The translations under genes and the position numbers were made by a program. Under the pieces are notes generated by a model. That model made no database searches. It saw only the letters and a list, made by a program, of their open reading frames with translations, and had not been told where the DNA came from. From positions 32,001 to 96,000 of the forward strand of contig JAVZCB010000001.1 of assembly GCA_038874595.1 (NCBI GenBank): a DNA stretch of 64,000 bases, read 5' to 3'. Positions 1-64,000 of the stretch are shown here, piece by piece; within the stretch, counting starts at the first letter, position 1; the number at the start of each line of letters is the position of its first letter. Source of the DNA: Candidatus Micrarchaeia archaeon (GTDB lineage: Archaea; Micrarchaeota; Micrarchaeia; CAILAH01).

Positions 1-572
1 AACCCTAGTATATCATTACCCTCCATCTCAACCGTCCCATATTCAGATGCTAAACTGCTTTCTCTTACTGCTATGGTTGCCACCTTGCCACTTCTCTCGT
101 GCTGTAGCACCATTGAAGGCAAATCAAATCCAAATAAAGAATCTGCATTTGCAACAATAAACGTTAGCCCAACAAGCTGGCGGCAGCCATGCAATGCACC
201 TGCAGTGCCAGATGGTTTCTGCTCAAGGAGGTAGTATATCTTCACATTGAATCTGGAGCCGTCACCGAAATATTCGCGTATGCGCTGCTCCTTTGAGTCT
301 AGTGTTATAATAAACCTATTTATGCCATACTGTGCCATCCATTTGATAAGAGATTGCAGGACGGGGTGGCCGTTGTGCAATCGCATTGCCTTTTCCTCGC
401 CTTTGGGGCCGCCTGCCAGTATAACAGCGGTGGTAACATTGCCCCTGAGCGCTTTTCTTAGGAGAAGCTCAATGGCCTGAGAACGGCTACGCACTTCCTT
501 TCCATCAATAGTGCGTTCTACCTCTCTGAGCAGCTGTGGGTCTATTGAGATTGCTATTTTTTCCTGTTTCAT
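1..572 (-). CDS. CopG/RHH DNA-binding domain fused to a sugar-phosphate nucleotidyltransferase-like domain (3' end runs off the window)
   Basis: Hand translation: MKQEKIAISIDPQLLREVERTIDGKEVRSRSQAIELLL (RHH pattern), then TAVILAGG...YFGDGSRFNVKIYY..EQKPSGTAGAL..FIVANADSL (NTP_transferase motifs). Not in the ORF track. Confidence 0.8.
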   Translation of the reverse strand, partial: MKQEKIAISIDPQLLREVERTIDGKEVRSRSQAIELLLRKALRGNVTTAVILAGGPKGEEKAMRLHNGHPVLQSLIKWMAQYGINRFIITLDSKEQRIREYFGDGSRFNVKIYYLLEQKPSGTAGALHGCRQLVGLTFIVANADSLFGFDLPSMVLQHERSGKVATIAVRESSLASEYGTVEMEGNDILG

Positions 573-645
573 ACCAGGTATTACTAAACGATGTAAGATT
601 TATAATACTTTCTAGCATAATAGTATACAAGCGCCAGTTCATCAA

Positions 646-999
646 TCACCTTCTATTTTTCAATTGTGAGTATGCTTGTATTGACTCTTTCATTGTCCAT
701 ACTGCATATGCGGTAGCAAAAAGAAAGAATGCGATTGCAATCTCTTCAACAGGGTCCCACGGGAACCACGGCAGTGCCGAAAGCACCCTGATAACCATAA
801 TTCCAGCCATTATGAGGAATGCATATGCAAGGAATCTCATAGTGCGTGAAAGGCTTCTCCCTTGAAGTTGGATTGCATATTCGATCAGTGATTTTGCAAT
901 TATGAGTGCAATAAGCATATTGATAAGCTGCATTGCAAGCAGAAGCGGCTGGTTGCTGTAAATTCCAATTATGGTATTTATGAGCTGGTCGCTTACCAT
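646..999 (-). CDS. hypothetical multi-pass membrane protein
   Basis: 117 aa with about 3 hydrophobic helices; TATA-like box upstream. Confidence 0.7.
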   Translation of the reverse strand: MVSDQLINTIIGIYSNQPLLLAMQLINMLIALIIAKSLIEYAIQLQGRSLSRTMRFLAYAFLIMAGIMVIRVLSALPWFPWDPVEEIAIAFFLFATAYAVWTMKESIQAYSQLKNRR

Positions 1000-1038
1000 A
1001 TGCCTAAATCACGGTGAAATTATATAAACAAGCAAAAA

Positions 1039-1228
1039 TGCCAAGGGGGGGATTTTCAGGACGCTAGTTATAAGCCCCTTTGAACCCCCGACTTCCAGAT
1101 TGCCCAGAAACGCCTTATATATCATCGCACGTTTAAAGTGCTCATAACTCACAAGACACGAAAGGGACCGGAGCCCCCAGCCCTTTTCTTATGAGTCTGG
1201 CGCTCTAGCCAGGCTGAGCTACCTTGGC
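1039..1228 (-). tRNA. tRNA-Met(CAU), elongator, with two introns (37/38: 1101-1189, 89 nt; 59/60: 1053-1078, 26 nt)
   Basis: GCCAAGG/CCTTGGC acceptor stem; CCAGA-CTCATA..A-TCTGG anticodon arm; BHBs CUCA/UGGG with UAA and CAA bulges, and UUCA/UGAA with AAG and AAU bulges. Confidence 0.92.
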
Positions 1229-1300
1229 ATTATAGGTGAGCTATTTCTTAATAAGAAAGTATTTAAAGGGTTAATAGCAATGTATATTGGGTGCATATTT

Positions 1301-3133
1301 ATGGTCAATGGAAAAAAGGTGATTGGGACACCAAAACTCACACTCACAAAAGAACAAATGGATGCGCTTAATGATTTTGCTGACGAGATAGAAAAGATAG
1401 ACCTTAAGCCAATTCCAAAAAAGCGATTATGGAGAGGTCACCATTATATGGGTGGTGCGAACGGGGTCATAAGCGACCTTGAGCTTAAGAGGCTCAACCT
1501 GCCGAGTGAGATTGAGAAGATGCAGCGGTTTATGAACCTGCTTGTAGATATAAAGTTCCTTTCGGTACAGCAGCTTAACGTCAGTGGGACTTATTCACGT
1601 GCGACGTTTGAGAGCGTGAAATCATTGCAGACAGAGCTTAACAGGTTTCTGGCAGAAAAGAAGAAAGGTGTGTATGTCCCTCCATCACAGGAAGAGAAGA
1701 AGGCAGTGGCAGCAGCCGTTGCGAAAATTGCAAAGAGTGAAGAATCCCTAAAAGGCAATATTTTCAATGCTCCTGAGGGGAAGGAGTTTGAGACCAGGAT
1801 TGGAAAGTTTACCTATAAGGTCAGGATGGGTACAAAATCCAAAGATGGAAACAACCGGGTAGGCTTTGCTGAAGTTTTTGATGAAGACGGTAATAGGCTT
1901 AAGAAAATCGCATTCACGGTTGATAAGAAGACTGGAAAAATTTATGCTGAGGGTACAATGCTTTATAGGATTCTAGTGGATGGCTATATAGGTATTGAGA
2001 CGCTAAGAGCAATGGTTGCATATCTTAAGGAAAAGACCACAATCGAGAAAGAGCTGCCTTTGCCAAAGCCAATACATCTAAGCATGAAAGTTGGGTACTC
2101 CTTTATTCCTGAGCTCATAGCAAACTGGCCCTATGAGAAGGAGGCACTTATTATCATAATAGGAAACAAAACGTTGCAAAAGAATAGTAAGCTGATTGAT
2201 ACGATAAACATGGTGCTATGGAATATGCCCTATGATGCTGAGAAATCCATACGTGAAAATCCTCCTTTTGTTGAAATAGATGGAAAAAGGTATTCTGCAA
2301 CCTGGCAGGGCTTAAGACAGGCATATATGGATGGCGTTGATGTTGACAAATTCCTGAAAGAATGGATAAATGTGCTTAAGAAGAATCCACTTACAAAAGA
2401 CCTGGTGGAGAAAGCTGAGAAAGGAAAATTAAAGAAACCTGATACACCAGTGAATTTCTTTATTACAGGCGAAATGAAGGGAACATTTGAAGGGGGGAAT
2501 ATTGGAGTTGATTTAAGTGATATTTCAGGCCTTTTTGGGCAGGCGAAGAGGAATATCGAGCAGAATTTCAGCGATAATGCGTTTAGGAAGGAGATGATCT
2601 CAGAAGTCAATAGATTACAGGCGATGGTTGAAAATGAGGCTATGAATGTTCTGCACAAGGTTGAGAAAGAGAAAGGCGAGTCTTCAATAAAAGATAGATT
2701 TATAGAAGAGCTTAACAATAATCGAGTGCTGAGAAATAGCATATACTTAATGTATAATTATTTTGGAGAATTGCCTGGGTCACTGAGTTATATCAGGCTT
2801 GATGTTACTTATACTGGGATAAACACAAAAGAAGAGATGCGCCTAAGATTGAAAGAATTCATAGATATTCAGCTCGCCAAAAATAAGAATTTGGTTGAGA
2901 AGACCTTCAAAGATGCTGGTATGTACAATGAAAATCCGATACGCATGGCGGAAAAGTTTATGGATAAATACTGTGTATATGAAGGCGGAAGGGTGCTGAT
3001 AAACCTAGATAAAATCGAATCAAAAGATATGAGGTCTTTTGCACTGCTCTTTAGATGGGAGCTGTATAAGACGCAGATTAATGCGGTGGAAAAAAAGCAG
3101 GAGGAGAAAAAAGCAGTTGCCCAAACAAATTGA
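1301..3133 (+). CDS. large Lys/Glu-rich hypothetical protein with a putative split peptidoglycan-binding (PGBD-like) domain
   Basis: Motifs EIEKMQRFMN, LNVSGTYSRATFESVKSLQ and LVDGYIGIETLRAM; alternative start at 1280. Confidence 0.65.
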   Translation: MVNGKKVIGTPKLTLTKEQMDALNDFADEIEKIDLKPIPKKRLWRGHHYMGGANGVISDLELKRLNLPSEIEKMQRFMNLLVDIKFLSVQQLNVSGTYSRATFESVKSLQTELNRFLAEKKKGVYVPPSQEEKKAVAAAVAKIAKSEESLKGNIFNAPEGKEFETRIGKFTYKVRMGTKSKDGNNRVGFAEVFDEDGNRLKKIAFTVDKKTGKIYAEGTMLYRILVDGYIGIETLRAMVAYLKEKTTIEKELPLPKPIHLSMKVGYSFIPELIANWPYEKEALIIIIGNKTLQKNSKLIDTINMVLWNMPYDAEKSIRENPPFVEIDGKRYSATWQGLRQAYMDGVDVDKFLKEWINVLKKNPLTKDLVEKAEKGKLKKPDTPVNFFITGEMKGTFEGGNIGVDLSDISGLFGQAKRNIEQNFSDNAFRKEMISEVNRLQAMVENEAMNVLHKVEKEKGESSIKDRFIEELNNNRVLRNSIYLMYNYFGELPGSLSYIRLDVTYTGINTKEEMRLRLKEFIDIQLAKNKNLVEKTFKDAGMYNENPIRMAEKFMDKYCVYEGGRVLINLDKIESKDMRSFALLFRWELYKTQINAVEKKQEEKKAVAQTN

Positions 3134-3135
3134 GT

Positions 3136-3396
3136 TTACAATTCTTTTTTTAACCATTCATACTGCGGTTTTAATTGTGTTTGGTTATAATAATATATTG
3201 AATCATTTACGAGCCACAGGTCGGTGCTTTGCATTGTTTTTATGGTGCTTGAATAATCCTGGAACTGTAGGTAGTAATGGTTGGTTAATAGCACAATCAA
3301 TAGGAGAAGCATAAGCAGTGATAGTGCCGGCTCCAAAGATATTATAAATCCACGTTTGCTTTCTGATATACCTACGTTGATTCTGTAAGTTCTCAA
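3136..3396 (-). CDS. pilin-like protein (class III signal peptide)
   Basis: KRG|FIISLE followed by a hydrophobic helix; TTG start after GAGGTG (ORF open to 3420). Confidence 0.6.
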   Translation of the reverse strand: MRTYRINVGISESKRGFIISLEPALSLLMLLLLIVLLTNHYYLQFQDYSSTIKTMQSTDLWLVNDSIYYYNQTQLKPQYEWLKKEL

Positions 3397-3397
3397 T

Positions 3398-3763
3398 TCA
3401 GCACACCTCAAGTATTCCAACTTCTTTTATGTCCTTAACATAAACTCCTCGTTTTACGCAGATTAAACTTTGTGGGCCGCCATAGTAATACCCGGATGTT
3501 GTTCTTAATGATACATTTTGTGGCTTTAATGTCTGCAATTTTGCAAGCGTAATCTCGTTGTCCCTCCCTTCAGATAACTGAGATAACACACCATAACTGC
3601 GCGCAATCACAGATGCAATCTGATTGCTTGCTTTTAAGTTATTGTTTGCGCTTGATGTGATTACTGATGCTACATCAGTACATACTACCAGCATAAATAG
3701 CACTAATATAAATGCAATTATCAGGTCAATGTCAAGTATCCCGAGGTTTCTAATCTCCACCAC
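3398..3763 (-). CDS. pilin-like protein (class III signal peptide-like)
   Basis: RNLG|ILDID followed by a hydrophobic helix; probable GTG start (ORF open to 3823). Confidence 0.55.
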   Translation of the reverse strand: MVEIRNLGILDIDLIIAFILVLFMLVVCTDVASVITSSANNNLKASNQIASVIARSYGVLSQLSEGRDNEITLAKLQTLKPQNVSLRTTSGYYYGGPQSLICVKRGVYVKDIKEVGILEVC

Positions 3764-4046
3764 CTTGTCTCTTGTATATCTCAGCTGAAGTGATAACATT
3801 ATTTTCCCTGCAAACGGAAGCATTACCTACTGAGCAGGTTAGGTGCGGGTTGAAATAACCATGCATAATTGTGTATGAATATGCTGTTGCAATCAGTGCC
3901 GTTGATGTTGCGCGTTTTTCCAAGCATGCCATCGTAATTCCTTTTGACTGCTTATCCAAAACTGCTCCAAGCGATGCCTGAAATATTGCAACTATCATTA
4001 TTAATAAGAGAATCCCTATGAGTGCTTCAACACTTATGCTTGTCAT
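3750..4046 (-). CDS. small pilin-like membrane-anchored protein
   Basis: MTSISVEALIGILLL N-terminus with an early Glu and a TM helix; Cys pair; cluster context. Confidence 0.55.
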   Translation of the reverse strand: MTSISVEALIGILLLIMIVAIFQASLGAVLDKQSKGITMACLEKRATSTALIATAYSYTIMHGYFNPHLTCSVGNASVCRENNVITSAEIYKRQGGGD

Positions 4047-4056
4047 AGTTATACCT

Positions 4057-4662
4057 TCATCTTACCTGAATATTTCTAAGTATATCTACATCATATATCT
4101 CGTGTTCTTTATCTGCAATCGTAATGCCTATCGCTGGCATCAGCACAGATAAGTCCTCAGTTGTTTCCAAATTCCCCCTCCCTATATTTATCCTTCCTGT
4201 AACTTGGTCTACAACAATGACAGATGAGCAGGCGTGCATTTCAACTCCAACTCCACGCACGCGTATAACCACCTTATCGTGTGGCTCAAATACTAAAGGA
4301 GGTTTTGTGCTCAGCCCAGCTTTTGCAGATTCAAGCATAAAATCAAGCGATGGGGTAGCTATATATCCGCACCATATATCAATTTTATATTCATTATCTT
4401 GCTCAACAATCGATTCAAAATTCTCAAGTCTTTGCGCGACCTCTTCAATTTTTTTGTAAGGTTCAGTTTCTCTGGTTGGTGTTGTTAGTACATTTTGTAT
4501 GCCACGTTTTATCTTTATCTTTTTATCATAAAATTTTTGGAGGTGATTTGTCTGCTCTTCCAGATAATATGAGGATTTTATTTCAGCATTGTAATACGTA
4601 TATATGACCACAAGAAACTCTGCTAAGAGCATAACAAGCAGGAACGAGAGTATGCCCCTCAC
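4057..4662 (-). CDS. pilin-like / N-terminally anchored protein
   Basis: MRG|ILSFLLVMLL N-terminus; first gene of a 4-gene cluster. Confidence 0.55.
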   Translation of the reverse strand: MRGILSFLLVMLLAEFLVVIYTYYNAEIKSSYYLEEQTNHLQKFYDKKIKIKRGIQNVLTTPTRETEPYKKIEEVAQRLENFESIVEQDNEYKIDIWCGYIATPSLDFMLESAKAGLSTKPPLVFEPHDKVVIRVRGVGVEMHACSSVIVVDQVTGRINIGRGNLETTEDLSVLMPAIGITIADKEHEIYDVDILRNIQVR

Positions 4663-4708
4663 ACAATCACATATGTTTTTAAATTGTCATTCTTTAAAAG
4701 AGTGATAT

Positions 4709-4851
4709 AGCGGGGTAGGGCAGCCTGGAGTGCCCGCCGGGCTCATAGCAGGGAGGTATTCCGTTCCCTGTAACCCTGGTAGTTTTTGTTTCGTAAAAGT
4801 AAACTACCTGGAGAAACCCGGAGGCCGTTGGTTCAAATCCAACCCCCGCTA
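4709..4851 (+). tRNA. initiator tRNA-Met(CAU) with an intron of about 68 nt (4748-4815)
   Basis: A1-U72 (AGCGGGG/CCCCGCT); consecutive G-C pairs in anticodon stem CCGGG/CCCGG; T-arm GTTGG TTCAAAT CCAAC; relaxed BHB, so exact junctions are uncertain. Confidence 0.92.
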
Positions 4852-4874
4852 TTCTTGTTTTTCTAAGTGATCAA

Positions 4875-5465
4875 ATGGGTACTATAATAGGAATAGACCT
4901 TGCAGGTAGTGAGAAAAGAGATAGTGGTCTTGCCATAATGAGAAAAAATGTGTTCATTCATGTTGGAATTGTTCACACAGATAATGAGATACTAAAAATA
5001 ATCAAAGAAGCAAAACCAAAACTGGTTGCCATAGATGCACCGCTCACATTACCTAAAGGAAGGAAAAGTATAAATCAAAAAAATGATGTGCATTTTAGGG
5101 AGTGTGATATACAATTAAGAGAACGTAGGATACGGTTTTTCCCCATAACACTTGGCCCGATGCGAATGCTTACTAAAAGGGGAATAAAATTGAAAAAACA
5201 AATTGAAAAGCAAAGAAGGAGGGTAATTGAAGTGTTCCCGGGCGCCAGCTATGATATATGGAATGTTGAACGAAAAAATAAAGGGAAAATATTAGGATTA
5301 TTCAAAAAGATGGGGTTTAAATTTGTAAAGAGGGTGTACACGCAGGATGAGATAGATGCAATGTGTTGTGCAATAACCGGGCTGTTTGCATTAAAGAAAA
5401 AAGCAACCTCCCTGAATGGAAAAGATGGGTGTATATTTATACCAAAATTATTTTCAAAAGTTTAG
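4875..5465 (+). CDS. DUF429 family predicted nuclease (RNase H-like fold)
   Basis: IIGIDLAG, VAIDAPL, RECD, IEVFPGA and DEIDA motifs. Confidence 0.85.
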   Translation: MGTIIGIDLAGSEKRDSGLAIMRKNVFIHVGIVHTDNEILKIIKEAKPKLVAIDAPLTLPKGRKSINQKNDVHFRECDIQLRERRIRFFPITLGPMRMLTKRGIKLKKQIEKQRRRVIEVFPGASYDIWNVERKNKGKILGLFKKMGFKFVKRVYTQDEIDAMCCAITGLFALKKKATSLNGKDGCIFIPKLFSKV

Positions 5466-5935
5466 TGCTTTTTAAAGGGATTGTACTCAGAACTGTGCTT
5501 GTATGTAGCCAGTATGACATAGGTTGATGTCCTTATAACTCCAGGAGTGTTTTGTATTTTTGCAATTACTTCTGTTAATTCGTTTATGTCTTTCACTTCA
5601 ACAAATGCAATTGCATCGCTCGGCCCGGCAGTTCCATATAACGCAATAAGCTGTGGAATATGCAAAATTCCACTAACTTGCCCATTCTTACCAACGTTTA
5701 AGACATTCACCCCGCGCGTTTTCATCATAATAGCAGCCCGCAGTTTAAGCCCAAGCTTACTGTAATCTATGTCCGCTGAGTATCTCCTTATTACACCTTC
5801 CCTTTCAAGCCTCTTTATTCTTAGCATTACCGTATTTGGATGTGCTTTTAATTTCTCTGCGATCTCCTTGTATGAAAGGTTTGCGTGTTCACGCAATTCG
5901 CGCAATATCCCAATATCTAAATCGTCAACTTTCAT
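5462..5935 (-). CDS. Lrp/AsnC family transcriptional regulator
   Basis: DDLDIGILREL...SYKEIAEKL...RIKRLEREGVI HTH plus RAM domain. Confidence 0.95.
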   Translation of the reverse strand: MKVDDLDIGILRELREHANLSYKEIAEKLKAHPNTVMLRIKRLEREGVIRRYSADIDYSKLGLKLRAAIMMKTRGVNVLNVGKNGQVSGILHIPQLIALYGTAGPSDAIAFVEVKDINELTEVIAKIQNTPGVIRTSTYVILATYKHSSEYNPFKKH

Positions 5936-5944
5936 CAGAGCACC

Positions 5945-6880
5945 TTACCATTCTATATCATCTTCCTCTTTGCTTTCTTGGTTGTTGAGAGCGTATTCTA
6001 TAATGTTCCAACCTCTTGCCGTTTTGTTAAGCAAATATTCCTCTCTCATGTTCTCATCGTCAATTTTTATATTTGTAATCACTTTATACCCACCACATTC
6101 CAACGGAGTATCATCACATTTTTTTTGCATGTTGTTTATGATCTCAAGTCTAATTTCTATATCTCTTCCTATGCCATTTTTAATATCCTCAATAAACTTT
6201 TTATATAGCGTCAAATTCTCATTATTCAGAGAAACTTCAAAACTGCTTGGCTTTTTTTGATACATATTATCTGCAATTATTTTTACACGGCCCTTTTCAA
6301 AGTAAACAAAAATGATATCTTTATTATCGCTATCTACATAGACTTGAGAGTATTGTGCGCTCTTATCATGTAAGTTTATTTTATAAGAAGGGTGAGTAGG
6401 CTTTTTGAATAAAATATCTTCGATGTGTCGGATTTCTATACTCACGTTGCTATACTCGCAAACATATTCTCCAAAAATATACAAATTATTACTTGTAATT
6501 TTGTTCACACAAATAGTATCCTCGTTTATAGAATATACTGCTTGGAGCACTTTTTTATCTTCTTCTGGTAACGTATACATGTAATATATTCCTTTTCCAA
6601 AGAGATACGAATACGATCCAGAGTGGGATAAATCTGTATCAATTATGCTGGAACAACCTGTGTTGATAATTTTGATTTGGGATTCATCATCTATGGATGT
6701 AGTTATAATTCCCTCTGCCATTACAGGCCTGCTCAGGAAAAGAGATGCGGCAATCAACCCGCCTGCAGCAATCTTCTTTAGAGCGTTCTTTGGTTTTAGA
6801 TTGTTGAGTTTATTTTTTACAAAGTCTTTTATCTTACCAATTTTTCCTTTTTCGTTTTCAACTTTTTTTATTTCATACAT
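5945..6880 (-). CDS. secreted hypothetical protein, conserved-leader family copy C
   Basis: Basic N-region then GGLIAASLFLSRPVMAE; AT-rich. Confidence 0.75.
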   Translation of the reverse strand: MYEIKKVENEKGKIGKIKDFVKNKLNNLKPKNALKKIAAGGLIAASLFLSRPVMAEGIITTSIDDESQIKIINTGCSSIIDTDLSHSGSYSYLFGKGIYYMYTLPEEDKKVLQAVYSINEDTICVNKITSNNLYIFGEYVCEYSNVSIEIRHIEDILFKKPTHPSYKINLHDKSAQYSQVYVDSDNKDIIFVYFEKGRVKIIADNMYQKKPSSFEVSLNNENLTLYKKFIEDIKNGIGRDIEIRLEIINNMQKKCDDTPLECGGYKVITNIKIDDENMREEYLLNKTARGWNIIEYALNNQESKEEDDIEW

Positions 6881-6894
6881 ATTTTACCACCTTT

Positions 6895-7866
6895 TCATAA
6901 TCTTGTACCAACAGACCCAAAATCTACAGGTACATCAAATTCTACTGATTTTTTTGAGTATTTTATTGAATGATTGCCAGATAGTGGGTTTATTATAAGT
7001 ATATTTTCATACTCTCTGCTTCCCTCTAAAATCAGTTCTATGTTTCCATTGTTGAATAATATTATAGAATACCTAAGATTTTTGATATACTTTTGCCATA
7101 ACAAACTAGCACTGTTATTGACATTATTGATTTTGTATGCGTATAATTTGTAGCCAGTAGCATTACCCTCTTTATCTTCAAATTTTCTAAGTGCAAAAAT
7201 ATAGTTTTTTGAATTTATTTTAGCACAGTAGATATCCGTAATATATATAGAGTCATAGTTTAAGGATAGTGAGTTGCATTTTTCATTGATTAAACTATTA
7301 AGCAGTGTGTTTTCAAATCCAGCGTATATTTCTTTGTTGTTTTTTGTGAGATACAGGTACAAATTAATTAGGTCTGCTTTATTGCATATTTTTAATGTTG
7401 TTTTGTTTTCGTTTTCATTTTCGTTTTCATTGTTCATCATAAAAACTACATTTTCAAAATTGTTTTTGTCTTCCTCTTGATCATTATTGATTTTTTTGCA
7501 TATGTATTCAGTGTTTTGGTATGGGATTTCAATACGGTTATTGTTTGCATCTTTGAAAACAATCACTTTGATAGGAACATTACTTTTTTCATTCGTATCT
7601 TTTTTTTCTTCGAAGCTTACTTTAACTTCGTTGCGAGGTTCTTCAGCCATCACCGGTTGTTTGAGGAATAGCGATGCAGCCATCATGCCATAAAACCCAT
7701 ATGTTGCAGTTTTTTTCAATTTCTCCTTAATGTTTGCAAACCGTCCGGTGTTTTTTTCTTTTACTACTTTTGCGCCAAGCTTTCCTTTGAAGAACTCTTT
7801 TGCTCCCGCAAAGAGATTTTTTTCCTTTTTAATTCCGATCTTTTTGAATTCATTCATATGCTTCAC
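6895..7866 (-). CDS. secreted hypothetical protein, conserved-leader family copy B
   Basis: Long basic N-region then YGFYGMMAASLFLKQPVMAEE; AT-rich. Confidence 0.75.
   Translation of the reverse strand: MKHMNEFKKIGIKKEKNLFAGAKEFFKGKLGAKVVKEKNTGRFANIKEKLKKTATYGFYGMMAASLFLKQPVMAEEPRNEVKVSFEEKKDTNEKSNVPIKVIVFKDANNNRIEIPYQNTEYICKKINNDQEEDKNNFENVVFMMNNENENENENKTTLKICNKADLINLYLYLTKNNKEIYAGFENTLLNSLINEKCNSLSLNYDSIYITDIYCAKINSKNYIFALRKFEDKEGNATGYKLYAYKINNVNNSASLLWQKYIKNLRYSIILFNNGNIELILEGSREYENILIINPLSGNHSIKYSKKSVEFDVPVDFGSVGTRL
7405..7428. repeat. in-frame hexanucleotide repeat (RTTTTC)x4 encoding ENENENEN
   Basis: gttttc gttttc attttc gttttc. Confidence 0.6.
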
Positions 7867-8725
7867 CTATACCAATTTTTTTAGTGTTAATCGAACTTAC
7901 TTCTTTTTTATTTGTACGATTTACTGCGCTTACATTCGTTTTATCACTATTCAAACACTTACTAATATTGAATGTATGAAAATCCTTTCCTACGGAATAC
8001 TGCAGATTTCCACCATCATAAAGTAGTGGGTCTTCACCATATATGGTTTTATTGCATAGATTTTTGATGTCGTTCTCGGTTTTGTAAACATGCAGGATAT
8101 ATTTCAAAATACTATTTCTGTCTTTTTCTAGTGCCAAAAAATACTTATCCGGTCCTTTTACAAAACATGCTTTATCTACGATGTTGTTGTTTTCTACACT
8201 TTGGCATTCTTCTTTAATCAGCATATCAAATTGGTCCTCGTCATACCTTGTATACATGCTATATCTGAATTGAGATGCTTTGTAGCTATTTGGGGAAGGC
8301 GCATATTTCCCAAGGATTTTCAGCAAGGTCCCAGTATTACATATAAAAGAGGTCACTTCCTGGTTTTGGGATTTTTTCAAAAATATGAGCTGCTCGTTAA
8401 AGGGAACTCCTTTATAATCATAGCATTTTACCATCTCTATATCTTCTGGTATTTTGATTTTCAATAGATACTCTTCTTTATTATTCCCCCTGAAAAAAAT
8501 CAACTCGTTATCATTCTTAGGGTTTTCTCTCACCTGCTCTATATTTAAGTTTTTGTAATTTTCTTCTGCCATTACCGGCGGTTTCATAAAAATAGACACA
8601 GCCATCAAGCCGTAGAGCCCATACTTCGCGGCCTTTTTTGTTGCTGATTTTATTTTTTCGAAAAGGCTTTTTCTTGGCCTATCAATATCAATACTCTCCG
8701 GGTTTTTGTGTTTGATGTTTTTCAT
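7850..8725 (-). CDS. secreted hypothetical protein, conserved-leader family copy A
   Basis: Basic N-region then YGLYGLMAVSIFMKPPVMAEE; AT-rich. Confidence 0.75.
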   Translation of the reverse strand: MKNIKHKNPESIDIDRPRKSLFEKIKSATKKAAKYGLYGLMAVSIFMKPPVMAEENYKNLNIEQVRENPKNDNELIFFRGNNKEEYLLKIKIPEDIEMVKCYDYKGVPFNEQLIFLKKSQNQEVTSFICNTGTLLKILGKYAPSPNSYKASQFRYSMYTRYDEDQFDMLIKEECQSVENNNIVDKACFVKGPDKYFLALEKDRNSILKYILHVYKTENDIKNLCNKTIYGEDPLLYDGGNLQYSVGKDFHTFNISKCLNSDKTNVSAVNRTNKKEVSSINTKKIGIGEAYE

Positions 8726-8912
8726 GATTTGTTATTAGCATGTTAAATTTTATAAACTTTTTTGTTTTTTTTGTGTAAAACCACAAAAAATAAATATTAT
8801 ATTGTAAAAAATAACAAAATCATGTCTAGGTTCAATACATAAAAACGTCGTATTATCTGTCTAAGCATTGCACATTTTACTTGCTTATAAAATAGCACCT
8901 ATATAATTAGTC

Positions 8913-9377
8913 ATGGCAAAGGTGTATTCTGTTCTGTATGAGGGCAGGTTTGAGGATGGCCAGGTTTTTGATGCGTCAGAAGAAGGCGCACCGCTTGTTT
9001 TTATTGGCGGTGCGGGGATGGTTATAGAAGGTTTTGAAAAAGGCATAGAAGGTATGGAGCCTGGCCAAGAAAAGGAAATAATAATCCCTCCTGAGGAGGG
9101 ATATGGCTACGCACATAAGGAGCTAATCATCAAGATGCCGAAAAGTGTCCTCGAAGGCATGCCTGATGTGCGTCCCGGCATGGAGATTGTGGCAACATTG
9201 GAAAACGGTGAGCAGGTACCTGTGAAGGTCTTATCGCTAGATGAGAGCACAGTAACGTTTGATTTCAATCATCCGCTTGCAGGCAAGACGCTCATTTTTA
9301 GGATTAAGCTTCTTGACAAGCACGAGGCAACGGATGAGGAGCTCGAGCAATTTTTTGGGGAGAGGAATACACAATAA
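8913..9377 (+). CDS. slyD: FKBP-type peptidyl-prolyl isomerase (SlyD-like)
   Basis: YEGRFEDGQVFD, PEEGYG, IF domain, DFNHPLAGKTL. Confidence 0.93.
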   Translation: MAKVYSVLYEGRFEDGQVFDASEEGAPLVFIGGAGMVIEGFEKGIEGMEPGQEKEIIIPPEEGYGYAHKELIIKMPKSVLEGMPDVRPGMEIVATLENGEQVPVKVLSLDESTVTFDFNHPLAGKTLIFRIKLLDKHEATDEELEQFFGERNTQ

Positions 9378-9415
9378 GTAGGATGCTTTATAATTTTACT
9401 AACTTATTTTATTTG

Positions 9416-9988
9416 ATGTCTATTGAAGACATAGCTGCAAAGGTTAAAGTATGTACAAAGTGCTCTTTGTGCAAGACGAGGATAAAAGCCGTACCCGGCG
9501 AAGGTAATTCAAACGCTAAAATAATGCTAATCGGTGAGGCGCCTGGTGCAAGTGAGGATGAGCAGGGTAAGCCATTTGTTGGTGCTGCTGGCAAACTGCT
9601 TAACCAAATGCTTGAAAATGCAGGGCTTAAGCGGGAGGATGTATTTATAACAAACATAGTAAAGTGTAGACCGCCCGGGAACCGGGACCCGTTGCCAGAG
9701 GAAAAGACTGCCTGTTCACCTTATCTTGATGCACAAATTGAGGCAATACAACCAGCTGTGATAGTTTGCCTTGGCAGGCACTCTGCTGAATATATGTTCA
9801 GTAAGTTTGGGATCGAGTTCCCAGGTATTACTAAAGCACGCGGCCAGCCTCGCAAGGTGGATTCACTTTTTGGCCATTTTATACTGTTCCCAACCTATCA
9901 CCCCGCTGCAACGATTTATAACCAGCAGCTTAGACCGGTTTTGGAGAGTGATTTTAAGGTGCTTGCAGGGTTAGTGAAAGCATATTGA
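9416..9988 (+). CDS. udg: uracil-DNA glycosylase family 4 (Fe-S)
   Basis: CxxCxLC, GEAPG, FVGAAG, NIVKCRPP, TYHPAA. Confidence 0.95.
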   Translation: MSIEDIAAKVKVCTKCSLCKTRIKAVPGEGNSNAKIMLIGEAPGASEDEQGKPFVGAAGKLLNQMLENAGLKREDVFITNIVKCRPPGNRDPLPEEKTACSPYLDAQIEAIQPAVIVCLGRHSAEYMFSKFGIEFPGITKARGQPRKVDSLFGHFILFPTYHPAATIYNQQLRPVLESDFKVLAGLVKAY

Positions 9989-10070
9989 GCAAAATATTTT
10001 AACTTCTGATACTCTGATGTAAAATTAATTGAAGCATATATAAGCTTTTTCTATTTTAACTATACCACAC

Positions 10071-10421
10071 GGGCCAGTAGCTCAGCCTGGTCAGAGCGGC
10101 GGTCTTATATGGCTCCGTCTGATAAAGTATGTAAGACTCAGGCTAAGAGAGCCGTAGGTCGGGAGTTCAAAGCACTGATGGAAGGGGGCACATCCCCCTC
10201 GCACATTCGCACTTGCGAATGGCGCATCGTTTGGCTTTGCCAAACGATTGTCCCTCGTGTGGTCTACACCTAACCCCCTGAGATATGGAGGAGGTGTAGC
10301 ACTGATGGAAGGGGCACATCCCCCTTCTCAACCCACCTATCCCCTATGAGGGTTTGGGTGTGCGAAAGAAGTGGATTTGGGTTCCTCTCCACACTTTAGT
10401 TTGAAAATCTCCCCTGGCCCA
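10071..10421 (+). tRNA. tRNA-Ile(UAU) with two introns (37/38: 10110-10149, 40 nt; 59/60: 10172-10407, 236 nt)
   Basis: GGGCCAG/CTGGCCC acceptor stem; CT-TAT-A anticodon loop; BHBs CUUA/UAAG and UUCA/UGAA with 3-nt bulges; T stem GGGAG/CTCCC. Confidence 0.88.
10171..10325 (+). repeat. 28-29 nt direct repeat with internal hairpin inside the tRNA-Ile T-loop intron (10171-10199 and 10298-10325)
   Basis: AGCACTGATGGAAGGGG(G)CACATCCCCCT twice, differing by one G. Confidence 0.95.
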
Positions 10422-10430
10422 CTTAGAAAA

Positions 10431-10751
10431 ATGACAAGAAGAAGGCTAAGCGCGAAGAAGAAAGGCGTCGCATCAGACATCGCTCGCGAGAGGGTTATTA
10501 CCCTCCTGCAACTTGCCAAGAAGATGCTGGGGCAAGGGAGGGATGATGTCGCGAAACGCTACTGCTCTCTTGCGCGAAAAATCCAGCTCAGGTACAGGGT
10601 CAGGCTGCCCCGCAAGGGTCGGCTTGAATACTGTAAGAAATGCTTTATTCCCTGGGTTCCTGGAAAGAGCGTACGCGTCAGGCTCGATAGCAATCGGCGT
10701 TGCGTTGAGTATGCATGTGTATGCGGCCATAAGAAAAGGATAGTTTATTAG
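10431..10751 (+). CDS. rnp4: RNase P protein subunit Rpp21
   Basis: IARERV..L, RY..LARKI, CKKC...CxCG Zn ribbon; lies before S19e. Confidence 0.92.
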   Translation: MTRRRLSAKKKGVASDIARERVITLLQLAKKMLGQGRDDVAKRYCSLARKIQLRYRVRLPRKGRLEYCKKCFIPWVPGKSVRVRLDSNRRCVEYACVCGHKKRIVY

Positions 10752-10758
10752 AGGTGTA

Positions 10759-11181
10759 ATGATGGTAGGAGTATATGAAGTTGATGCAAACCGGCTTATA
10801 GCCGTTTTGGCAAAGAAACTTGAATCTGATGGAGTCGTTGCGCCGCCGGCCTACATAAAGTACGTGAAGACAGGGTCTCACGTTGAGTTTGGTCCTGAAG
10901 ATAAGAAGTTCTGGTATAAGAGGTGTGCCTCCATATTAAGGCAGGCATATGTTTATGGTACTATAAGTGTGGGAGGGTTGCGCAGGCATTATGGTGGTAG
11001 GAAAAGGCACGTTGTAAGGCGTTCTCATCATCGTGATGCTGGCGGGGCGATAATCCGTCGGGCGATGCAACAGCTTGAGAAAGCAGGGCTCTTGAAGAAA
11101 GAGGCCAAGGGCAGGTCGCTTACCCCGGCAGGTAGGAAGATGGTTGATGCCGCATGCAAGGAGGCAGGAAAAAGTGAGTGA
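10759..11181 (+). CDS. rps19e: 30S ribosomal protein S19e
   Basis: YVKTG, WYKRCASILR, YGGRK, IIRRAMQQLE. Confidence 0.97.
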   Translation: MMVGVYEVDANRLIAVLAKKLESDGVVAPPAYIKYVKTGSHVEFGPEDKKFWYKRCASILRQAYVYGTISVGGLRRHYGGRKRHVVRRSHHRDAGGAIIRRAMQQLEKAGLLKKEAKGRSLTPAGRKMVDAACKEAGKSE

Positions 11182-11485
11182 AATGGATGACGATGAGCTG
11201 GAAGAGCTCCGGAAGAGAAAATTGCAGGAACAATATCAGGCCGCGTACCTTGAGCAGAAGTTGAAGGAGGTTATGCAGACCTTCTTGGAAGGCGCGGCGT
11301 ACGAGCGCGCAATGAATATCAGGAGTGTCAACCCAACGCTTTACAGGCAGCTTGCAATGGTGATTGCCCAACTTGCTGATAGCGGTCGACTGAGCAGGAA
11401 GCTCACCGAGAAAGAGCTCTTAGTTATTCTGTCGCGGTTAAGTGGCAGTAGGCGCGATCCTACGATTGAGATAAGGAGGAAGTGA
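11174..11485 (+). CDS. PDCD5-like dsDNA-binding protein
   Basis: [14 protein letters not shown]...A.ER..NI; conserved position after S19e. Confidence 0.9.
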
Positions 11486-11489
11486 TTAT

Positions 11490-11672
11490 ATGAAGAATGT
11501 AGATTATAGGCGTAAGAAAAAGGTTATGCTTGCAAAAAAGAGGAAGCAGAACAGGCGCGTGCCAATGTTTGTGATTGCCAGGACAAAAAGGAAGGTATCT
11601 GACAATCCGAAGAGAAGGCACTGGAGGTCAAGAAAGCTCGGCCTCAGCAAAGAGAAATTAAGAAAGATGTAG
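11490..11672 (+). CDS. rpl39e: 50S ribosomal protein L39e
   Basis: [12 protein letters not shown]...NPKRRHWR. Confidence 0.96.
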
Positions 11673-11682
11673 GTGTGTGTAT

Positions 11683-12147
11683 ATGGATGAAAGGCTTTAC
11701 ACAATAAGTTTTAGCAAGATATACTCGCTTGGCAGGCACAGGGAGCGTGCGCGGAAGGCAATAAAATACTTACGTGCATTCTCTGCGAGGCATATGAAGA
11801 CAACGGAAGATAAGGTTGTCATAGGTACAGATGTGAACGAGTACGTGTGGAGGAATGGTATCCAAAGGCCTCCAAGAAAAATCCGTGTGAAGATGATGAA
11901 GGATAAGGATGGGACAGTGATGGTGTCCTTGGAGCAGCCTGCTGCTAAGGCAGAAGAAAAACAGCCTCAAGTTAAGAAAGAGAAAGCGGTCAAGCAGCCA
12001 ACAAAAATAAAGGCAGAGCAGAAAAAGCCTGCTGCCAAGCCTGAGAATAAGAAAACAGAACCAAAACAGAAAGAGCCTCCACTGAAATCTGGTGTTGTGA
12101 AGGCTGAAAGTGAGAAGGCAGCTCAGGCATCAGGTGCCGGGCAGTAG
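11683..12147 (+). CDS. rpl31e: 50S ribosomal protein L31e with Lys/Pro/Ala-rich C-terminal extension
   Basis: ERLYTI, RARKAIK, NEYVWRNGI..PPRKIRV. Confidence 0.95.
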   Translation: MDERLYTISFSKIYSLGRHRERARKAIKYLRAFSARHMKTTEDKVVIGTDVNEYVWRNGIQRPPRKIRVKMMKDKDGTVMVSLEQPAAKAEEKQPQVKKEKAVKQPTKIKAEQKKPAAKPENKKTEPKQKEPPLKSGVVKAESEKAAQASGAGQ

Positions 12148-12166
12148 TGCAGGAAGTTGTTGGAAG

Positions 12167-12835
12167 ATGATAAAGCTAAACTTCTATGGCAATCCATACA
12201 TAGGTGTCTATGCAAAAGCAAGCGACCGTGTTGCGCTTATACCTCAAGATGCCCTTGATAAGTTTGAGGATTCTATCAGGCAACGCCTCAAAGTTGAAGT
12301 TTATAGGGCAACCATCGCATCTTCTGGCATACTTGGTATTTACACGGCGATGAATTCAAACGGTATTGTTGTTCCGAACCTGGCGTATAAGGATGAAGTG
12401 CATGCGCTCAGGAAGGAGACAGGAATGAATGTTTGCCAGCTGGATACCAAGTCAAACGCGATAGGCAATGTTATATGCTGTAACGATAAAGGAGCGATTG
12501 TATCAGATCTCCTTGAGAAATCAAATATAAAGAAGATTGAGGACTGCCTTGGTGTCGAGGCGGTCCAGCTTAGGATTGCCGGGTTTGCAACGGTTGGTGT
12601 TGCGTGCATAGCAACAAACAAAGGGCTTGTGGCACATAACAATATCTCCGATGATGAGCTGAAACAAATAGAGGAGGTACTGGGTGTTGATGGGATAAAT
12701 TCAAGTGTCAATATGGGGTTCCCGTTTCCTGCGTATGGCATTGTTGCGAACTCAAACGGGTATGTGGTTGGCGAGAAGACCTCAGGTATTGAGCTGATGC
12801 GCATTGAGCGTGGGTTAGGGTTTACAAAGAAGTGA
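12167..12835 (+). CDS. eif6: translation initiation factor aIF-6
   Basis: GNPYIGVY, NSNGIVV, GNVICCNDKG, ANSNG, TSGIELMRIE. Confidence 0.96.
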   Translation: MIKLNFYGNPYIGVYAKASDRVALIPQDALDKFEDSIRQRLKVEVYRATIASSGILGIYTAMNSNGIVVPNLAYKDEVHALRKETGMNVCQLDTKSNAIGNVICCNDKGAIVSDLLEKSNIKKIEDCLGVEAVQLRIAGFATVGVACIATNKGLVAHNNISDDELKQIEEVLGVDGINSSVNMGFPFPAYGIVANSNGYVVGEKTSGIELMRIERGLGFTKK

Positions 12836-12839
12836 TAGT

Positions 12840-13172
12840 ATGGTGCAGCCTGTTGTTTCATATGAAGATTTTCAGAAATTAGATATCAGGGTAGTGCGCA
12901 TAACCTCTGTTGAAAAAGTTGACAAGAGCGAGAAATTGCTTAAGCTTATTGTTAATACTGGGGAAGATGAGAGGGTGGTACTTGCAGGCATAGCACGCGA
13001 TTATGACCCAGATGAGCTTATAGGGCGCAAGGTGGTTGCAGTTTTAAACATGGAGCCTAGGCGCATTCTTGGTATTGAGTCAAAAGGTATGTTACTGGCA
13101 GCTGAAGAGGATGCCTTGCTATCTCTTCTCGTGCCAGATAAAGATGTTTCTGAAGGAAGCAGGATAGGGTGA
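12840..13172 (+). CDS. stand-alone tRNA-binding OB protein (MetRS C-terminal/Trbp111/CsaA family)
   Basis: EDFQKLDIRV, KLLKL, LAGI, ESKGMLLAA. Confidence 0.9.
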   Translation: MVQPVVSYEDFQKLDIRVVRITSVEKVDKSEKLLKLIVNTGEDERVVLAGIARDYDPDELIGRKVVAVLNMEPRRILGIESKGMLLAAEEDALLSLLVPDKDVSEGSRIG

Positions 13173-13176
13173 TTGT

Positions 13177-13353
13177 ATGAAATATGAGGTTTTGGGAAAT
13201 ATAAACATTAAGGGTGAGCTGAGGAAGTTCTGCATCGATATTGATGCTGCTAGTGAGAAGCATGCAAGGGACAAGGTAGCAGCATTTTTTGGCAGCAAGT
13301 ACGGCGTGAAAAGGAACGCAGTAAAAATCACAGAAGTTAAGAAGGGTGCATAA
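13177..13353 (+). CDS. rpl18a: 50S ribosomal protein LX (L18ae/eL20)
   Basis: Hand translation MKYEVLG...KFCIDIDAASEKHARDKVAAFFGSKYGVKRNAVKITEV (58 aa); sits just upstream of prefoldin. Confidence 0.9.
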   Translation: MKYEVLGNINIKGELRKFCIDIDAASEKHARDKVAAFFGSKYGVKRNAVKITEVKKGA

Positions 13354-13354
13354 A

Positions 13355-13756
13355 ATGGAGATTAATCGTGAGGAGATACAAAAGATTGCAATGGAGGCAG
13401 AGAATCTCCAAAGGATGCAGAAGGCCATAAAAGACCAGATAGTTGCTCTTAGCATGGCTTCACTTGAAGCGAGCGTGACAATGAACTCGCTTGAGAGCCT
13501 TAAAGGTGGTGAGAACTCTTTGGTTTCGCTTGGGTCAGGTGTGTTCTCGCACGGCACGGTTGGCAATGTAGATTTGGTCCTTGTTGATATTGGAGGTGGG
13601 GTCTACGGTGAATTCCCCAAGGCAAAGGCGATCGAGCTGTTAAAGAAGAGAATTGAGGATACGAAGACCGTAACAGCAAAGCTAGAAGCAGACCTGCACA
13701 AAATCGAATCATCGCTTGTTGAGCTTGAGAACCGTGCACGTAAGTTTATTCAATAA
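13355..13756 (+). CDS. pfdA: prefoldin subunit alpha
   Basis: Coiled coil, LVSLGSGVF, VLVDIGGGVY. Confidence 0.93.
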   Translation: MEINREEIQKIAMEAENLQRMQKAIKDQIVALSMASLEASVTMNSLESLKGGENSLVSLGSGVFSHGTVGNVDLVLVDIGGGVYGEFPKAKAIELLKKRIEDTKTVTAKLEADLHKIESSLVELENRARKFIQ

Positions 13757-13773
13757 TCGGCGGCTGATGTCGT

Positions 13774-15126
13774 ATGTGGGACCTTCTCAAATCCAAGATT
13801 TCTAATTTTATATCAAAGATTACTGGTGAGGAGGAAGGGAAGAAGAAAGAGGAGGCGGCCTTACGGGGGCAGGAACCAGGGAAAGACACACAACCCTCAA
13901 AGGAAGAACTGGTTGAGAGGGAAGAATTGAAAACGGACATAGCTCAAGCGATTGCGCCTGCGGAAAAACCTGAAATAAAGAAAGAAGATGACATCGAGGT
14001 GGAACACTTACAGGAACAAATCTCTCATGTTGAAGAGAAGAAGGAGATTCCAAAACCACACATACCATTATCACCAGATGAGCAGAGGGGCGAGGTAACA
14101 TCTTCTGTGCCCACTGCTCCTGTAAACAAGGATATTACAATTGGACGGCTTGAAGGGCAAAAAACCCCTGCTACGCCAGATGTGGAGAGTAAGACATCTG
14201 TTTCTGCCACGCCATCCAGCCAGAGTGCAGGGATAGAGATTAAGGTGGGCCTTGCAGATAAGCTTAAGAAAGCAGTTCTTGGAAAGATTAAGCTTAGCAG
14301 GGAAAAGATTGAAGAGATAACAGATGAATTAGAGTTTTCATTGATTCAGGCAGATGTGCATCCGGATGTTGCCGTAGAGGTATGCAGCAAAATCAAGGAA
14401 AGGATGGCTGATAAAGAGTTTTCGCGCGGTGATTTAGAGAACGAGATACGTGAAATACTGAGAGAGGTTTTTGAGAAGGAGGCATTTGGCGATAACAAGG
14501 TTTTTGACCTGATTGAGAAGGTCAGGCAAGGAAAAAAGCCTTACAAAATCTTGTTTGTTGGGCCCAACGGTGCAGGCAAGACAACTACCATAGCAAAGGT
14601 TGCGAGGATGCTTCTGGATGCCGGGTTTACAGTGGTAATTTCAGCTTCTGATACATTCAGGGCGGCCGCGATAGAGCAGACCGAAGAGCACGGCAAGCGC
14701 CTGGGAGTGCGCGTAATAAGGCAGAATTATGGTGCAGATGCTGCCGCAGTGGCGTTTGATGCAATAAAGCATGCTGAGGCAAACAATATTGATGTGGTTT
14801 TGATTGACAGTGCAGGAAGGCAGGATACTAATTTCAACCTGTTAAAAGAGCTGCAGAAGATTAACCGGATATCCACTCCAGATTTGAGGATTTTCGTAGG
14901 AGAATCAATTGCAGGCAATTCTTTATACCAGCAGGTAGGTAAATTCAAGGAAATGATTGGGCTTGATGGTGTTATTCTCACAAAAGCTGATTGCGATGCC
15001 AAAGGTGGCACGGCAATTTCAATTCTGAGGGAGACGGGTGTCCCAATAATTTATTTGGGTATGGGGCAGTCATATACAGATTTAAAGAAGTTTGACCCTA
15101 GCTACATAATAAACAACATAGTGTAA
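13774..15126 (+). CDS. ftsY: SRP receptor FtsY
   Basis: GPNGAGKTTTIAK, DTFRAAA, DSAGR, TKAD..AKGG; acidic N-domain. Confidence 0.97.
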   Translation: MWDLLKSKISNFISKITGEEEGKKKEEAALRGQEPGKDTQPSKEELVEREELKTDIAQAIAPAEKPEIKKEDDIEVEHLQEQISHVEEKKEIPKPHIPLSPDEQRGEVTSSVPTAPVNKDITIGRLEGQKTPATPDVESKTSVSATPSSQSAGIEIKVGLADKLKKAVLGKIKLSREKIEEITDELEFSLIQADVHPDVAVEVCSKIKERMADKEFSRGDLENEIREILREVFEKEAFGDNKVFDLIEKVRQGKKPYKILFVGPNGAGKTTTIAKVARMLLDAGFTVVISASDTFRAAAIEQTEEHGKRLGVRVIRQNYGADAAAVAFDAIKHAEANNIDVVLIDSAGRQDTNFNLLKELQKINRISTPDLRIFVGESIAGNSLYQQVGKFKEMIGLDGVILTKADCDAKGGTAISILRETGVPIIYLGMGQSYTDLKKFDPSYIINNIV

Positions 15127-15163
15127 ATCCAATAAAATTAAATTAAAAAGAATTAGTTCTTTC

Positions 15164-15766
15164 TTATGCTTCAGAATAGCAGTAACTGGTAAGTAACTCC
15201 ACCATATCCATTTTATTCATAAGTTTCGCGCGGTCAATAGCACTCCTGCCAGACGCATCTGTCAGTTTTGGCTCTGCACCTGCATTTATCAGTACCTGTG
15301 CCGTCTTCTTATTTCCATGTATGGACATCATAAGTGCATCGCAGCCGTGCATATCAACCGCTTTAACGTTTGCCCCATTCTCGATTAAGAATTTAACAAG
15401 CTCAGTGTTCCCGCTCATCGAAGCCCACATAAGTGGCGTCTGCCCAAACTCATCTGCGGCATTTACGCTTGCACCAAGCTTAACCAGGAACATTGCAAGC
15501 TCAGTTTGGTCAGTTATCACTGCGAGCATCAATGCAGTTCTCGAGAAAGCATCCCGCGCATTCACATCCGCGCCATTTTTGATTGCATTAACCGCCCCAC
15601 AGACATTCTTATGCTTAATACAATCGATTAATTCCGCGCTCATTCTTTTTCTCAGTTCGTCCTTTTGCAAAACAGATAAGAACGGCCTTGCATTAGGGTT
15701 GATTGGTGCCCCCGCGTTCGATAGCTCCTTGCGTTTCTCCTCTAAACTAACCACAGATATTGCCAT
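15164..15766 (-). CDS. ankyrin repeat protein
   Basis: About 4 repeats (GADVNARD..RTALMLA; GQTPLMWAS..GNTELVKFLIENGANV); start after GGAG (ORF open to 15916). Confidence 0.93.
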   Translation of the reverse strand: MAISVVSLEEKRKELSNAGAPINPNARPFLSVLQKDELRKRMSAELIDCIKHKNVCGAVNAIKNGADVNARDAFSRTALMLAVITDQTELAMFLVKLGASVNAADEFGQTPLMWASMSGNTELVKFLIENGANVKAVDMHGCDALMMSIHGNKKTAQVLINAGAEPKLTDASGRSAIDRAKLMNKMDMVELLTSYCYSEA

Positions 15767-15969
15767 AGCAATCCACTCCTTTTTGCAAGATGCACAGCTA
15801 ATTACAGCTAGCACCCATGCACTGCCGGCCGAAAAGTTGCTCCACCTTGGCCGCACCAACCCGTGTACACACACAAAAATGAGGTTGGTCTTACAGCAGG
15901 TAGTATTATGTGCCATAACTTTTTAAATATAATTGGATAAAAATTTACTTCTGAAATTTTGGTAAAGAA

Positions 15970-16188
15970 TTAAGAAAGTGCTTTTTTAACAGCGTTCTCG
16001 TCTGCTAGTTCGACAACGTTGTCGAGCAATTCAAGATGCTTTATGTTAACTTTTCTTGTTCCTTTCTTTCGTGTTGCAGTCATCACTTCGACGAAAGACC
16101 CATCAAGCACCTTCGTGATAATACACTTCGTACCTGCATCACGGCCCTTGAGCTTCACACACACCCTACCAGGTTCTATCCCTTTCAT
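15970..16188 (-). CDS. rpl14e: 50S ribosomal protein L14e
   Basis: IEPGRVCVK.KGRDAG.KC...VNIKHLE. Confidence 0.96.
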   Translation of the reverse strand: MKGIEPGRVCVKLKGRDAGTKCIITKVLDGSFVEVMTATRKKGTRKVNIKHLELLDNVVELADENAVKKALS

Positions 16189-16194
16189 AAAATA

Positions 16195-16710
16195 TCACCT
16201 TACCACTTTCGCTGCTTCAATTATTATTTTTGCGGCTTTTTCAGGTTCGATATGCTCTGTGTTTATGCATATGTGGAACCTATTAATATCGTCAATATTT
16301 ATCCTGTATAGCTTTATATATCTCTCTCTGTTTTGCTGGTCTTTCTTATGTACGATCTTACGCGCGCTATATATAGATATATTGTCTCTCTTTGCGACCC
16401 TCTCGGCACGTATCTTTTCATTTGCATAAAGCCATACATTCAGGTCAGCGTTTGCAAACCATGGCGCCAGCCAGGTGCTCGTTACGAAAGATTTATGCTT
16501 TTTCATCTCAGCGATTTGTTTTCTGTCAAGCTCAATATCAAACCGCTTATCTTTAGCAGCCATCTCCTGGAATTTAAGCAGGGAGATACCGCGCGCTTTT
16601 GCCTCATCCTTCATGGAAAAAGCTATGTTTGGCACCTTCAATTTTTTGGATATTATGCCTGCAATTGTTGTTTTACCGGCACCAGTTAGGCCAGAGATAG
16701 CAATTTTCAT
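16195..16710 (-). CDS. cmk: cytidylate kinase (archaeal type)
   Basis: IAISGLTGAGKTT, D.ELD..Q, RAERVAKRD; operon position. Confidence 0.93.
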   Translation of the reverse strand: MKIAISGLTGAGKTTIAGIISKKLKVPNIAFSMKDEAKARGISLLKFQEMAAKDKRFDIELDRKQIAEMKKHKSFVTSTWLAPWFANADLNVWLYANEKIRAERVAKRDNISIYSARKIVHKKDQQNRERYIKLYRINIDDINRFHICINTEHIEPEKAAKIIIEAAKVVR

Positions 16711-17010
16711 TTAGAGGTACCTCTGGAAAACAAGCGGCACATCGGCTGCTTTCATATCATTTTCTTTAACTCTTGCCCTGTACATAATTACGCGCTCACT
16801 GCACTTGTGGCATAGGTAACCTCCAAACGGCCTTTCAGGCCTCTTCTCGGTCTTTCTCAGCGAACGCGCATATGCAGTACCTTTAAGTGGTGCTTTGCAT
16901 ATCCCGCAACGCGGCTTATGCTTTTTTGCGTTCTTGATTAGCTTTTTGAGCACACCTCCAGGTGTTCTCCTGTAAACTTTCTTCTTAACCCTCTCTTTTG
17001 GTTTTACCAT
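16711..17010 (-). CDS. rpl34e: 50S ribosomal protein L34e
   Basis: RRTPGG, CGIC, RPERPFGGYLC..C. Confidence 0.96.
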   Translation of the reverse strand: MVKPKERVKKKVYRRTPGGVLKKLIKNAKKHKPRCGICKAPLKGTAYARSLRKTEKRPERPFGGYLCHKCSERVIMYRARVKENDMKAADVPLVFQRYL

Positions 17011-17497
17011 TCGTCTTACCTCCTAACTTAACCTGAGCCACCAGGCTCACGAGCATAAATGATATCCAGAACCACGCTACCGGCCCGAAAGATGTCCTCC
17101 AATTTATGAGTTCCCCGTGATTGAATGGGATTGGCAATGCAATCGGTGTGTGTATAATATAATCAAAGAAGTGCACATAGAGCTGGCTCGCAATCAAGGA
17201 TGTCACGAGCAGTAGGGGAAGTGTGAACAGCATCGGTTTTAGCTGCATCTTGAGCATATCCATAGCCATCTGGTTCATCTTACTCTCATACTCTTTGAGC
17301 TCTTTATCCCTGTGCGCCTTTGCAGCATCAAAGTATTTTTTTTGTATTGCTCTCATTTCTTCTTGCATTTCTTTGTTTTTTTCCATAACCAATTTCATAC
17401 CGCCAATCTCATACACAATATACCTAAACACAAGTGCATATGCACCAGCCAGGATACATATGATGATTGTTACCATTTGTGGATCGAACATACTCAC
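16985..17497 (-). CDS. DUF106 / EMC3-TMCO1 (Oxa1 superfamily) membrane protein
   Basis: TM, coiled coil, KPMLFT, TM...W.W; between adk and L34e. Confidence 0.88.
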   Translation of the reverse strand: MSMFDPQMVTIIICILAGAYALVFRYIVYEIGGMKLVMEKNKEMQEEMRAIQKKYFDAAKAHRDKELKEYESKMNQMAMDMLKMQLKPMLFTLPLLLVTSLIASQLYVHFFDYIIHTPIALPIPFNHGELINWRTSFGPVAWFWISFMLVSLVAQVKLGGKTNGKTKREG

Positions 17498-17502
17498 ACC
17501 AC

Positions 17503-18060
17503 TTATCCTCTAGGTTTTACGCTTTCCTCAAACTCCTTTATTGCATCTTCTAATTTGCCGTCTTCATTAATTATAAACTTTACTGGCGCATTCGCCTGAG
17601 ATGCATAGGTACATACAAGCGACAGGTTTATTTCCTCATGAAACTTTATCTGCTCAAGCGTCTCAATATCTCTTTTCCGTGACTTGTCACGCATTCTTCT
17701 TGACAAGATCGTCTCCATCGACGCGTGTATATACACAAATGCATCCACTTTGATTTTAGAGAGTATGTAGTATGGAAATCCTGGATAATATCCATCTACA
17801 GTCTTGACGGATGCATGTGTATCAACTATTGTATCCCGGTCGTACTTAAGAAGTGCGTTTGCCGCTTTGCTCTGCAGCTCACGGAACTTATCGCGCGTGA
17901 GGTTTCGCATCTCATCACGGTTTTTCAGGCCGTATTCCTTTTGTGCAATCTCATACATCAGTGTTCCAAAGTTGATAACCTTTGCATCAGGATGCCTGCG
18001 GACAAACTCATCGATTATAGAGCTTTTGCCTGCCCCAGGCGTTCCCATAACTATTATCAT
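17503..18060 (-). CDS. adkA: adenylate kinase (archaeal type)
   Basis: GTPGAGKS, NFGTLM, RDEMR, DTH, GYYPG. Confidence 0.95.
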   Translation of the reverse strand: MIIVMGTPGAGKSSIIDEFVRRHPDAKVINFGTLMYEIAQKEYGLKNRDEMRNLTRDKFRELQSKAANALLKYDRDTIVDTHASVKTVDGYYPGFPYYILSKIKVDAFVYIHASMETILSRRMRDKSRKRDIETLEQIKFHEEINLSLVCTYASQANAPVKFIINEDGKLEDAIKEFEESVKPRG

Positions 18061-18063
18061 CAG

Positions 18064-19533
18064 CTATTCCTCTCCCATCATCTTCCTAAGTGCAGGGTAC
18101 ATCTCAAACATCTGTCTTGACTGCATCTCCTCATACGTTCTGTGCAGTATTCCTGCCGTAAGCAGGATACCGGTACCAGTTCCGAGTGCACCAGTCAGGT
18201 CCGCCATCCCAGCAAGTAACCCGACAAAGCCGCTACCAAGGATTGTAATTACAGGTATATACTTTGAGAGTATTCCCTCTATCATCCTTGGGTCTCTTCT
18301 AAACCCTGGTACTGACAGCCCAACATTCTTGAGCTGGCCGGCAACATCACGCGCTGTCATCCCGGATGTTTCAGTCCAGAGATACCCAAATATAATTGAC
18401 ATGATAACAAGCGCCACAACATACATAAGTGCATGTATGTACTCAGGAACAATGACTGCACCTATGAATGGCACCATCCACGTGTTACTGCTTGTAAGCA
18501 TCAGGTTTATGTAAACCGGGATACCTCCTGCAAGCGCAATCGGGTTTGGGAATGAAGGGCTGATAAGGTAAAACAACCCGCCCACAAGCCGGCCTGTGGG
18601 GTCATATACTGCAATGAAATCCGAGAAAGGCACACCGCCAATCTCAAACGTCAATCCTGCAAGCATGCGCCCAAGCAACTGTATCGCCGAGATGAACGCA
18701 AAAGCCAGGATGACTGGCATGTTTGAAGTATAGAGGAACTTGATAGGGAACCTGCCTCCATACCCACGTGCCCTCTCGAACGCGAGCGGCACCTCAACCT
18801 TAATGTTTTCAGCATATACTGAAACTGCAAGCACGAGCAGTGTTGCTATTATTGGCACGAGTGTCAATATTGCGGATGGGATGGCGTTTGCGCCACCTTC
18901 TGCAAGGTGATATATCACCGTATTTGATGCAGGGATGCCTCCATACCCAGTTAGTATTCCTATAAGCCCAGAGACTACTGAAAGTGATACTCCAGCAGCA
19001 ATGAACAGCCCAATACCGCTTCCGATACCGTATTTAGATACTACTTCATCAAAATACAATAGCAGTATCGAGCCAAGCGCCACTTGCAAAGCTACGATTA
19101 TGCGCGTCCCCGTATCACCAAATATAGGGTCAATTGTCATAAGGTTTGTATATATGTATGCCTCAAAGAGCGCAAGTATGATTGCCAGGAGCTTTTGAGT
19201 ACCTTGAAACAGCGCCTTGTTTTTTGGTACGGATAGGTCAAGATTGATTATCTTTGCGCCTACGAATAGCTGCAGGAATATTGATGCAAGCACGATAGGC
19301 CCAATACCTGTTGTTAAGAGCGAACCCATCTTTGATGCCAGCACCATCTGCAGGAACTCTGTCTGCGTATCCTTGCTTGCCACAACACCTACCGGGTAAA
19401 TGTGGTACATAACAAAGAAAAGCACAAGCACAGCTGCCGTAAAAAACAGCCTTTCATTAAGCGTTGGCTGGATTAGCGGTGCCTTAACCTCCGGCAGGCG
19501 CTCAATTATAGGGCGTAGCTGTTCAAGACCCAT
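18064..19533 (-). CDS. secY: preprotein translocase SecY
   Basis: GIGPIV.ASI, DEVVSKYGIGSG, YTSNMPVI, PGFRRD, GTGILL. Confidence 0.98.
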   Translation of the reverse strand: MGLEQLRPIIERLPEVKAPLIQPTLNERLFFTAAVLVLFFVMYHIYPVGVVASKDTQTEFLQMVLASKMGSLLTTGIGPIVLASIFLQLFVGAKIINLDLSVPKNKALFQGTQKLLAIILALFEAYIYTNLMTIDPIFGDTGTRIIVALQVALGSILLLYFDEVVSKYGIGSGIGLFIAAGVSLSVVSGLIGILTGYGGIPASNTVIYHLAEGGANAIPSAILTLVPIIATLLVLAVSVYAENIKVEVPLAFERARGYGGRFPIKFLYTSNMPVILAFAFISAIQLLGRMLAGLTFEIGGVPFSDFIAVYDPTGRLVGGLFYLISPSFPNPIALAGGIPVYINLMLTSSNTWMVPFIGAVIVPEYIHALMYVVALVIMSIIFGYLWTETSGMTARDVAGQLKNVGLSVPGFRRDPRMIEGILSKYIPVITILGSGFVGLLAGMADLTGALGTGTGILLTAGILHRTYEEMQSRQMFEMYPALRKMMGEE

Positions 19534-19957
19534 TCTTTTCTACCTCAAACTGTTTTGTCTCGCCACCCGCCTGCTCTATCTTGTCAACAGCGGATTTTGA
19601 GAAAGCTCTCGCCTCAACGACAGCGGGGTACAAAAGCCGGCCTGCACCCAGAACTTTGCCGTCGAATTTGAAATAGTACACATTATCTTTCTTGCCAACT
19701 TTGCCTCCCTCAATAAGCCGTGATATCTCAGTTAGGTTAATTACATCTAATCTGGCCCTGGCCTTGTTCACAAAACCAGACCTTCCTATCGAATCCCTTT
19801 CAAACTTGAGTGTGTATGTCTTCTTATGCTTCCAGGCACCACCGCGGCCAACACCTCCGCGAGTTCCTGAACCCCTGCCTTTTTTCTTGTTGCCTCTTCC
19901 GTTGTGCCTACTCGCAAGGAATTTTGTCTTTTTCATCTTCTTATGAGTCCTTACCAT
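19523..19957 (-). CDS. rpl15: 50S ribosomal protein L15
   Basis: RGSGTRGG.GRGG, KVLG.G, FSKSAVDKIEQAGG. Confidence 0.96.
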   Translation of the reverse strand: MVRTHKKMKKTKFLASRHNGRGNKKKGRGSGTRGGVGRGGAWKHKKTYTLKFERDSIGRSGFVNKARARLDVINLTEISRLIEGGKVGKKDNVYYFKFDGKVLGAGRLLYPAVVEARAFSKSAVDKIEQAGGETKQFEVEKNGS

Positions 19958-20415
19958 TACATCATCCTCCTCAGCAAGTCATTTATTTTCTCACCGCGGT
20001 AGCCAAGCGCACCTCGCGGGTATGGGAGCTTTGTAATCTTATATCCTCCACGTGGCGGGCTAAGGCGCAGCACCTTTTTAAGACCGGCATCTTTTAGCTT
20101 TACCTTCCCGGAAAGTATCGCTTCGGCAAGCTTATCAAACCCATCATACCCTTTTGACTTGAGGTATTCAAGGGTTAGCCTCTTGTTGCCAGGGAGCCGC
20201 CCGCGTTTCTCAAGCATCTTTGCAAGCACATCGCTTGACAGCTCGCCCCACGTCACGTAATCCTTACACACATTAAGCGTACCGCGAATTTGCGGCGTTT
20301 CATTAAGTATCACACAATGGTTTATGCGTGTCAGCGAGAGCACTTCCAACGCACCCTTAATTTCAGGGCGTATGCCTGTCCTTCCGCGGACACGAACTAC
20401 TGCTAAGTATGGCAT
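19957..20415 (-). CDS. rpl30: 50S ribosomal protein L30
   Basis: AVVRVRG, DYVTWGE, RLSPPRGG, LGYRG.KIN.LL.RM. Confidence 0.97.
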   Translation of the reverse strand: MPYLAVVRVRGRTGIRPEIKGALEVLSLTRINHCVILNETPQIRGTLNVCKDYVTWGELSSDVLAKMLEKRGRLPGNKRLTLEYLKSKGYDGFDKLAEAILSGKVKLKDAGLKKVLRLSPPRGGYKITKLPYPRGALGYRGEKINDLLRRMM

Positions 20416-20420
20416 CTAAA

Positions 20421-21149
20421 TCACTCCTCCGACCAGTCCCTACCGGACTGCATATTATAAAGTTCCCTAAGCGCATTGTATACTGCAACAGCAGTGTTAT
20501 ATTTTGTAGATGTATGCCCTTTTGCGGTTGACCATACATCACTTAGGCCCGCTTTTGCAAGCACTTTCCTGACTATTGAGTTCCCAACTATACCAACACC
20601 GCGCGGTGCCGGCCTTAGTGTTACTCGTACACTGCCGCACTTTCCAGTAACCTCCACAGGTATGCTGTGTTTTGTACCGCAGCCACATTCCCATGACCCA
20701 CAGCCAAACGGAATGCTTATAATATTCCTTTTAGCCGTCTTAACCGCATTTTCAATTGCAGGCCGTGCCTCATCAGATTTCCCGGAGCCAATACCCACGT
20801 GCCCGTGGCCATCACCTACAACAACAACAGCACGGAACTTCATCTTTCTGCCAGAATCTGTAGTTCTTTGTGTAGTACCAAGTTTGATAAGCTCATCGTG
20901 CAGCTCTGGAAGCAGCTTATCCACAATCTCAGGCTCAAGGATTTTCTCACCGTTAAGCAGGATTTCATCAATGTTTGTTATCTGGCCGTTTGCAACCTTC
21001 CTGCCAAGCTCTGTTTTTGGTGCCCAAACGGACAACATATCCCGTGCACTTGGCTCGTCCCTATTCTTGGACTTCCCATCCCTACCGCTTCCTTGGCGCT
21101 TAAACCTTCTCTGGTTTCTTGGATTTCCAGTATTAGTGTTTTCGGACAT
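20421..21149 (-). CDS. rps5: 30S ribosomal protein S5
   Basis: W.PKTELG, GCGSWEC.C, PAPRGVG. Confidence 0.98.
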   Translation of the reverse strand: MSENTNTGNPRNQRRFKRQGSGRDGKSKNRDEPSARDMLSVWAPKTELGRKVANGQITNIDEILLNGEKILEPEIVDKLLPELHDELIKLGTTQRTTDSGRKMKFRAVVVVGDGHGHVGIGSGKSDEARPAIENAVKTAKRNIISIPFGCGSWECGCGTKHSIPVEVTGKCGSVRVTLRPAPRGVGIVGNSIVRKVLAKAGLSDVWSTAKGHTSTKYNTAVAVYNALRELYNMQSGRDWSEE

Positions 21150-21157
21150 AATACCAC

Positions 21158-21730
21158 CTACAATTTGCTTTTCAGCGAATCAATAAGCTTTGGTAGCTCC
21201 TCTGGCGCAACACCTTTCTTCAGGTATTGTGAGAACCTTTTCTTGTATTCTTCAGGTGAAGACCCTTTCAGCAAACGTGCATATTCCGCAATATGCTTGC
21301 CCATAAACCTATCATTATCAAATACAGACTCATCATGCGGTACATCCAGCCCAGCATCTAGTGCGCCTTTTAGCACAGCAAACGCAAAAGAGGCCTTTGC
21401 AGGGGTTTTTCTGCCCATATCAAGTACGGCCTTTTTAACGCCTTTTTTCAATGCATCCTTAGCTGCCTTATAGCCGATGAGGTATGCCGCGGGCAAGCTT
21501 TTTGCAAGAGGCATCCCTACCTTCTGCAAATCGCTTGAGGTTGCCATTGAGACTATTTTATCGCCATTTGCACCAAACGAAACGACTTGTGCAATTATGC
21601 GTTTTGAAGTCTTGCGTGCAACCAGCCTGTCACCAAACTTCAGAAGTGCAAGACGCTTCTTGTAATCAGTCTTACCAATGCGTCTCCTTCTAAAAGGTAC
21701 TTTATAAGTGCTTCTTGTTGCCTTTGCCAT
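21158..21730 (-). CDS. rpl18: 50S ribosomal protein L18
   Basis: FRRRRIGKTDY.KRL, PAAYL.G. Confidence 0.97.
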   Translation of the reverse strand: MAKATRSTYKVPFRRRRIGKTDYKKRLALLKFGDRLVARKTSKRIIAQVVSFGANGDKIVSMATSSDLQKVGMPLAKSLPAAYLIGYKAAKDALKKGVKKAVLDMGRKTPAKASFAFAVLKGALDAGLDVPHDESVFDNDRFMGKHIAEYARLLKGSSPEEYKKRFSQYLKKGVAPEELPKLIDSLKSKL

Positions 21731-21734
21731 ATGA

Positions 21735-22166
21735 TCACTTCATAAGGTTGTTGTCTTTTATATAGTGCGAGAGCTGTGCCCTCGACTTGAACATGCCACC
21801 CTTAATTTTAAGGTATATGCTGCGATACGCGCCGGGTTTGAGTGCGGGCTTGAGCTGCCTTAACATTTCCCTTTGAGCGCGCGTATGCAGTGTCCATATT
21901 TTCTTTTGCAGGGATTTCTTATGCCCTTTCCTGCTACCCTCCTTTTTTCTTCCTTTCCTGCGCAGCTCATCATTCATCCTGCCGCGAGCTCTTGATGTTC
22001 CCCTGGCGGGTCTAGCACTTATTACGCCCTGCATTATGAGCGCACGCACATCATCCCTTGTAAGTGCAGAAGCTGCATCGGATATCCTTTCGGGGTTAAT
22101 CCAGATTGCTGATTCACCTCGCTTTAATATTCCAGCAGCCATTCTCCTAACAGTTCTTATGCTCAT
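21735..22166 (-). CDS. rpl19e: 50S ribosomal protein L19e
   Basis: RRMAA.IL, IWINP, TRDDVR.LI, KIKGGMF. Confidence 0.96.
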   Translation of the reverse strand: MSIRTVRRMAAGILKRGESAIWINPERISDAASALTRDDVRALIMQGVISARPARGTSRARGRMNDELRRKGRKKEGSRKGHKKSLQKKIWTLHTRAQREMLRQLKPALKPGAYRSIYLKIKGGMFKSRAQLSHYIKDNNLMK

Positions 22167-22180
22167 ACAAACACCATTTT

Positions 22181-22552
22181 CTAATTAAGCACTTTAAGCT
22201 TGAGCTCTTCAGCTTTCTTTGTGATTATCTCACGCTTTTTCTTGCCAACACACGCAGAAATGCGGATTGCAACACTGTCATTTTGGCTTATCTTGCTAAG
22301 GTCCGCCGGTGAGCGTACGAGAATTTCCCTATACCCTGATGGGTGCACACCCCTTATTTTACGTGTGTTCTTGAAACCTACGTTTGGTAATGCACCAGCA
22401 GGCATGCGGTGTGACCTCTGCTTATTATCAATACCGCGTGGCTTTCTCCACTTATCTTCAAGCCTGCTCCTCTTGGTCCTGCCAACATTAGGCCTCTTGA
22501 AGCGTGGGTGCCATTTTTTCATTGAACGCAGCTTTTTTGGCTTGATTATCAT
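22181..22552 (-). CDS. rpl32e: 50S ribosomal protein L32e
   Basis: WRKPRGIDNK, RGVHPSG. Confidence 0.97.
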   Translation of the reverse strand: MIIKPKKLRSMKKWHPRFKRPNVGRTKRSRLEDKWRKPRGIDNKQRSHRMPAGALPNVGFKNTRKIRGVHPSGYREILVRSPADLSKISQNDSVAIRISACVGKKKREIITKKAEELKLKVLN

Positions 22553-23046
22553 TTCCTCACCTTGTAAATCCCATCCTGGAATATCCTGTCATCCCAAGTC
22601 TTAACCTTAGTTGCCTGGCGCAGGTTTGCAGCGGTCTGGCCAACAGCATAAATATCTGGGCCTTCAATCTCAATATCCTGGCCCTTCACAGTAACCTTTG
22701 TTTTCCCTTCAATCTTTGCAAGGCGGTCCGTCTTCTCACCAAGGAAGTTCTTTATGTGAACCATATCACCCTTTACCTCAATCTTCATCGGGAAGTGCGC
22801 AAAAACCGCTCTCATAACCTGCTTATGGCCAGTAGTGACACCTACAAACGCATTACGGATGTGGGCACTATATGTGTTGGCAAGCACGTTAGCGCCGGTC
22901 ACAGTAATCTTCTCACCATCAATCTTTACACTAATTTTCTTTGAAGGGAAGCTTACAGCCACTTCTCCCTTTGGGCCTTTTACTATGATATGACCTGCAT
23001 CGGCAGACGCAGAAACCCCTTTTGGTATTTCTATGACTTCATCCAT
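22549..23046 (-). CDS. rpl6: 50S ribosomal protein L6
   Basis: VKGPKGE, AHFPM, NFLGEK, DRIFQDGIY. Confidence 0.97.
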   Translation of the reverse strand: MDEVIEIPKGVSASADAGHIIVKGPKGEVAVSFPSKKISVKIDGEKITVTGANVLANTYSAHIRNAFVGVTTGHKQVMRAVFAHFPMKIEVKGDMVHIKNFLGEKTDRLAKIEGKTKVTVKGQDIEIEGPDIYAVGQTAANLRQATKVKTWDDRIFQDGIYKVRK

Positions 23047-23057
23047 CAGCATCACCC

Positions 23058-23444
23058 TTAGTATACGAACGCTATAAGCCTGCCACCCAGGTTTTTTGCC
23101 CGTGCCTCCCTGTTTGTCATTAGCCCCTGTGAGGTTGATACAACCAATATACCAAAGTCTTTGGATAACACATATCTTTCTTCCCACTTCACCCATTCAT
23201 CTGCCTGAACTGCAAACCTTGGCTTTATGACACCACAGTTGTTTATAGGCCCTATCCCATTCACAATTAACTCATTACCGCGGCCGTCTTTTTTCTCTTC
23301 GTATGATGCGATATAACCATGACGCTTGAGTATTTCAAGCACACCTATAAGCAGCTTAGAAGAGGGCCTTATTACACAGCTGCGCAGTCCGATATGCTTG
23401 TGTGTTTTTATTACGTTGAGACCTTGAGCTAATACATCCATCAT
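23058..23444 (-). CDS. rps8: 30S ribosomal protein S8
   Basis: INNCGVIKPRF, STSQGLM, GGRLIAFVY. Confidence 0.97.
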   Translation of the reverse strand: MMDVLAQGLNVIKTHKHIGLRSCVIRPSSKLLIGVLEILKRHGYIASYEEKKDGRGNELIVNGIGPINNCGVIKPRFAVQADEWVKWEERYVLSKDFGILVVSTSQGLMTNREARAKNLGGRLIAFVY

Positions 23445-23450
23445 AACACC

Positions 23451-23618
23451 TCAATATTTCCGGAAGCCCATCTGCTCCCCGTAATCGCGCAGGCATCTCC
23501 TGCACACATTAAGATTATACTTGCGGATAAGCCCGCGGGCAGTACCGCAGAATCTGCACTTCCTGTTTCCCTTACCCTTAAACTTCGACAAATATCTCTT
23601 TTCTTCCTTATCATTCAT
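23451..23618 (-). CDS. rps14: 30S ribosomal protein S14 (Zn-binding)
   Basis: CRFCG...GLIRKY.L.VCRRC.R. Confidence 0.96.
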   Translation of the reverse strand: MNDKEEKRYLSKFKGKGNRKCRFCGTARGLIRKYNLNVCRRCLRDYGEQMGFRKY

Positions 23619-23628
23619 CCAATCACCA

Positions 23629-24153
23629 TCACTCTGTTTCAGCACCGGAGAGTACTTTCACACCGAATGCCTTTGAGACAAACTCCTGCGCTTCTGAATC
23701 TTGGATAATATGCTTCTTACCGATTGCAGCAGCACTTATCTTTCTATTGGCTACGCGGTAGCCGGGCCTTTTAAGTGATACACATACATCAAACCCCAGC
23801 ATCCCGATTTTTGGGTCATATTTTACACCTGGGAAATCGATATACTCTTTGACACCGAATGCAAAATTGCCCCTGCCGTCAAAAGATGAAGCGCGTATTT
23901 TCCTGCCAACCGCTTCAAACGCCTTTTTCAGGAATGTTTCAGCATCAGTGCCGCGTAGCGTAACTTTCGTTCCGATAGGCAGGCCTTTCCTCAGCCCCCA
24001 CGTGGGATTTCTTGTACGCGAGGTAGTGCGCACGGCTTTTCTTCCCGTGAGCCTCTCTATCAGTGCAACTGCATTGTCAAGAGGCTCCCCTGCCTTGCCT
24101 ACACCGATATTCACAACAATTTTATCTATACGGATATCCTTCATTGAAGCCAT
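23629..24153 (-). CDS. rpl5: 50S ribosomal protein L5
   Basis: KIVVNIGVG, KVTLRG, GNFAFGV.EYID. Confidence 0.97.
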   Translation of the reverse strand: MASMKDIRIDKIVVNIGVGKAGEPLDNAVALIERLTGRKAVRTTSRTRNPTWGLRKGLPIGTKVTLRGTDAETFLKKAFEAVGRKIRASSFDGRGNFAFGVKEYIDFPGVKYDPKIGMLGFDVCVSLKRPGYRVANRKISAAAIGKKHIIQDSEAQEFVSKAFGVKVLSGAETE

Positions 24154-24166
24154 AATCATAACCCCC

Positions 24167-24850
24167 TTATCCAATCGCGTACAGGTAGTGCAGTACTGTC
24201 ATTATATCCTCCCCACTATCTGTTTTCACAAATGCCTTTGCACGTGCCTCAACGGAACCAGGTGTAATACTCTGCAATGTGCAGTGTACACCAGCGTTTT
24301 TTCCTGCAAGTATTATGCACTTGCTTCCTTCCTTAAGAGGTATGTGCCCAAGTATTTTATTGTCTGGGATTGACACCTTGAGCGAGTCGCCCACATTGTA
24401 CTTATTGTCACTTATGATTGTCCGCCCATCACTCAATGCAAGCTGTGTTCTACCGCCTTTAATTGTGCGCTTGCCAGTTATCTTTAGCAGCTTATAATTG
24501 CGGTCTTCCCTCTTAGGTACAAGCCTACCGTGTGAATCAAGGTCCATATAATAAGTGGTGTTGTTGTCAGAGAGCTGGATTACATCCATAAATCCTATCG
24601 GGAATTTTGGGTTCTTGACAACACGCCCGTCAACCTTTATCCTACCCTCTTTGCACAGTTTGATTGCTTCTTTTGCGCGTGTTGCAATGCCCAATACCTC
24701 GCGCAACAGCACTGCAAGCGCAATACTATCACTAGCTTTGTGGGGCCCAACACCGGGCTTGATAAGCCAGACATTCTTTTTCTTGGCGATAGCTATACGC
24801 GCAGTTGCATTCAAACGCTTAAGGCTTTTAGTGTTTCCATGTTTTGCCAT
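24167..24850 (-). CDS. rps4e: 30S ribosomal protein S4e
   Basis: LKRL.A, PG.GPH, VDGRV, GFMDVI, DGRTI. Confidence 0.97.
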   Translation of the reverse strand: MAKHGNTKSLKRLNATARIAIAKKKNVWLIKPGVGPHKASDSIALAVLLREVLGIATRAKEAIKLCKEGRIKVDGRVVKNPKFPIGFMDVIQLSDNNTTYYMDLDSHGRLVPKREDRNYKLLKITGKRTIKGGRTQLALSDGRTIISDNKYNVGDSLKVSIPDNKILGHIPLKEGSKCIILAGKNAGVHCTLQSITPGSVEARAKAFVKTDSGEDIMTVLHYLYAIG

Positions 24851-24861
24851 CGTTTACACCT

Positions 24862-25209
24862 TTATTTTGTTGATGCTTTAGGTGCTTCCACCTCAAGCTT
24901 TGTTATCATAAGGTTTGAAGGGTCAACTAAAAGCGGCTTTTCCTTCCCATCCATTTTTTTTGCCATCAACCCTTCAATGGCGACTTTCCTATTTTTCAGA
25001 TAAACCGAAGTCACCTTGCCTTCCCTGCCTTTCATCTCACCACGCATCACTTTCACCACGTATCCTTTCTTGACACGGAGCGAGCGCTTCCCAACAGTCT
25101 TGCGCAGCTCTTTTGATACATGTGCAGAGACCATATCCTGCTTTTTATGCAGTGGTGAAACAACCAAGTATTTTCTCTGTTTTTTGCACTTGCTTGCACG
25201 AATAACCAT
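24862..25209 (-). CDS. rpl24: 50S ribosomal protein L24
   Basis: KQRK, SKELR, VKVMRG, DPSNLMI. Confidence 0.96.
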   Translation of the reverse strand: MVIRASKCKKQRKYLVVSPLHKKQDMVSAHVSKELRKTVGKRSLRVKKGYVVKVMRGEMKGREGKVTSVYLKNRKVAIEGLMAKKMDGKEKPLLVDPSNLMITKLEVEAPKASTK

Positions 25210-25608
25210 CTAAATCACCGCTGCAGCAATCGCCGCCACCTTCGGGTACCTTTCAGCAACCTCTCTTGCAATCGCACCTTTAATTTCGCTACCTTTTGGA
25301 AGGCCACCTTCATCAATCAGGACAGCAGCATTATCCTCAAATGCGATGTGCACGCCGTTTGCGCGCCGGAACTCCTTCTTCTGTCGTATTATGGTGGCGC
25401 GCTCAATTTTCTTTCTCATCTTAGGATTGCCTTTCTTAACGGATACAATTACCACATCACATATCCCAGCAGCAGGGTATGTCGACTTGGAAGCCCTGTA
25501 TCTAATAACACCAATTATCTGCAGGATTTTTGCACCGCTGTTATCATCACATACCAATTGTGCGCCAAGCGGTAGCGCCCTTGTGATCGAGCTTGTTAAT
25601 CCTCTCAT
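25210..25608 (-). CDS. rpl14: 50S ribosomal protein L14
   Basis: CDDNSGAK, FEDNAAV, KGAIAREVAER. Confidence 0.98.
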   Translation of the reverse strand: MRGLTSSITRALPLGAQLVCDDNSGAKILQIIGVIRYRASKSTYPAAGICDVVIVSVKKGNPKMRKKIERATIIRQKKEFRRANGVHIAFEDNAAVLIDEGGLPKGSEIKGAIAREVAERYPKVAAIAAAVI

Positions 25609-25638
25609 CAAAACCAACCTCCATCTTTATTCATACAC

Positions 25639-25929
25639 CTACTGGCCAACCTTTTCTATAACCACCCAGTGCTTTGTCTTGCTTAACCGCCTGCATTGTT
25701 TTAGCCGCACAATATCACCAGGTTCAACATTCATACACTCAGGCAGGTGTGCGTGCAGCTTTGAGCGCTTTTTTGCATACCTTTCATACTTAGGAATGAA
25801 AGTTGTATACTCTCTCTCAACAACGACAGTTCTCCTAGCCTTATTGCTCACCACGGTACCTGTAATTTCAAGACCGTATGTGCTGAGACTGCCGTGAACA
25901 GGACATCTTTCATCGTTGCATTCAGCCAT
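25639..25929 (-). CDS. rps17: 30S ribosomal protein S17
   Basis: C.D..CP.HG, PKYERY, CR.LSKTK. Confidence 0.97.
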   Translation of the reverse strand: MAECNDERCPVHGSLSTYGLEITGTVVSNKARRTVVVEREYTTFIPKYERYAKKRSKLHAHLPECMNVEPGDIVRLKQCRRLSKTKHWVVIEKVGQ

Positions 25930-25964
25930 TATTATACACCTTCTTTTTAACATAACCACAAATA

Positions 25965-26051
25965 GAGAGGGTCATTATAGCCATCCTCAGCAAGCCCTTG
26001 ATATTAAACTCAAGCAGCGCCCGAATAGCTTCTATTGGGTTAACCCATCTC
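25965..26051 (-). promoter_or_regulatory. candidate structured 5' leader of the S17-L14-SecY operon
   Basis: Outer stem GAGA-U-GGGUUA/UGACCC-UCUC enclosing hairpins CCCAAUAG/CUAUUCGGG and CUUGA/UCAAG; TATA-like boxes at 26061-26085. Confidence 0.55.
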
Positions 26052-26117
26052 AGGTATCTATTTTAAAAAGGTTAGTTTTTTAAAGGTTTATTTATAGTAT
26101 GCGACGAGGGGGCCTAA

Positions 26118-26783
26118 ATGCAGGAGATGCACATCTTTTTTGATATTGACAATACGCTTTTTCCAACAAGCCATTTCCTTAGGATGGCAGACCAGAACGC
26201 AGTGAATGCCATGATATCAAAGGGCCTGGATTGCAGTTTTGCCAAGGGGATACGCGAGCTGCGCCAAATAATAATGGAGAAAGGGTCAAATTACCCAAAT
26301 CATTTTGATTTGCTTGTTGAGCGCGTCAACGGAAAAAAGGAAATTAAGATTGTTGCAGCAGGTGTTATGGCGTACCATAATACAAAGAATGCAATGTCCC
26401 CTTATCCAGAAGTCCCACGGGTGCTTATGGCACTGCACGATGCAGGCCACCACCTGCATATAGCATCAGAAGGTATCGAGATAAAGCAGTGGGATAAGCT
26501 GCTTCGCCTTGGCATAGATATTTACTTTGAGGATGTTTACGTAACAAATGCAAAAGATGTGCAGTTCTACAAGCGCATAATCAGGCAGTGCAATCTTGAC
26601 CCTTCACATTGTGTTATGATAGGGGACAGGCCAAGCAAGGATACGGAGCCTGCAATGTGCGCAGGCATGTATGGGATTCGTATCAAACGAGGTAAATATT
26701 CCAATGAGGCCGGCAAGTGCCACAAGGAAATAAGAACGCTAACTCCGCTGCCAAAAATCATAAGTGGGCTCTTGAACCAATAG
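26118..26783 (+). CDS. HAD-superfamily hydrolase (subfamily IA, archaeal CTE7-like)
   Basis: FDIDNTL, KQWDKL.RLG, MIGDR..KD. Confidence 0.92.
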   Translation: MQEMHIFFDIDNTLFPTSHFLRMADQNAVNAMISKGLDCSFAKGIRELRQIIMEKGSNYPNHFDLLVERVNGKKEIKIVAAGVMAYHNTKNAMSPYPEVPRVLMALHDAGHHLHIASEGIEIKQWDKLLRLGIDIYFEDVYVTNAKDVQFYKRIIRQCNLDPSHCVMIGDRPSKDTEPAMCAGMYGIRIKRGKYSNEAGKCHKEIRTLTPLPKIISGLLNQ

Positions 26784-26804
26784 TTACCGGTTTTGTATTT
26801 GCAA

Positions 26805-27719
26805 TTACTTCTGCCCCTTTTTGCCAGTTAGCATGTAATAAATAGGTGAAGTTGATGGTATTGAGATTGATTTTAAAGCCTGGTTTTTTGTAGTTGCGTT
26901 CCAGTCAAGAATCACGCCGGAGGCGTTTTCAAGCACGAATTCATATCTGAAAACCGACACTGCAGCTTTTGATGAGCACGGTGTTGGGCCAGCAGTGTAT
27001 ACCCATACATGTAATATATCCCCACCCGGCAGGTATGAGTTTGCACCTACGCGGTGCTTGTATTCGTAACCGCACGCATCTTCAGAGATAAGCTTGCACA
27101 TCGCAATGTAATCGTAGTTATCGAGCTTATACCCGTACCCGGCAAGTGCATACTTCCCATCACTCGTCTCAATATAACTGGCATTCCGTTCATGAGTGGG
27201 CAGTTTCTCACATCCGAACACGCTTAGCTCAGTATAGGTCTTTTCCTCAGCCAAGCATACGCGTGAGTTACGCGATTTTGTGTTGTAATCAAGACACGAG
27301 AATGCATAACTCTTGTTAAGTATGGGGAGTATTAGATGATTTGCCTCTGTGCGGTGTACGGAGTATAGATACGCCTCATACTCTTCAGCGGGCACACTCC
27401 CACTGAATTTTGGTATCGGGTCATCAAAATAGATGTATACCCCACTTTCGTTTACGATCTCGTGTACGCTAAAGTTTTTTCCAGTGTATTCGTTCCGGAT
27501 TGTAATCCTGCTGCTTACATTTAGCTTTTCGGTTTCAGTGGGCGCCTCTTTATTCTTTTGTAAAGTAGTATCAACAAATTGCCCACCATCAGTTAGCAAG
27601 CCCCCTGTAGTATTATAAGTGGTGTTTTGAGCGTTATTGATCGGCAATTCTTGTACGCATCCTATAAGGGAGATGCACACAATCAGCGCAATAAAAATAA
27701 GGCAAAAGTACCTTCTCAT
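26805..27719 (-). CDS. lipoprotein, possibly S-layer-related
   Basis: Lipobox SLIG|C; several N-x-S/T sequons; Cys-rich beta-type C-terminal region. Confidence 0.7.
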   Translation of the reverse strand: MRRYFCLIFIALIVCISLIGCVQELPINNAQNTTYNTTGGLLTDGGQFVDTTLQKNKEAPTETEKLNVSSRITIRNEYTGKNFSVHEIVNESGVYIYFDDPIPKFSGSVPAEEYEAYLYSVHRTEANHLILPILNKSYAFSCLDYNTKSRNSRVCLAEEKTYTELSVFGCEKLPTHERNASYIETSDGKYALAGYGYKLDNYDYIAMCKLISEDACGYEYKHRVGANSYLPGGDILHVWVYTAGPTPCSSKAAVSVFRYEFVLENASGVILDWNATTKNQALKSISIPSTSPIYYMLTGKKGQK

Positions 27720-27722
27720 TGT

Positions 27723-27923
27723 TTATGACCTTGCAAGCTTTACATCATCTTCAACAACAGTTTTCCTGCCAGCGTGCCGCGCTAGCTTGATTGCCTTTGT
27801 TGCAATCTTGATTGCTTCCTCCTCAAGCACATCTATCATTGCATCAATAGCACCATCGCTTACCCGCTCTGCACCTGCACGTTTCATAAGCCTCTCAATG
27901 GGGGCTCTTGGAATATCCGCCAT
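27723..27923 (-). CDS. archaeal histone (HMf family)
   Basis: IPRAPIERLMK.AGAERVS...A.HAGRKTV..DD. Confidence 0.98.
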   Translation of the reverse strand: MADIPRAPIERLMKRAGAERVSDGAIDAMIDVLEEEAIKIATKAIKLARHAGRKTVVEDDVKLARS

Positions 27924-27971
27924 CCAACCACCTTTAAGGTTTAATAATGTGATAAAACCTTATATAGGTTG

Positions 27972-29444
27972 ATGGCACTCAGGGAAGGTGTAGAGCCTCG
28001 CAAATACCAAAAAGAGATAGCAGAGAGCGCCTTACGCCACGGTAACACGCTGGTTGTGCTTCCAACAGGTATGGGCAAGACGCTAATAGCTGTTTTGGTT
28101 ATTGAAAGGAAGGTGCAGGAAGGTGCTGTGTTGTTTCTTGCACCTACCAAGCCGCTCGTAAGCCAGCACCTGAAAACAATAAGAGACCTGCTCCCCGGCG
28201 TTGATGCAATTGCAATCACCGGTGAGATGGGAAAAAATGCACGGAAGGAGCTCTGGAAATCGCATGATATAATAGTTGCAACACCACAGACTGTTGAGAG
28301 CGACCTGGATATAATTGATAAGGGCAGGTTTTCCCTTCTTGTAATAGATGAGGTTCACAAGGCGATTGGGAAGTACGCATATACAGAGGTTGCGCAGGAG
28401 TTCAGGCCATATGCAATGATTCTTGGGCTGACAGCATCACCCGGCGGTAAAAAGGCAAAGATAGAGGAGATAACAAGCACACTTGGGATAGTCAATGTTG
28501 AAAGCAGGGACCATCTTGATGAGGATGTGCGGCCTTACGTTAAAGAGATGGATATTGACTGGATAGAAGTTGATGAGCTTCCTGAATATGTTGAGGCAAA
28601 GAAACAGCTGCGTGCACTCCTTGACTGGTACATAGGCATGGTAAGGCATTATGGGTTTTCAGTGTATGCAAAAAGCAGGAAATCTATGATACTTGCACAA
28701 CAGTCAATCATGAAGAGCAGGCTGAAGAGCAAGTATCATGCGCTGAAGTATTTGAGCGCAGCAATAAACCTTGATTATGCGATTGAGATGCTTGAGACGC
28801 AGAGTATGGATGCATTTTTAACGTATACAGCCAGCCTGGAAAGCAGGGAGACGAAGGGCGCACAGCTGCTTTCCAGGGATGGGCGCTTGCATGATATAAT
28901 AGCATATGTGCGGCAGCACAAGGTTATCCACCCAAAGATGCAAAAACTTGTTGAGCTGATTGAGGCCGACAAGAGCGCAAAATACATTGTGTTTTCACAG
29001 TATACCGCACAGATAGAGTACTTGGAGAGGGCGCTTGCACTGTTTGGGTTCAGGTGCAGGAAGTTTATGGGGCAGCGCCGTGGGTTTACAAGAAAACAGC
29101 AGCTTGAGGCAATTGAGCAGTTCAGGAATGGTGAGTTTGACGTGCTCATTGCAAGCTCAATAGGCGAGGAAGGGCTGGATATCCCTTCAGTGGATTATGT
29201 AATATTCTACGAGCCAATCCCAAGCGAGATAAGAAGCATACAGCGTAGGGGTCGTGCAGGCAGGGCAAAGAAAGGGTTTGTGCGCGTATTAATTACAAGG
29301 GGCACGCGTGATGAGGCGGCGTATTATGTCTCACAGCGCAAAGAAAAGCGCATGAAGCACATAATCAACAGGATGAAGGCCGGCAATTCAGGTATCCTGC
29401 GCGGGCGCAAGCTGACCGGCACGCTTATGGATTATATGCATTAG
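27972..29444 (+). CDS. Hef/FANCM/Mph1-like SF2 helicase (no nuclease domain)
   Basis: EPRKYQ, LPTGMGKT, DEVH, LTASPG, EEGLDIP, YEPIPSEIRSIQRRGR.GR. Confidence 0.95.
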   Translation: MALREGVEPRKYQKEIAESALRHGNTLVVLPTGMGKTLIAVLVIERKVQEGAVLFLAPTKPLVSQHLKTIRDLLPGVDAIAITGEMGKNARKELWKSHDIIVATPQTVESDLDIIDKGRFSLLVIDEVHKAIGKYAYTEVAQEFRPYAMILGLTASPGGKKAKIEEITSTLGIVNVESRDHLDEDVRPYVKEMDIDWIEVDELPEYVEAKKQLRALLDWYIGMVRHYGFSVYAKSRKSMILAQQSIMKSRLKSKYHALKYLSAAINLDYAIEMLETQSMDAFLTYTASLESRETKGAQLLSRDGRLHDIIAYVRQHKVIHPKMQKLVELIEADKSAKYIVFSQYTAQIEYLERALALFGFRCRKFMGQRRGFTRKQQLEAIEQFRNGEFDVLIASSIGEEGLDIPSVDYVIFYEPIPSEIRSIQRRGRAGRAKKGFVRVLITRGTRDEAAYYVSQRKEKRMKHIINRMKAGNSGILRGRKLTGTLMDYMH

Positions 29445-29484
29445 TCAATCATTCAGGACCAAAACTCTGACACACTATCGCAAC

Positions 29485-29748
29485 TTACAGCAGGAAATCC
29501 TTTGATGCCTTTCCCTTTGGAAAGACAGGGATGCCCTTTGCCCTCACAGGCAATCCGGTTTCTTCGGCAACCGCAGACAATTCGTTTATTGGTATAAGCA
29601 TATCACAATCAAGCAGCTTGTAAGGCCCGGCAGCGGACGGCTCTGCAACCATCCTGAAGACAACACGCTGGTATATCCCGCCCGCCCTTTTCACGCGCAG
29701 TATCACCGACCCGCCCGCCTTGAAATCAATATGCTTTTGAGATGCCAC
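29485..29748 (-). CDS. hypothetical protein
   Basis: Follows rnhC; probable GTG start after GGTGA (ORF open to 29841). Confidence 0.65.
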   Translation of the reverse strand: MASQKHIDFKAGGSVILRVKRAGGIYQRVVFRMVAEPSAAGPYKLLDCDMLIPINELSAVAEETGLPVRAKGIPVFPKGKASKDFLL

Positions 29749-29761
29749 ACAATCACCATTT

Positions 29762-30607
29762 TTAACCAATACTCTTACCTTCTTTATATCCTGTAAGATA
29801 ACTAACTTTGCAGAATTCATTCCTTTTCCTGTGCACAGCAATCTTATCTTTTGTGAGTTTTCTTATGTTTATCTTCTCGGATGTTTCATAGCTCGCCAGC
29901 CATTTTTCATACTCGCTTTTTGCAATTATGCTCGCTGCTGCAACAGACTCAAACCTTTCTGCCCGTGTTGTGGTAATTATGTTTATGTTTAAATGGGCCT
30001 GCTTAAGCGCCTCCTCAAGTTTTAAATCGTTACGTTTGCTTCCAAACTTATCAATTATCACGGTGCATTTTTCATTTGTATCTATTTTTTCGAGAAGCTT
30101 GCTTATTGCCGAAGCGTGCATTTCAGTGAGCAGGTCGTTGAGGTTGCCGCTGCGGAATTTTTCATTAAAGTCGCGTGGTGATAGCACACGCACAGCATAC
30201 GGATAAGTGCGTGCAATTCTTGATACTTCAGCGAGCTGGCCGCGCGATAACTCCTTGCTATCCATAACTCCGCAGAACCTTGCAAGTGCACGGTCTTCAG
30301 GTGTCCTGAGCAGCACAGCAGCTACAACCATTGGTCCCAGCAGCTCTCCCTTCCCAGCCTCATCAGAGCCTATAACCGGCCCGTCAAACCCGTCGCGTGA
30401 GGTAATGAACTCAATTATCTTATTACGCATTTCCCCCTCTGGCTTTTCAGAGAACACAACTTTGCCACTGTTGTATATCACAACCAGCGCACGCCCAATC
30501 TTATACCTGCCAAATTCATACTCGCTTGCAGTTTTGAGGCGATGGATTTCAGGAAATAATTGTGTAAACTCAGGCAACTGCTCTGGTGAGAGTTGTATTG
30601 TATGCAT
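29762..30607 (-). CDS. rnhC: ribonuclease HIII
   Basis: N-terminal TBP-like segment (VVIYNSGKVVF), then GSDEAGKG..LGP, DSK, IIDKF, VAAASIIA. Confidence 0.88.
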   Translation of the reverse strand: MHTIQLSPEQLPEFTQLFPEIHRLKTASEYEFGRYKIGRALVVIYNSGKVVFSEKPEGEMRNKIIEFITSRDGFDGPVIGSDEAGKGELLGPMVVAAVLLRTPEDRALARFCGVMDSKELSRGQLAEVSRIARTYPYAVRVLSPRDFNEKFRSGNLNDLLTEMHASAISKLLEKIDTNEKCTVIIDKFGSKRNDLKLEEALKQAHLNINIITTTRAERFESVAAASIIAKSEYEKWLASYETSEKINIRKLTKDKIAVHRKRNEFCKVSYLTGYKEGKSIG

Positions 30608-30658
30608 TGGTGATACTTCTGCACAAATGATTTAAAGTTATGGCACAAAGAAAAAACG

Positions 30659-31171
30659 ATGGTCCAGTACCCAATCCCATTTGTTGCCGGGATAATAGAG
30701 AAGAAGATTAATGGCAGGACGCACATCTTGCTGCAGACACGCTGGAAATTCAGTGTTAGCCCAAAATATTCTGGGCTGTATGAGCTGCCAGGCGGTGCGG
30801 TTGAAGCCGGGGAGAACGTGTATGATGCACTTAAGCGTGAGATTAAGGAAGAGACAAACCTTGATGTGAAGCGGTTTATAAACCTCAATGTCACTGATGA
30901 CATAAGCAATATAGATGGTGATTCCGCGTTTGGCTTTATGCCGTTCTGCTGTACCCAGATGACAAAGCCAATTTATTTTGTTGGGTTATTTTTTGTGTGC
31001 GAGGCTGAGGAAGGCCAGTTGGTTGCAGGCAAGGATGAGGCAAAGGACCCTCACTGGGTCAGTTTGGACGATCTTGCTGTAATGCTCAGGAAAGAGCGTA
31101 GGAAATTCTTTACGCCGCACCTTCCAGCGCTTGATATGTACATGCAGTTGCGTGGTGGCAGCATGCAATAA
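30659..31171 (+). CDS. NUDIX hydrolase
   Basis: GGAVEAGENVYDALKREIKEETNL Nudix box. Confidence 0.95.
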   Translation: MVQYPIPFVAGIIEKKINGRTHILLQTRWKFSVSPKYSGLYELPGGAVEAGENVYDALKREIKEETNLDVKRFINLNVTDDISNIDGDSAFGFMPFCCTQMTKPIYFVGLFFVCEAEEGQLVAGKDEAKDPHWVSLDDLAVMLRKERRKFFTPHLPALDMYMQLRGGSMQ

Positions 31172-31196
31172 ACATTACCTTGCGGGAAGTTAGCGG

Positions 31197-32147
31197 CTAT
31201 TTTTGCAGGATACCGCTTGTGGAGATTTCTAGTATGAGGTATATTATGTAGAACAGCAGGAGGTATAACCCTTCCTGGCGTGTAAGTATCCTTCCGGAGC
31301 GCAGGAAGTAAATGAGCAGTGCACCCGCAAAGAACATCATCCCGCCAGTAACGTATATGTAGGTGGGATTAAAATTAATTGGGTGTATCAGTGCAACTAT
31401 ACCTAACAGTATCGTTGCGTCTATTATTACGTTGCCCAGTATATCCCCGAGTGCAAGCTCACTATGGTTTGATGTTACTGCTTTGATTGAGAACACGAGT
31501 TCAGGCATGCATGTACCAATTGCAACAAGCGTGAGTGCTATCAGGAAAGGTGGCACACCTATCTCGGTTGCAAAGCTAACACTGAACTTGACAGTGTAGT
31601 ATGCTCCACCAATCAGTGCGATAATGGTTACCACCAACAGCACCAGATTGGCAATCCAGCTAAGGTTTTCAGCATGGTTAAATTTCCTGCTGAATCTTTT
31701 CCTTTGCATCAGGAGTGTTGTAAAGAACAGCAAACCGCTTATGATTAGTATAAGGCCGTCAAAGCGCGTTATGTTTCCATCAAAGCCCAAGAGCAAAGGA
31801 ACAAGGAGCAGTATGAGATAGAAGAAGTTGCTTTTCAGAATTTCACTTTTTACAGTTATCCCATTTTTTGAGAATAATGCAACTACCCCAAACACCATTG
31901 CCAGGTCTGCAACGTTTGAGCCAAGAAGTGTGCCGAGCCCAAATTCGGGTGTGCCTTCAAGCGCGGAAACTATAGATACCATAGCTTCAGGAAAGCAGGA
32001 CATTACAGCAATAAAGAAAAAGCTTACTATGAACTCTGAGATATGGAATATCCGTGCAAGGCGGGATGCATAGGTTATTGCATACTCTGCGCTTTTAATT
32101 AATACAAGTATTGATACGAGAAGCAGAGTAAGGCTTACCAGCACCAT
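31197..32147 (-). CDS. Na+/Ca2+ exchanger family (YrbG-like) antiporter
   Basis: Two alpha repeats: SCFPE..GTLLGSN and GTCMPE..GDILGN. Confidence 0.92.
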   Translation of the reverse strand: MVLVSLTLLLVSILVLIKSAEYAITYASRLARIFHISEFIVSFFFIAVMSCFPEAMVSIVSALEGTPEFGLGTLLGSNVADLAMVFGVVALFSKNGITVKSEILKSNFFYLILLLVPLLLGFDGNITRFDGLILIISGLLFFTTLLMQRKRFSRKFNHAENLSWIANLVLLVVTIIALIGGAYYTVKFSVSFATEIGVPPFLIALTLVAIGTCMPELVFSIKAVTSNHSELALGDILGNVIIDATILLGIVALIHPINFNPTYIYVTGGMMFFAGALLIYFLRSGRILTRQEGLYLLLFYIIYLILEISTSGILQK

Positions 32148-32212
32148 ATGCCATTATTACAGATAATCATTTATAAAATGTGCCTCTTTGATGAGATATA
32201 TTTCTGTTAGTA

Positions 32213-33727
32213 TTACAGGAATGCCTCCACATCCTCTTTTCTCTGGGATTGCCTTTTCTCATACTCTCGTGCCAGCGATTCAAGGTCGATGCCATTTGCC
32301 TGGAACTCATACTTTCTTTTTCGTACTCTCACAAATATAGGTTGTACAACCGCTTCACCAACGACGAGCGCCTCACCGGTTTTCAGTGTTGTGATGCTAC
32401 TGAGCATATAATTATCAATGCCCTCACAGCTTTCACCTATATGCTTGATATCGTAGGGGTTGGTCACACGAAGTATGATGTGTGTGTTGCACTGTGACAG
32501 TGCAGTTGTGCTAAGCCTTACAGGGCGCTGTGTTATCAGGCAGAGCGATGCGCCGAACTTCCTGCCTTCGCGTGCAATCCGTTCTATCTCATGTTTTGAT
32601 AACATTTCCTCGCGTTTTACGCCTTCAGCTGCAAAGTTGTGCGCCTCTTCCACAACAAGCAAAAAAGGAGGTATCTTCCCTTTTTTGATAGCATTGAATA
32701 ATCTGCGTGCAAAGTATGCCACAATTAGCTGTTTTTTCTTTTCACTATCTATTTCCTTGAAAGAGATTATGCTTATGTGCCCGGGCTTTACAAGAGTGGT
32801 CACCGTTGGGTCATCAACCTTTCCGAAAAGCTTCATCTTATGCAGGGAATCAAGATGGTCAAGAAGCGCGTCTCGTGTAGATATAGCTTTCTTATCATCA
32901 ATCCCGGAGATGTCTATCATCAAGTCCTTGATTGTGAAGAACTTATGCTCAAGCATGGCTTTGCGCTTATGCTCATAAAATGTTGTGTTGAGCATTCTCT
33001 TTTGCGGCCCGCTCAGCTGGTGGAAGAAGGGAAACATCTCAGGCTGAGCATTTTTCGTGCTTATCCGTATTTTTGATGCATCGTAGATAGTGATACGGTC
33101 AGAAAACGCTGCACCCTTCATATTAGCATACTCACCGTGCATATCAAGAACTACAACACCTATCCGCCCATCCTCCGGCTTTCGCTCGAGCAGCTCCTCA
33201 AGCAGGACACTCATAAGGTATGATTTACCCGCACCAGACATTGCCAGGATTGCTACATGTTTCTGGAACAGCTTTGATAAGCCGAGCCGTACATCAACAT
33301 CGTGATTGAGCAGTTTCCCTATGTTAAGCCCATTTTGCTTAAACCCGAGGTATTTCTCAAGCATGTGCTCATCAACAGTGAGCACTTCCGAGCCGGGTGC
33401 TGGCGGGAATGAGCACCTGTGCAGCAAGTTCCCATCAAAAATCCCAATGATTCTGCACTCCGCAATCGTATAACTCCATTCGCTTACAGGAAAATGTGAT
33501 GACATCATCCCAGCACGCTCATACTCAGCAACGCTTTCAGCACGCTCAAAGTACCTATTTGAGCGGAATATGTCATTTACAACAGCTACAAGCGTTCCAG
33601 CCTCGTGGTGCATCTCAACAAATTGGCCTTTCCTGACGAGCCCAATCGCATCGTCGCTAATCACAAACGCAAATTTTGCAGTGTTCGGCGAGTCTATTAA
33701 TGAGATTACTGTCCCGAGCTTTACCAT
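32213..33727 (-). CDS. herA: HerA-family DNA translocase/ATPase
   Basis: HAS barrel, H.AILAMSGAGKS, D.HGEY, EEAHNF, AREGRKFG, TQRP. Confidence 0.92.
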   Translation of the reverse strand: MVKLGTVISLIDSPNTAKFAFVISDDAIGLVRKGQFVEMHHEAGTLVAVVNDIFRSNRYFERAESVAEYERAGMMSSHFPVSEWSYTIAECRIIGIFDGNLLHRCSFPPAPGSEVLTVDEHMLEKYLGFKQNGLNIGKLLNHDVDVRLGLSKLFQKHVAILAMSGAGKSYLMSVLLEELLERKPEDGRIGVVVLDMHGEYANMKGAAFSDRITIYDASKIRISTKNAQPEMFPFFHQLSGPQKRMLNTTFYEHKRKAMLEHKFFTIKDLMIDISGIDDKKAISTRDALLDHLDSLHKMKLFGKVDDPTVTTLVKPGHISIISFKEIDSEKKKQLIVAYFARRLFNAIKKGKIPPFLLVVEEAHNFAAEGVKREEMLSKHEIERIAREGRKFGASLCLITQRPVRLSTTALSQCNTHIILRVTNPYDIKHIGESCEGIDNYMLSSITTLKTGEALVVGEAVVQPIFVRVRKRKYEFQANGIDLESLAREYEKRQSQRKEDVEAFL

Positions 33728-33803
33728 ACTACTAAATATGCCTATGATGTATTAAAAGCAAACGCCAGCAGTTTTCCTGTTATTTTTTGGAGAACAAGAA
33801 ACA

Positions 33804-33947
33804 CGGGCCCGATGGGAAATTCAGCATTACAGAATTTTTTCTGTTTCGGTAGTGCATTTGAACCCATACTCCAGGGTAACCTCTGTTCTCCACGTTTGGA
33901 GCGGGCATTCGAAGCCCTGTAGGCTATCCAGGCTACCTCACGGGCCC
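33804..33947 (-). tRNA. tRNA-Arg(UCG) with two introns (37/38: 33878-33908, 31 nt; 59/60: 33818-33856, 39 nt)
   Basis: GGGCCCG acceptor stem; CAGGG-CTTCGA..A-CCCTG; BHBs CUUC/GAGG and UUCA/UGAA with 3-nt bulges. Confidence 0.9.
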
Positions 33948-34094
33948 GAGCATCTTATCCCAAGGCAATAATATAAATTAAATGCTTTACGGGATAGCTT
34001 GCTTTTTTGCAGCTGCATACGCCTGGAAGTAGTTTGATGCTTTTCCACGTGCATAAACCAATATAAAGTTATCCGGGCTGAATATCTGTGGATG

Positions 34095-34144
34095 TGGGCG
34101 TGCATCTCTTTAGAGAGGTGCCTGCTTTATTAAGCAGATGCCTG
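34095..34144 (+). promoter_or_regulatory. candidate eL15 ribosomal protein leader (three-way junction)
   Basis: GGGCGU/AUGCCU closing GCAUCUCU/AGAGGUGC and CUGCUU/AAGCAG; lies between a TATA box (about 34061) and the SD of rpl15e. Confidence 0.65.
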
Positions 34145-34160
34145 AACTTAAGGTGATATA

Positions 34161-34682
34161 ATGGGTTACTACAAATACCTAACGGAGACTTTTGTAAAGG
34201 AATGGAAAGAGAAATCCCCTGAGTACAGGGAACGGCTCGTTGCATGGAGAAAAGAGCCGCCGATTGTGCGTGTTGAGCGGCCGCTGAACATTTCACGTGC
34301 GCGTATTCTTGGCTATAAGGCAAAGAAGGGGTTTGTTGTTGTCCGTGTCAGGATTGCAAAGGGCAACAGGAAGATTTCACGGCCGGTGAGGGGCAGGAAA
34401 CCATCCCGTTCCGGGAGGTTCTTCTCTGCACAATTATCTGACCAGGCAATAGCCGAGCAGAGGGCAAACCGCAAGTACAGGAACCTTGAAGTGCTTAATT
34501 CATACTGGGTTGGTGATGATGGCACAAGCAAGTATTATGAAGTAATTCTTGTCGACCCGGCAAGGAAAGAGGTTGAGGTGCTTGCCAAGAACCGTAATGG
34601 GCGCGCGTTCAGGGGCTTAACAAGCGCAGGCAGAAAAGCGCGCGGGCTCAGGTTCAAGGGAAAAAGAAGGCCTAAACAATGA
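34161..34682 (+). CDS. rpl15e: 50S ribosomal protein L15e
   Basis: AR.LGYKAK.G, NLEVLNSYWV, RAFRGLTSAG. Confidence 0.98.
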   Translation: MGYYKYLTETFVKEWKEKSPEYRERLVAWRKEPPIVRVERPLNISRARILGYKAKKGFVVVRVRIAKGNRKISRPVRGRKPSRSGRFFSAQLSDQAIAEQRANRKYRNLEVLNSYWVGDDGTSKYYEVILVDPARKEVEVLAKNRNGRAFRGLTSAGRKARGLRFKGKRRPKQ

Positions 34683-35182
34683 GCCGGTACTTTGACCTTC
34701 ACGTGCGGTTTGACTGGAAGAATTTTTCATCTGAGGGCTACTGTAAGGTATTTTGCCCAAACATAATTGCTGGCGGCAACAGGTACGACCCTGCGCGCAT
34801 CAACATTGCAGTTGTTTCAGACTCTGGCAGGCCACTTCCGCCCAAATATGACCTTGTGAGTTTCAAGGGGTTTGCAGTAAACGTTGACCATCTTGCATTA
34901 GTGCGTGAGAAAAAGCGGGCCGTGGAAGTTTGCATTGCAGAGGTTAAGCAGGCACTTCTTAGTGGCCGCATACACCAGGCAAGGTTTTTCTGTGATGCGC
35001 TGCGCTCGTACAAGGTCCCGTTTGTGTTCACATCAGGTGCATCAACCGTTTATGAAGCCAAATCACCAAAAGAGATGGCTTTTATAGGTGAGTTGCTTGG
35101 TTTTACTCAACGTGAGGTGCTTCTTTCAATCAGCGATACCGCAGTGGAGATTTTGAATGAGAAGGGATATGACTATGCATAG
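34679..35182 (+). CDS. rnp3: RNase P protein subunit Rpp30 (short form)
   Basis: YFDLH, DH...A.E, PFVFTSGA...E.KSP; L15e-Rpp30-Pop5 synteny. Confidence 0.82.
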   Translation: MSRYFDLHVRFDWKNFSSEGYCKVFCPNIIAGGNRYDPARINIAVVSDSGRPLPPKYDLVSFKGFAVNVDHLALVREKKRAVEVCIAEVKQALLSGRIHQARFFCDALRSYKVPFVFTSGASTVYEAKSPKEMAFIGELLGFTQREVLLSISDTAVEILNEKGYDYA

Positions 35183-35209
35183 CTTGCGCAGGCCCAGAGG
35201 TGTTATGCG

Positions 35210-35515
35210 ATGGGTGTAAAAAAGAGCTTGAGGACAGCGTTCCGTTATATCCGGTTCGTGTTTGTTTCTGCAACACCTGTTGCTGCAAAAGATATGGAGG
35301 AGCATTTAAGGCAACACCTGCATAAAATGCTAGGCCTGCTCAACTCGCCAAAGATAAAGCTGTTTTCAACAGGCAAGGAAAACGAGTATGTGCTGCGCTG
35401 CGATTCTGCATCCTTTGCTAAGGTCCGGCAGGCACTTTTGTTTTTTTATGGCAAGGATTACAGGATAAAACTTCTCAAAAGCTCCGGCACAATAAAATCT
35501 CTTGGCGCTGGGTAA
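35210..35515 (+). CDS. rnp2: RNase P protein subunit Pop5/Rpp14
   Basis: LR...RYI.F, VLRC, SSGTIK.L. Confidence 0.85.
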   Translation: MGVKKSLRTAFRYIRFVFVSATPVAAKDMEEHLRQHLHKMLGLLNSPKIKLFSTGKENEYVLRCDSASFAKVRQALLFFYGKDYRIKLLKSSGTIKSLGAG

Positions 35516-35524
35516 TGCCAAAAC

Positions 35525-36685
35525 CTATTTTTGCTTTTTGAGTGCGCGGTCTATTTTTTCAAATATTTCTTCGGCACCAATGCCGCGGAGCACTGCTTCC
35601 TGGACACCTATCCTTATACCACTCGGGGCAATGACGCTCGTATCCCATGGCAGTGAGTTTTTGTTCACTATAATGTTATTTTTCTCTAGCTTGTCAGCAA
35701 CGGCGGCACCGCCCCCAATCGCTGATACGTCCACGACGACTTGGTGTGTATAAGTGTATTCCTTACCGTCATAACCGCACACGTTATAGCCCGATTCGGC
35801 CATCATTTTTGCGAGCTTTTGTGCGGTCCCGATTACCCTCTTCCCGTAATCCCTATGTGCAGTATCATACGCAATTGCAGTGGCAAGCAGCGCAGGTATC
35901 CTGTGCAGGTGGTGGTTACTCAGTATGCCTGGGAACAATGCCGTATCTATCCCCTTTTCAAACTGCATCTCCTCTTTTATCAGGATTATGCCGCCCTGCG
36001 GTCCAGGAAATGTTTTGTGTGTTGATGCAGTTATTATATCCGCACCATCACTGAAAGGCGCCTGGAATTCCCCTCCATAAATCAGCCCGAACACGTGTGC
36101 AGCATCGTATACGATCACAAGCTCTGGGAACTCGTTACGTATTTCACGCACCGGTTCCGGGTGCAGGAACATGCTCTTTCCAAGGACAATAAAATCCGGG
36201 TTTGTGTCGCGTATTATTCGTATTGACCTGTCCACATCCGTTTTGAATGGGTTATCCTCATCAACCACAAAATTGTGCACTTCCTTCTTGCAGATTTTGC
36301 TTATTGTTCCCATCCTGTTGTGTGTGATATGCCCACCTGATGGGAGCGAGTTGCTCACTATTTTACCTGTAATGTGCGGGAGCCCGCTGAACACTGCCAG
36401 GTTTGCGATCGCACCACTTATCGGCCGCACGTCCGCATAATGGCATTTAAAATGCTCCCTAAAATGCTGCTCGCACGCAGATTCAAGCTCGTCAATGAAC
36501 TTCGTCCCATTGTAATATCTTTGGTATGGCTTGCCCTCAGCATACCTATGCATGAAATCATTACAGTAAAATTCACGTGGCACTTCAGGAAACATAATAT
36601 TCTCGGAAGCAATCAAGTTTAGTGTTGAATTCCGCCACGTTTCATTCTCATCCACAACCCTGCGGATATCCTCAATGCTCTTCAT
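35525..36685 (-). CDS. glyA: serine hydroxymethyltransferase
   Basis: LIASEN, RYAEG, YDAAH, STHKTFPGPQGG, SGIRIG. Confidence 0.96.
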   Translation of the reverse strand: MKSIEDIRRVVDENETWRNSTLNLIASENIMFPEVPREFYCNDFMHRYAEGKPYQRYYNGTKFIDELESACEQHFREHFKCHYADVRPISGAIANLAVFSGLPHITGKIVSNSLPSGGHITHNRMGTISKICKKEVHNFVVDEDNPFKTDVDRSIRIIRDTNPDFIVLGKSMFLHPEPVREIRNEFPELVIVYDAAHVFGLIYGGEFQAPFSDGADIITASTHKTFPGPQGGIILIKEEMQFEKGIDTALFPGILSNHHLHRIPALLATAIAYDTAHRDYGKRVIGTAQKLAKMMAESGYNVCGYDGKEYTYTHQVVVDVSAIGGGAAVADKLEKNNIIVNKNSLPWDTSVIAPSGIRIGVQEAVLRGIGAEEIFEKIDRALKKQK

Positions 36686-36716
36686 ACTCGTGCACCCGTA
36701 TAATTTTTGGCAGCAC

Positions 36717-38162
36717 TTAGCCACGCCTCCACAGGCTTACGCCACCAACATCCTCCACAATTATTTTTGCGTCTGCAAGCGCGCTGCGTATCTTATCAGC
36801 ATCAGCATATCTTTTTTCTTTTCTTAAAGACTCCCTAATTGCAAGCAGTTTTTCAACAGCTACAAACAGCCCATCCCCCATCGGGATTCCGTGTTCCATG
36901 CAGATACGTTCAAGCCGCATTTCGTATTCCTTGTCACCTTTTAGTGCAACCGGAATGCCAAGTATATCAAGAAGCCCGATCAGCTCATCAACAGCTTTCC
37001 TGAGGCTCTCAGGGTAAACATCTTTGTTGCTTATGCTCTTATTGATTATTTTTATTATCTCATTGATTGCGACAAGCGCATTTGCGGTATTGAAATCCTG
37101 CCCCATTGCAGCATGGAATACTCTTTTTTGTGTTTCAACCTCATCTTCAATTGACCTGTCAATCCCACTTGACCTTTCAATCGCAACACGCGCAAACTCA
37201 ATAGCATTCATCATTTTCTCGATATGCCTTTTTGTCTCTTCAAGCCCTTCAAACGAAAAATCAATCGGGCTCCTGTAATGCCGTGTAAGCAAGTACCACC
37301 TGATTACTTCAGGCCGATATTTTGCAAGGACTTCCTCAGCGGTAATGAAATTGTTAAGGCTCTTGCTCATCTTTTCCCCGTTTATTGTGAGGAATCCTGT
37401 ATGCATCCAATAGTTTACGAATTTTTGGCCGGTGGCAGCCTCGCTCTGCGCAATCTCATTTTCGTGATGCGGGAAGATAAGGTCCCTCCCGCCCCCATGT
37501 ATATCAATAGTCCCTCCAATGTATTTTGATGATATTGCGGAGCACTCAATATGCCAGCCAGGCCTTCCACGCCCCCACGGCGAATCGAACACTACTTCAT
37601 TCTCCTTGCTTGATTTCCACAGCGCAAAATCCAGGGGGTTGCGCTTTTTCTCACCCGGCTCGACGCGCGCACCGCACATAAGCTCATCAATCTTTTGCTT
37701 TGATAACTTCCCATAATCCTTGAACTTGAGCACTGAGAAGTAAACATCCCCTGATGACTCGTATGCATACCCATTTGCAATTATCTTCTCTATTAAGGAT
37801 ATAATTGCAGGGATATTCTCAGATACTTTCTCAAGCAACGTTGGCCTCTTTATGTTGAGCGCATCCATAATTTCAAGAGCCTGTTTCATGTTCTCCTCAG
37901 TCAGCTTTAATGGGTGTACACCTTTCTCAGCGGCACGCTGAAATACCTTGTCCTCAACATCAGTGATGTTTTGGACGTACAGCACCTCAAACCCCAGGCT
38001 CTCAAAATACCTTCTCACAACATCAAAAAAGATATATGTCCTGAGATGGCCTACGTGCATCTTATCGTAAGGTGTCAGGCCACACACGTACATGCGTACC
38101 TGCCCCTCTTTTACAGGGACAAATTCGCGCTCGCAAGCCTCAAAAGAATCATAGATAATCAT
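36717..38162 (-). CDS. cysS: cysteine--tRNA ligase
   Basis: YVCG.T.YD, HVGH, GRPGWHIECS, KMSKS. Confidence 0.98.
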   Translation of the reverse strand: MIIYDSFEACEREFVPVKEGQVRMYVCGLTPYDKMHVGHLRTYIFFDVVRRYFESLGFEVLYVQNITDVEDKVFQRAAEKGVHPLKLTEENMKQALEIMDALNIKRPTLLEKVSENIPAIISLIEKIIANGYAYESSGDVYFSVLKFKDYGKLSKQKIDELMCGARVEPGEKKRNPLDFALWKSSKENEVVFDSPWGRGRPGWHIECSAISSKYIGGTIDIHGGGRDLIFPHHENEIAQSEAATGQKFVNYWMHTGFLTINGEKMSKSLNNFITAEEVLAKYRPEVIRWYLLTRHYRSPIDFSFEGLEETKRHIEKMMNAIEFARVAIERSSGIDRSIEDEVETQKRVFHAAMGQDFNTANALVAINEIIKIINKSISNKDVYPESLRKAVDELIGLLDILGIPVALKGDKEYEMRLERICMEHGIPMGDGLFVAVEKLLAIRESLRKEKRYADADKIRSALADAKIIVEDVGGVSLWRRG

Positions 38163-39066
38163 TGCTTCCTTCCCTCTCTTGCTTAGATGCCTTAATTTGG
38201 GAAGGATTCTTTATAATCGTATTTAGCAACGAGAGTATTGATGATATGGTGTACCCAAAAGAAAGCAGTACTGCAACAACACCGCACAGGAGCGCATACA
38301 TGCGCGCGCCCATCTTCTTTGCAATCTCACGCATCTTGCGCATCATAGATTTTCTCTGTTGCAGTGTGCCATCTCTCATATTCATTACTTCCTCAACAGT
38401 TATGCTCTCACCCAACTGGTTCAGCGCCTCAATGATTGAATAAAGGACACCAAGGTCTTTCTCCTCAAGCAGCATCCTCTTCAGCTTTTCCCTGCCGAGC
38501 ATTAATTTCCTTGAGCCAATAGTGCTTGCTATCCTGGACCTCACCGCAGGGTCCTTGCTGTCAAGCAAGTGCACGATTGTGCTTTCATACTTTGCAGGAG
38601 ATTTGATTACAGCCTCAAGTGCAGCCATTCTTTTCTCCATTGCAATATGCTTATCATCAACCGCCTGGACAAGCTCGCCCATTACAAGTTCTTTCCTTTC
38701 AAGAAACGCAAACACGCCAACAAGCTGTGAGCGTGTCCAAGAATCGCTTTTTCTGAACGCCTCTTTCATTATATGTATACCCTCATCACCTATCAGCGGC
38801 ATTACCATAAGTGCCTCCATTTTGAGTGGCTGGTCACTCTTCGAGATGAGAAGCGTCTTAAAAACTTCCTTCCCCTGCCCTTTGCGGAGCAGGTCCATCC
38901 ACATCTCTCCCCTTAAATCACTTGGTGCATTCCTTAGCTCGTTAAGGATATCCCTAACATCAGCTTTCCTTGAGTGCGCCTCCGCACCAAAATCCTTGAG
39001 AGTACTTTGTGCTGTCCTCGAATAACTGGAATTATAGCTGATCCTCTCCTGCATCCTTTGCTCCAC
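38149..39066 (-). CDS. HEAT/PBS-lyase repeat protein with C-terminal TM helix
   Basis: LLDSKDPAVRSRIASTIG-type repeats; hydrophobic segment near the C-terminus. Confidence 0.7.
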   Translation of the reverse strand: MEQRMQERISYNSSYSRTAQSTLKDFGAEAHSRKADVRDILNELRNAPSDLRGEMWMDLLRKGQGKEVFKTLLISKSDQPLKMEALMVMPLIGDEGIHIMKEAFRKSDSWTRSQLVGVFAFLERKELVMGELVQAVDDKHIAMEKRMAALEAVIKSPAKYESTIVHLLDSKDPAVRSRIASTIGSRKLMLGREKLKRMLLEEKDLGVLYSIIEALNQLGESITVEEVMNMRDGTLQQRKSMMRKMREIAKKMGARMYALLCGVVAVLLSFGYTISSILSLLNTIIKNPSQIKASKQEREGSNDYL

Positions 39067-39097
39067 TCCACCGGTATATAGCGTTTTTTAAGAAAAT

Positions 39098-40705
39098 TTA
39101 AAAACATTTAAATATGCCAACTTCCAATATTGCAACCGGGTGCTCAAGCCCAAACCTCTCCAGTATCTCAGGGTGTACTTCTCCAATAATCGCACCGTCG
39201 TTTTTAACCTTAACCTTTGCACACCTGCCCTCAATCATGAAAGGCATGCTTATAGGCTCTGCTTCATATCCCATCCCAAACCTGTCAAGCAGGAGCTTGA
39301 ACATCCCGCTTATTGATTCCAGCCCAGCCTCCTCCCCATATATTGCTGCACACAGATGCCAGTCTGTTTTCCCATCAGCGTGTACAACTTCGCCAATCTC
39401 AAACAGCTTAAGAGGGAGTTTGTATTTTTTATTCTGGGCAATGGTCCTGAGCATGCTTGGCATTAGCGATGTCCTTAACATTGTATTATCAGCAGTAAGA
39501 GGGTTTGCAATTTTGACGCACGGCGTATCCAAATCAAGATTTAACTTGCCGTATTCCTCTCGCTCGTTGCTGAGCACAAACGTGTTGATTTCAGAGTATC
39601 CCATACTGAGCATCAACTCTCTGAGCGGCTTGCGCACGCCCTGTGCATCCTTTCCTACAGTGAACAGCTCCGGCTTCTCCGGCTCAAAATTATTATAGCC
39701 GTATGCAATTGCAACATCCTCTGCAATATCACTGTTCCCGAATATATCAACCCTCCACGGCGGGTAGTATGCAACAGTGCGGCCGCGCTCATCAACAACA
39801 TCAATGCCTGTCTTGTGCAGCAGTGCAGCAATCTCACTTTTGCTGAACTTTGACCCTAGGAGGTTATTTACGAAATCACATGAGAATTCAATGGTTTTTC
39901 TTTGCAAGTTTGGGGTGCGCACAGATTCTTTTTCATATCTGATCTCAACATCCTCAATTTTTCCGCCGCGCATGCATAGCGCCATTGCAATTATGCACGC
40001 AGTGTTCTCAACACTCTTCTTATCAGTCCCAGTAATATCAACAAAGATATTGCGCGTCTCACTGCGCACCTTTGTGCGCTCAGAATTCAATATGGGCGGG
40101 AATGACATCACGCCTTTATCATCCGCAACAATTGGGTATTCGCGCTGTATGATGTGCGCAAACTCCCTTCCTTTCTCAGTCCTGAGCAGCACCTCTTTAG
40201 CGCTCATCTCCTCAGACTCAAACAACGGTATAAACTTCTCATTACCAGTGCCAGCATAGTATCTTATCTTTGTGCCAGCAACTGTATCAAGGTCGTGCAT
40301 CCCGATTGCAATTTTCTTCCGCTTTCTTCCGAACGTATCATGAATTTTCTCCTGGAACTGCATAATCCCCTCAACGGCGGCATCACTCATCTGGACATCT
40401 TTAGCAACAATGGCCGCAATGTACGGCCTGCTCGCAACCTTCCCCACCTCAACCACAAATTTTGAGTGAGGTATTTTTTCAGGGATTTTAGGGCGCTTGC
40501 CAGTAAAACACAGCAGTGAGTATGCAATCCCCTCAACAGCCAGGTAATCAGGCCTGTTTGGTGTCACTTCAATCAGCAGTGTGTCCCCCTCCCTGCCGTC
40601 AAGAGGCGCACCAATGCTGTCCAGCAGCGATGGGATTTCCTCCTCGCTGATTTCTTTATTGCACAATTCCATAAGGTCATTAACATTTGCCCTGAGCACT
40701 GCCAT
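39098..40705 (-). CDS. pheT: phenylalanine--tRNA ligase beta subunit
   Basis: EVTPNRPD, FPPILNS, R.DI...DIAEDVAIAYGY. Confidence 0.98.
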   Translation of the reverse strand: MAVLRANVNDLMELCNKEISEEEIPSLLDSIGAPLDGREGDTLLIEVTPNRPDYLAVEGIAYSLLCFTGKRPKIPEKIPHSKFVVEVGKVASRPYIAAIVAKDVQMSDAAVEGIMQFQEKIHDTFGRKRKKIAIGMHDLDTVAGTKIRYYAGTGNEKFIPLFESEEMSAKEVLLRTEKGREFAHIIQREYPIVADDKGVMSFPPILNSERTKVRSETRNIFVDITGTDKKSVENTACIIAMALCMRGGKIEDVEIRYEKESVRTPNLQRKTIEFSCDFVNNLLGSKFSKSEIAALLHKTGIDVVDERGRTVAYYPPWRVDIFGNSDIAEDVAIAYGYNNFEPEKPELFTVGKDAQGVRKPLRELMLSMGYSEINTFVLSNEREEYGKLNLDLDTPCVKIANPLTADNTMLRTSLMPSMLRTIAQNKKYKLPLKLFEIGEVVHADGKTDWHLCAAIYGEEAGLESISGMFKLLLDRFGMGYEAEPISMPFMIEGRCAKVKVKNDGAIIGEVHPEILERFGLEHPVAILEVGIFKCF

Positions 40706-40713
40706 AACATCAC

Positions 40714-42150
40714 CTACTCAAACAGCCACCTGAGTTTCCCTTCCTTGTACTTCTCAAGCTCGCGCAAGTCGTTCCTGTAGAACGCTCTGATATCCTCAAT
40801 ACCAAGCATTATCATGAGCGGCCTCTCAAGGCTGAGCCCCCACGCAAGTACGGGGTAATGGCCGAACAATGGATAGCACACCTCCTCTCTGAATATTCCG
40901 GCACCACCGAGCTCAACCCATATCTTCTTCTCTTTGAAATATGCGTGTATTTCAAGGCTCGGCTCGGTGTATGGGAAATAACTGGGCTTGAATATGACCT
41001 TCTCAAATCCAAGCTTTCGGTAGAACTCCCCAAGAACCCATAGGAGGTTCCTGAAATTTGCCTTATCCCACGCAATTATACCCTCAACTTGGTGAAACTC
41101 TGCAAGGTGCTTGTAATCTATCGCTTCATTCCTGAATATCCTGCCGATTGCAAAGAATTTCCCCTGTGGTATTTCAAGCTCGCTGAGCTTCCTCGATGAA
41201 ACCGCAGTTGTGTGTGTTCTTAAGATTGCTTTCTCTGCCTCATCAAGGCTCCAGTGGCCACCCCATTTTTCAAGATGCACCTGCTTCACTTTGTTTATTG
41301 GCGCATTTTTCTCCAGCTTGATTTTGGCAGGGCCTTTCAAGTAGAACGTATCCGCAAGCTCGCGTGCAGGATGGTCCTGTGGCTGGAATAATGCATCAAA
41401 GTTCCAGAACGCACTCTCCACAAGGCCGCCTTCCATCTCCTCAAACCCCATCTCAGTAAAAATCTCACTCACGCGTTTCCTGAACTTGCGCAGGATATTC
41501 TCCCGGCCGTAACCTGGCATTTCACCAGGTGCTGCAACGTTATACGTTTTGAATGCCTTCCCTTTCCACCTGCCACTAATAATATCTTCGTGTGTCAGCT
41601 TATCTATCATGTCCACCTGCTTGGTTTCCTTCTCGGCATCGAGCAGTTTCCTGCCTGTGTGTGTAATCCTCACAATAACATCCTTAACTCGCTTTTGTAC
41701 CAGCAAGCCCCTTCTGATAAGCTCTTCATCACTCTCTTTTCCCTTAAGCTTGCTGCGCAGCGGATATCCCTTTTCAAGCATCTCACTGCCTTTATCAGTA
41801 ATCTTCGCTTTCCCTTCGCTTATGCTCACAAAGCCTTTCTTAATCGCCCAGCTGAGCCCTATCCGTCTTTCCATATCTGTGAGTGTATCGAGGCTGCATC
41901 CGCCTTTCTGTGCAGCTTTCCTGGCAACATTTTCCTCTGGCAATCCATTTTCAGCACAGGCCTTTCCCTCCTCGCTCAGCTCATACTCAACTGACTCTAT
42001 AGTTTTTGATTCTATTGCACCAATCTCTTTAAGCGATTCTATTGCACTGAATATTCCTGAGATGTCAAGCCCCTTCTTTTGTGCAATCTCTGACGCTGCT
42101 GCATCTTTTGCAGCTGCCGCCTCTAAAACAGCCCTTTCATAATTATTCAT
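40714..42150 (-). CDS. pheS: phenylalanine--tRNA ligase alpha subunit
   Basis: FWNFDALFQPQDHPAR, RTHTT, FPYTEPS. Confidence 0.98.
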   Translation of the reverse strand: MNNYERAVLEAAAAKDAAASEIAQKKGLDISGIFSAIESLKEIGAIESKTIESVEYELSEEGKACAENGLPEENVARKAAQKGGCSLDTLTDMERRIGLSWAIKKGFVSISEGKAKITDKGSEMLEKGYPLRSKLKGKESDEELIRRGLLVQKRVKDVIVRITHTGRKLLDAEKETKQVDMIDKLTHEDIISGRWKGKAFKTYNVAAPGEMPGYGRENILRKFRKRVSEIFTEMGFEEMEGGLVESAFWNFDALFQPQDHPARELADTFYLKGPAKIKLEKNAPINKVKQVHLEKWGGHWSLDEAEKAILRTHTTAVSSRKLSELEIPQGKFFAIGRIFRNEAIDYKHLAEFHQVEGIIAWDKANFRNLLWVLGEFYRKLGFEKVIFKPSYFPYTEPSLEIHAYFKEKKIWVELGGAGIFREEVCYPLFGHYPVLAWGLSLERPLMIMLGIEDIRAFYRNDLRELEKYKEGKLRWLFE

Positions 42151-42931
42151 TGCCCCCCACCTTCGCCTTCAAGATGAAATATGTAGCTACAATGAGCAAT
42201 ACCATTATCATAGTGTATATGCCCTCTTGTGACGCAATAAACCCATAGAACGTATCCTTGATTGTTGCAAAGTATTTTTCAACTTCATCACGCAATGATT
42301 CCTCATATACATACACAAACCTGAAGTCCTGCAGTATCGTCTTTCCTTTCCAGAAGAATTCTTTATCATTCTTGTTCAGGACGTTAATGTTTTGGGCCAG
42401 TGGATCAACTGCCTTTACCTGGACGTTTTCAGGCAGTATTATGTACAGGTAATCAGTCTCTTCAAGCACGATATCCCCTCGGCTGTTCGTGCTAAATGAT
42501 AACCCATCTTTTATGATTGAGAGCTCGTATGTGCGCGCCTTCACTTGCTTTTTCTCAAACAGCCCTTTTGTGTCATACTCAATCTGAAGCACACCTTCAT
42601 AGCTTGGATTAATAAGGCTGAGCTTTTGAAGAGGCTGTGGGATTACCCTAAGATTGCTGATTGGAGCCTTATTGGGATTAATGTGATACCTTATCTTATC
42701 TATGCCTGTCCTAGTCTTCCAGCTAGTGATATCGTTTGTGATTGCTATGTTGCTGTTATATATTTCAGCTGAGGATTCACCATCAATCTTTATTGATATC
42801 TTTTCAATAATGTGCGCATTTCCTTCCTGGTCAGCGTAAATCCGCACGTTAGTGTTATCATAAGTGAATACTGCACCGACGATTCCACCGAATACAGCCA
42901 CTAAGCATAGTAATAAAAACAATTTACGCAT
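42143..42931 (-). CDS. secreted protein with C-terminal TM anchor
   Basis: Signal peptide MRKLFLLLCLVAV...; C-terminal hydrophobic helix followed by basic residues. Confidence 0.75.
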   Translation of the reverse strand: MRKLFLLLCLVAVFGGIVGAVFTYDNTNVRIYADQEGNAHIIEKISIKIDGESSAEIYNSNIAITNDITSWKTRTGIDKIRYHINPNKAPISNLRVIPQPLQKLSLINPSYEGVLQIEYDTKGLFEKKQVKARTYELSIIKDGLSFSTNSRGDIVLEETDYLYIILPENVQVKAVDPLAQNINVLNKNDKEFFWKGKTILQDFRFVYVYEESLRDEVEKYFATIKDTFYGFIASQEGIYTMIMVLLIVATYFILKAKVGGNE

Positions 42932-42969
42932 AATATAGTTAAACAACAATACATTTAAAAGTGGTAATT

Positions 42970-43596
42970 ATGAACCTATTATTCCTTGGAGAAGCCGGTG
43001 TTGTGGCGTCTTTCCCTAACGGGAAGGTTGCAATAGACCCAGTGTCAGCACAGGTACCGCGCGACCGCATAATTGAGGAGTGCAGGGACCTCAAGCTTAT
43101 ACTGATTACGCATGAGCACAAAGAGCATTTTGATAGGGAGCTTGTTGAGGCACTTTTTGAAAAGTACAGGCCGTATGTTATAGGCCCGAGGCACGTGCTT
43201 GATAACCTCAGCGTGCATTCAACATATAAGAGCGATGTGGTGGTTGGGGATACGTTTGAGCTTAATGGGTTTGAGGTTAGGGTGATGCAAGTGTTCCACC
43301 CGCAGGCAAAGTATGCGGTCTCATATTTTGTCAAGTCTGGTGGTGCAACCCTTTACCATGCTGGCGATACGTACGAGACAGACCAGCTTTACAAGATTAA
43401 GGCAGATGTGGGCATTCTGCCAATCAAAGGTATGGAAACGATGGATGCCGCGCGTGTGGCGCGCATGTCCCAGCGCCTGCAATTCGGCAAGATATTCCCG
43501 GTTTACTGGGGTGACAGCAAGAACCTCGTTGAGTTCCTTATGGTTGCAAAAGAGAAAGGCCTCAGGCCACGGCTCGGCGATTGGGTCTCTGTGTAA
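42970..43596 (+). CDS. MBL-fold metallo-hydrolase (UPF0173-like, degenerate motif)
   Basis: IDP, ITHEHKEH, YHAGDT, ILPI.G. Confidence 0.85.
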   Translation: MNLLFLGEAGVVASFPNGKVAIDPVSAQVPRDRIIEECRDLKLILITHEHKEHFDRELVEALFEKYRPYVIGPRHVLDNLSVHSTYKSDVVVGDTFELNGFEVRVMQVFHPQAKYAVSYFVKSGGATLYHAGDTYETDQLYKIKADVGILPIKGMETMDAARVARMSQRLQFGKIFPVYWGDSKNLVEFLMVAKEKGLRPRLGDWVSV

Positions 43597-43606
43597 AGGC
43601 GGTCTT

Positions 43607-44989
43607 ATGGCCAGTAATAAATTACCGCTTGCCTTTTTGTTTTTGTTAATTTATGTCTCTTTCATTTTTGCGTCTTCTTCAGTCGAGGTTGTTATGTATC
43701 CTGACTCAAACTCATACGTACTGCGTACATATTCATTCTCCGTGCCCGGGCCGTTTACGCTAAACCCAGAGGAGATAAAAGGCATATCCCCCCAGGCAAT
43801 CTCAGTGTTCGGTGATGGTGCAGATGCCTATTTCATCTCACAATACTTAGTGAACAGCACACGGCAGGAGCGCAAGTCTCTTGCAGAGATTATTAATGAG
43901 AGTATAGGCAGGCAGGTTGCAATAAAAACAAAGTCGGGTGCATCTTACAACTCAACCCTGCTCTGGTATGACAGCAGTTATATAGGTGTTTCCGGGAAGG
44001 ACAGCTTGCAGGTAATATCTCTTGATGATGTTGCAGAGATATCCCTCCCGGCAACAAGCACTACTAAAAGCGTGAATTACAGCGAGAGCAAGTTATCAGT
44101 ATTTGGTGCGGCCATAAAGCCCAACAGTGCGCTCACGTTCGGGTACGTAAAGCGCGACCTGTCTTGGGGCATTGATTATGACCTGGTAGTATCAGGTGAC
44201 AGGGGCAAGCTTGTGCAGTATGCAACAATAACAAACAGCGGTGATGAGGCATATTCTGATGCTGCATTAACGCTTTCAATGCTGGACGTGAATTTTGTAG
44301 GTGTGAGGCCGTCGTATTACTATAACTATTACGCAGCCAAATCGAATATAATGTATGAGGCAGCGCCTGGGTACGGCCAGCCCGCATCGTCTAAACCAGA
44401 GTTTGAATCTTCACTGAAAGGTGGTATGTGGTCGTATACACCATCCACACCCATAACTTTGTGTGCGCACAGTTCTCACAAGATGGTTATTTTTAAAGAT
44501 GATGCAGTTTACACGAAGAAACAGGTATGGGATATAAGGCGCGGCAGTACGGTTTACCGCGTTTATGAGCTTAACAACTCGCGCAAGGAGGTCCTGCCAT
44601 CCGGCACCGTGCACGTGTTTGATGGCGGCACGTTCGTTGGTGAGGATACAATTGAAATGCTCGGCAGCGGGAGCTCGAAAGAGCTTTACGTCTCCAATGT
44701 CCCGCACATTGAAGTTGAGCGTACAATCATTTCTGATTCCGTAACCGGCAACTCGATAACGAGCTTCACGCATACAGTTAAGGTGCGGCTTAAACTGAAA
44801 AACCGCAGCGATTCAACAGAATCTGTTGAGGTGCGTGAGGACTTGTCAGGGTATAGCAATTTCAGGTATGTTTCATATTCGGTGCAGCCGTTCAAGGTCG
44901 ATGGTGGGAAGGCGTACTGGAACGTGCCGGTGGGTGCGGGTGCAGAGCAGGTTGTTGAGTATGTTTACACATACTCAAGCACTTACTGA
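43607..44989 (+). CDS. DUF4139-domain secreted protein
   Basis: Signal peptide; SW..DYDL, ATITNSG..Y, LPSG.V.V, FVGED.I, VEVRE. Confidence 0.82.
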   Translation: MASNKLPLAFLFLLIYVSFIFASSSVEVVMYPDSNSYVLRTYSFSVPGPFTLNPEEIKGISPQAISVFGDGADAYFISQYLVNSTRQERKSLAEIINESIGRQVAIKTKSGASYNSTLLWYDSSYIGVSGKDSLQVISLDDVAEISLPATSTTKSVNYSESKLSVFGAAIKPNSALTFGYVKRDLSWGIDYDLVVSGDRGKLVQYATITNSGDEAYSDAALTLSMLDVNFVGVRPSYYYNYYAAKSNIMYEAAPGYGQPASSKPEFESSLKGGMWSYTPSTPITLCAHSSHKMVIFKDDAVYTKKQVWDIRRGSTVYRVYELNNSRKEVLPSGTVHVFDGGTFVGEDTIEMLGSGSSKELYVSNVPHIEVERTIISDSVTGNSITSFTHTVKVRLKLKNRSDSTESVEVREDLSGYSNFRYVSYSVQPFKVDGGKAYWNVPVGAGAEQVVEYVYTYSSTY

Positions 44990-45013
44990 TAATGCTAAAT
45001 AAAAGGTGGATAA

Positions 45014-45445
45014 ATGGGCGACTCTGAGATGATTTACCTGGAAAAGAAGGTTGTGTGCAAGAAGTGTGGGCATATGCACGAGTTTAATATACGCACAAAC
45101 CTCTCAGTAACCAACTTCACGTTTAATGCAACGTGTGTTGAATGCGGCGGTCGTATCGTGATTGACCTTGATTCAATATTCAAGGGTGGGAAAGCGCCTG
45201 AGCAGATAAGCTCAATACACGACCCATACCTTAATGTGGACGCTTCGGCAACTTCCAGTAGCACGACATCCAACCTGCCGCTTGACCTTGATGCCGTTGA
45301 TGGCATTGATGAAAGCACATCATCTGAATCTTCAGGCACGTCTTCCTCGCAGGAAGGGCAGGGAGACGGGTCTATCTTTGATAGCAATACTGAGCCGATG
45401 CCGGATGTGTCATCTTTCTTTGATGACATTGAGGAAAACAAGTAA
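45014..45445 (+). CDS. Zn-ribbon protein with acidic Ser-rich tail
   Basis: CKKCG...CVECG; low-complexity C-terminal half; SD GGTGG. Confidence 0.75.
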   Translation: MGDSEMIYLEKKVVCKKCGHMHEFNIRTNLSVTNFTFNATCVECGGRIVIDLDSIFKGGKAPEQISSIHDPYLNVDASATSSSTTSNLPLDLDAVDGIDESTSSESSGTSSSQEGQGDGSIFDSNTEPMPDVSSFFDDIEENK

Positions 45446-45543
45446 TTTGGCTGCGCATGAAAACGAAAAGAAACCTATGTTTTTCCTTGCTTTTTGTTAT
45501 ATAATATAAAAACAGAAAAATAGATATTATGAATAAAAAAATT

Positions 45544-47520
45544 TTAGATGAGGCCGAGTGATGCGGCCATCAAGGCACCCGCAAACACCAGTGATACTGT
45601 GTTGAGCACCTTGATTAAGGCGTTCAGTGCGGGCCCTGCAGTATCCTTTAACGGGTCACCTACAGTGTCACCGACAACAGCCGCTTTGTGCGTGTCGCTT
45701 CCTTTACCGCCAAGGTTACCTGCTTCAATATACTTCTTTGCGTTGTCCCACGCCGCTCCGGATGTGCACATAAACAGCGCCATCAGGAAACCGCTGGCGA
45801 TTGCGCCCGCAAGCAGCCCGGCAAGTGCGGCAGTCCCAAACAGGTACCCAACCACTATTGGTGCGAACACAGCAATTATGCCAGGGAGCGCAAGCTCCTT
45901 AAGTGCGGTTGCCGTACTTATATCCACACACTTTGCGTAGTCGGCTTTTGCCTTACCGGTCATCAGGCCCTTTATCTCCCTGAACTGCCTTCTCACTTCC
46001 TCAACTATCTCAAACGCCGCCCTGCCCACAGCGAGCATTAGCAGGCTTGAGAATATGAAAGGAAGCAGTGCACCTATAAATAACCCAACCACAACAGGTG
46101 TTGAAAGCAGGTCCACGGATGCAAGCTTGCTTTCAGCTGCAAAGGCCGCAAACAGTGCAAGCGCGCCAAGCGCTGCACCGCCGATTGCAAACCCTTTGGT
46201 TGTTGCCTTGGTGGTATTGCCCACCGCATCAAGCTCATCGGTCACTTTTCTGACCTTTTCAGGCAGGCCTGACATCTCCGCAATCCCGCCTGCATTATCA
46301 GTTATCGGGCCGTACGAGTCAACCGCAATCACTATTCCGCTCAATGAGAGCATTGCCGCTGCTGCAAGCGCAACACCGTAAATGCCGCCAAGCTTGAACG
46401 AGACGATAATTGCAGCAACTACAAGCACTGCGGGCAAGAGTGTTGATTCCATCCCGACCGCAAGCCCGGTAATCAGGTTTGTCCCGGCACCTGTCTTAGC
46501 CGCCTCTGCAATCTTCCTGACAGGCCTGAACTGTGTCCCTGTGTAATATTCGGTTATCAGGAACAGCAGGAATGTCACGATTGCACCAATAGCCACAACA
46601 TAGAAGTAGTTGGTAATGCCACCAAAGTATAGCAGTGTGCCGATGAGCATTACCGCAGATGCCACGAACAACCCTGTATAGAAAGAGAACATAATGTTTC
46701 TTGTCCAGAGCCTCACAAACAGTGACCCGATAATGCTTGCCAGCACACCAAGTGCGGCAATGCCGAGCGGCATTACAACCTCGTTTGCAAGGTGGCCAAG
46801 AAGCATTGCAGCAATTACGGTTACCACGAATGACTCAAACACATCAGCCGCCATACCCGCGCAGTCGCCAACATTATCACCGACGTTATCTGCAATCACT
46901 GCAGGGTTTCTTGGGTCATCCTCAGGGATTCCTTTCTCCACTTTTCCTACAAGGTCTGCACCCACATCGGCAGCTTTTGTATATATACCGCCACCGACCC
47001 TTGCGAACAGTGATATCAAAGATGCACCAAACCCGAACCCTACAAGCGGTGCAAGCTCGCCGTTAAAGTATATGTAAAGCGCGCTTATCCCGATAAGGCC
47101 GAGCCCTACAAGTGCCATCCCTGTGACGGCACCGCCTCTGAACGCCATCGAGAGTGCGGCTTTCAATCCATTGCTGGCTGCTTGGGCAACCCTGACGTTA
47201 CCCCTCACAGCGGTCTGCATGCCGATATAACCGGCAAGTGCAGATGATATTACACCAACAATGAACGCAATCGCAGTTGGCATGCCGACAAATGCATATA
47301 TGGCCGCCGCAAGCAGTATCACGATGGGAAGCAGTGTCTTATACTGCCTCATCAGGTACGCATTTGCACCTTCCTCAATCGCCTTCGCAATACTCTGCAT
47401 TTTCTCGTTGCCCTTGGGAGACCTCAATATACTAAATACAAGGGCGCCCGAGTAAATGATGGCCAATATGCCTACTGCCAGCGCAAAATAAACCTCGCTA
47501 ACTCCAAATATCATAGGCAT
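45544..47520 (-). CDS. hppA: membrane H+-translocating pyrophosphatase (K+-independent signature)
   Basis: GGGIYTKAADVGADLVGKVE, DNVGDNVGD, GNTTKAT, GDTVGDPLKDT. Confidence 0.96.
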   Translation of the reverse strand: MPMIFGVSEVYFALAVGILAIIYSGALVFSILRSPKGNEKMQSIAKAIEEGANAYLMRQYKTLLPIVILLAAAIYAFVGMPTAIAFIVGVISSALAGYIGMQTAVRGNVRVAQAASNGLKAALSMAFRGGAVTGMALVGLGLIGISALYIYFNGELAPLVGFGFGASLISLFARVGGGIYTKAADVGADLVGKVEKGIPEDDPRNPAVIADNVGDNVGDCAGMAADVFESFVVTVIAAMLLGHLANEVVMPLGIAALGVLASIIGSLFVRLWTRNIMFSFYTGLFVASAVMLIGTLLYFGGITNYFYVVAIGAIVTFLLFLITEYYTGTQFRPVRKIAEAAKTGAGTNLITGLAVGMESTLLPAVLVVAAIIVSFKLGGIYGVALAAAAMLSLSGIVIAVDSYGPITDNAGGIAEMSGLPEKVRKVTDELDAVGNTTKATTKGFAIGGAALGALALFAAFAAESKLASVDLLSTPVVVGLFIGALLPFIFSSLLMLAVGRAAFEIVEEVRRQFREIKGLMTGKAKADYAKCVDISTATALKELALPGIIAVFAPIVVGYLFGTAALAGLLAGAIASGFLMALFMCTSGAAWDNAKKYIEAGNLGGKGSDTHKAAVVGDTVGDPLKDTAGPALNALIKVLNTVSLVFAGALMAASLGLI

Positions 47521-47594
47521 TTACACCCCACTATGTGAACTTTAAAAACAGCGATATTTTTAAGCTTATATGGAGTTTTTCGTCTGATATGTTG

Positions 47595-48221
47595 CTATCC
47601 AAACAGGAATATGGGCCCAAGATATATCAGGAGTGCTACTGCAAATGCCACTGCCCATATTATCCAGTTCCACCATAGTACTTTACTACCATCAAGCGGA
47701 AATATAGGTATCAGGTTGAACAATGCAAGTATACCGTTGATGCTATAGCCGATAAGTGCAATCTCGCTCAGGATTGATTTAGGGCCAAACGTTGCCACAA
47801 GGATTGGGAGCATTGCAATGAATGCAAGCGCAAGCACCATATTAGTAACCGGTCCTGCAAGTGATATCAGGCCGTTCTGTTTTCGTGTAATGTGCGGTGC
47901 GTATATGTACACAGCACCGGGTGCCGCCAGCACAAACCCGAACACAGAAAACACAAGCGCCATCAGTAGCCCAAGCGGCCAAATCCTGAACGCCGCATAA
48001 GCACCGTAATGCTGTGCAACAATCTTGTGCGCCATCTCGTGCAGTATGAACGCTGACCCCACAGTTATTATCATTATGCCCATCTGTTTTGCAAGGCCTA
48101 CAACCGAGAACTTTGCAAGATTGGAAATACCGGTGAATGCAATCACAAGCGCTATTGATATTGCTATTGTTGCAATTGCAATATCATTGATTTCAACCCA
48201 ATCAATTGAAAACTTCTTCAT
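47595..48221 (-). CDS. site-2 protease (M50)
   Basis: HEMAH, AGP..N, FNLIP..PLDG. Confidence 0.95.
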   Translation of the reverse strand: MKKFSIDWVEINDIAIATIAISIALVIAFTGISNLAKFSVVGLAKQMGIMIITVGSAFILHEMAHKIVAQHYGAYAAFRIWPLGLLMALVFSVFGFVLAAPGAVYIYAPHITRKQNGLISLAGPVTNMVLALAFIAMLPILVATFGPKSILSEIALIGYSINGILALFNLIPIFPLDGSKVLWWNWIIWAVAFAVALLIYLGPIFLFG

Positions 48222-48242
48222 TGTTACACACTTCAAGTTATT

Positions 48243-48644
48243 TTAGCGTATTTCAATTACCTGCTCTTCATCGTTTACCTTAACCTTGGCACGTGAGAAC
48301 GTCCCAGCATATGATGCAATCTTACACTTGATTTCCCTGTTGTTTTCAGCGAGCACCCTGATTTCCTGGCCGAGCCGCCCGTCCTCAAGCGCCTCACCGC
48401 GCAGCCAACCACTCATCGTATCGCTTACTATTGTGACCGCATCGCCTTTCTTTACACCACGCGCGTGCGGGTACCAAAACGGTGATAGCAAAGTTATCCC
48501 GAGTGCAAGCGCGAGCATCTTCAGCAAAAGCATCAGGTCCGCCTCAGGCCACAGCGCAAACACTACCAGCGCAACCGAAAAAGAAACAAGAAATGTCCCA
48601 ATGATCACCCTAATGTTAAAGTTCATCTCTTTATCACCATGCAT
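48243..48644 (-). CDS. 2-TM protein with FlgA C-terminal-like domain
   Basis: VKKGDAVTIV...GEALEDGRLGQEIRV. Confidence 0.65.
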   Translation of the reverse strand: MHGDKEMNFNIRVIIGTFLVSFSVALVVFALWPEADLMLLLKMLALALGITLLSPFWYPHARGVKKGDAVTIVSDTMSGWLRGEALEDGRLGQEIRVLAENNREIKCKIASYAGTFSRAKVKVNDEEQVIEIR

Positions 48645-48659
48645 CCAATCCGTATGCCA

Positions 48660-50813
48660 TTATCTGTATATCACATTCTCCATCTCTTTGAACTTCTGTA
48701 TCCTGCCCAGGTCGGTCTTTGTGGTTGATGGCTTGACATTCTGCAGTGCTTTCTGGAAATCCTCCATCTTAATCTTATCATCAACCCTGCCTTCCCTAAT
48801 GAGAATCATCCCAGCTTCCCTACATACACCTTCAATGTCCGCACCCGAGTACCCATCAGTCATCGCAGCGAGCTCTTTAAGATTGACGTTCTTGGCAAGC
48901 GGCATGTTGCGTGTGTGCACCTTAAATATAGCTTCCCTGGTATTTTCATCTGGCATGTCTATATTCACAACATAATCAAACCTGCCTGCACGGACAAGTG
49001 CCGGGTCTAGGATATCTGGCCTGTTAGTGGCCGCTAAAACCACCAGGCCTTTGGTATTGGTTATACCGTCCATCTCAGTAAGCAGCGTGTTTACTATCCT
49101 TTCAGTGACTTTTGTCCCTTCATCCTGGCCTCCTCGTACTGGGGCAATCGCATCTATCTCATCAATGAACACTATGCACGGCGATGCGAGCTTTGCCTTC
49201 CTGAATATCTCACGCACAATCTTCTCACTCTCACCAACCCATTTGCTAAGCACTTCCGGGCCCTTGATTGAGATAAAGTTTGCCTTGCTCTCTGTAGCAA
49301 CAGCTTTTGCGAGCAGTGTCTTACCGGTCCCGGGTGGGCCTACTAGCAGTATGCCTTTTGTTGGGCGTATGCCAATCTTCTCGAAGTATTCAGGGTGGTT
49401 GAGAGGCAGCTCAACACCTTCTTTGAGTATTTTCTTGGCGTTCTCAAGCCCACCAATATCCTCCCATCGCACATTTGGCACTTCGGTGAACACTTCCCTC
49501 AGTGCAGACGGCTGGATCTCCTTCATCGCCTCCAGAAAGTCATCTTGTGTGACCTCTATCTTATCAAGCACATCTGAAGGTATCGTACCCTCTAAATCAA
49601 GCTCTGGCAGTATCCTCCTGAGCGCGCGCATCGCAGCCTCCTTGCTCAGTGATGCGATATCGGCACCCGTATACCCGTATGTGATATCTGCAAGTTTTTT
49701 CAGGTCCACGTTTTTTGCGAGTGGCATATGCCTGGCGTGAATCTCAAGTATCTCTTCACGCGCGTTCCTGTCAGGGACACCAATCTCAATCTCCCTGTCA
49801 AACCTGCCAGGCCGTCTCAACGCCTGGTCTATTGAGTTAGGCCTATTGGTTGCACCTATCACAATAACCTGGCCCCTGCTTGCGAGCCCGTCCATTAATG
49901 TCAGCAGCTGGCTTACCATTCTCCTCTCAACCTCGCCAGTTGCCTCCTCCCGCTTGGGCGCGATTGCATCCAGCTCATCCATAAATATAATGCTCGGCGC
50001 ATTCTCTTCTGCTTCCTTGAACAGTTTTCTCAATCTTTCTTCACTCTCACCCACATATTTACTGACCAGCTCAGGACCGCCAACGTAGTAGAAGTTGGCC
50101 TCGCTCTCTGACGCGACCGCTTTTGCGAGCAGTGTCTTACCGGTCCCTGGCGGGCCGTACATAAGCACACCTTTCGGCGGGTCAATCCCAAGCCGCTGGA
50201 ACAGCTCAGGATGCCTGAGCGGAAGCTCAACCATCTCCCTGATTTTCTGGATTTCTTCTTTCAGCCCGCCAATATCTTCATAAGATATTGTGGGTATCCT
50301 GCCCATATCCTTTGTTGGCTCATTCTTAAGCGACAGGTCTGTATCATTCCCAATCAACACAATCCCTGTCGGGAAAGTCTGAGTAACCACAAGCGGGTAT
50401 GGTGTGCCGAACACTGCAATGTATATCACATCACCGCGTGTAAGCGCCCTGCCGACCAGCCGCCTTTGCAGTATCTTGTCAAACCCGGTTGGGAATTGCA
50501 TCGGCTGTTTAGGGGTCAGCGTAATCTTCTTCGCCTCTTTCACATCCGCTTTTTTCACAACTATCTTATCGCCTATGGCAACACCAGCGTTCTGCCTGAG
50601 GTACCCATCCATCCTTATTACACCGTACCCCTCATCACGTGGGTGCGCCTGCCATACAATTGCTGCAGTGCTGCGTTTTCCCTTTAGTTCAACAACATCA
50701 CCGGTTGTAACATCCAGCTCCTTCCTTGCAGCACTATCAATCCTCACAATGCCCCTGCCCACATCGTGTTGTAAAGCTTCTGCAACCTTGAGTTCCAGTT
50801 CTTTCACAGTCAC
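48660..50813 (-). CDS. cdc48: CDC48/VCP AAA+ ATPase
   Basis: N domain plus two AAA modules ([15 protein letters not shown] twice); GTG start. Confidence 0.98.
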
Positions 50814-50958
50814 AAAATACACCTTCCACAATAAGCGCTTTTGCCGCGTTAGGATATAAAGCAAATAATAATTATAAAATATGCCTTTATGAATTTCCGT
50901 TAGTGCCAAATCGCAAGGTTTTTTAATGTAAGTATTGCCCTAATAGGTAGGTGTTTGC

Positions 50959-51852
50959 ATGCCAAAAGGAAAATGTGATGATATAGCTGTTTATGAAGAG
51001 CTTCGTGCCTCAATGGCACCGGAAGACCTCGTGCTTTATGATACGGTTGCATTGGGCGTGTTTACAGAGGCATACCGCGCACTCAAGAAAGCACTTCACG
51101 AAGAAAGCATGAATGTTACAGCAGAGAATGCGGAAGAGTTTGCTGAGAAAGCACTGTATATACAGGAAGCACTCAAAGAGTATGAGCGCCTGCTGTTTTC
51201 GCTTGATTCAAGCATCAAGCCGAATGTATCAAAGTTTGTTGAGCTTGAAAACGACGATGTGCTGGATAATGCGTTCTCAAATTTCCTGAAGATGCATCTC
51301 ACGTTTACGCATAAGGAGCTGATGGATTACTTTGAGGAGAGGTATTCAGAGAAGACGCTGCTTAAGTACGTTGGCAATGTCCCAATATACAAGAAGAGGA
51401 TGCTCTTTGAGAAGAAGGATATTGAATCCAGGCTTGAAGGGCTCATAAGCGACGGCATAATCCTTGAGAGCCATGGCAGGGATGCAAAAGCAAAGAAAGG
51501 CACAAAGGACAAATTTATCTCAATGCCCGCTGTGTATGCAATATTCACTGGCCCGTGGAACCCTCTCATTGTTTATCCAGAGGTAGAGTATGTCGCAACC
51601 GAATCCGCACGTGTGCTCCGCGAGCTCATGATAATGGAAGAGGCCGAGACGAGCCAGGCAGGGAAGATGCTCAAGCTGCTGTTCAAGAACGGTTCGGCTG
51701 AAGGGTTTATACAGAACCTTGCAGGGCTTCTCGTAATGTATTACGAGCAGATGAATGAGCCAAAGCCAGAGTTCATATTTGAGACCGCGGACGGCCCGAC
51801 GATTGCAATCTCTTTCCAAGAGGGCGCGTTTTACGAAGCTGTGACAGTATAA
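50959..51852 (+). CDS. hypothetical protein (possible central winged helix)
   Basis: 297 aa ORF with SD; helical, acidic. Confidence 0.75.
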   Translation: MPKGKCDDIAVYEELRASMAPEDLVLYDTVALGVFTEAYRALKKALHEESMNVTAENAEEFAEKALYIQEALKEYERLLFSLDSSIKPNVSKFVELENDDVLDNAFSNFLKMHLTFTHKELMDYFEERYSEKTLLKYVGNVPIYKKRMLFEKKDIESRLEGLISDGIILESHGRDAKAKKGTKDKFISMPAVYAIFTGPWNPLIVYPEVEYVATESARVLRELMIMEEAETSQAGKMLKLLFKNGSAEGFIQNLAGLLVMYYEQMNEPKPEFIFETADGPTIAISFQEGAFYEAVTV

Positions 51853-51900
51853 GTGTTTCATTATTTTTTGCTTAAATTTTTTGCTGCCTAATTATACATC

Positions 51901-52164
51901 ATGCCAAAGCCAGTTGATTATGAATCTGCAATAAATAGGTGCCTTGACGAGTTTAATGCCAATGCAGATGGTGTGGCAGTAAGACTCATCTCAGTTAATA
52001 ATAGTGATTTTGATGTTGAAGTTATAAGCCAGGATTTAGATGCAGTTGTTTTCAGCTCTGCGGATGACCTCGCAGCCAAATTCAGGAAGATAGGCCTGCG
52101 CGGTGATATGACCTGGTTTACAAAAACCGACCTTGATAAGATGCTTATCAGGTTTAAGCTGTGA
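51901..52164 (+). CDS. hypothetical protein
   Basis: 87 aa ORF filling the gap; TATA-like box upstream. Confidence 0.65.
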   Translation: MPKPVDYESAINRCLDEFNANADGVAVRLISVNNSDFDVEVISQDLDAVVFSSADDLAAKFRKIGLRGDMTWFTKTDLDKMLIRFKL

Positions 52165-52191
52165 TTGCTCTACACTAAACAACCTAACATA

Positions 52192-53223
52192 TCAGATAAG
52201 CTCTGCCCTTTTCTTTCCTATAACATACATATTTTCATATCGTATTCCTTTCTTGCCGTACTGCCCTGGCTCAATAGTAATCACAGCATTCTCTTTTAAT
52301 GTGTCTTTTGATTTTGCGTGGAAGTATGGGAACTCGTGCACTTCAAGCCCAATCCCGTGGCCGATACCGTGCGGAAATTCGTTAAGACCGTTCCTCTTAA
52401 TTATTACGTTCACTTCATCCACAAAATCGCATATTTTTTTGCCAGCGTATGCAATATCAGCAACTTCGAGGGAGGTGTGCTTTAATTTCTCATATACCCC
52501 CCTCATATCACCCAACTCGCCAATGCATCGTGTAACATCTGAGTTGTAATTTTTGTACTGCACTCCCATATCCACCAATACGTAATCCTCAATCCTCTCA
52601 TCCCCGGCAGCAGTGTAATGCGGGTACCGTGCATTTTTCGAATTTGCAACTATTGTATCAAACGCTTCCCTACATCCCTGTTTTGCAATCTCTACAAGAA
52701 TATCTCTCTTTAGCTCACTTTCACTTTTTTCCGTTATGTTCTTCATCGCTCTCATCCTGTTTATTATCCCAATTGCTTTTTTGTTTGCAATTCTCATTAG
52801 CTCAATCTCGTTTTTCTCCTTAACTTCCCGTACGTAAAGAAGCTCTTTTGAAACCGGCTTCATCTCTCTTGAGTGGATTTTTCTGTAAACCGCGTAGGGT
52901 ATTGCGCTCACATCAAGAGCACATTTTGCCTTGCCACAAGCCTTATGTAATGCCTCTTTTGCAGTATTGTTTTTATCGCAAATAACAACATCCGCAACAT
53001 TCCCGTAGCAATCCTTTACAAGTGACTCGTTTAACCTGTTTGAGATTAGTGTAATTCTGCCATCCTTGTGAAGCACCAGTATCGAATGGTCCAAATCCAT
53101 CCCGGCAAAATAATAGAAGTTCGGTGAGTATGCACCCCACCGCGGTATCACAACAGTTGAACCCAGCGCGTCCACAGCCCGTGCTACTCTTTTTTTAATA
53201 CGCTTAAAATCAATCGATTTCAT
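52192..53223 (-). CDS. Xaa-Pro peptidase (M24B)
   Basis: PHY, VDMG..Y.SDVTR, HGIGHGIGLEVHE, TIEPG, GIRYE. Confidence 0.95.
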   Translation of the reverse strand: MKSIDFKRIKKRVARAVDALGSTVVIPRWGAYSPNFYYFAGMDLDHSILVLHKDGRITLISNRLNESLVKDCYGNVADVVICDKNNTAKEALHKACGKAKCALDVSAIPYAVYRKIHSREMKPVSKELLYVREVKEKNEIELMRIANKKAIGIINRMRAMKNITEKSESELKRDILVEIAKQGCREAFDTIVANSKNARYPHYTAAGDERIEDYVLVDMGVQYKNYNSDVTRCIGELGDMRGVYEKLKHTSLEVADIAYAGKKICDFVDEVNVIIKRNGLNEFPHGIGHGIGLEVHEFPYFHAKSKDTLKENAVITIEPGQYGKKGIRYENMYVIGKKRAELI

Positions 53224-56200
53224 TTCTCAATTACCTTTGTTTCTTCTGTTGCCATCATCGGCTTGTTGAGCTGTAAGCTTACAACTTGCGATACGCCATG
53301 CACTTTGCTGACGCCCATCACGGCGTCCGCAGCGGATAAAGTTACATCGTTGTGAGACACCACAATAAACTGCGTCTTTTGTGAAAGCTTTTTCACAAGG
53401 TCAGATACAAGCTTGCTCCTTATCTTGTCAAGTGCAGACTCAATCTCATCCAGGATGTAAAATGCGGATGGATGGTACATATGTATGGCAAACACAAGAA
53501 GTATGGCTATTACCGACTTTTCACCGCCAGACAGGCCCTCAAGCCGTTCCTGCCGCCCATCCTCGCGTATAATCTTTACATCAAGCCCGCCTTCAAACGG
53601 GTCTTTCTGGTCCTGCAATGCAAGAGATGCCTTGCCGGAAGCAAACGTCTGCGAGAATAACATCTGGAAGTTTTGGTTAACCCTCTCAAACGCTTCCATA
53701 AACACAGTTATCTTGCGCTTGTCAACCTCATTAATCATCTGTATTACTGCATCCCTCTCCTTCTCTAACAAAGTTAGCTTTTCATTCATCTCATCGGCTT
53801 CTTTCTTGCGCTCATCATACATTGCAGGCGCGTTGAGGTTCACATTTACAATAGCAGCAAGCGCCGCCTCCTTCTCTTTAAGCTCACCCTTCATCCTGTT
53901 CAGGTTGCCTTCTATGAGCTCAAACTCCTCATTGGTGGCCTCCGCTTTCAGGTCTACGAGCCGCTGCTCAAGCACGGCTTTTCGCATCTCCGTCTTTGCA
54001 ATCTCCTGCAGCATTTTCTCCTTTTCACTGAAAATGCCACCCTTCTCCTCTGCAAGCAAATCTGCCTCCTTTTGGATAGCATCGCGCTTCTGTACCAGCT
54101 CCTTTATATCCTCGCTTGCCTTCTCCATCTGCCGTTTTTTCTTTTCCATTTCCTTTTCAATATTGGCAATCTTTTCCTCAAGTGCTGTTATATCGGAATC
54201 GTTGCCCGTTATTAGCTCTTCAACTTCACCGGCCTGTGCGTTTATATCTTCAATGTTCTTCTTCAGCATTGCAACTTCGGTGGAGCTGCCTTTGAACTCT
54301 GCTTCGAGCATTGCAATCTCATCCTGCAGGACGCTTATCTTCTCTTCGTTACCCTCCTCTTTTTTGTAAAGCACCGAATCAATCTCGCTTTTCCTCTGGC
54401 GCATCGCAGCCAGCCGCTCCTTTGCGCGCGCGACCTGCCCCATCATTTTTTCAATCTCAGCAGCGTTCTCCCTCTTTGCACGCTCAAGCTGGGCAATCTC
54501 TTCCTTTAACAGCTTAATCTTTGCCCTGCATTCCTCTGCCTCACTGGCATTCTTAGTAAGTGCCTGCGCATCCACCTGTAATGATTTGATAAGGACCTCA
54601 ATCTCAGCCCTCTCCCTCCTAATACGTGATGACTCATCCCTTAGTTGGAATAATGAGCTCACAAGCCCTTCCTTCTCCTCCTGCAGCTTTGCAATCCTCT
54701 CTTCAAGCTCGGCCGCTTTCTTTCTCTCTGCAAGCTTCATCCCTGAAACGAAATAACCACCTGTGACTGCGCTTGATTTCTCAATCACGTCACCAGCAAG
54801 TGTCACGAGCCTGGCCTTTCCAATCAGCCCGACATCCTTAGCGCTCTCTATATCACTAACTAGCACTGTATCCCCAAATACGTATGTCATTGGCCCTGCA
54901 AACTTTGGGTCATACTCAATGAAATCAATGAGCCTCCCAAGAACACCAGGATAATTAAGCTGGGACTTTTGCAATTCAACATTCATCTTAAGCGGGAGGA
55001 ACGTTGCCCGCCCCGTCTTGCGCGCGCGCAGGTGCTCAATGACTTCTTTGCTCGTCTCAACATCCTCAACCACGATATAATTCAGCCTGCCGCCAGCGGA
55101 TGCCTCAATCGCAACAGCGTATTTTGAGTCAAAGTTGCAGAGCTCCTGCACTGTCCCATAAATCCCTTTCACAGCACCTTTTTCCTGAAGGTCCTTGATG
55201 AAGCTGATGACATTTTCGGTATGTGACATCCCGCTTATTGCCCTGTACCGCGAGTATTCCTCCTTGAGCTTGAGCAGTGTCTTGTCAGCCTCAGCACTCT
55301 GCTCGTTTATCTTGCGCTCCTTTACAAAAAGGTCTTCAACCTCCTTTTTCTTTTTCTCAAGCTCCTTCTCGGCTTCGCGTATCCTACGCTCGATCTCTCG
55401 CAGCTCCGCAGAGACCCCCTTCTCAGCAATCTGGGTAAGCTTTTCAATCTCTTCACTTTTCGATGCAAGCTTAATCTCAGCCTGTAAAGCAGCCCCTTCG
55501 TATCCCCTGAGCATTTCCTCTTTTGAATATATGTCATCCTCAAGCGCCTTTATCTCCTCACCGAGTTTCTGTGATTCATTAACAAGCGTTGAATCGCGCT
55601 TCTTCGCCATATCCGCCTTCCTTTTCAGCTCAGCAAGCTCGTTTTTAGCAATTAGGAGGCGCTGCTCCTTCTCGGAGAGTGCCGTGCCGAAGGATGCAAT
55701 TCGTGATTCAAGCTCGGATTTCTTCCTGTGCAGCTCTTCAAGCCTTTTGGCAAGCTCACTCTTCTTTGCGAGCAAGTTTTCCTTCTTTTCTGTGGAAACC
55801 GCAAGCTCAGTCCTGAGCGCCTCATACTCCCGGAATGCCTTGTTATCAGTGCTGCACCTGTTAATCTCCTCTGACAGTTCCTTGATTGCCTGTGATTTCT
55901 CGCGGATTTTTTCATCTATGAGAGCAATCCTACTGTCAATCTCACCTGCTTTTGCCTTCTTGATTGCATATTCCTTTGTAACTTCCTCATATTCCTCTTC
56001 AATCCTTCGAATCTCCCAGTAGATAACGCTATTCTTCAGATTTGTTACCTCTCTCTTCAGTGCAATATACTTTAATGCAACCTCCCTGTCTTTCTCAAGC
56101 TCTTTCAAATACCCTTCTTTTTCCTTTAGAACAAGCCGTGTCTCATTAATCCTCTGCTGGACAGTTTCCAGCTCTTTCATCGCCTCGTTTTTCTTTGCAT

Positions 56201-56678
56201 CAAACTCTGCAACACCTGCTATGTCATCTATTATCTTCCTCTTCTCGATTGCATTCATTTCAATTAGTTTCTGGACCTCCCCCTGGCCGATTACGTTATG
56301 TGCACCATTTTCTATGTTGTATTTCTTTAACAGCTCAACCACAGCACCCCTCGTTGCATTTTTTCCGTTTAGCTTGTACCCGCTCTTACCGTCCCGTGTA
56401 ATTCTTCTTGCAACTGTAATCTCACCATCTGGTGTGGTAATCTCAAGGCTTACCTCTGCGTGCTCTGCGTTATGGTTTATAAGGTCCTTGATGCTTTTAG
56501 CGCGCAGTGCAGAGAATTTCATCTCACCTATGGCAAACCTGATTGCATCGCACACGTTGCTTTTTCCGCTTCCGTTAGGGCCCATAAACGCCTGAAACCC
56601 ATTAATCAGGTTAATATCAACCTTCTTGAAGGATTTGAAATTCCTACATCTCAGCTTGCTTATAAAAGCCCCGCTCAC
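53220..56678 (-). CDS. smc: chromosome segregation protein SMC
   Basis: NFKSF, GPNGSGKSN, hinge GRATFLPL, LSGGEKS, LDE...ALD; GTG start. Confidence 0.98.
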   Translation of the reverse strand: MSGAFISKLRCRNFKSFKKVDINLINGFQAFMGPNGSGKSNVCDAIRFAIGEMKFSALRAKSIKDLINHNAEHAEVSLEITTPDGEITVARRITRDGKSGYKLNGKNATRGAVVELLKKYNIENGAHNVIGQGEVQKLIEMNAIEKRKIIDDIAGVAEFDAKKNEAMKELETVQQRINETRLVLKEKEGYLKELEKDREVALKYIALKREVTNLKNSVIYWEIRRIEEEYEEVTKEYAIKKAKAGEIDSRIALIDEKIREKSQAIKELSEEINRCSTDNKAFREYEALRTELAVSTEKKENLLAKKSELAKRLEELHRKKSELESRIASFGTALSEKEQRLLIAKNELAELKRKADMAKKRDSTLVNESQKLGEEIKALEDDIYSKEEMLRGYEGAALQAEIKLASKSEEIEKLTQIAEKGVSAELREIERRIREAEKELEKKKKEVEDLFVKERKINEQSAEADKTLLKLKEEYSRYRAISGMSHTENVISFIKDLQEKGAVKGIYGTVQELCNFDSKYAVAIEASAGGRLNYIVVEDVETSKEVIEHLRARKTGRATFLPLKMNVELQKSQLNYPGVLGRLIDFIEYDPKFAGPMTYVFGDTVLVSDIESAKDVGLIGKARLVTLAGDVIEKSSAVTGGYFVSGMKLAERKKAAELEERIAKLQEEKEGLVSSLFQLRDESSRIRRERAEIEVLIKSLQVDAQALTKNASEAEECRAKIKLLKEEIAQLERAKRENAAEIEKMMGQVARAKERLAAMRQRKSEIDSVLYKKEEGNEEKISVLQDEIAMLEAEFKGSSTEVAMLKKNIEDINAQAGEVEELITGNDSDITALEEKIANIEKEMEKKKRQMEKASEDIKELVQKRDAIQKEADLLAEEKGGIFSEKEKMLQEIAKTEMRKAVLEQRLVDLKAEATNEEFELIEGNLNRMKGELKEKEAALAAIVNVNLNAPAMYDERKKEADEMNEKLTLLEKERDAVIQMINEVDKRKITVFMEAFERVNQNFQMLFSQTFASGKASLALQDQKDPFEGGLDVKIIREDGRQERLEGLSGGEKSVIAILLVFAIHMYHPSAFYILDEIESALDKIRSKLVSDLVKKLSQKTQFIVVSHNDVTLSAADAVMGVSKVHGVSQVVSLQLNKPMMATEETKVIEK

Positions 56679-56731
56679 GTTAGAGTTTAAGGTAATAATA
56701 GTTATAAATATCGCATCTAAATGCAAATGCC

Positions 56732-57019
56732 TTATACCTCAAATACCTCATCAGCTTCAACTCTGAGCCATTGCCCCCCTATATTTATGTAGAGCGCATC
56801 TGTTGGTGAATCGTACACCACCATATCCGGCCTAGCATCCTCCAATGGGAGGTCAATGGCAATCCTGATACGCGCGGCCATCCATGAGAACCTGTCCCTG
56901 AACGGGTTAAGCTCAATGATGGGTGAAGTCTTTTTCTCGCTTTTTTCCTTTTTGCACCACTCTATAACCTCTCGTATCTCTGCACGCGGTGCCATACCAT
57001 CACCTATAACAAATGCCAT
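56732..57019 (-). CDS. hypothetical protein
   Basis: 95 aa ORF overlapping the upstream gene. Confidence 0.7.
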   Translation of the reverse strand: MAFVIGDGMAPRAEIREVIEWCKKEKSEKKTSPIIELNPFRDRFSWMAARIRIAIDLPLEDARPDMVVYDSPTDALYINIGGQWLRVEADEVFEV

Positions 57020-57741
57020 TTCAGCATCCCATAAACAGCACGCTGCATTTCAATAGGGCTGTTAAACCCAAGTTCTTTGCACGATTGGAGCATAAGAGGA
57101 TGTGGTGCAAAATGCGAAACGGTTATTGAATAATTTTCGAACCTGGATAGCACCTGCGTGCTGCCCGCAGTACGCATTTTCCCACCATAGATGGCACTTG
57201 CACCAACTGACACTGTAGGTACGATTGCATTATCATTATGATGGTGCTGGAATGAGAATTCTATATCGTGCCCTTCAATCTTCCTGTCTTTTATGTTCAT
57301 CCCATCAACGTGCCCTTTAAATGATATCGTAAATATAGAATTCGCCTCAGAAACCTTGAGTTCTCCTTTACCGAGTTTTATGAGAAAGTAGTGGTCAAGC
57401 TTTTCTGGTTCTGATGGCTTCTTGGTTGCGGCTTTGCAAAGCAGTATAACTGTGCTGTTTTTCAGCCCGAGTGCGCGCGTTGACCCTGCAGACCAGTCAA
57501 GCCGCATCTCCTGCGAATCAATCCGTATCCCTTGGTAGTACCTTGTAGGCTTTGGCAGTGCAACACGCGGCTCCAGGTAGATGAGCGGCTCAATGAATGG
57601 GAAATCAACCTGTGAAAAAAGAAGGCGCGGCTCTGTCTCACCGTTACTAATGTTCATAAGGCGTTGGACATCCTCAAGCATATATTTGCCTATTGCGCTT
57701 GAATATCCAGGACTGCTAATCTTATTGCAGACATCGCACAT
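57004..57741 (-). CDS. hypothetical protein with N-terminal CxxC
   Basis: 245 aa ORF; MCDVC start; TATA-like box upstream. Confidence 0.75.
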   Translation of the reverse strand: MCDVCNKISSPGYSSAIGKYMLEDVQRLMNISNGETEPRLLFSQVDFPFIEPLIYLEPRVALPKPTRYYQGIRIDSQEMRLDWSAGSTRALGLKNSTVILLCKAATKKPSEPEKLDHYFLIKLGKGELKVSEANSIFTISFKGHVDGMNIKDRKIEGHDIEFSFQHHHNDNAIVPTVSVGASAIYGGKMRTAGSTQVLSRFENYSITVSHFAPHPLMLQSCKELGFNSPIEMQRAVYGMLKWHLL

Positions 57742-57777
57742 AACAGGACCAATGCATAAATAAGGGGTTTAAAGCTT

Positions 57778-57875
57778 AAAAAGTAGGGAGCGGCACGCCC
57801 GCGTGTGTGTGGGGGTGTTGTGTGGGCATGCCGTGTAGCCTCCGAGTTTCACGCCACCGTGGAGGTGTTGTGAAT
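57778..57875 (-). ncRNA. candidate sRNA or structured 3' UTR with two CACAACACCYCCAC motifs
   Basis: 10-bp stem CGGCAUGCCC/GGGCGUGCCG; 14-nt direct repeat; U-tract at the 3' end. Confidence 0.45.
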
Positions 57876-57894
57876 ATGATATGTGCACTCCTTC

Positions 57895-58344
57895 TTATTT
57901 CACGAAGTAGTACACCTTCCTGCCCGCCTGTCTTTTATCCAGGTATCCGAGCGAGAACAGCCTGTGCAGGCGTGAGCTTGCACCGTTTGTCCCTTTGTAA
58001 TTGAAGTGCTTTTGCACTTCTTCAGCAGTAACCATTCTCATTTTCTTTACATATGCAAGCAATTCTGAATCAACTTCCCCTAGCAGGCATTTCTCCTTTT
58101 TCCTGCTTTTTTCAAGCTCTTTCTCAAGGCTCTCAACCTGCATCTCAAGCTTCTCTATCTTGCTTATTGCGGTTGCGATGAGGCTGTTAGTCCTCTCGCG
58201 CTCCTCCTTTAGTGAATATACGAGCTGTGCAAGAAACACCGGGTCGGAGATCTTGCTTGAAGCCATCATTTCCTCAGGGCTTGCGTTCGCTACCGCGGCT
58301 TCAAACTTATAATCTTTTGTTGCTAATTCTTTCTGTTCAGTCAT
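57895..58344 (-). CDS. coiled-coil plus winged-helix DNA-binding protein
   Basis: Heptad region, then VTAEEVQKHF...ASSRLHRL...GYLDKRQAGRKVYY. Confidence 0.85.
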   Translation of the reverse strand: MTEQKELATKDYKFEAAVANASPEEMMASSKISDPVFLAQLVYSLKEERERTNSLIATAISKIEKLEMQVESLEKELEKSRKKEKCLLGEVDSELLAYVKKMRMVTAEEVQKHFNYKGTNGASSRLHRLFSLGYLDKRQAGRKVYYFVK

Positions 58345-58366
58345 TGCCCCCGACCCACTCAGGACA

Positions 58367-58408
58367 CCATCATGAATCTGTCATGATGATGTCATGATGG
58401 TATCATTA
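58367..58408. promoter_or_regulatory. array of four TCATGA boxes at 11-bp period (candidate operator)
   Basis: TCATGA at 58370, 58381 and 58392, TCATTA at 58403; TATA box at 58421-58428. Confidence 0.7.
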
Positions 58409-58441
58409 CAACGCAAATGCTTATAAATCTATTGTGATATC

Positions 58442-59005
58442 ATGGCAGAACAAAATCCGCGCCTGAAGGATGACCTCCGTAAGATGTATCTCCACGTCAA
58501 GACGAGAAACATACGCGGGCTCCGCGATGTGTCAAATGTATTCACACAGGACCTTCTTATCTTCCAGGACCCTTTTTATCTTGACCTGGCCCTCTGCTCA
58601 ATGGTTCTTGCAAAGATGATTGAGAAGCCAAGGTTTTGGAGATATGAGCAGTGGAAAAATATCCTGTTTTCAATTGAAGATACTCTGAGGCAGGCAGTCT
58701 CGCTTGCAGAGCGAAATGATTCCAAAGGCATTAGCAGGCTTATCAGGCAAGTGCTTCAGAAACTAGGCAATGTGGAGAAGAAAGACAGGAGGTATGTTGA
58801 CACAACTATAATGTCTGCACGCGTGAAAATAGGCTCTACGCTTTACGGACAGGGCCTATCCCTTGGTAAGGCGTCATCATTATGCGGTGCACCCCGTGAT
58901 GATATTCTCCGTTATTCTGGAAAAACGCTCATCTCAGACAGGTTTGGTAAAACATTTTCAATAAAGGAGAGGTTGGCAAATGTCGCAGGAATATTCAGAG
59001 ATTAA
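58442..59005 (+). CDS. hypothetical protein with C-terminal UPF0175-like HTH (putative antitoxin/partner)
   Basis: LYGQGLSLGKASSLCG; overlaps the PIN gene. Confidence 0.65.
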   Translation: MAEQNPRLKDDLRKMYLHVKTRNIRGLRDVSNVFTQDLLIFQDPFYLDLALCSMVLAKMIEKPRFWRYEQWKNILFSIEDTLRQAVSLAERNDSKGISRLIRQVLQKLGNVEKKDRRYVDTTIMSARVKIGSTLYGQGLSLGKASSLCGAPRDDILRYSGKTLISDRFGKTFSIKERLANVAGIFRD

Positions 59006-59693
59006 TAGGAATTCAGTTGTATGCGATTCAAGCTCGCTAATCTCGCTTGCAGAGAGCTGCCAGCTTGATGTGCTATCTTTCCTTAAGCAGCATATGTATG
59101 GGGATTTCATATACCCGCGCACGGTACGGATTGAATCTATGGAGCGGCCGCTCGGGATGCGTGAGCATGCGCTCCGTGCCTTTCGGCTTATGGATTACGA
59201 AAAGAGCGGTGCAATAAAATTTGTTGATTATGACGTCAGCAGGAAGATGCGCGAGATTATGGACATAGCAAATTCAATTTTCTCAGTTGCAGGCAGGCCT
59301 ATCCAGCTTGTTGATGACGGTGAGGCCGCCCAGGTTGCGCTTGCAATTGAATTTGGGATAAATACAATACTTATAGATGAGCGGACTACTCGCACTTTGA
59401 TTGAGGCACCGTTCAGGCACAAGGAGCATCTTGAGCGCGAGTTCCGAAAGCCGGTTAGGATGAACGATGCGTTAATGGACGAGTTCAACAGCCTTACCCG
59501 CGGTCTTAAAATCATTAGGAGTTCGGAGATAATACTGCTTGCATATAAGTACGGCTATTTTGACCATTATGGCGAGCTTAAATCGAAAGCGCTTGAGGGC
59601 GCGCTTTACGGTGTAAAGCTATGCGGGTGCAGCATCAGTTTTGAGGAGATAGATGAGATTATGCGTGAGTTGAATGCAAGACAGCTCTTCTGA
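58980..59693 (+). CDS. PIN-domain protein (DUF3368/VapC-like)
   Basis: VCDSSSLI, DDGEAAQVALA, ILIDERTTR. Confidence 0.85.
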   Translation: MSQEYSEINRNSVVCDSSSLISLAESCQLDVLSFLKQHMYGDFIYPRTVRIESMERPLGMREHALRAFRLMDYEKSGAIKFVDYDVSRKMREIMDIANSIFSVAGRPIQLVDDGEAAQVALAIEFGINTILIDERTTRTLIEAPFRHKEHLEREFRKPVRMNDALMDEFNSLTRGLKIIRSSEIILLAYKYGYFDHYGELKSKALEGALYGVKLCGCSISFEEIDEIMRELNARQLF

Positions 59694-60384
59694 TACCGCA
59701 CACACAGAATCGCAGGCAACGCTTGCTGAATCTGCATTTCCTGATACGCCTATAGTATATGCGGATACGCGCGAGGACAGGGCAGTCATAGAATCCCTTG
59801 AAGGGCGCGGCTGCAGGGTTATTGTGAAGCAGCTGGAGATAGGGGATTACATCGTCTCAGACCGCACCGTTATTGAGCGTAAGACACGTGATGATTTTGA
59901 AAGCTCTATTGTGGATGGGCGGCTTTTTGAGCAGGCATCGCGCATCACGCAGGCGTATGAGAAAGTTGTATATGTAATTGAGGGCCAGGCGTTTAATGAG
60001 CGTGTAAACCGCAAGGCACTTATGGCAGCAATCTCTTCATTGATACTCAACAACAACATCTCAATTTTCTTCACACGCGACCCCGGCGCCACAGCTGAGC
60101 TAATCTGTGCGCTGGCATCAAAAGAGCAGCTTGAGTCAAGGCGCGTTATACTTCTCAAAAAGCCTAAGAAACACAATGACCTGAATCTATCCGTGTTATA
60201 TATAGCGTCAGCAATCCCGATGATAGGCGAGAAGACAGCAGAAAACCTGCTTATACACTTCGGCTCGCTGCAAAACCTTTTCAACGCGACCGAGCAGCAG
60301 CTCGCTGAAGTGAAAGGTATTGGAAAAAAGCGCGCACGCGAGATTGCAAAAATAATGCGGGCAAAATATATCCCCCGCTCATAA
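59674..60384 (+). CDS. xpf: ERCC4/XPF endonuclease with HhH2 domain
   Basis: ADTRE, GDY, ERKTRDD, GRLFEQ, two HhH motifs. Confidence 0.95.
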   Translation: MQDSSSDTAHTESQATLAESAFPDTPIVYADTREDRAVIESLEGRGCRVIVKQLEIGDYIVSDRTVIERKTRDDFESSIVDGRLFEQASRITQAYEKVVYVIEGQAFNERVNRKALMAAISSLILNNNISIFFTRDPGATAELICALASKEQLESRRVILLKKPKKHNDLNLSVLYIASAIPMIGEKTAENLLIHFGSLQNLFNATEQQLAEVKGIGKKRAREIAKIMRAKYIPRS

Positions 60385-60399
60385 ATATCTTTTTAGCAA

Positions 60400-60651
60400 C
60401 TATCCAAGGCGGTCAACTGCAACCACATCTATGCTGCTTACATTTGGGAATCCCTGCAGCTTCTCTTCTAGAGGTGTGCTCCCGTCTTTCTCCTCTGCAT
60501 AAAATAGTGCTTTTATTGCAAGCGCGCCAAACGCCAGCTCTTCCTTGCCAATCTGTACTGGCCTAAGCTCCTGCTTTATCTTTGCAATCAGCTCATCGAC
60601 TTTTTCCTGCTCATCAGGGAAAATTCTTATCAACACTGCAACTTGTGCCAT
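60400..60651 (-). CDS. ef1b: translation elongation factor aEF-1beta
   Basis: MAQV.V.I.IFP, EELAFG..A, V..VDRL. Confidence 0.92.
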   Translation of the reverse strand: MAQVAVLIRIFPDEQEKVDELIAKIKQELRPVQIGKEELAFGALAIKALFYAEEKDGSTPLEEKLQGFPNVSSIDVVAVDRLG

Positions 60652-60683
60652 TCATTTCACCTTTCCATATTTTTCATAGGTCA

Positions 60684-61289
60684 TTATTTATAAAACTCAA
60701 ACTCCTCCTCATCTTCCTCAGGCTGCCATCTTGTCCGTAAAACAGACCCCTTCTCAAACATCTTGGCGTATGCCCACCCAAACACGAGCCCGCCCAGATG
60801 TGCTGCGCTCGCAACCCCTGAGTATGGGTTGAATGTCCCGAGAAACTCAAGGATTACCCATACAATTGCAGCACTGCTCATCCGCATCGGGATAAACCAA
60901 AGATATACTACAAGGTCAGGGGTGAGCACCGCGAGCGCCCCGAGTATTGCGTATATTGCACCGCTCGCTCCAAGTGCCGGTATTGGGGGTGCAATCCCAA
61001 TAGCGATTGTGATGTAATACAACAGCGACCCAATTATTCCGCCTGCAAAGAAAACCATTATGAATTTGTCTGTTCCAATCCGGCTTTCAAGAATTGGGCC
61101 GAACATAAACAGCGCGAGCATATTAAAGAAGATGTGAGTCAGGTCAGCATGCAGGAATATAGAAGTGAAGAATCTCCACGGCTGTGTGAGAGCAACCGCA
61201 GGGTCAAATATGAACATTTCTGTAAACCCAGGTATCACTTCGAGGAAAAACGCAAGAAACATCAACCCTATAAGGTAGAATGAAATCAT
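60684..61289 (-). CDS. rhomboid intramembrane serine protease
   Basis: PWRFFTSIFLH, H.FFNM, GASGA, AHLGG. Confidence 0.96.
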   Translation of the reverse strand: MISFYLIGLMFLAFFLEVIPGFTEMFIFDPAVALTQPWRFFTSIFLHADLTHIFFNMLALFMFGPILESRIGTDKFIMVFFAGGIIGSLLYYITIAIGIAPPIPALGASGAIYAILGALAVLTPDLVVYLWFIPMRMSSAAIVWVILEFLGTFNPYSGVASAAHLGGLVFGWAYAKMFEKGSVLRTRWQPEEDEEEFEFYK

Positions 61290-61392
61290 CAGTAGTATTC
61301 AGCAGCATAAAACTTAAATTAAGTAGCAGCATTAATCCTATAGGTCTTGTAAACTTCGGTTTATACAGACCTACAAGCCAGAAGGCTTGCAC

Positions 61393-61556
61393 GGGCCCGT
61401 AGCTCAGCCTGGATAGAGCGGCAGCCTTCTAGTCCTTTTTCTTTCTTGCAGGCAAGAAAGAAAACCGGCACTAAAAGAAAGAAATGGAGGCGTGTCCAGT
61501 AATGCGCTTCAGGATAAGTAAGCTGAGGGTCGTGGGTTCAAATCCCATCGGGCCCG
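61393..61556 (+). tRNA. tRNA-Arg(UCU) with an 89-nt intron (61432-61520)
   Basis: GGGCCCG acceptor stem; CAGC-CTTCTA..A-GCTG; BHB-like CUUC/UAAG plus UCCU/AGGA; intact T-arm. Confidence 0.92.
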
Positions 61557-61574
61557 CTTTAATTTTTCAAACGG

Positions 61575-62474
61575 CTATTCTATCTTGGGTTTGGTTACAA
61601 TTTCCATATTTCCTTCATAGGTGATAATGCAGTCTTTTTCCAGTCTCATTTTGAAAAGTACTTTTCCATTATCTCCCTTAAGGTATCTTAGGTTAGGATC
61701 TGTTTCATCGTGTACAATTTTTACATCGTTGTTCTGTGTTGAATATGGATGTATCCGCTGGTAACTTCTCTTATCATTATCATACCTGCGTATAATTACG
61801 GCTATCGGCGTTGTTATGATTATCCATCCATTATGAATTTCATAATTGGTTTTTTTGACGTACTCCTCATCGAGTAGGTTGGAATAAAATAAAGTCCCTG
61901 AGGTTGGTATTGCAGTATCATTTTTAATTATGCTGTTAATTGAAAGGAACCCAACAACACCTTTTTCTGTAATAAATAGTATCCCATTAAACAGATTATC
62001 TCTATAATCAATAGTTGCCGCAACTATCTTATCTTGGAGGGTATCATACTTATCACCAAGGTTTGTGATTCTGCTAAAACTGATTGTGCTAGAATCAACA
62101 TCTAGGTAGTTACCCATAAGTGCTATCTTGTTATATCCAGGCAACGGGATAACATCCCCGTTTTCTGTAACGGCAATTGATATATCATTATGGCAGGATA
62201 ATCCAACGGCTTTTTTAATATTTAGGTATGGTTGAAATGATTCTTTGCTGAGTAATTCCTTAGTTTCACCACTCTCCAATTTTTCAAAAAACGAGTAAAT
62301 TATAGAACTACTTTTAAAATCATATCCGCAACGTGCACTATACGTCCCGTAATCAATCTCAGAAACTAAAGGTTCCTTTTGCTTAAATCCATTTGAAGAC
62401 CCAGACATTAAGAGCGCGGCAGCAACCGCGCCACAGACCCATTTCTTAATATTACTAATTTTTTTACTTGGCAT
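61575..62474 (-). CDS. secreted hypothetical protein (AT-rich)
   Basis: Basic N-region then WVCGAVAAALLM; beta-rich mature part. Confidence 0.72.
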   Translation of the reverse strand: MPSKKISNIKKWVCGAVAAALLMSGSSNGFKQKEPLVSEIDYGTYSARCGYDFKSSSIIYSFFEKLESGETKELLSKESFQPYLNIKKAVGLSCHNDISIAVTENGDVIPLPGYNKIALMGNYLDVDSSTISFSRITNLGDKYDTLQDKIVAATIDYRDNLFNGILFITEKGVVGFLSINSIIKNDTAIPTSGTLFYSNLLDEEYVKKTNYEIHNGWIIITTPIAVIIRRYDNDKRSYQRIHPYSTQNNDVKIVHDETDPNLRYLKGDNGKVLFKMRLEKDCIITYEGNMEIVTKPKIE

Positions 62475-62565
62475 AAGGAAACACAAATATTTGAACCAAA
62501 TACCCCTTTATAAACGTTTTTAAAAAATTTAAAAAAAGGACCAAACTACTCTCTATAAATGATTC

Positions 62566-63489
62566 TTATTTTGACTTCTCATCTTTTTTGTAAATGATTT
62601 TTATTTTGTTTTCTTTCACGCACTTCTCAATACCACCATAATCTTCTATTGCATTGGCGATCTCCCGCGTTTTAATCTCTAATTCATCATTTCTATATGA
62701 TGTGTCTAGTTTGTATGATTTATCTTTTTTGTTATATTCATATACATTAACACTTGTATAGATAGCATCCTCCCAATTTTTCGATTTAGGGTCAGTTAAA
62801 GTTTTGTAAACATCTTCCTTCTTCAAATCTGAATTAAATGACACTTTAAATACAATAACCTTATCCCCTAATTTTAGTACTCCAGTTGCATTAGTTTTGC
62901 CTTTTAATCCGGATGCTTTCTCAATCTCCTCTACTGCCTTTTCAGCTGCCATCTCCAATCTTTTTTCAGCAGTTTTTTTATCATTTTTCTCTAAATCTTC
63001 TTTGATTTTTTTCAAATCTTCAACCTGCGCCAATACCTCTTCATCAGAGCGGATGGGTTTACCTATAACAAGTTCAGGCTGGAATGAGATTTCGCGTTTT
63101 GTCTTACCTTTTTCTTTTTTGTCAGTTTTTTTCATTTCGGTGGGAGGCGTGAACACCAATTCGGTACGCTCAGCAATCTTCGCCTTGCCGGACTCGATCA
63201 GCCTGTAATTTTGAATATCTTCCTTGGCAAGGAAAAGCCGGCCTTCCTTATTCATGTTTTGCTCGTTAGTCAGGCAGCTGTACAGCCATCTCAATTTTTC
63301 GTTTGATTTTATTTGCTTATCATCTTGTAAGCTAATGCTCTTAACAAGCAGCTTAATCTCTTCATTGGTCAAGTTTTTGAGTATCCACTCACGCGTGTTT
63401 TTTGTGAGCTGCTCATCCATCCATTTCTTTTCCTTTTCAAGCTCATCCTTTTTCTTTACAGCAACATTATTTGCCATTTTTATCCCCAT
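62566..63489 (-). CDS. Lys/Glu-rich hypothetical protein (AT-rich)
   Basis: 307 aa ORF, highly charged. Confidence 0.72.
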   Translation of the reverse strand: MGIKMANNVAVKKKDELEKEKKWMDEQLTKNTREWILKNLTNEEIKLLVKSISLQDDKQIKSNEKLRWLYSCLTNEQNMNKEGRLFLAKEDIQNYRLIESGKAKIAERTELVFTPPTEMKKTDKKEKGKTKREISFQPELVIGKPIRSDEEVLAQVEDLKKIKEDLEKNDKKTAEKRLEMAAEKAVEEIEKASGLKGKTNATGVLKLGDKVIVFKVSFNSDLKKEDVYKTLTDPKSKNWEDAIYTSVNVYEYNKKDKSYKLDTSYRNDELEIKTREIANAIEDYGGIEKCVKENKIKIIYKKDEKSK

Positions 63490-63578
63490 ATACCAATCTG
63501 CCGCAACGTATTAATACCTTTCTGTGTGTGTCGTGCAAGCTGTCAGCTATTTTTATTTATAAATGGTGATATACACAT

Positions 63579-64000
63579 ATGGCAAAGATAGACGCAATCC
63601 TGTTTGACATGGATAATACATTGCTTGATTTTATGTATTACAAGCGCGAGACTGCAAAAGCTGTTGCAAAAGCAATGATTAAGCACGGTCTGCCGGCCAC
63701 CGAGAAAGAGGTTATCGACAGGATATTCCAGATATACAAAGAAAAAGGCATAGAGTACCAGAAGACGTGCTATGATATTGTTTTTCCGTATAATCTTGAG
63801 ATTAATCTGGCAGAGAAGATACAGCACGCAGGCATAGTTGCATACCAGAAGAGAAAGTTTGAGGCCCTGTACCCATACCCAGGTGTCAAGGAAACGCTTT
63901 CAAAACTTAAAAGGAAAGGTCTTAAGCTTGGCTTGGTATCAGATGCGCCACGAAACAAGGTATGGGACAGGCTTATCATAGCAGGGCTTGAGGATTTCTT
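63579..64000 (+). CDS. HAD-superfamily hydrolase, paralog of 26118-26783 (runs off the window)
   Basis: Hand translation MAKIDAILFDMDNTLLDF...PYPGVKETL..LGLVSDAPRNKVWDRL. Confidence 0.9.
   Translation, partial: MAKIDAILFDMDNTLLDFMYYKRETAKAVAKAMIKHGLPATEKEVIDRIFQIYKEKGIEYQKTCYDIVFPYNLEINLAEKIQHAGIVAYQKRKFEALYPYPGVKETLSKLKRKGLKLGLVSDAPRNKVWDRLIIAGLEDF

Follow-up and report, generated by a model that had tools for sequence, protein, structure and literature searches.

The window, by which we mean the whole 64-kb stretch of DNA that was analysed, carries a tRNA-Ile(UAU) gene with two introns, which lies downstream of a UDG gene and is followed by the genes for the RNase P subunit Rpp21 and for rpS19e (Table 1). 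The host genome originates from hot springs, and the sister genome is a Micrarchaeota bin. ARAGORN called no tRNA gene in the 64-kb window as it stands and returned pure noise at low stringency; it recognised the tRNA-Ile(UAU) once both introns had been cut out in silico, indicating that tRNA genes of such a build escape standard tools. Two other genes were missed by the same scan, a tRNA-Met(CAU) gene with two introns (1039-1228, reverse strand) and an intron-bearing tRNA-Arg(UCU) gene (61393-61556, forward strand). Elsewhere in the window, three tandem AT-rich paralogue-like ORFs with similar long signal-peptide-like N termini were observed at 5945-8725 on the reverse strand.

Table 1. Features of the tRNA-Ile(UAU) locus, with positions in the window.
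Feature	Position	Strand	Remarks
UDG gene	9383-9988		upstream of the tRNA gene; context only
tRNA-Ile(UAU) gene	10071-10421	+	including both introns
5' exon, positions 1-37	10071-10109	+	anticodon at 10106-10108
Canonical 37/38 intron, 40 nt	10110-10149	+	from sequence and from intron-free orthologues (L022-L024)
Middle exon, positions 38-59	10150-10171	+	contributes UUCA to the splice helix and the 5' strand to the T-stem
59/60 intron, 236 nt	10172-10407	+	relaxed hBH motif; empty in 17/30 orthologous loci
Element A, with M nested	10173-10279	+	head 10173-10179, purine arm 10180-10188, loop, pyrimidine arm
Element A, continued		+	closing strand and linker to 10268; mirror tail 10269-10279
Module M, 51-nt double perfect hairpin	10200-10250	+	in the pyrimidine arm of A; 51-nt skip
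Filler	10280-10299	+	ends in the reverse complement of the A tail
Second A head and hairpin	10300-10327	+	A-to-B switch in 8-nt microhomology, 10320-10327
B tail (10328-10345), filler, older hairpin, UGAA	10328-10407	+	87% like the tRNA-Ile(GAU) T-loop intron
3' exon, positions 60-73	10408-10421	+	
Rpp21 (RNase P subunit) gene	10431-10751	+	downstream; context only
rpS19e gene	10759-11181		context only

The helix of the 37/38 intron is formed by CUUA and UAAG (10104-10107 and 10144-10147). This intron contains a block with the motif CTGA that is kept in many Micrarchaeia and resembles a GAU anticodon loop; the block is probably just a conserved stem. An alternative GAU product generated through the intron was considered and rejected, given that a separate tRNA-Ile(GAU) is present and that the pairing reaches 0.2 or less.

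By sequence criteria, the 59/60 intron is of the EndA type: a 4-bp helix with a 3-nt bulge is present, the tRNA is restored on removal, and a suitable EndA and RtcB are available. In folds of the pre-tRNA, the splice helix UUCA/UGAA, whose UGAA partner lies at 10402-10405, paired together with its 3' bulge at p=0.87-0.96. The BHB described in an earlier note on this DNA was thus recovered as to this helix and the 3' bulge, but not as a strict motif: it is a relaxed hBH, in which A10170 pairs with U10401 (p=0.86) on the 5' side and the lower helix reaches only ~0.2. The junction expected on removal is the same as that in intron-free orthologues (L005 and L022), and ARAGORN accepts the product. 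The tRNA-Ile(UAU) is the only AUA-reading tRNA found in the genome. ATA is the commonest isoleucine codon (7455 in long ORFs), and TiaS was not found in any of five family genomes. The EndA of the sister species is of the epsilon2 type and matches 4fz2 at E 4e-104, while the host's own EndA copy spans an assembly gap; RtcB is encoded (E 2e-172). From the sole AUA reader, the lack of a detected TiaS, the hBH helix, the epsilon2 EndA, RtcB and the codon usage taken together, we infer that the 59/60 intron is probably spliced. The sole match in one RNA run was a foreign tRNA, which speaks neither for nor against splicing. A second short EndA-like ORF (161 aa; L091:1474-1959) was noted in three family genomes and was undetected in the host genome. 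The epsilon2 EndA of ARMAN-2, to which the sister-species enzyme corresponds, cuts an hBH intron at 59/60 in vitro (PMC3239211). Archaeal tRNA introns in a review measure 11-129 nt (PMC4090602), and an essential tRNA would here tolerate an intron of nearly twice that maximum length.

The internal repeat that had been reported for the intron (10171-10199 and 10298-10325) is present, with 28/29 positions identical and one G indel, and the longest exact repeat in the intron is 16 nt, compared with at most 12 nt in 2000 shuffles. The three hairpins described with it were all found in the sequence, and the intron folds with a z of -5.1. A long-range 7-bp pair that had been suggested exists in the sequence, but it is absent from the 37 °C fold and its halves come from unrelated modules. 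An Rfam search on the locus returned only two chance matches. A 9.2-kb contig from another study (run X2) spans the locus across 9400-11200 with two differences, both outside the intron; the intron is unchanged, and misassembly, which had been raised as a possible refutation, is unlikely.

The 59/60 intron is very probably a mosaic of dispersed mobile elements. In a BLAST search against the genome, 10171-10291 was identical (121/121 nt) to the second unit of the tRNA-Arg(GCG) intron, and the junction after this shared block matches the first Arg(GCG) unit, indicating that the block is circularly permuted between the two loci. For 10320-10421, the counterpart is the tRNA-Ile(GAU) T-loop intron with its exon (87% over 105 nt), and the 8-nt microhomology at the switch is common to the element families A and B. 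In the predicted RNA, the filler at 10280-10299 sequesters the A tail (p=0.99). The B tail mirrors a B head that is no longer present in the intron, which supports the reconstruction of a B-type ancestor with a replaced head. In the sister species, the Ile(UAU) 59/60 intron starts with a B head, and the Ile(GAU) intron is unrelated. Among the 30 orthologous loci, the 17 without a 59/60 intron show the predicted junction and the rest carry unrelated introns; other family members have unrelated introns of 31-153 nt, or none.

These comparisons altered several proposals of the earlier note. What had been taken for a duplication of the intron's own 5' end is a unit of a dispersed family, further copies of which lie in additional tRNA genes, in the opposite orientation and at sites that are not tRNAs. 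The 109-nt ancestor would combine an A head with a B tail, a chimera that is absent from all relatives, whereas the sister species starts with a B head, and an ancestor of the B type appears likelier. A series of orthologues with zero, one or two repeat-plus-cargo units, for which the note proposed an alignment, does not exist. In run X2, Arg(GCG) appears to be without A+M, which is kept at the present locus; the depth sums to 20.84 without the Arg copy, against 20.8 observed. This is a weak hint that Arg(GCG) is the variable locus in the exchange. Arg(GCG) was also considered as the donor, on the grounds that the last letters of its unit make a perfect splice partner with that loop, but the same letters are simply the reverse complement of the A tail, and the apparent absence of A+M at Arg in run X2, with its retention here, further weighs against a donor role.

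Element A is ~55 nt long and consists of an invariant head, a variable hairpin, an invariant closing strand with a linker, and a C-rich tail. The hairpin covaries, with 97% paired and 7 pairs changed on both sides (0/500 shuffles), although related copies inflate these values. A covariance model of A found 2-18 copies in 6/7 family genomes and one weak match among 143 others. The layout of A recurs, with other sequences, in families B, C, D, E and F. M is a double perfect hairpin of ~50 nt (51 nt here) that is found on its own as well as nested in A and in other families. A search of viral contigs for exact A, B and D motifs gave 0 matches, and no viral carrier of the elements was found; the IS loci of relatives have no sequence in common with the elements. 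Loose motif scans were too noisy to use.

Copies of A were located in tRNA introns in both orientations, after the ends of tRNA and SRP RNA, immediately behind stop codons, ahead of start codons and at TATA boxes, and A begins a BHB-flanked insertion in an archaeal 23S rRNA gene (L097:1-330; BHB by inspection). In the host genome, all detected copies are tRNA-linked. At these unrelated, non-homologous sites the 5' end of A is sharp and invariant, and the flanks are unconserved. Direct repeats of 9-30 bp flank at least 9 A copies and start 0-1 nt from the head; most intron copies are without a duplication. Two A insertions of the sister species have empty sites in the host genome, at one of which the host has one copy of an 11-bp AT-rich TATA-like segment where the sister species has two, one on either side of A. 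The tail-side fillers range from 10 to 1474 bp, some are common to several loci, and the longest holds a phosphoesterase/RNase H-like gene. Tandem units of 72 nt are bounded by repeated heads, and the units of the tRNA-His intron end in a splice-competent UGAA.

Several other arrangements were observed. Between tRNA-Ser and an antisense A copy there is a gene for a 469-aa phosphoesterase/RNase H-like protein, framed by an 11-bp repeat of the end of the tRNA (L072:14060-15600); this is a possible case of cargo capture. A C-family-like palindrome lies in frame within a TatD-like gene (L071:540-590), recalling coding palindromes. At three places in one genome (G000 C3:54800-54990, C4:79070-79190 and C6:28250-28700), 3' exons of tRNAs are repeated in tandem; every copy begins precisely at position 59 or 60 and adjoins a hairpin head. 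In one relative, the 5' part of the Ile(UAU) gene runs into a Val-like 3' half (L006, ~1300-1590), through either recombination or misassembly, and in another (L005:430-570) the 5' end of the tRNA is repeated three times upstream.

The position of the heads in tRNA genes proved uniform. All 26 of the 26 sense heads found by pattern lie 0-3 nt after the 5' splice site, as do a further 14/14 read at or next to loci that a position-blind model search had found; this count is without internal tandem copies, and the pattern register, off by one in some anticodon cases, was fixed by eye. The splice-neutral landing pad growing by polar addition that had been envisaged for this intron therefore agrees with every sense copy examined, and the rule is general. 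Which family is present at a given splice site varies from genome to genome, tRNA-Pro(CGG) carrying B, D or A, indicating that arrival is recurrent. In anticodon introns, five antisense heads adjoin the 3' splice site, and 3 or 4 pairs of the splice helix there come from the reversed head. Intron tails are usually paired with the next filler (median -13 vs -4.9 kcal/mol, p=2e-5, a comparison confounded by G+C and including a few misclassified copies).

We also compared the tail of each A copy with its own purine arm. In parallel mirror register the 40 copies scored 466, compared with 391±14 when permuted (0/2000) and 375 in a direct-repeat control; the copies are related, and the permutation consequently overstates the number of independent events. 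The same test gave weak support for D (17/2000) and was not significant for B alone. The tail base opposite G was C in 351/372 cases, and opposite A it was T in 77, A in 44, C in 11 and G in 2 (T or A in 121/134). Since both T and A are tolerated opposite A, the pattern fits a purine-motif triplex on the G-rich strand, and the A copies would thus carry the signature of such a DNA triplex. A purine-motif triplex cannot form in RNA and can arrest DNA polymerase (PMC4666352). A strict scan detected 7 such motifs in the genome, all at element loci, of which 1/7 passes with a loop of 6 nt or less. That the elements move by a single-stranded DNA or triplex chemistry is a tentative suggestion, possible but doubtful.

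In the host genome (93.5% complete), no RVT_1, Y1, IS110, TnpB, tyrosine integrase, resolvase (serine recombinase), DDE_1, Cas1, PolX or IMS (Y-family polymerase) was found; the only primase is one ordinary enzyme, and a custom RT profile run against all six frames gave a best E of 0.87. PF01797 (Y1) was detected in 0/9 family genomes, and RAYT was likewise not found in these 9 genomes. An RT occurs in 1/9 of them, the sister species, where it lies near two A copies and is a DGR RT; frameshifted DGR RTs account for the short RTs met elsewhere in the class. The enzyme for the elements is probably supplied in trans or by host repair. The DGR locus of the sister species (L071:1255-3557) comprises a template repeat, a variable repeat with A-to-N changes and the RT, and was not found in the host genome. 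In several Micrarchaeia, the DGR RT genes (L117, L119, L120, L123, L126 and L128, ~2900-4000) are frameshifted at one site, a run of ~9-12 G (or C) that looks like a slipped-strand on/off switch, and the L071 copy is intact. No tyrosine recombinase, not even a XerA-like one, was detected in five family genomes (G000, G001, G003, G006 and G007).

The elements have fixed ends, are dispersed, occur in both orientations and show duplications, empty sites, polarity, mirror covariation and exchange among three tRNA genes. Our main reading, to which we assign a probability of about 0.6, is that the 59/60 intron is a spliced, selectively near-neutral refuge built from short non-autonomous mobile elements. 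In the mechanism we propose, the element would travel as single-stranded DNA, its G-rich strand forming a hairpin plus a purine-motif triplex, and its head would be joined to a free 3' end in the target, with a second break 9-30 bp away giving the duplication. The gap would then be closed by variable filler through template switching, drawing on fold-back on the tail, on local sequence or, in one case, on 1.5 kb that includes a gene. Within tRNA genes, the joint would coincide with the 37/38 or 59/60 splice site, and the product would be removed by the epsilon2 EndA and RtcB. At the present locus, an older B-type intron may have exchanged sequence with tRNA-Ile(GAU), its B head may then have been replaced by an A+M unit via the 8-nt microhomology, and the A+M unit may also have been exchanged with tRNA-Arg(GCG), by a circle or a double template switch, followed by conversion and slippage. 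A bolder form of the proposal, which we regard as speculative and rather improbable, is that Micrarchaeota harbour an undescribed class of ~55-nt triplex-folding ssDNA elements, possibly with gene cargo, whose heads are joined by an enzyme to gene ends and to the splice sites of tRNAs and rRNAs, and which thereby create or rebuild EndA-spliced introns, constituting a mechanism of intron gain.

Two other routes compete with this reading, each at a rather low probability. In one, RtcB would mis-ligate excised introns to EndA-cut 5' exons, or an RT acting in trans would copy circles, and the cDNA would convert the gene. Such an RNA route gives heads at the splice site (0-3 nt) and multimers, accounts for the permuted order of the block held in common with Arg(GCG), and is in keeping with the UGAA ends of the tRNA-His units and with the DGR reverse transcriptase of the sister species. 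However, it leaves the antisense copies, the intergenic copies with duplications and the copies at TATA boxes and stop codons unaccounted for, no RT was found in the host genome, and the A-tolerant mirror fits a triplex that cannot form in RNA (PMC4666352). In the other, no dedicated mobility exists: replication would stall at hairpins or triplexes, the modules would spread by template switching of the host, by slippage and by ectopic conversion that uses exon sequence common to tRNA genes, and selection would keep only the spliceable or intergenic outcomes. The failure to find an enzyme, the crossover within 8-nt microhomology, the 72-nt tandem units bounded by repeated heads, the tRNA linkage of all copies detected in the host genome and the instability of BoxC loci without a known enzyme (PMC4666352) all agree with this route. 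It does not readily give the sharp invariant 5' end of A in unrelated non-homologous sites, the duplications that start exactly at the head or the 23S rRNA intron that begins with A, and selection alone does not put 40/40 heads within 3 nt of a splice site.

The earlier note had also suggested that the intron releases a stable structured RNA with its own function. That the excised 236-nt intron serves as a guide, a regulator or a stable circle is very improbable. The folding is strong (z -5.1), and in other archaea a C/D guide resides in the tRNA-Trp intron (PMC4090602), but 17/30 orthologues are empty and the rest unrelated, Rfam gives no match, inspection shows no canonical C/D spacing, the same modules occur antisense and in intergenic positions, and the triplex signature fits DNA better than RNA. 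An intron-encoded box C/D guide was rejected, as neither canonical boxes nor conservation among orthologues was found, and hammerhead and HDV-like ribozyme readings were ruled out by inspection and Rfam. An assembly artefact that joined Arg(GCG) and Ile(GAU) repeat reads into the Ile(UAU) locus is hardly credible: contigs do break at a 110-nt shared repeat in the probable source run, but run X2, from another study, gives one contig across the locus with no change in the intron, and its depth sums exactly without a second A+M copy.

The arrival of archaeal tRNA introns has been stated as an open question (PMC4090602), and no general arrival route was found in Asgard archaea (bioRxiv 10.64898/2026.10.13.758758). 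Mobile hairpins that land at tRNA splice sites offer a concrete handle on this question, as an arriving unit whose ends can be defined, whose orientation follows a rule and whose structure covaries, with empty sites and duplications besides, makes rival mechanisms of intron gain testable.

We found no paper describing such elements. They behave like the transposed introns of Thermoproteales and like BoxC, PATE/SMR and mitochondrial GC-cluster repeats, but lack features that define MITEs, PATEs/REPs, BoxC, SINEs and C/D guides. A DDE-mobilised MITE was rejected because the ends are unrelated, without terminal inverted repeats, and the duplications are 9-30 bp rather than of fixed length. A PATE, an IS200-605 derivative or a REP-RAYT system does not agree with the presence of duplications, the unconserved flanks, the 0/9 genomes with PF01797 or the lack of a match to IS loci. 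REP, BIME and RPE repeats are also tiny hairpin modules that move without coding capacity, REPs depending on RAYT. The variable duplication with one precise end is SINE-like, but a partner RT is lacking, with none found in the host genome and a DGR RT in 1/9 of the family. A CRISPR-like array was excluded, as the fillers are common to loci and no Cas1 was found in the host genome. Transposed tRNA introns were reportedly described in Thermoproteales by Fujishima in 2010.

With the BoxC/PIT/TM repeats of E. coli (PMC4666352), A has in common a G/C-rich hairpin with a mirrored third strand (G-G-C, A/T-A-T), and those elements are also dispersed, intergenic, at times in inverted pairs and tied to local instability. 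A differs in having the class I order on the G-rich strand, not class II, and a second loop of ~15-19 nt rather than 3 nt; splice-site targeting and duplications, found for A, did not appear in the part of the BoxC account considered. The Haloquadratum PATEs and SMRs (PMC3119063) are likewise short, transposase-free palindromic elements, one type of which nests in the palindrome of the other, as M does in A. However, neither type duplicates its target, terminal inverted repeats are present in SMRs and the PATEs are IS605 derivatives, whereas duplications occur here and no Y1 was found. Mitochondrial GC clusters and double-hairpin elements (PMC4478555) are likewise very small GC-rich hairpin modules which, although non-coding, fuse, shuffle and move; their duplications are fixed at 2-3 bp, compared with 9-30 bp here. 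The hBH introns of ARMAN-2 (PMC3239211) share the 59/60 position, the relaxed hBH, a tRNA-Ile(UAU) without TiaS and an epsilon2-type enzyme; the example intron is 13 nt long, whereas the present one has 236 nt and is composed of dispersed elements. The transposed introns of Thermoproteales (summarised in PMC4090602 and PMC4033280) share near-identical intron sequences in different tRNA genes and positions, whereas what moves here is smaller than an intron, an element whose ends are fixed, which occurs in both orientations and in intergenic positions, and which shows duplications, nesting and cargo.
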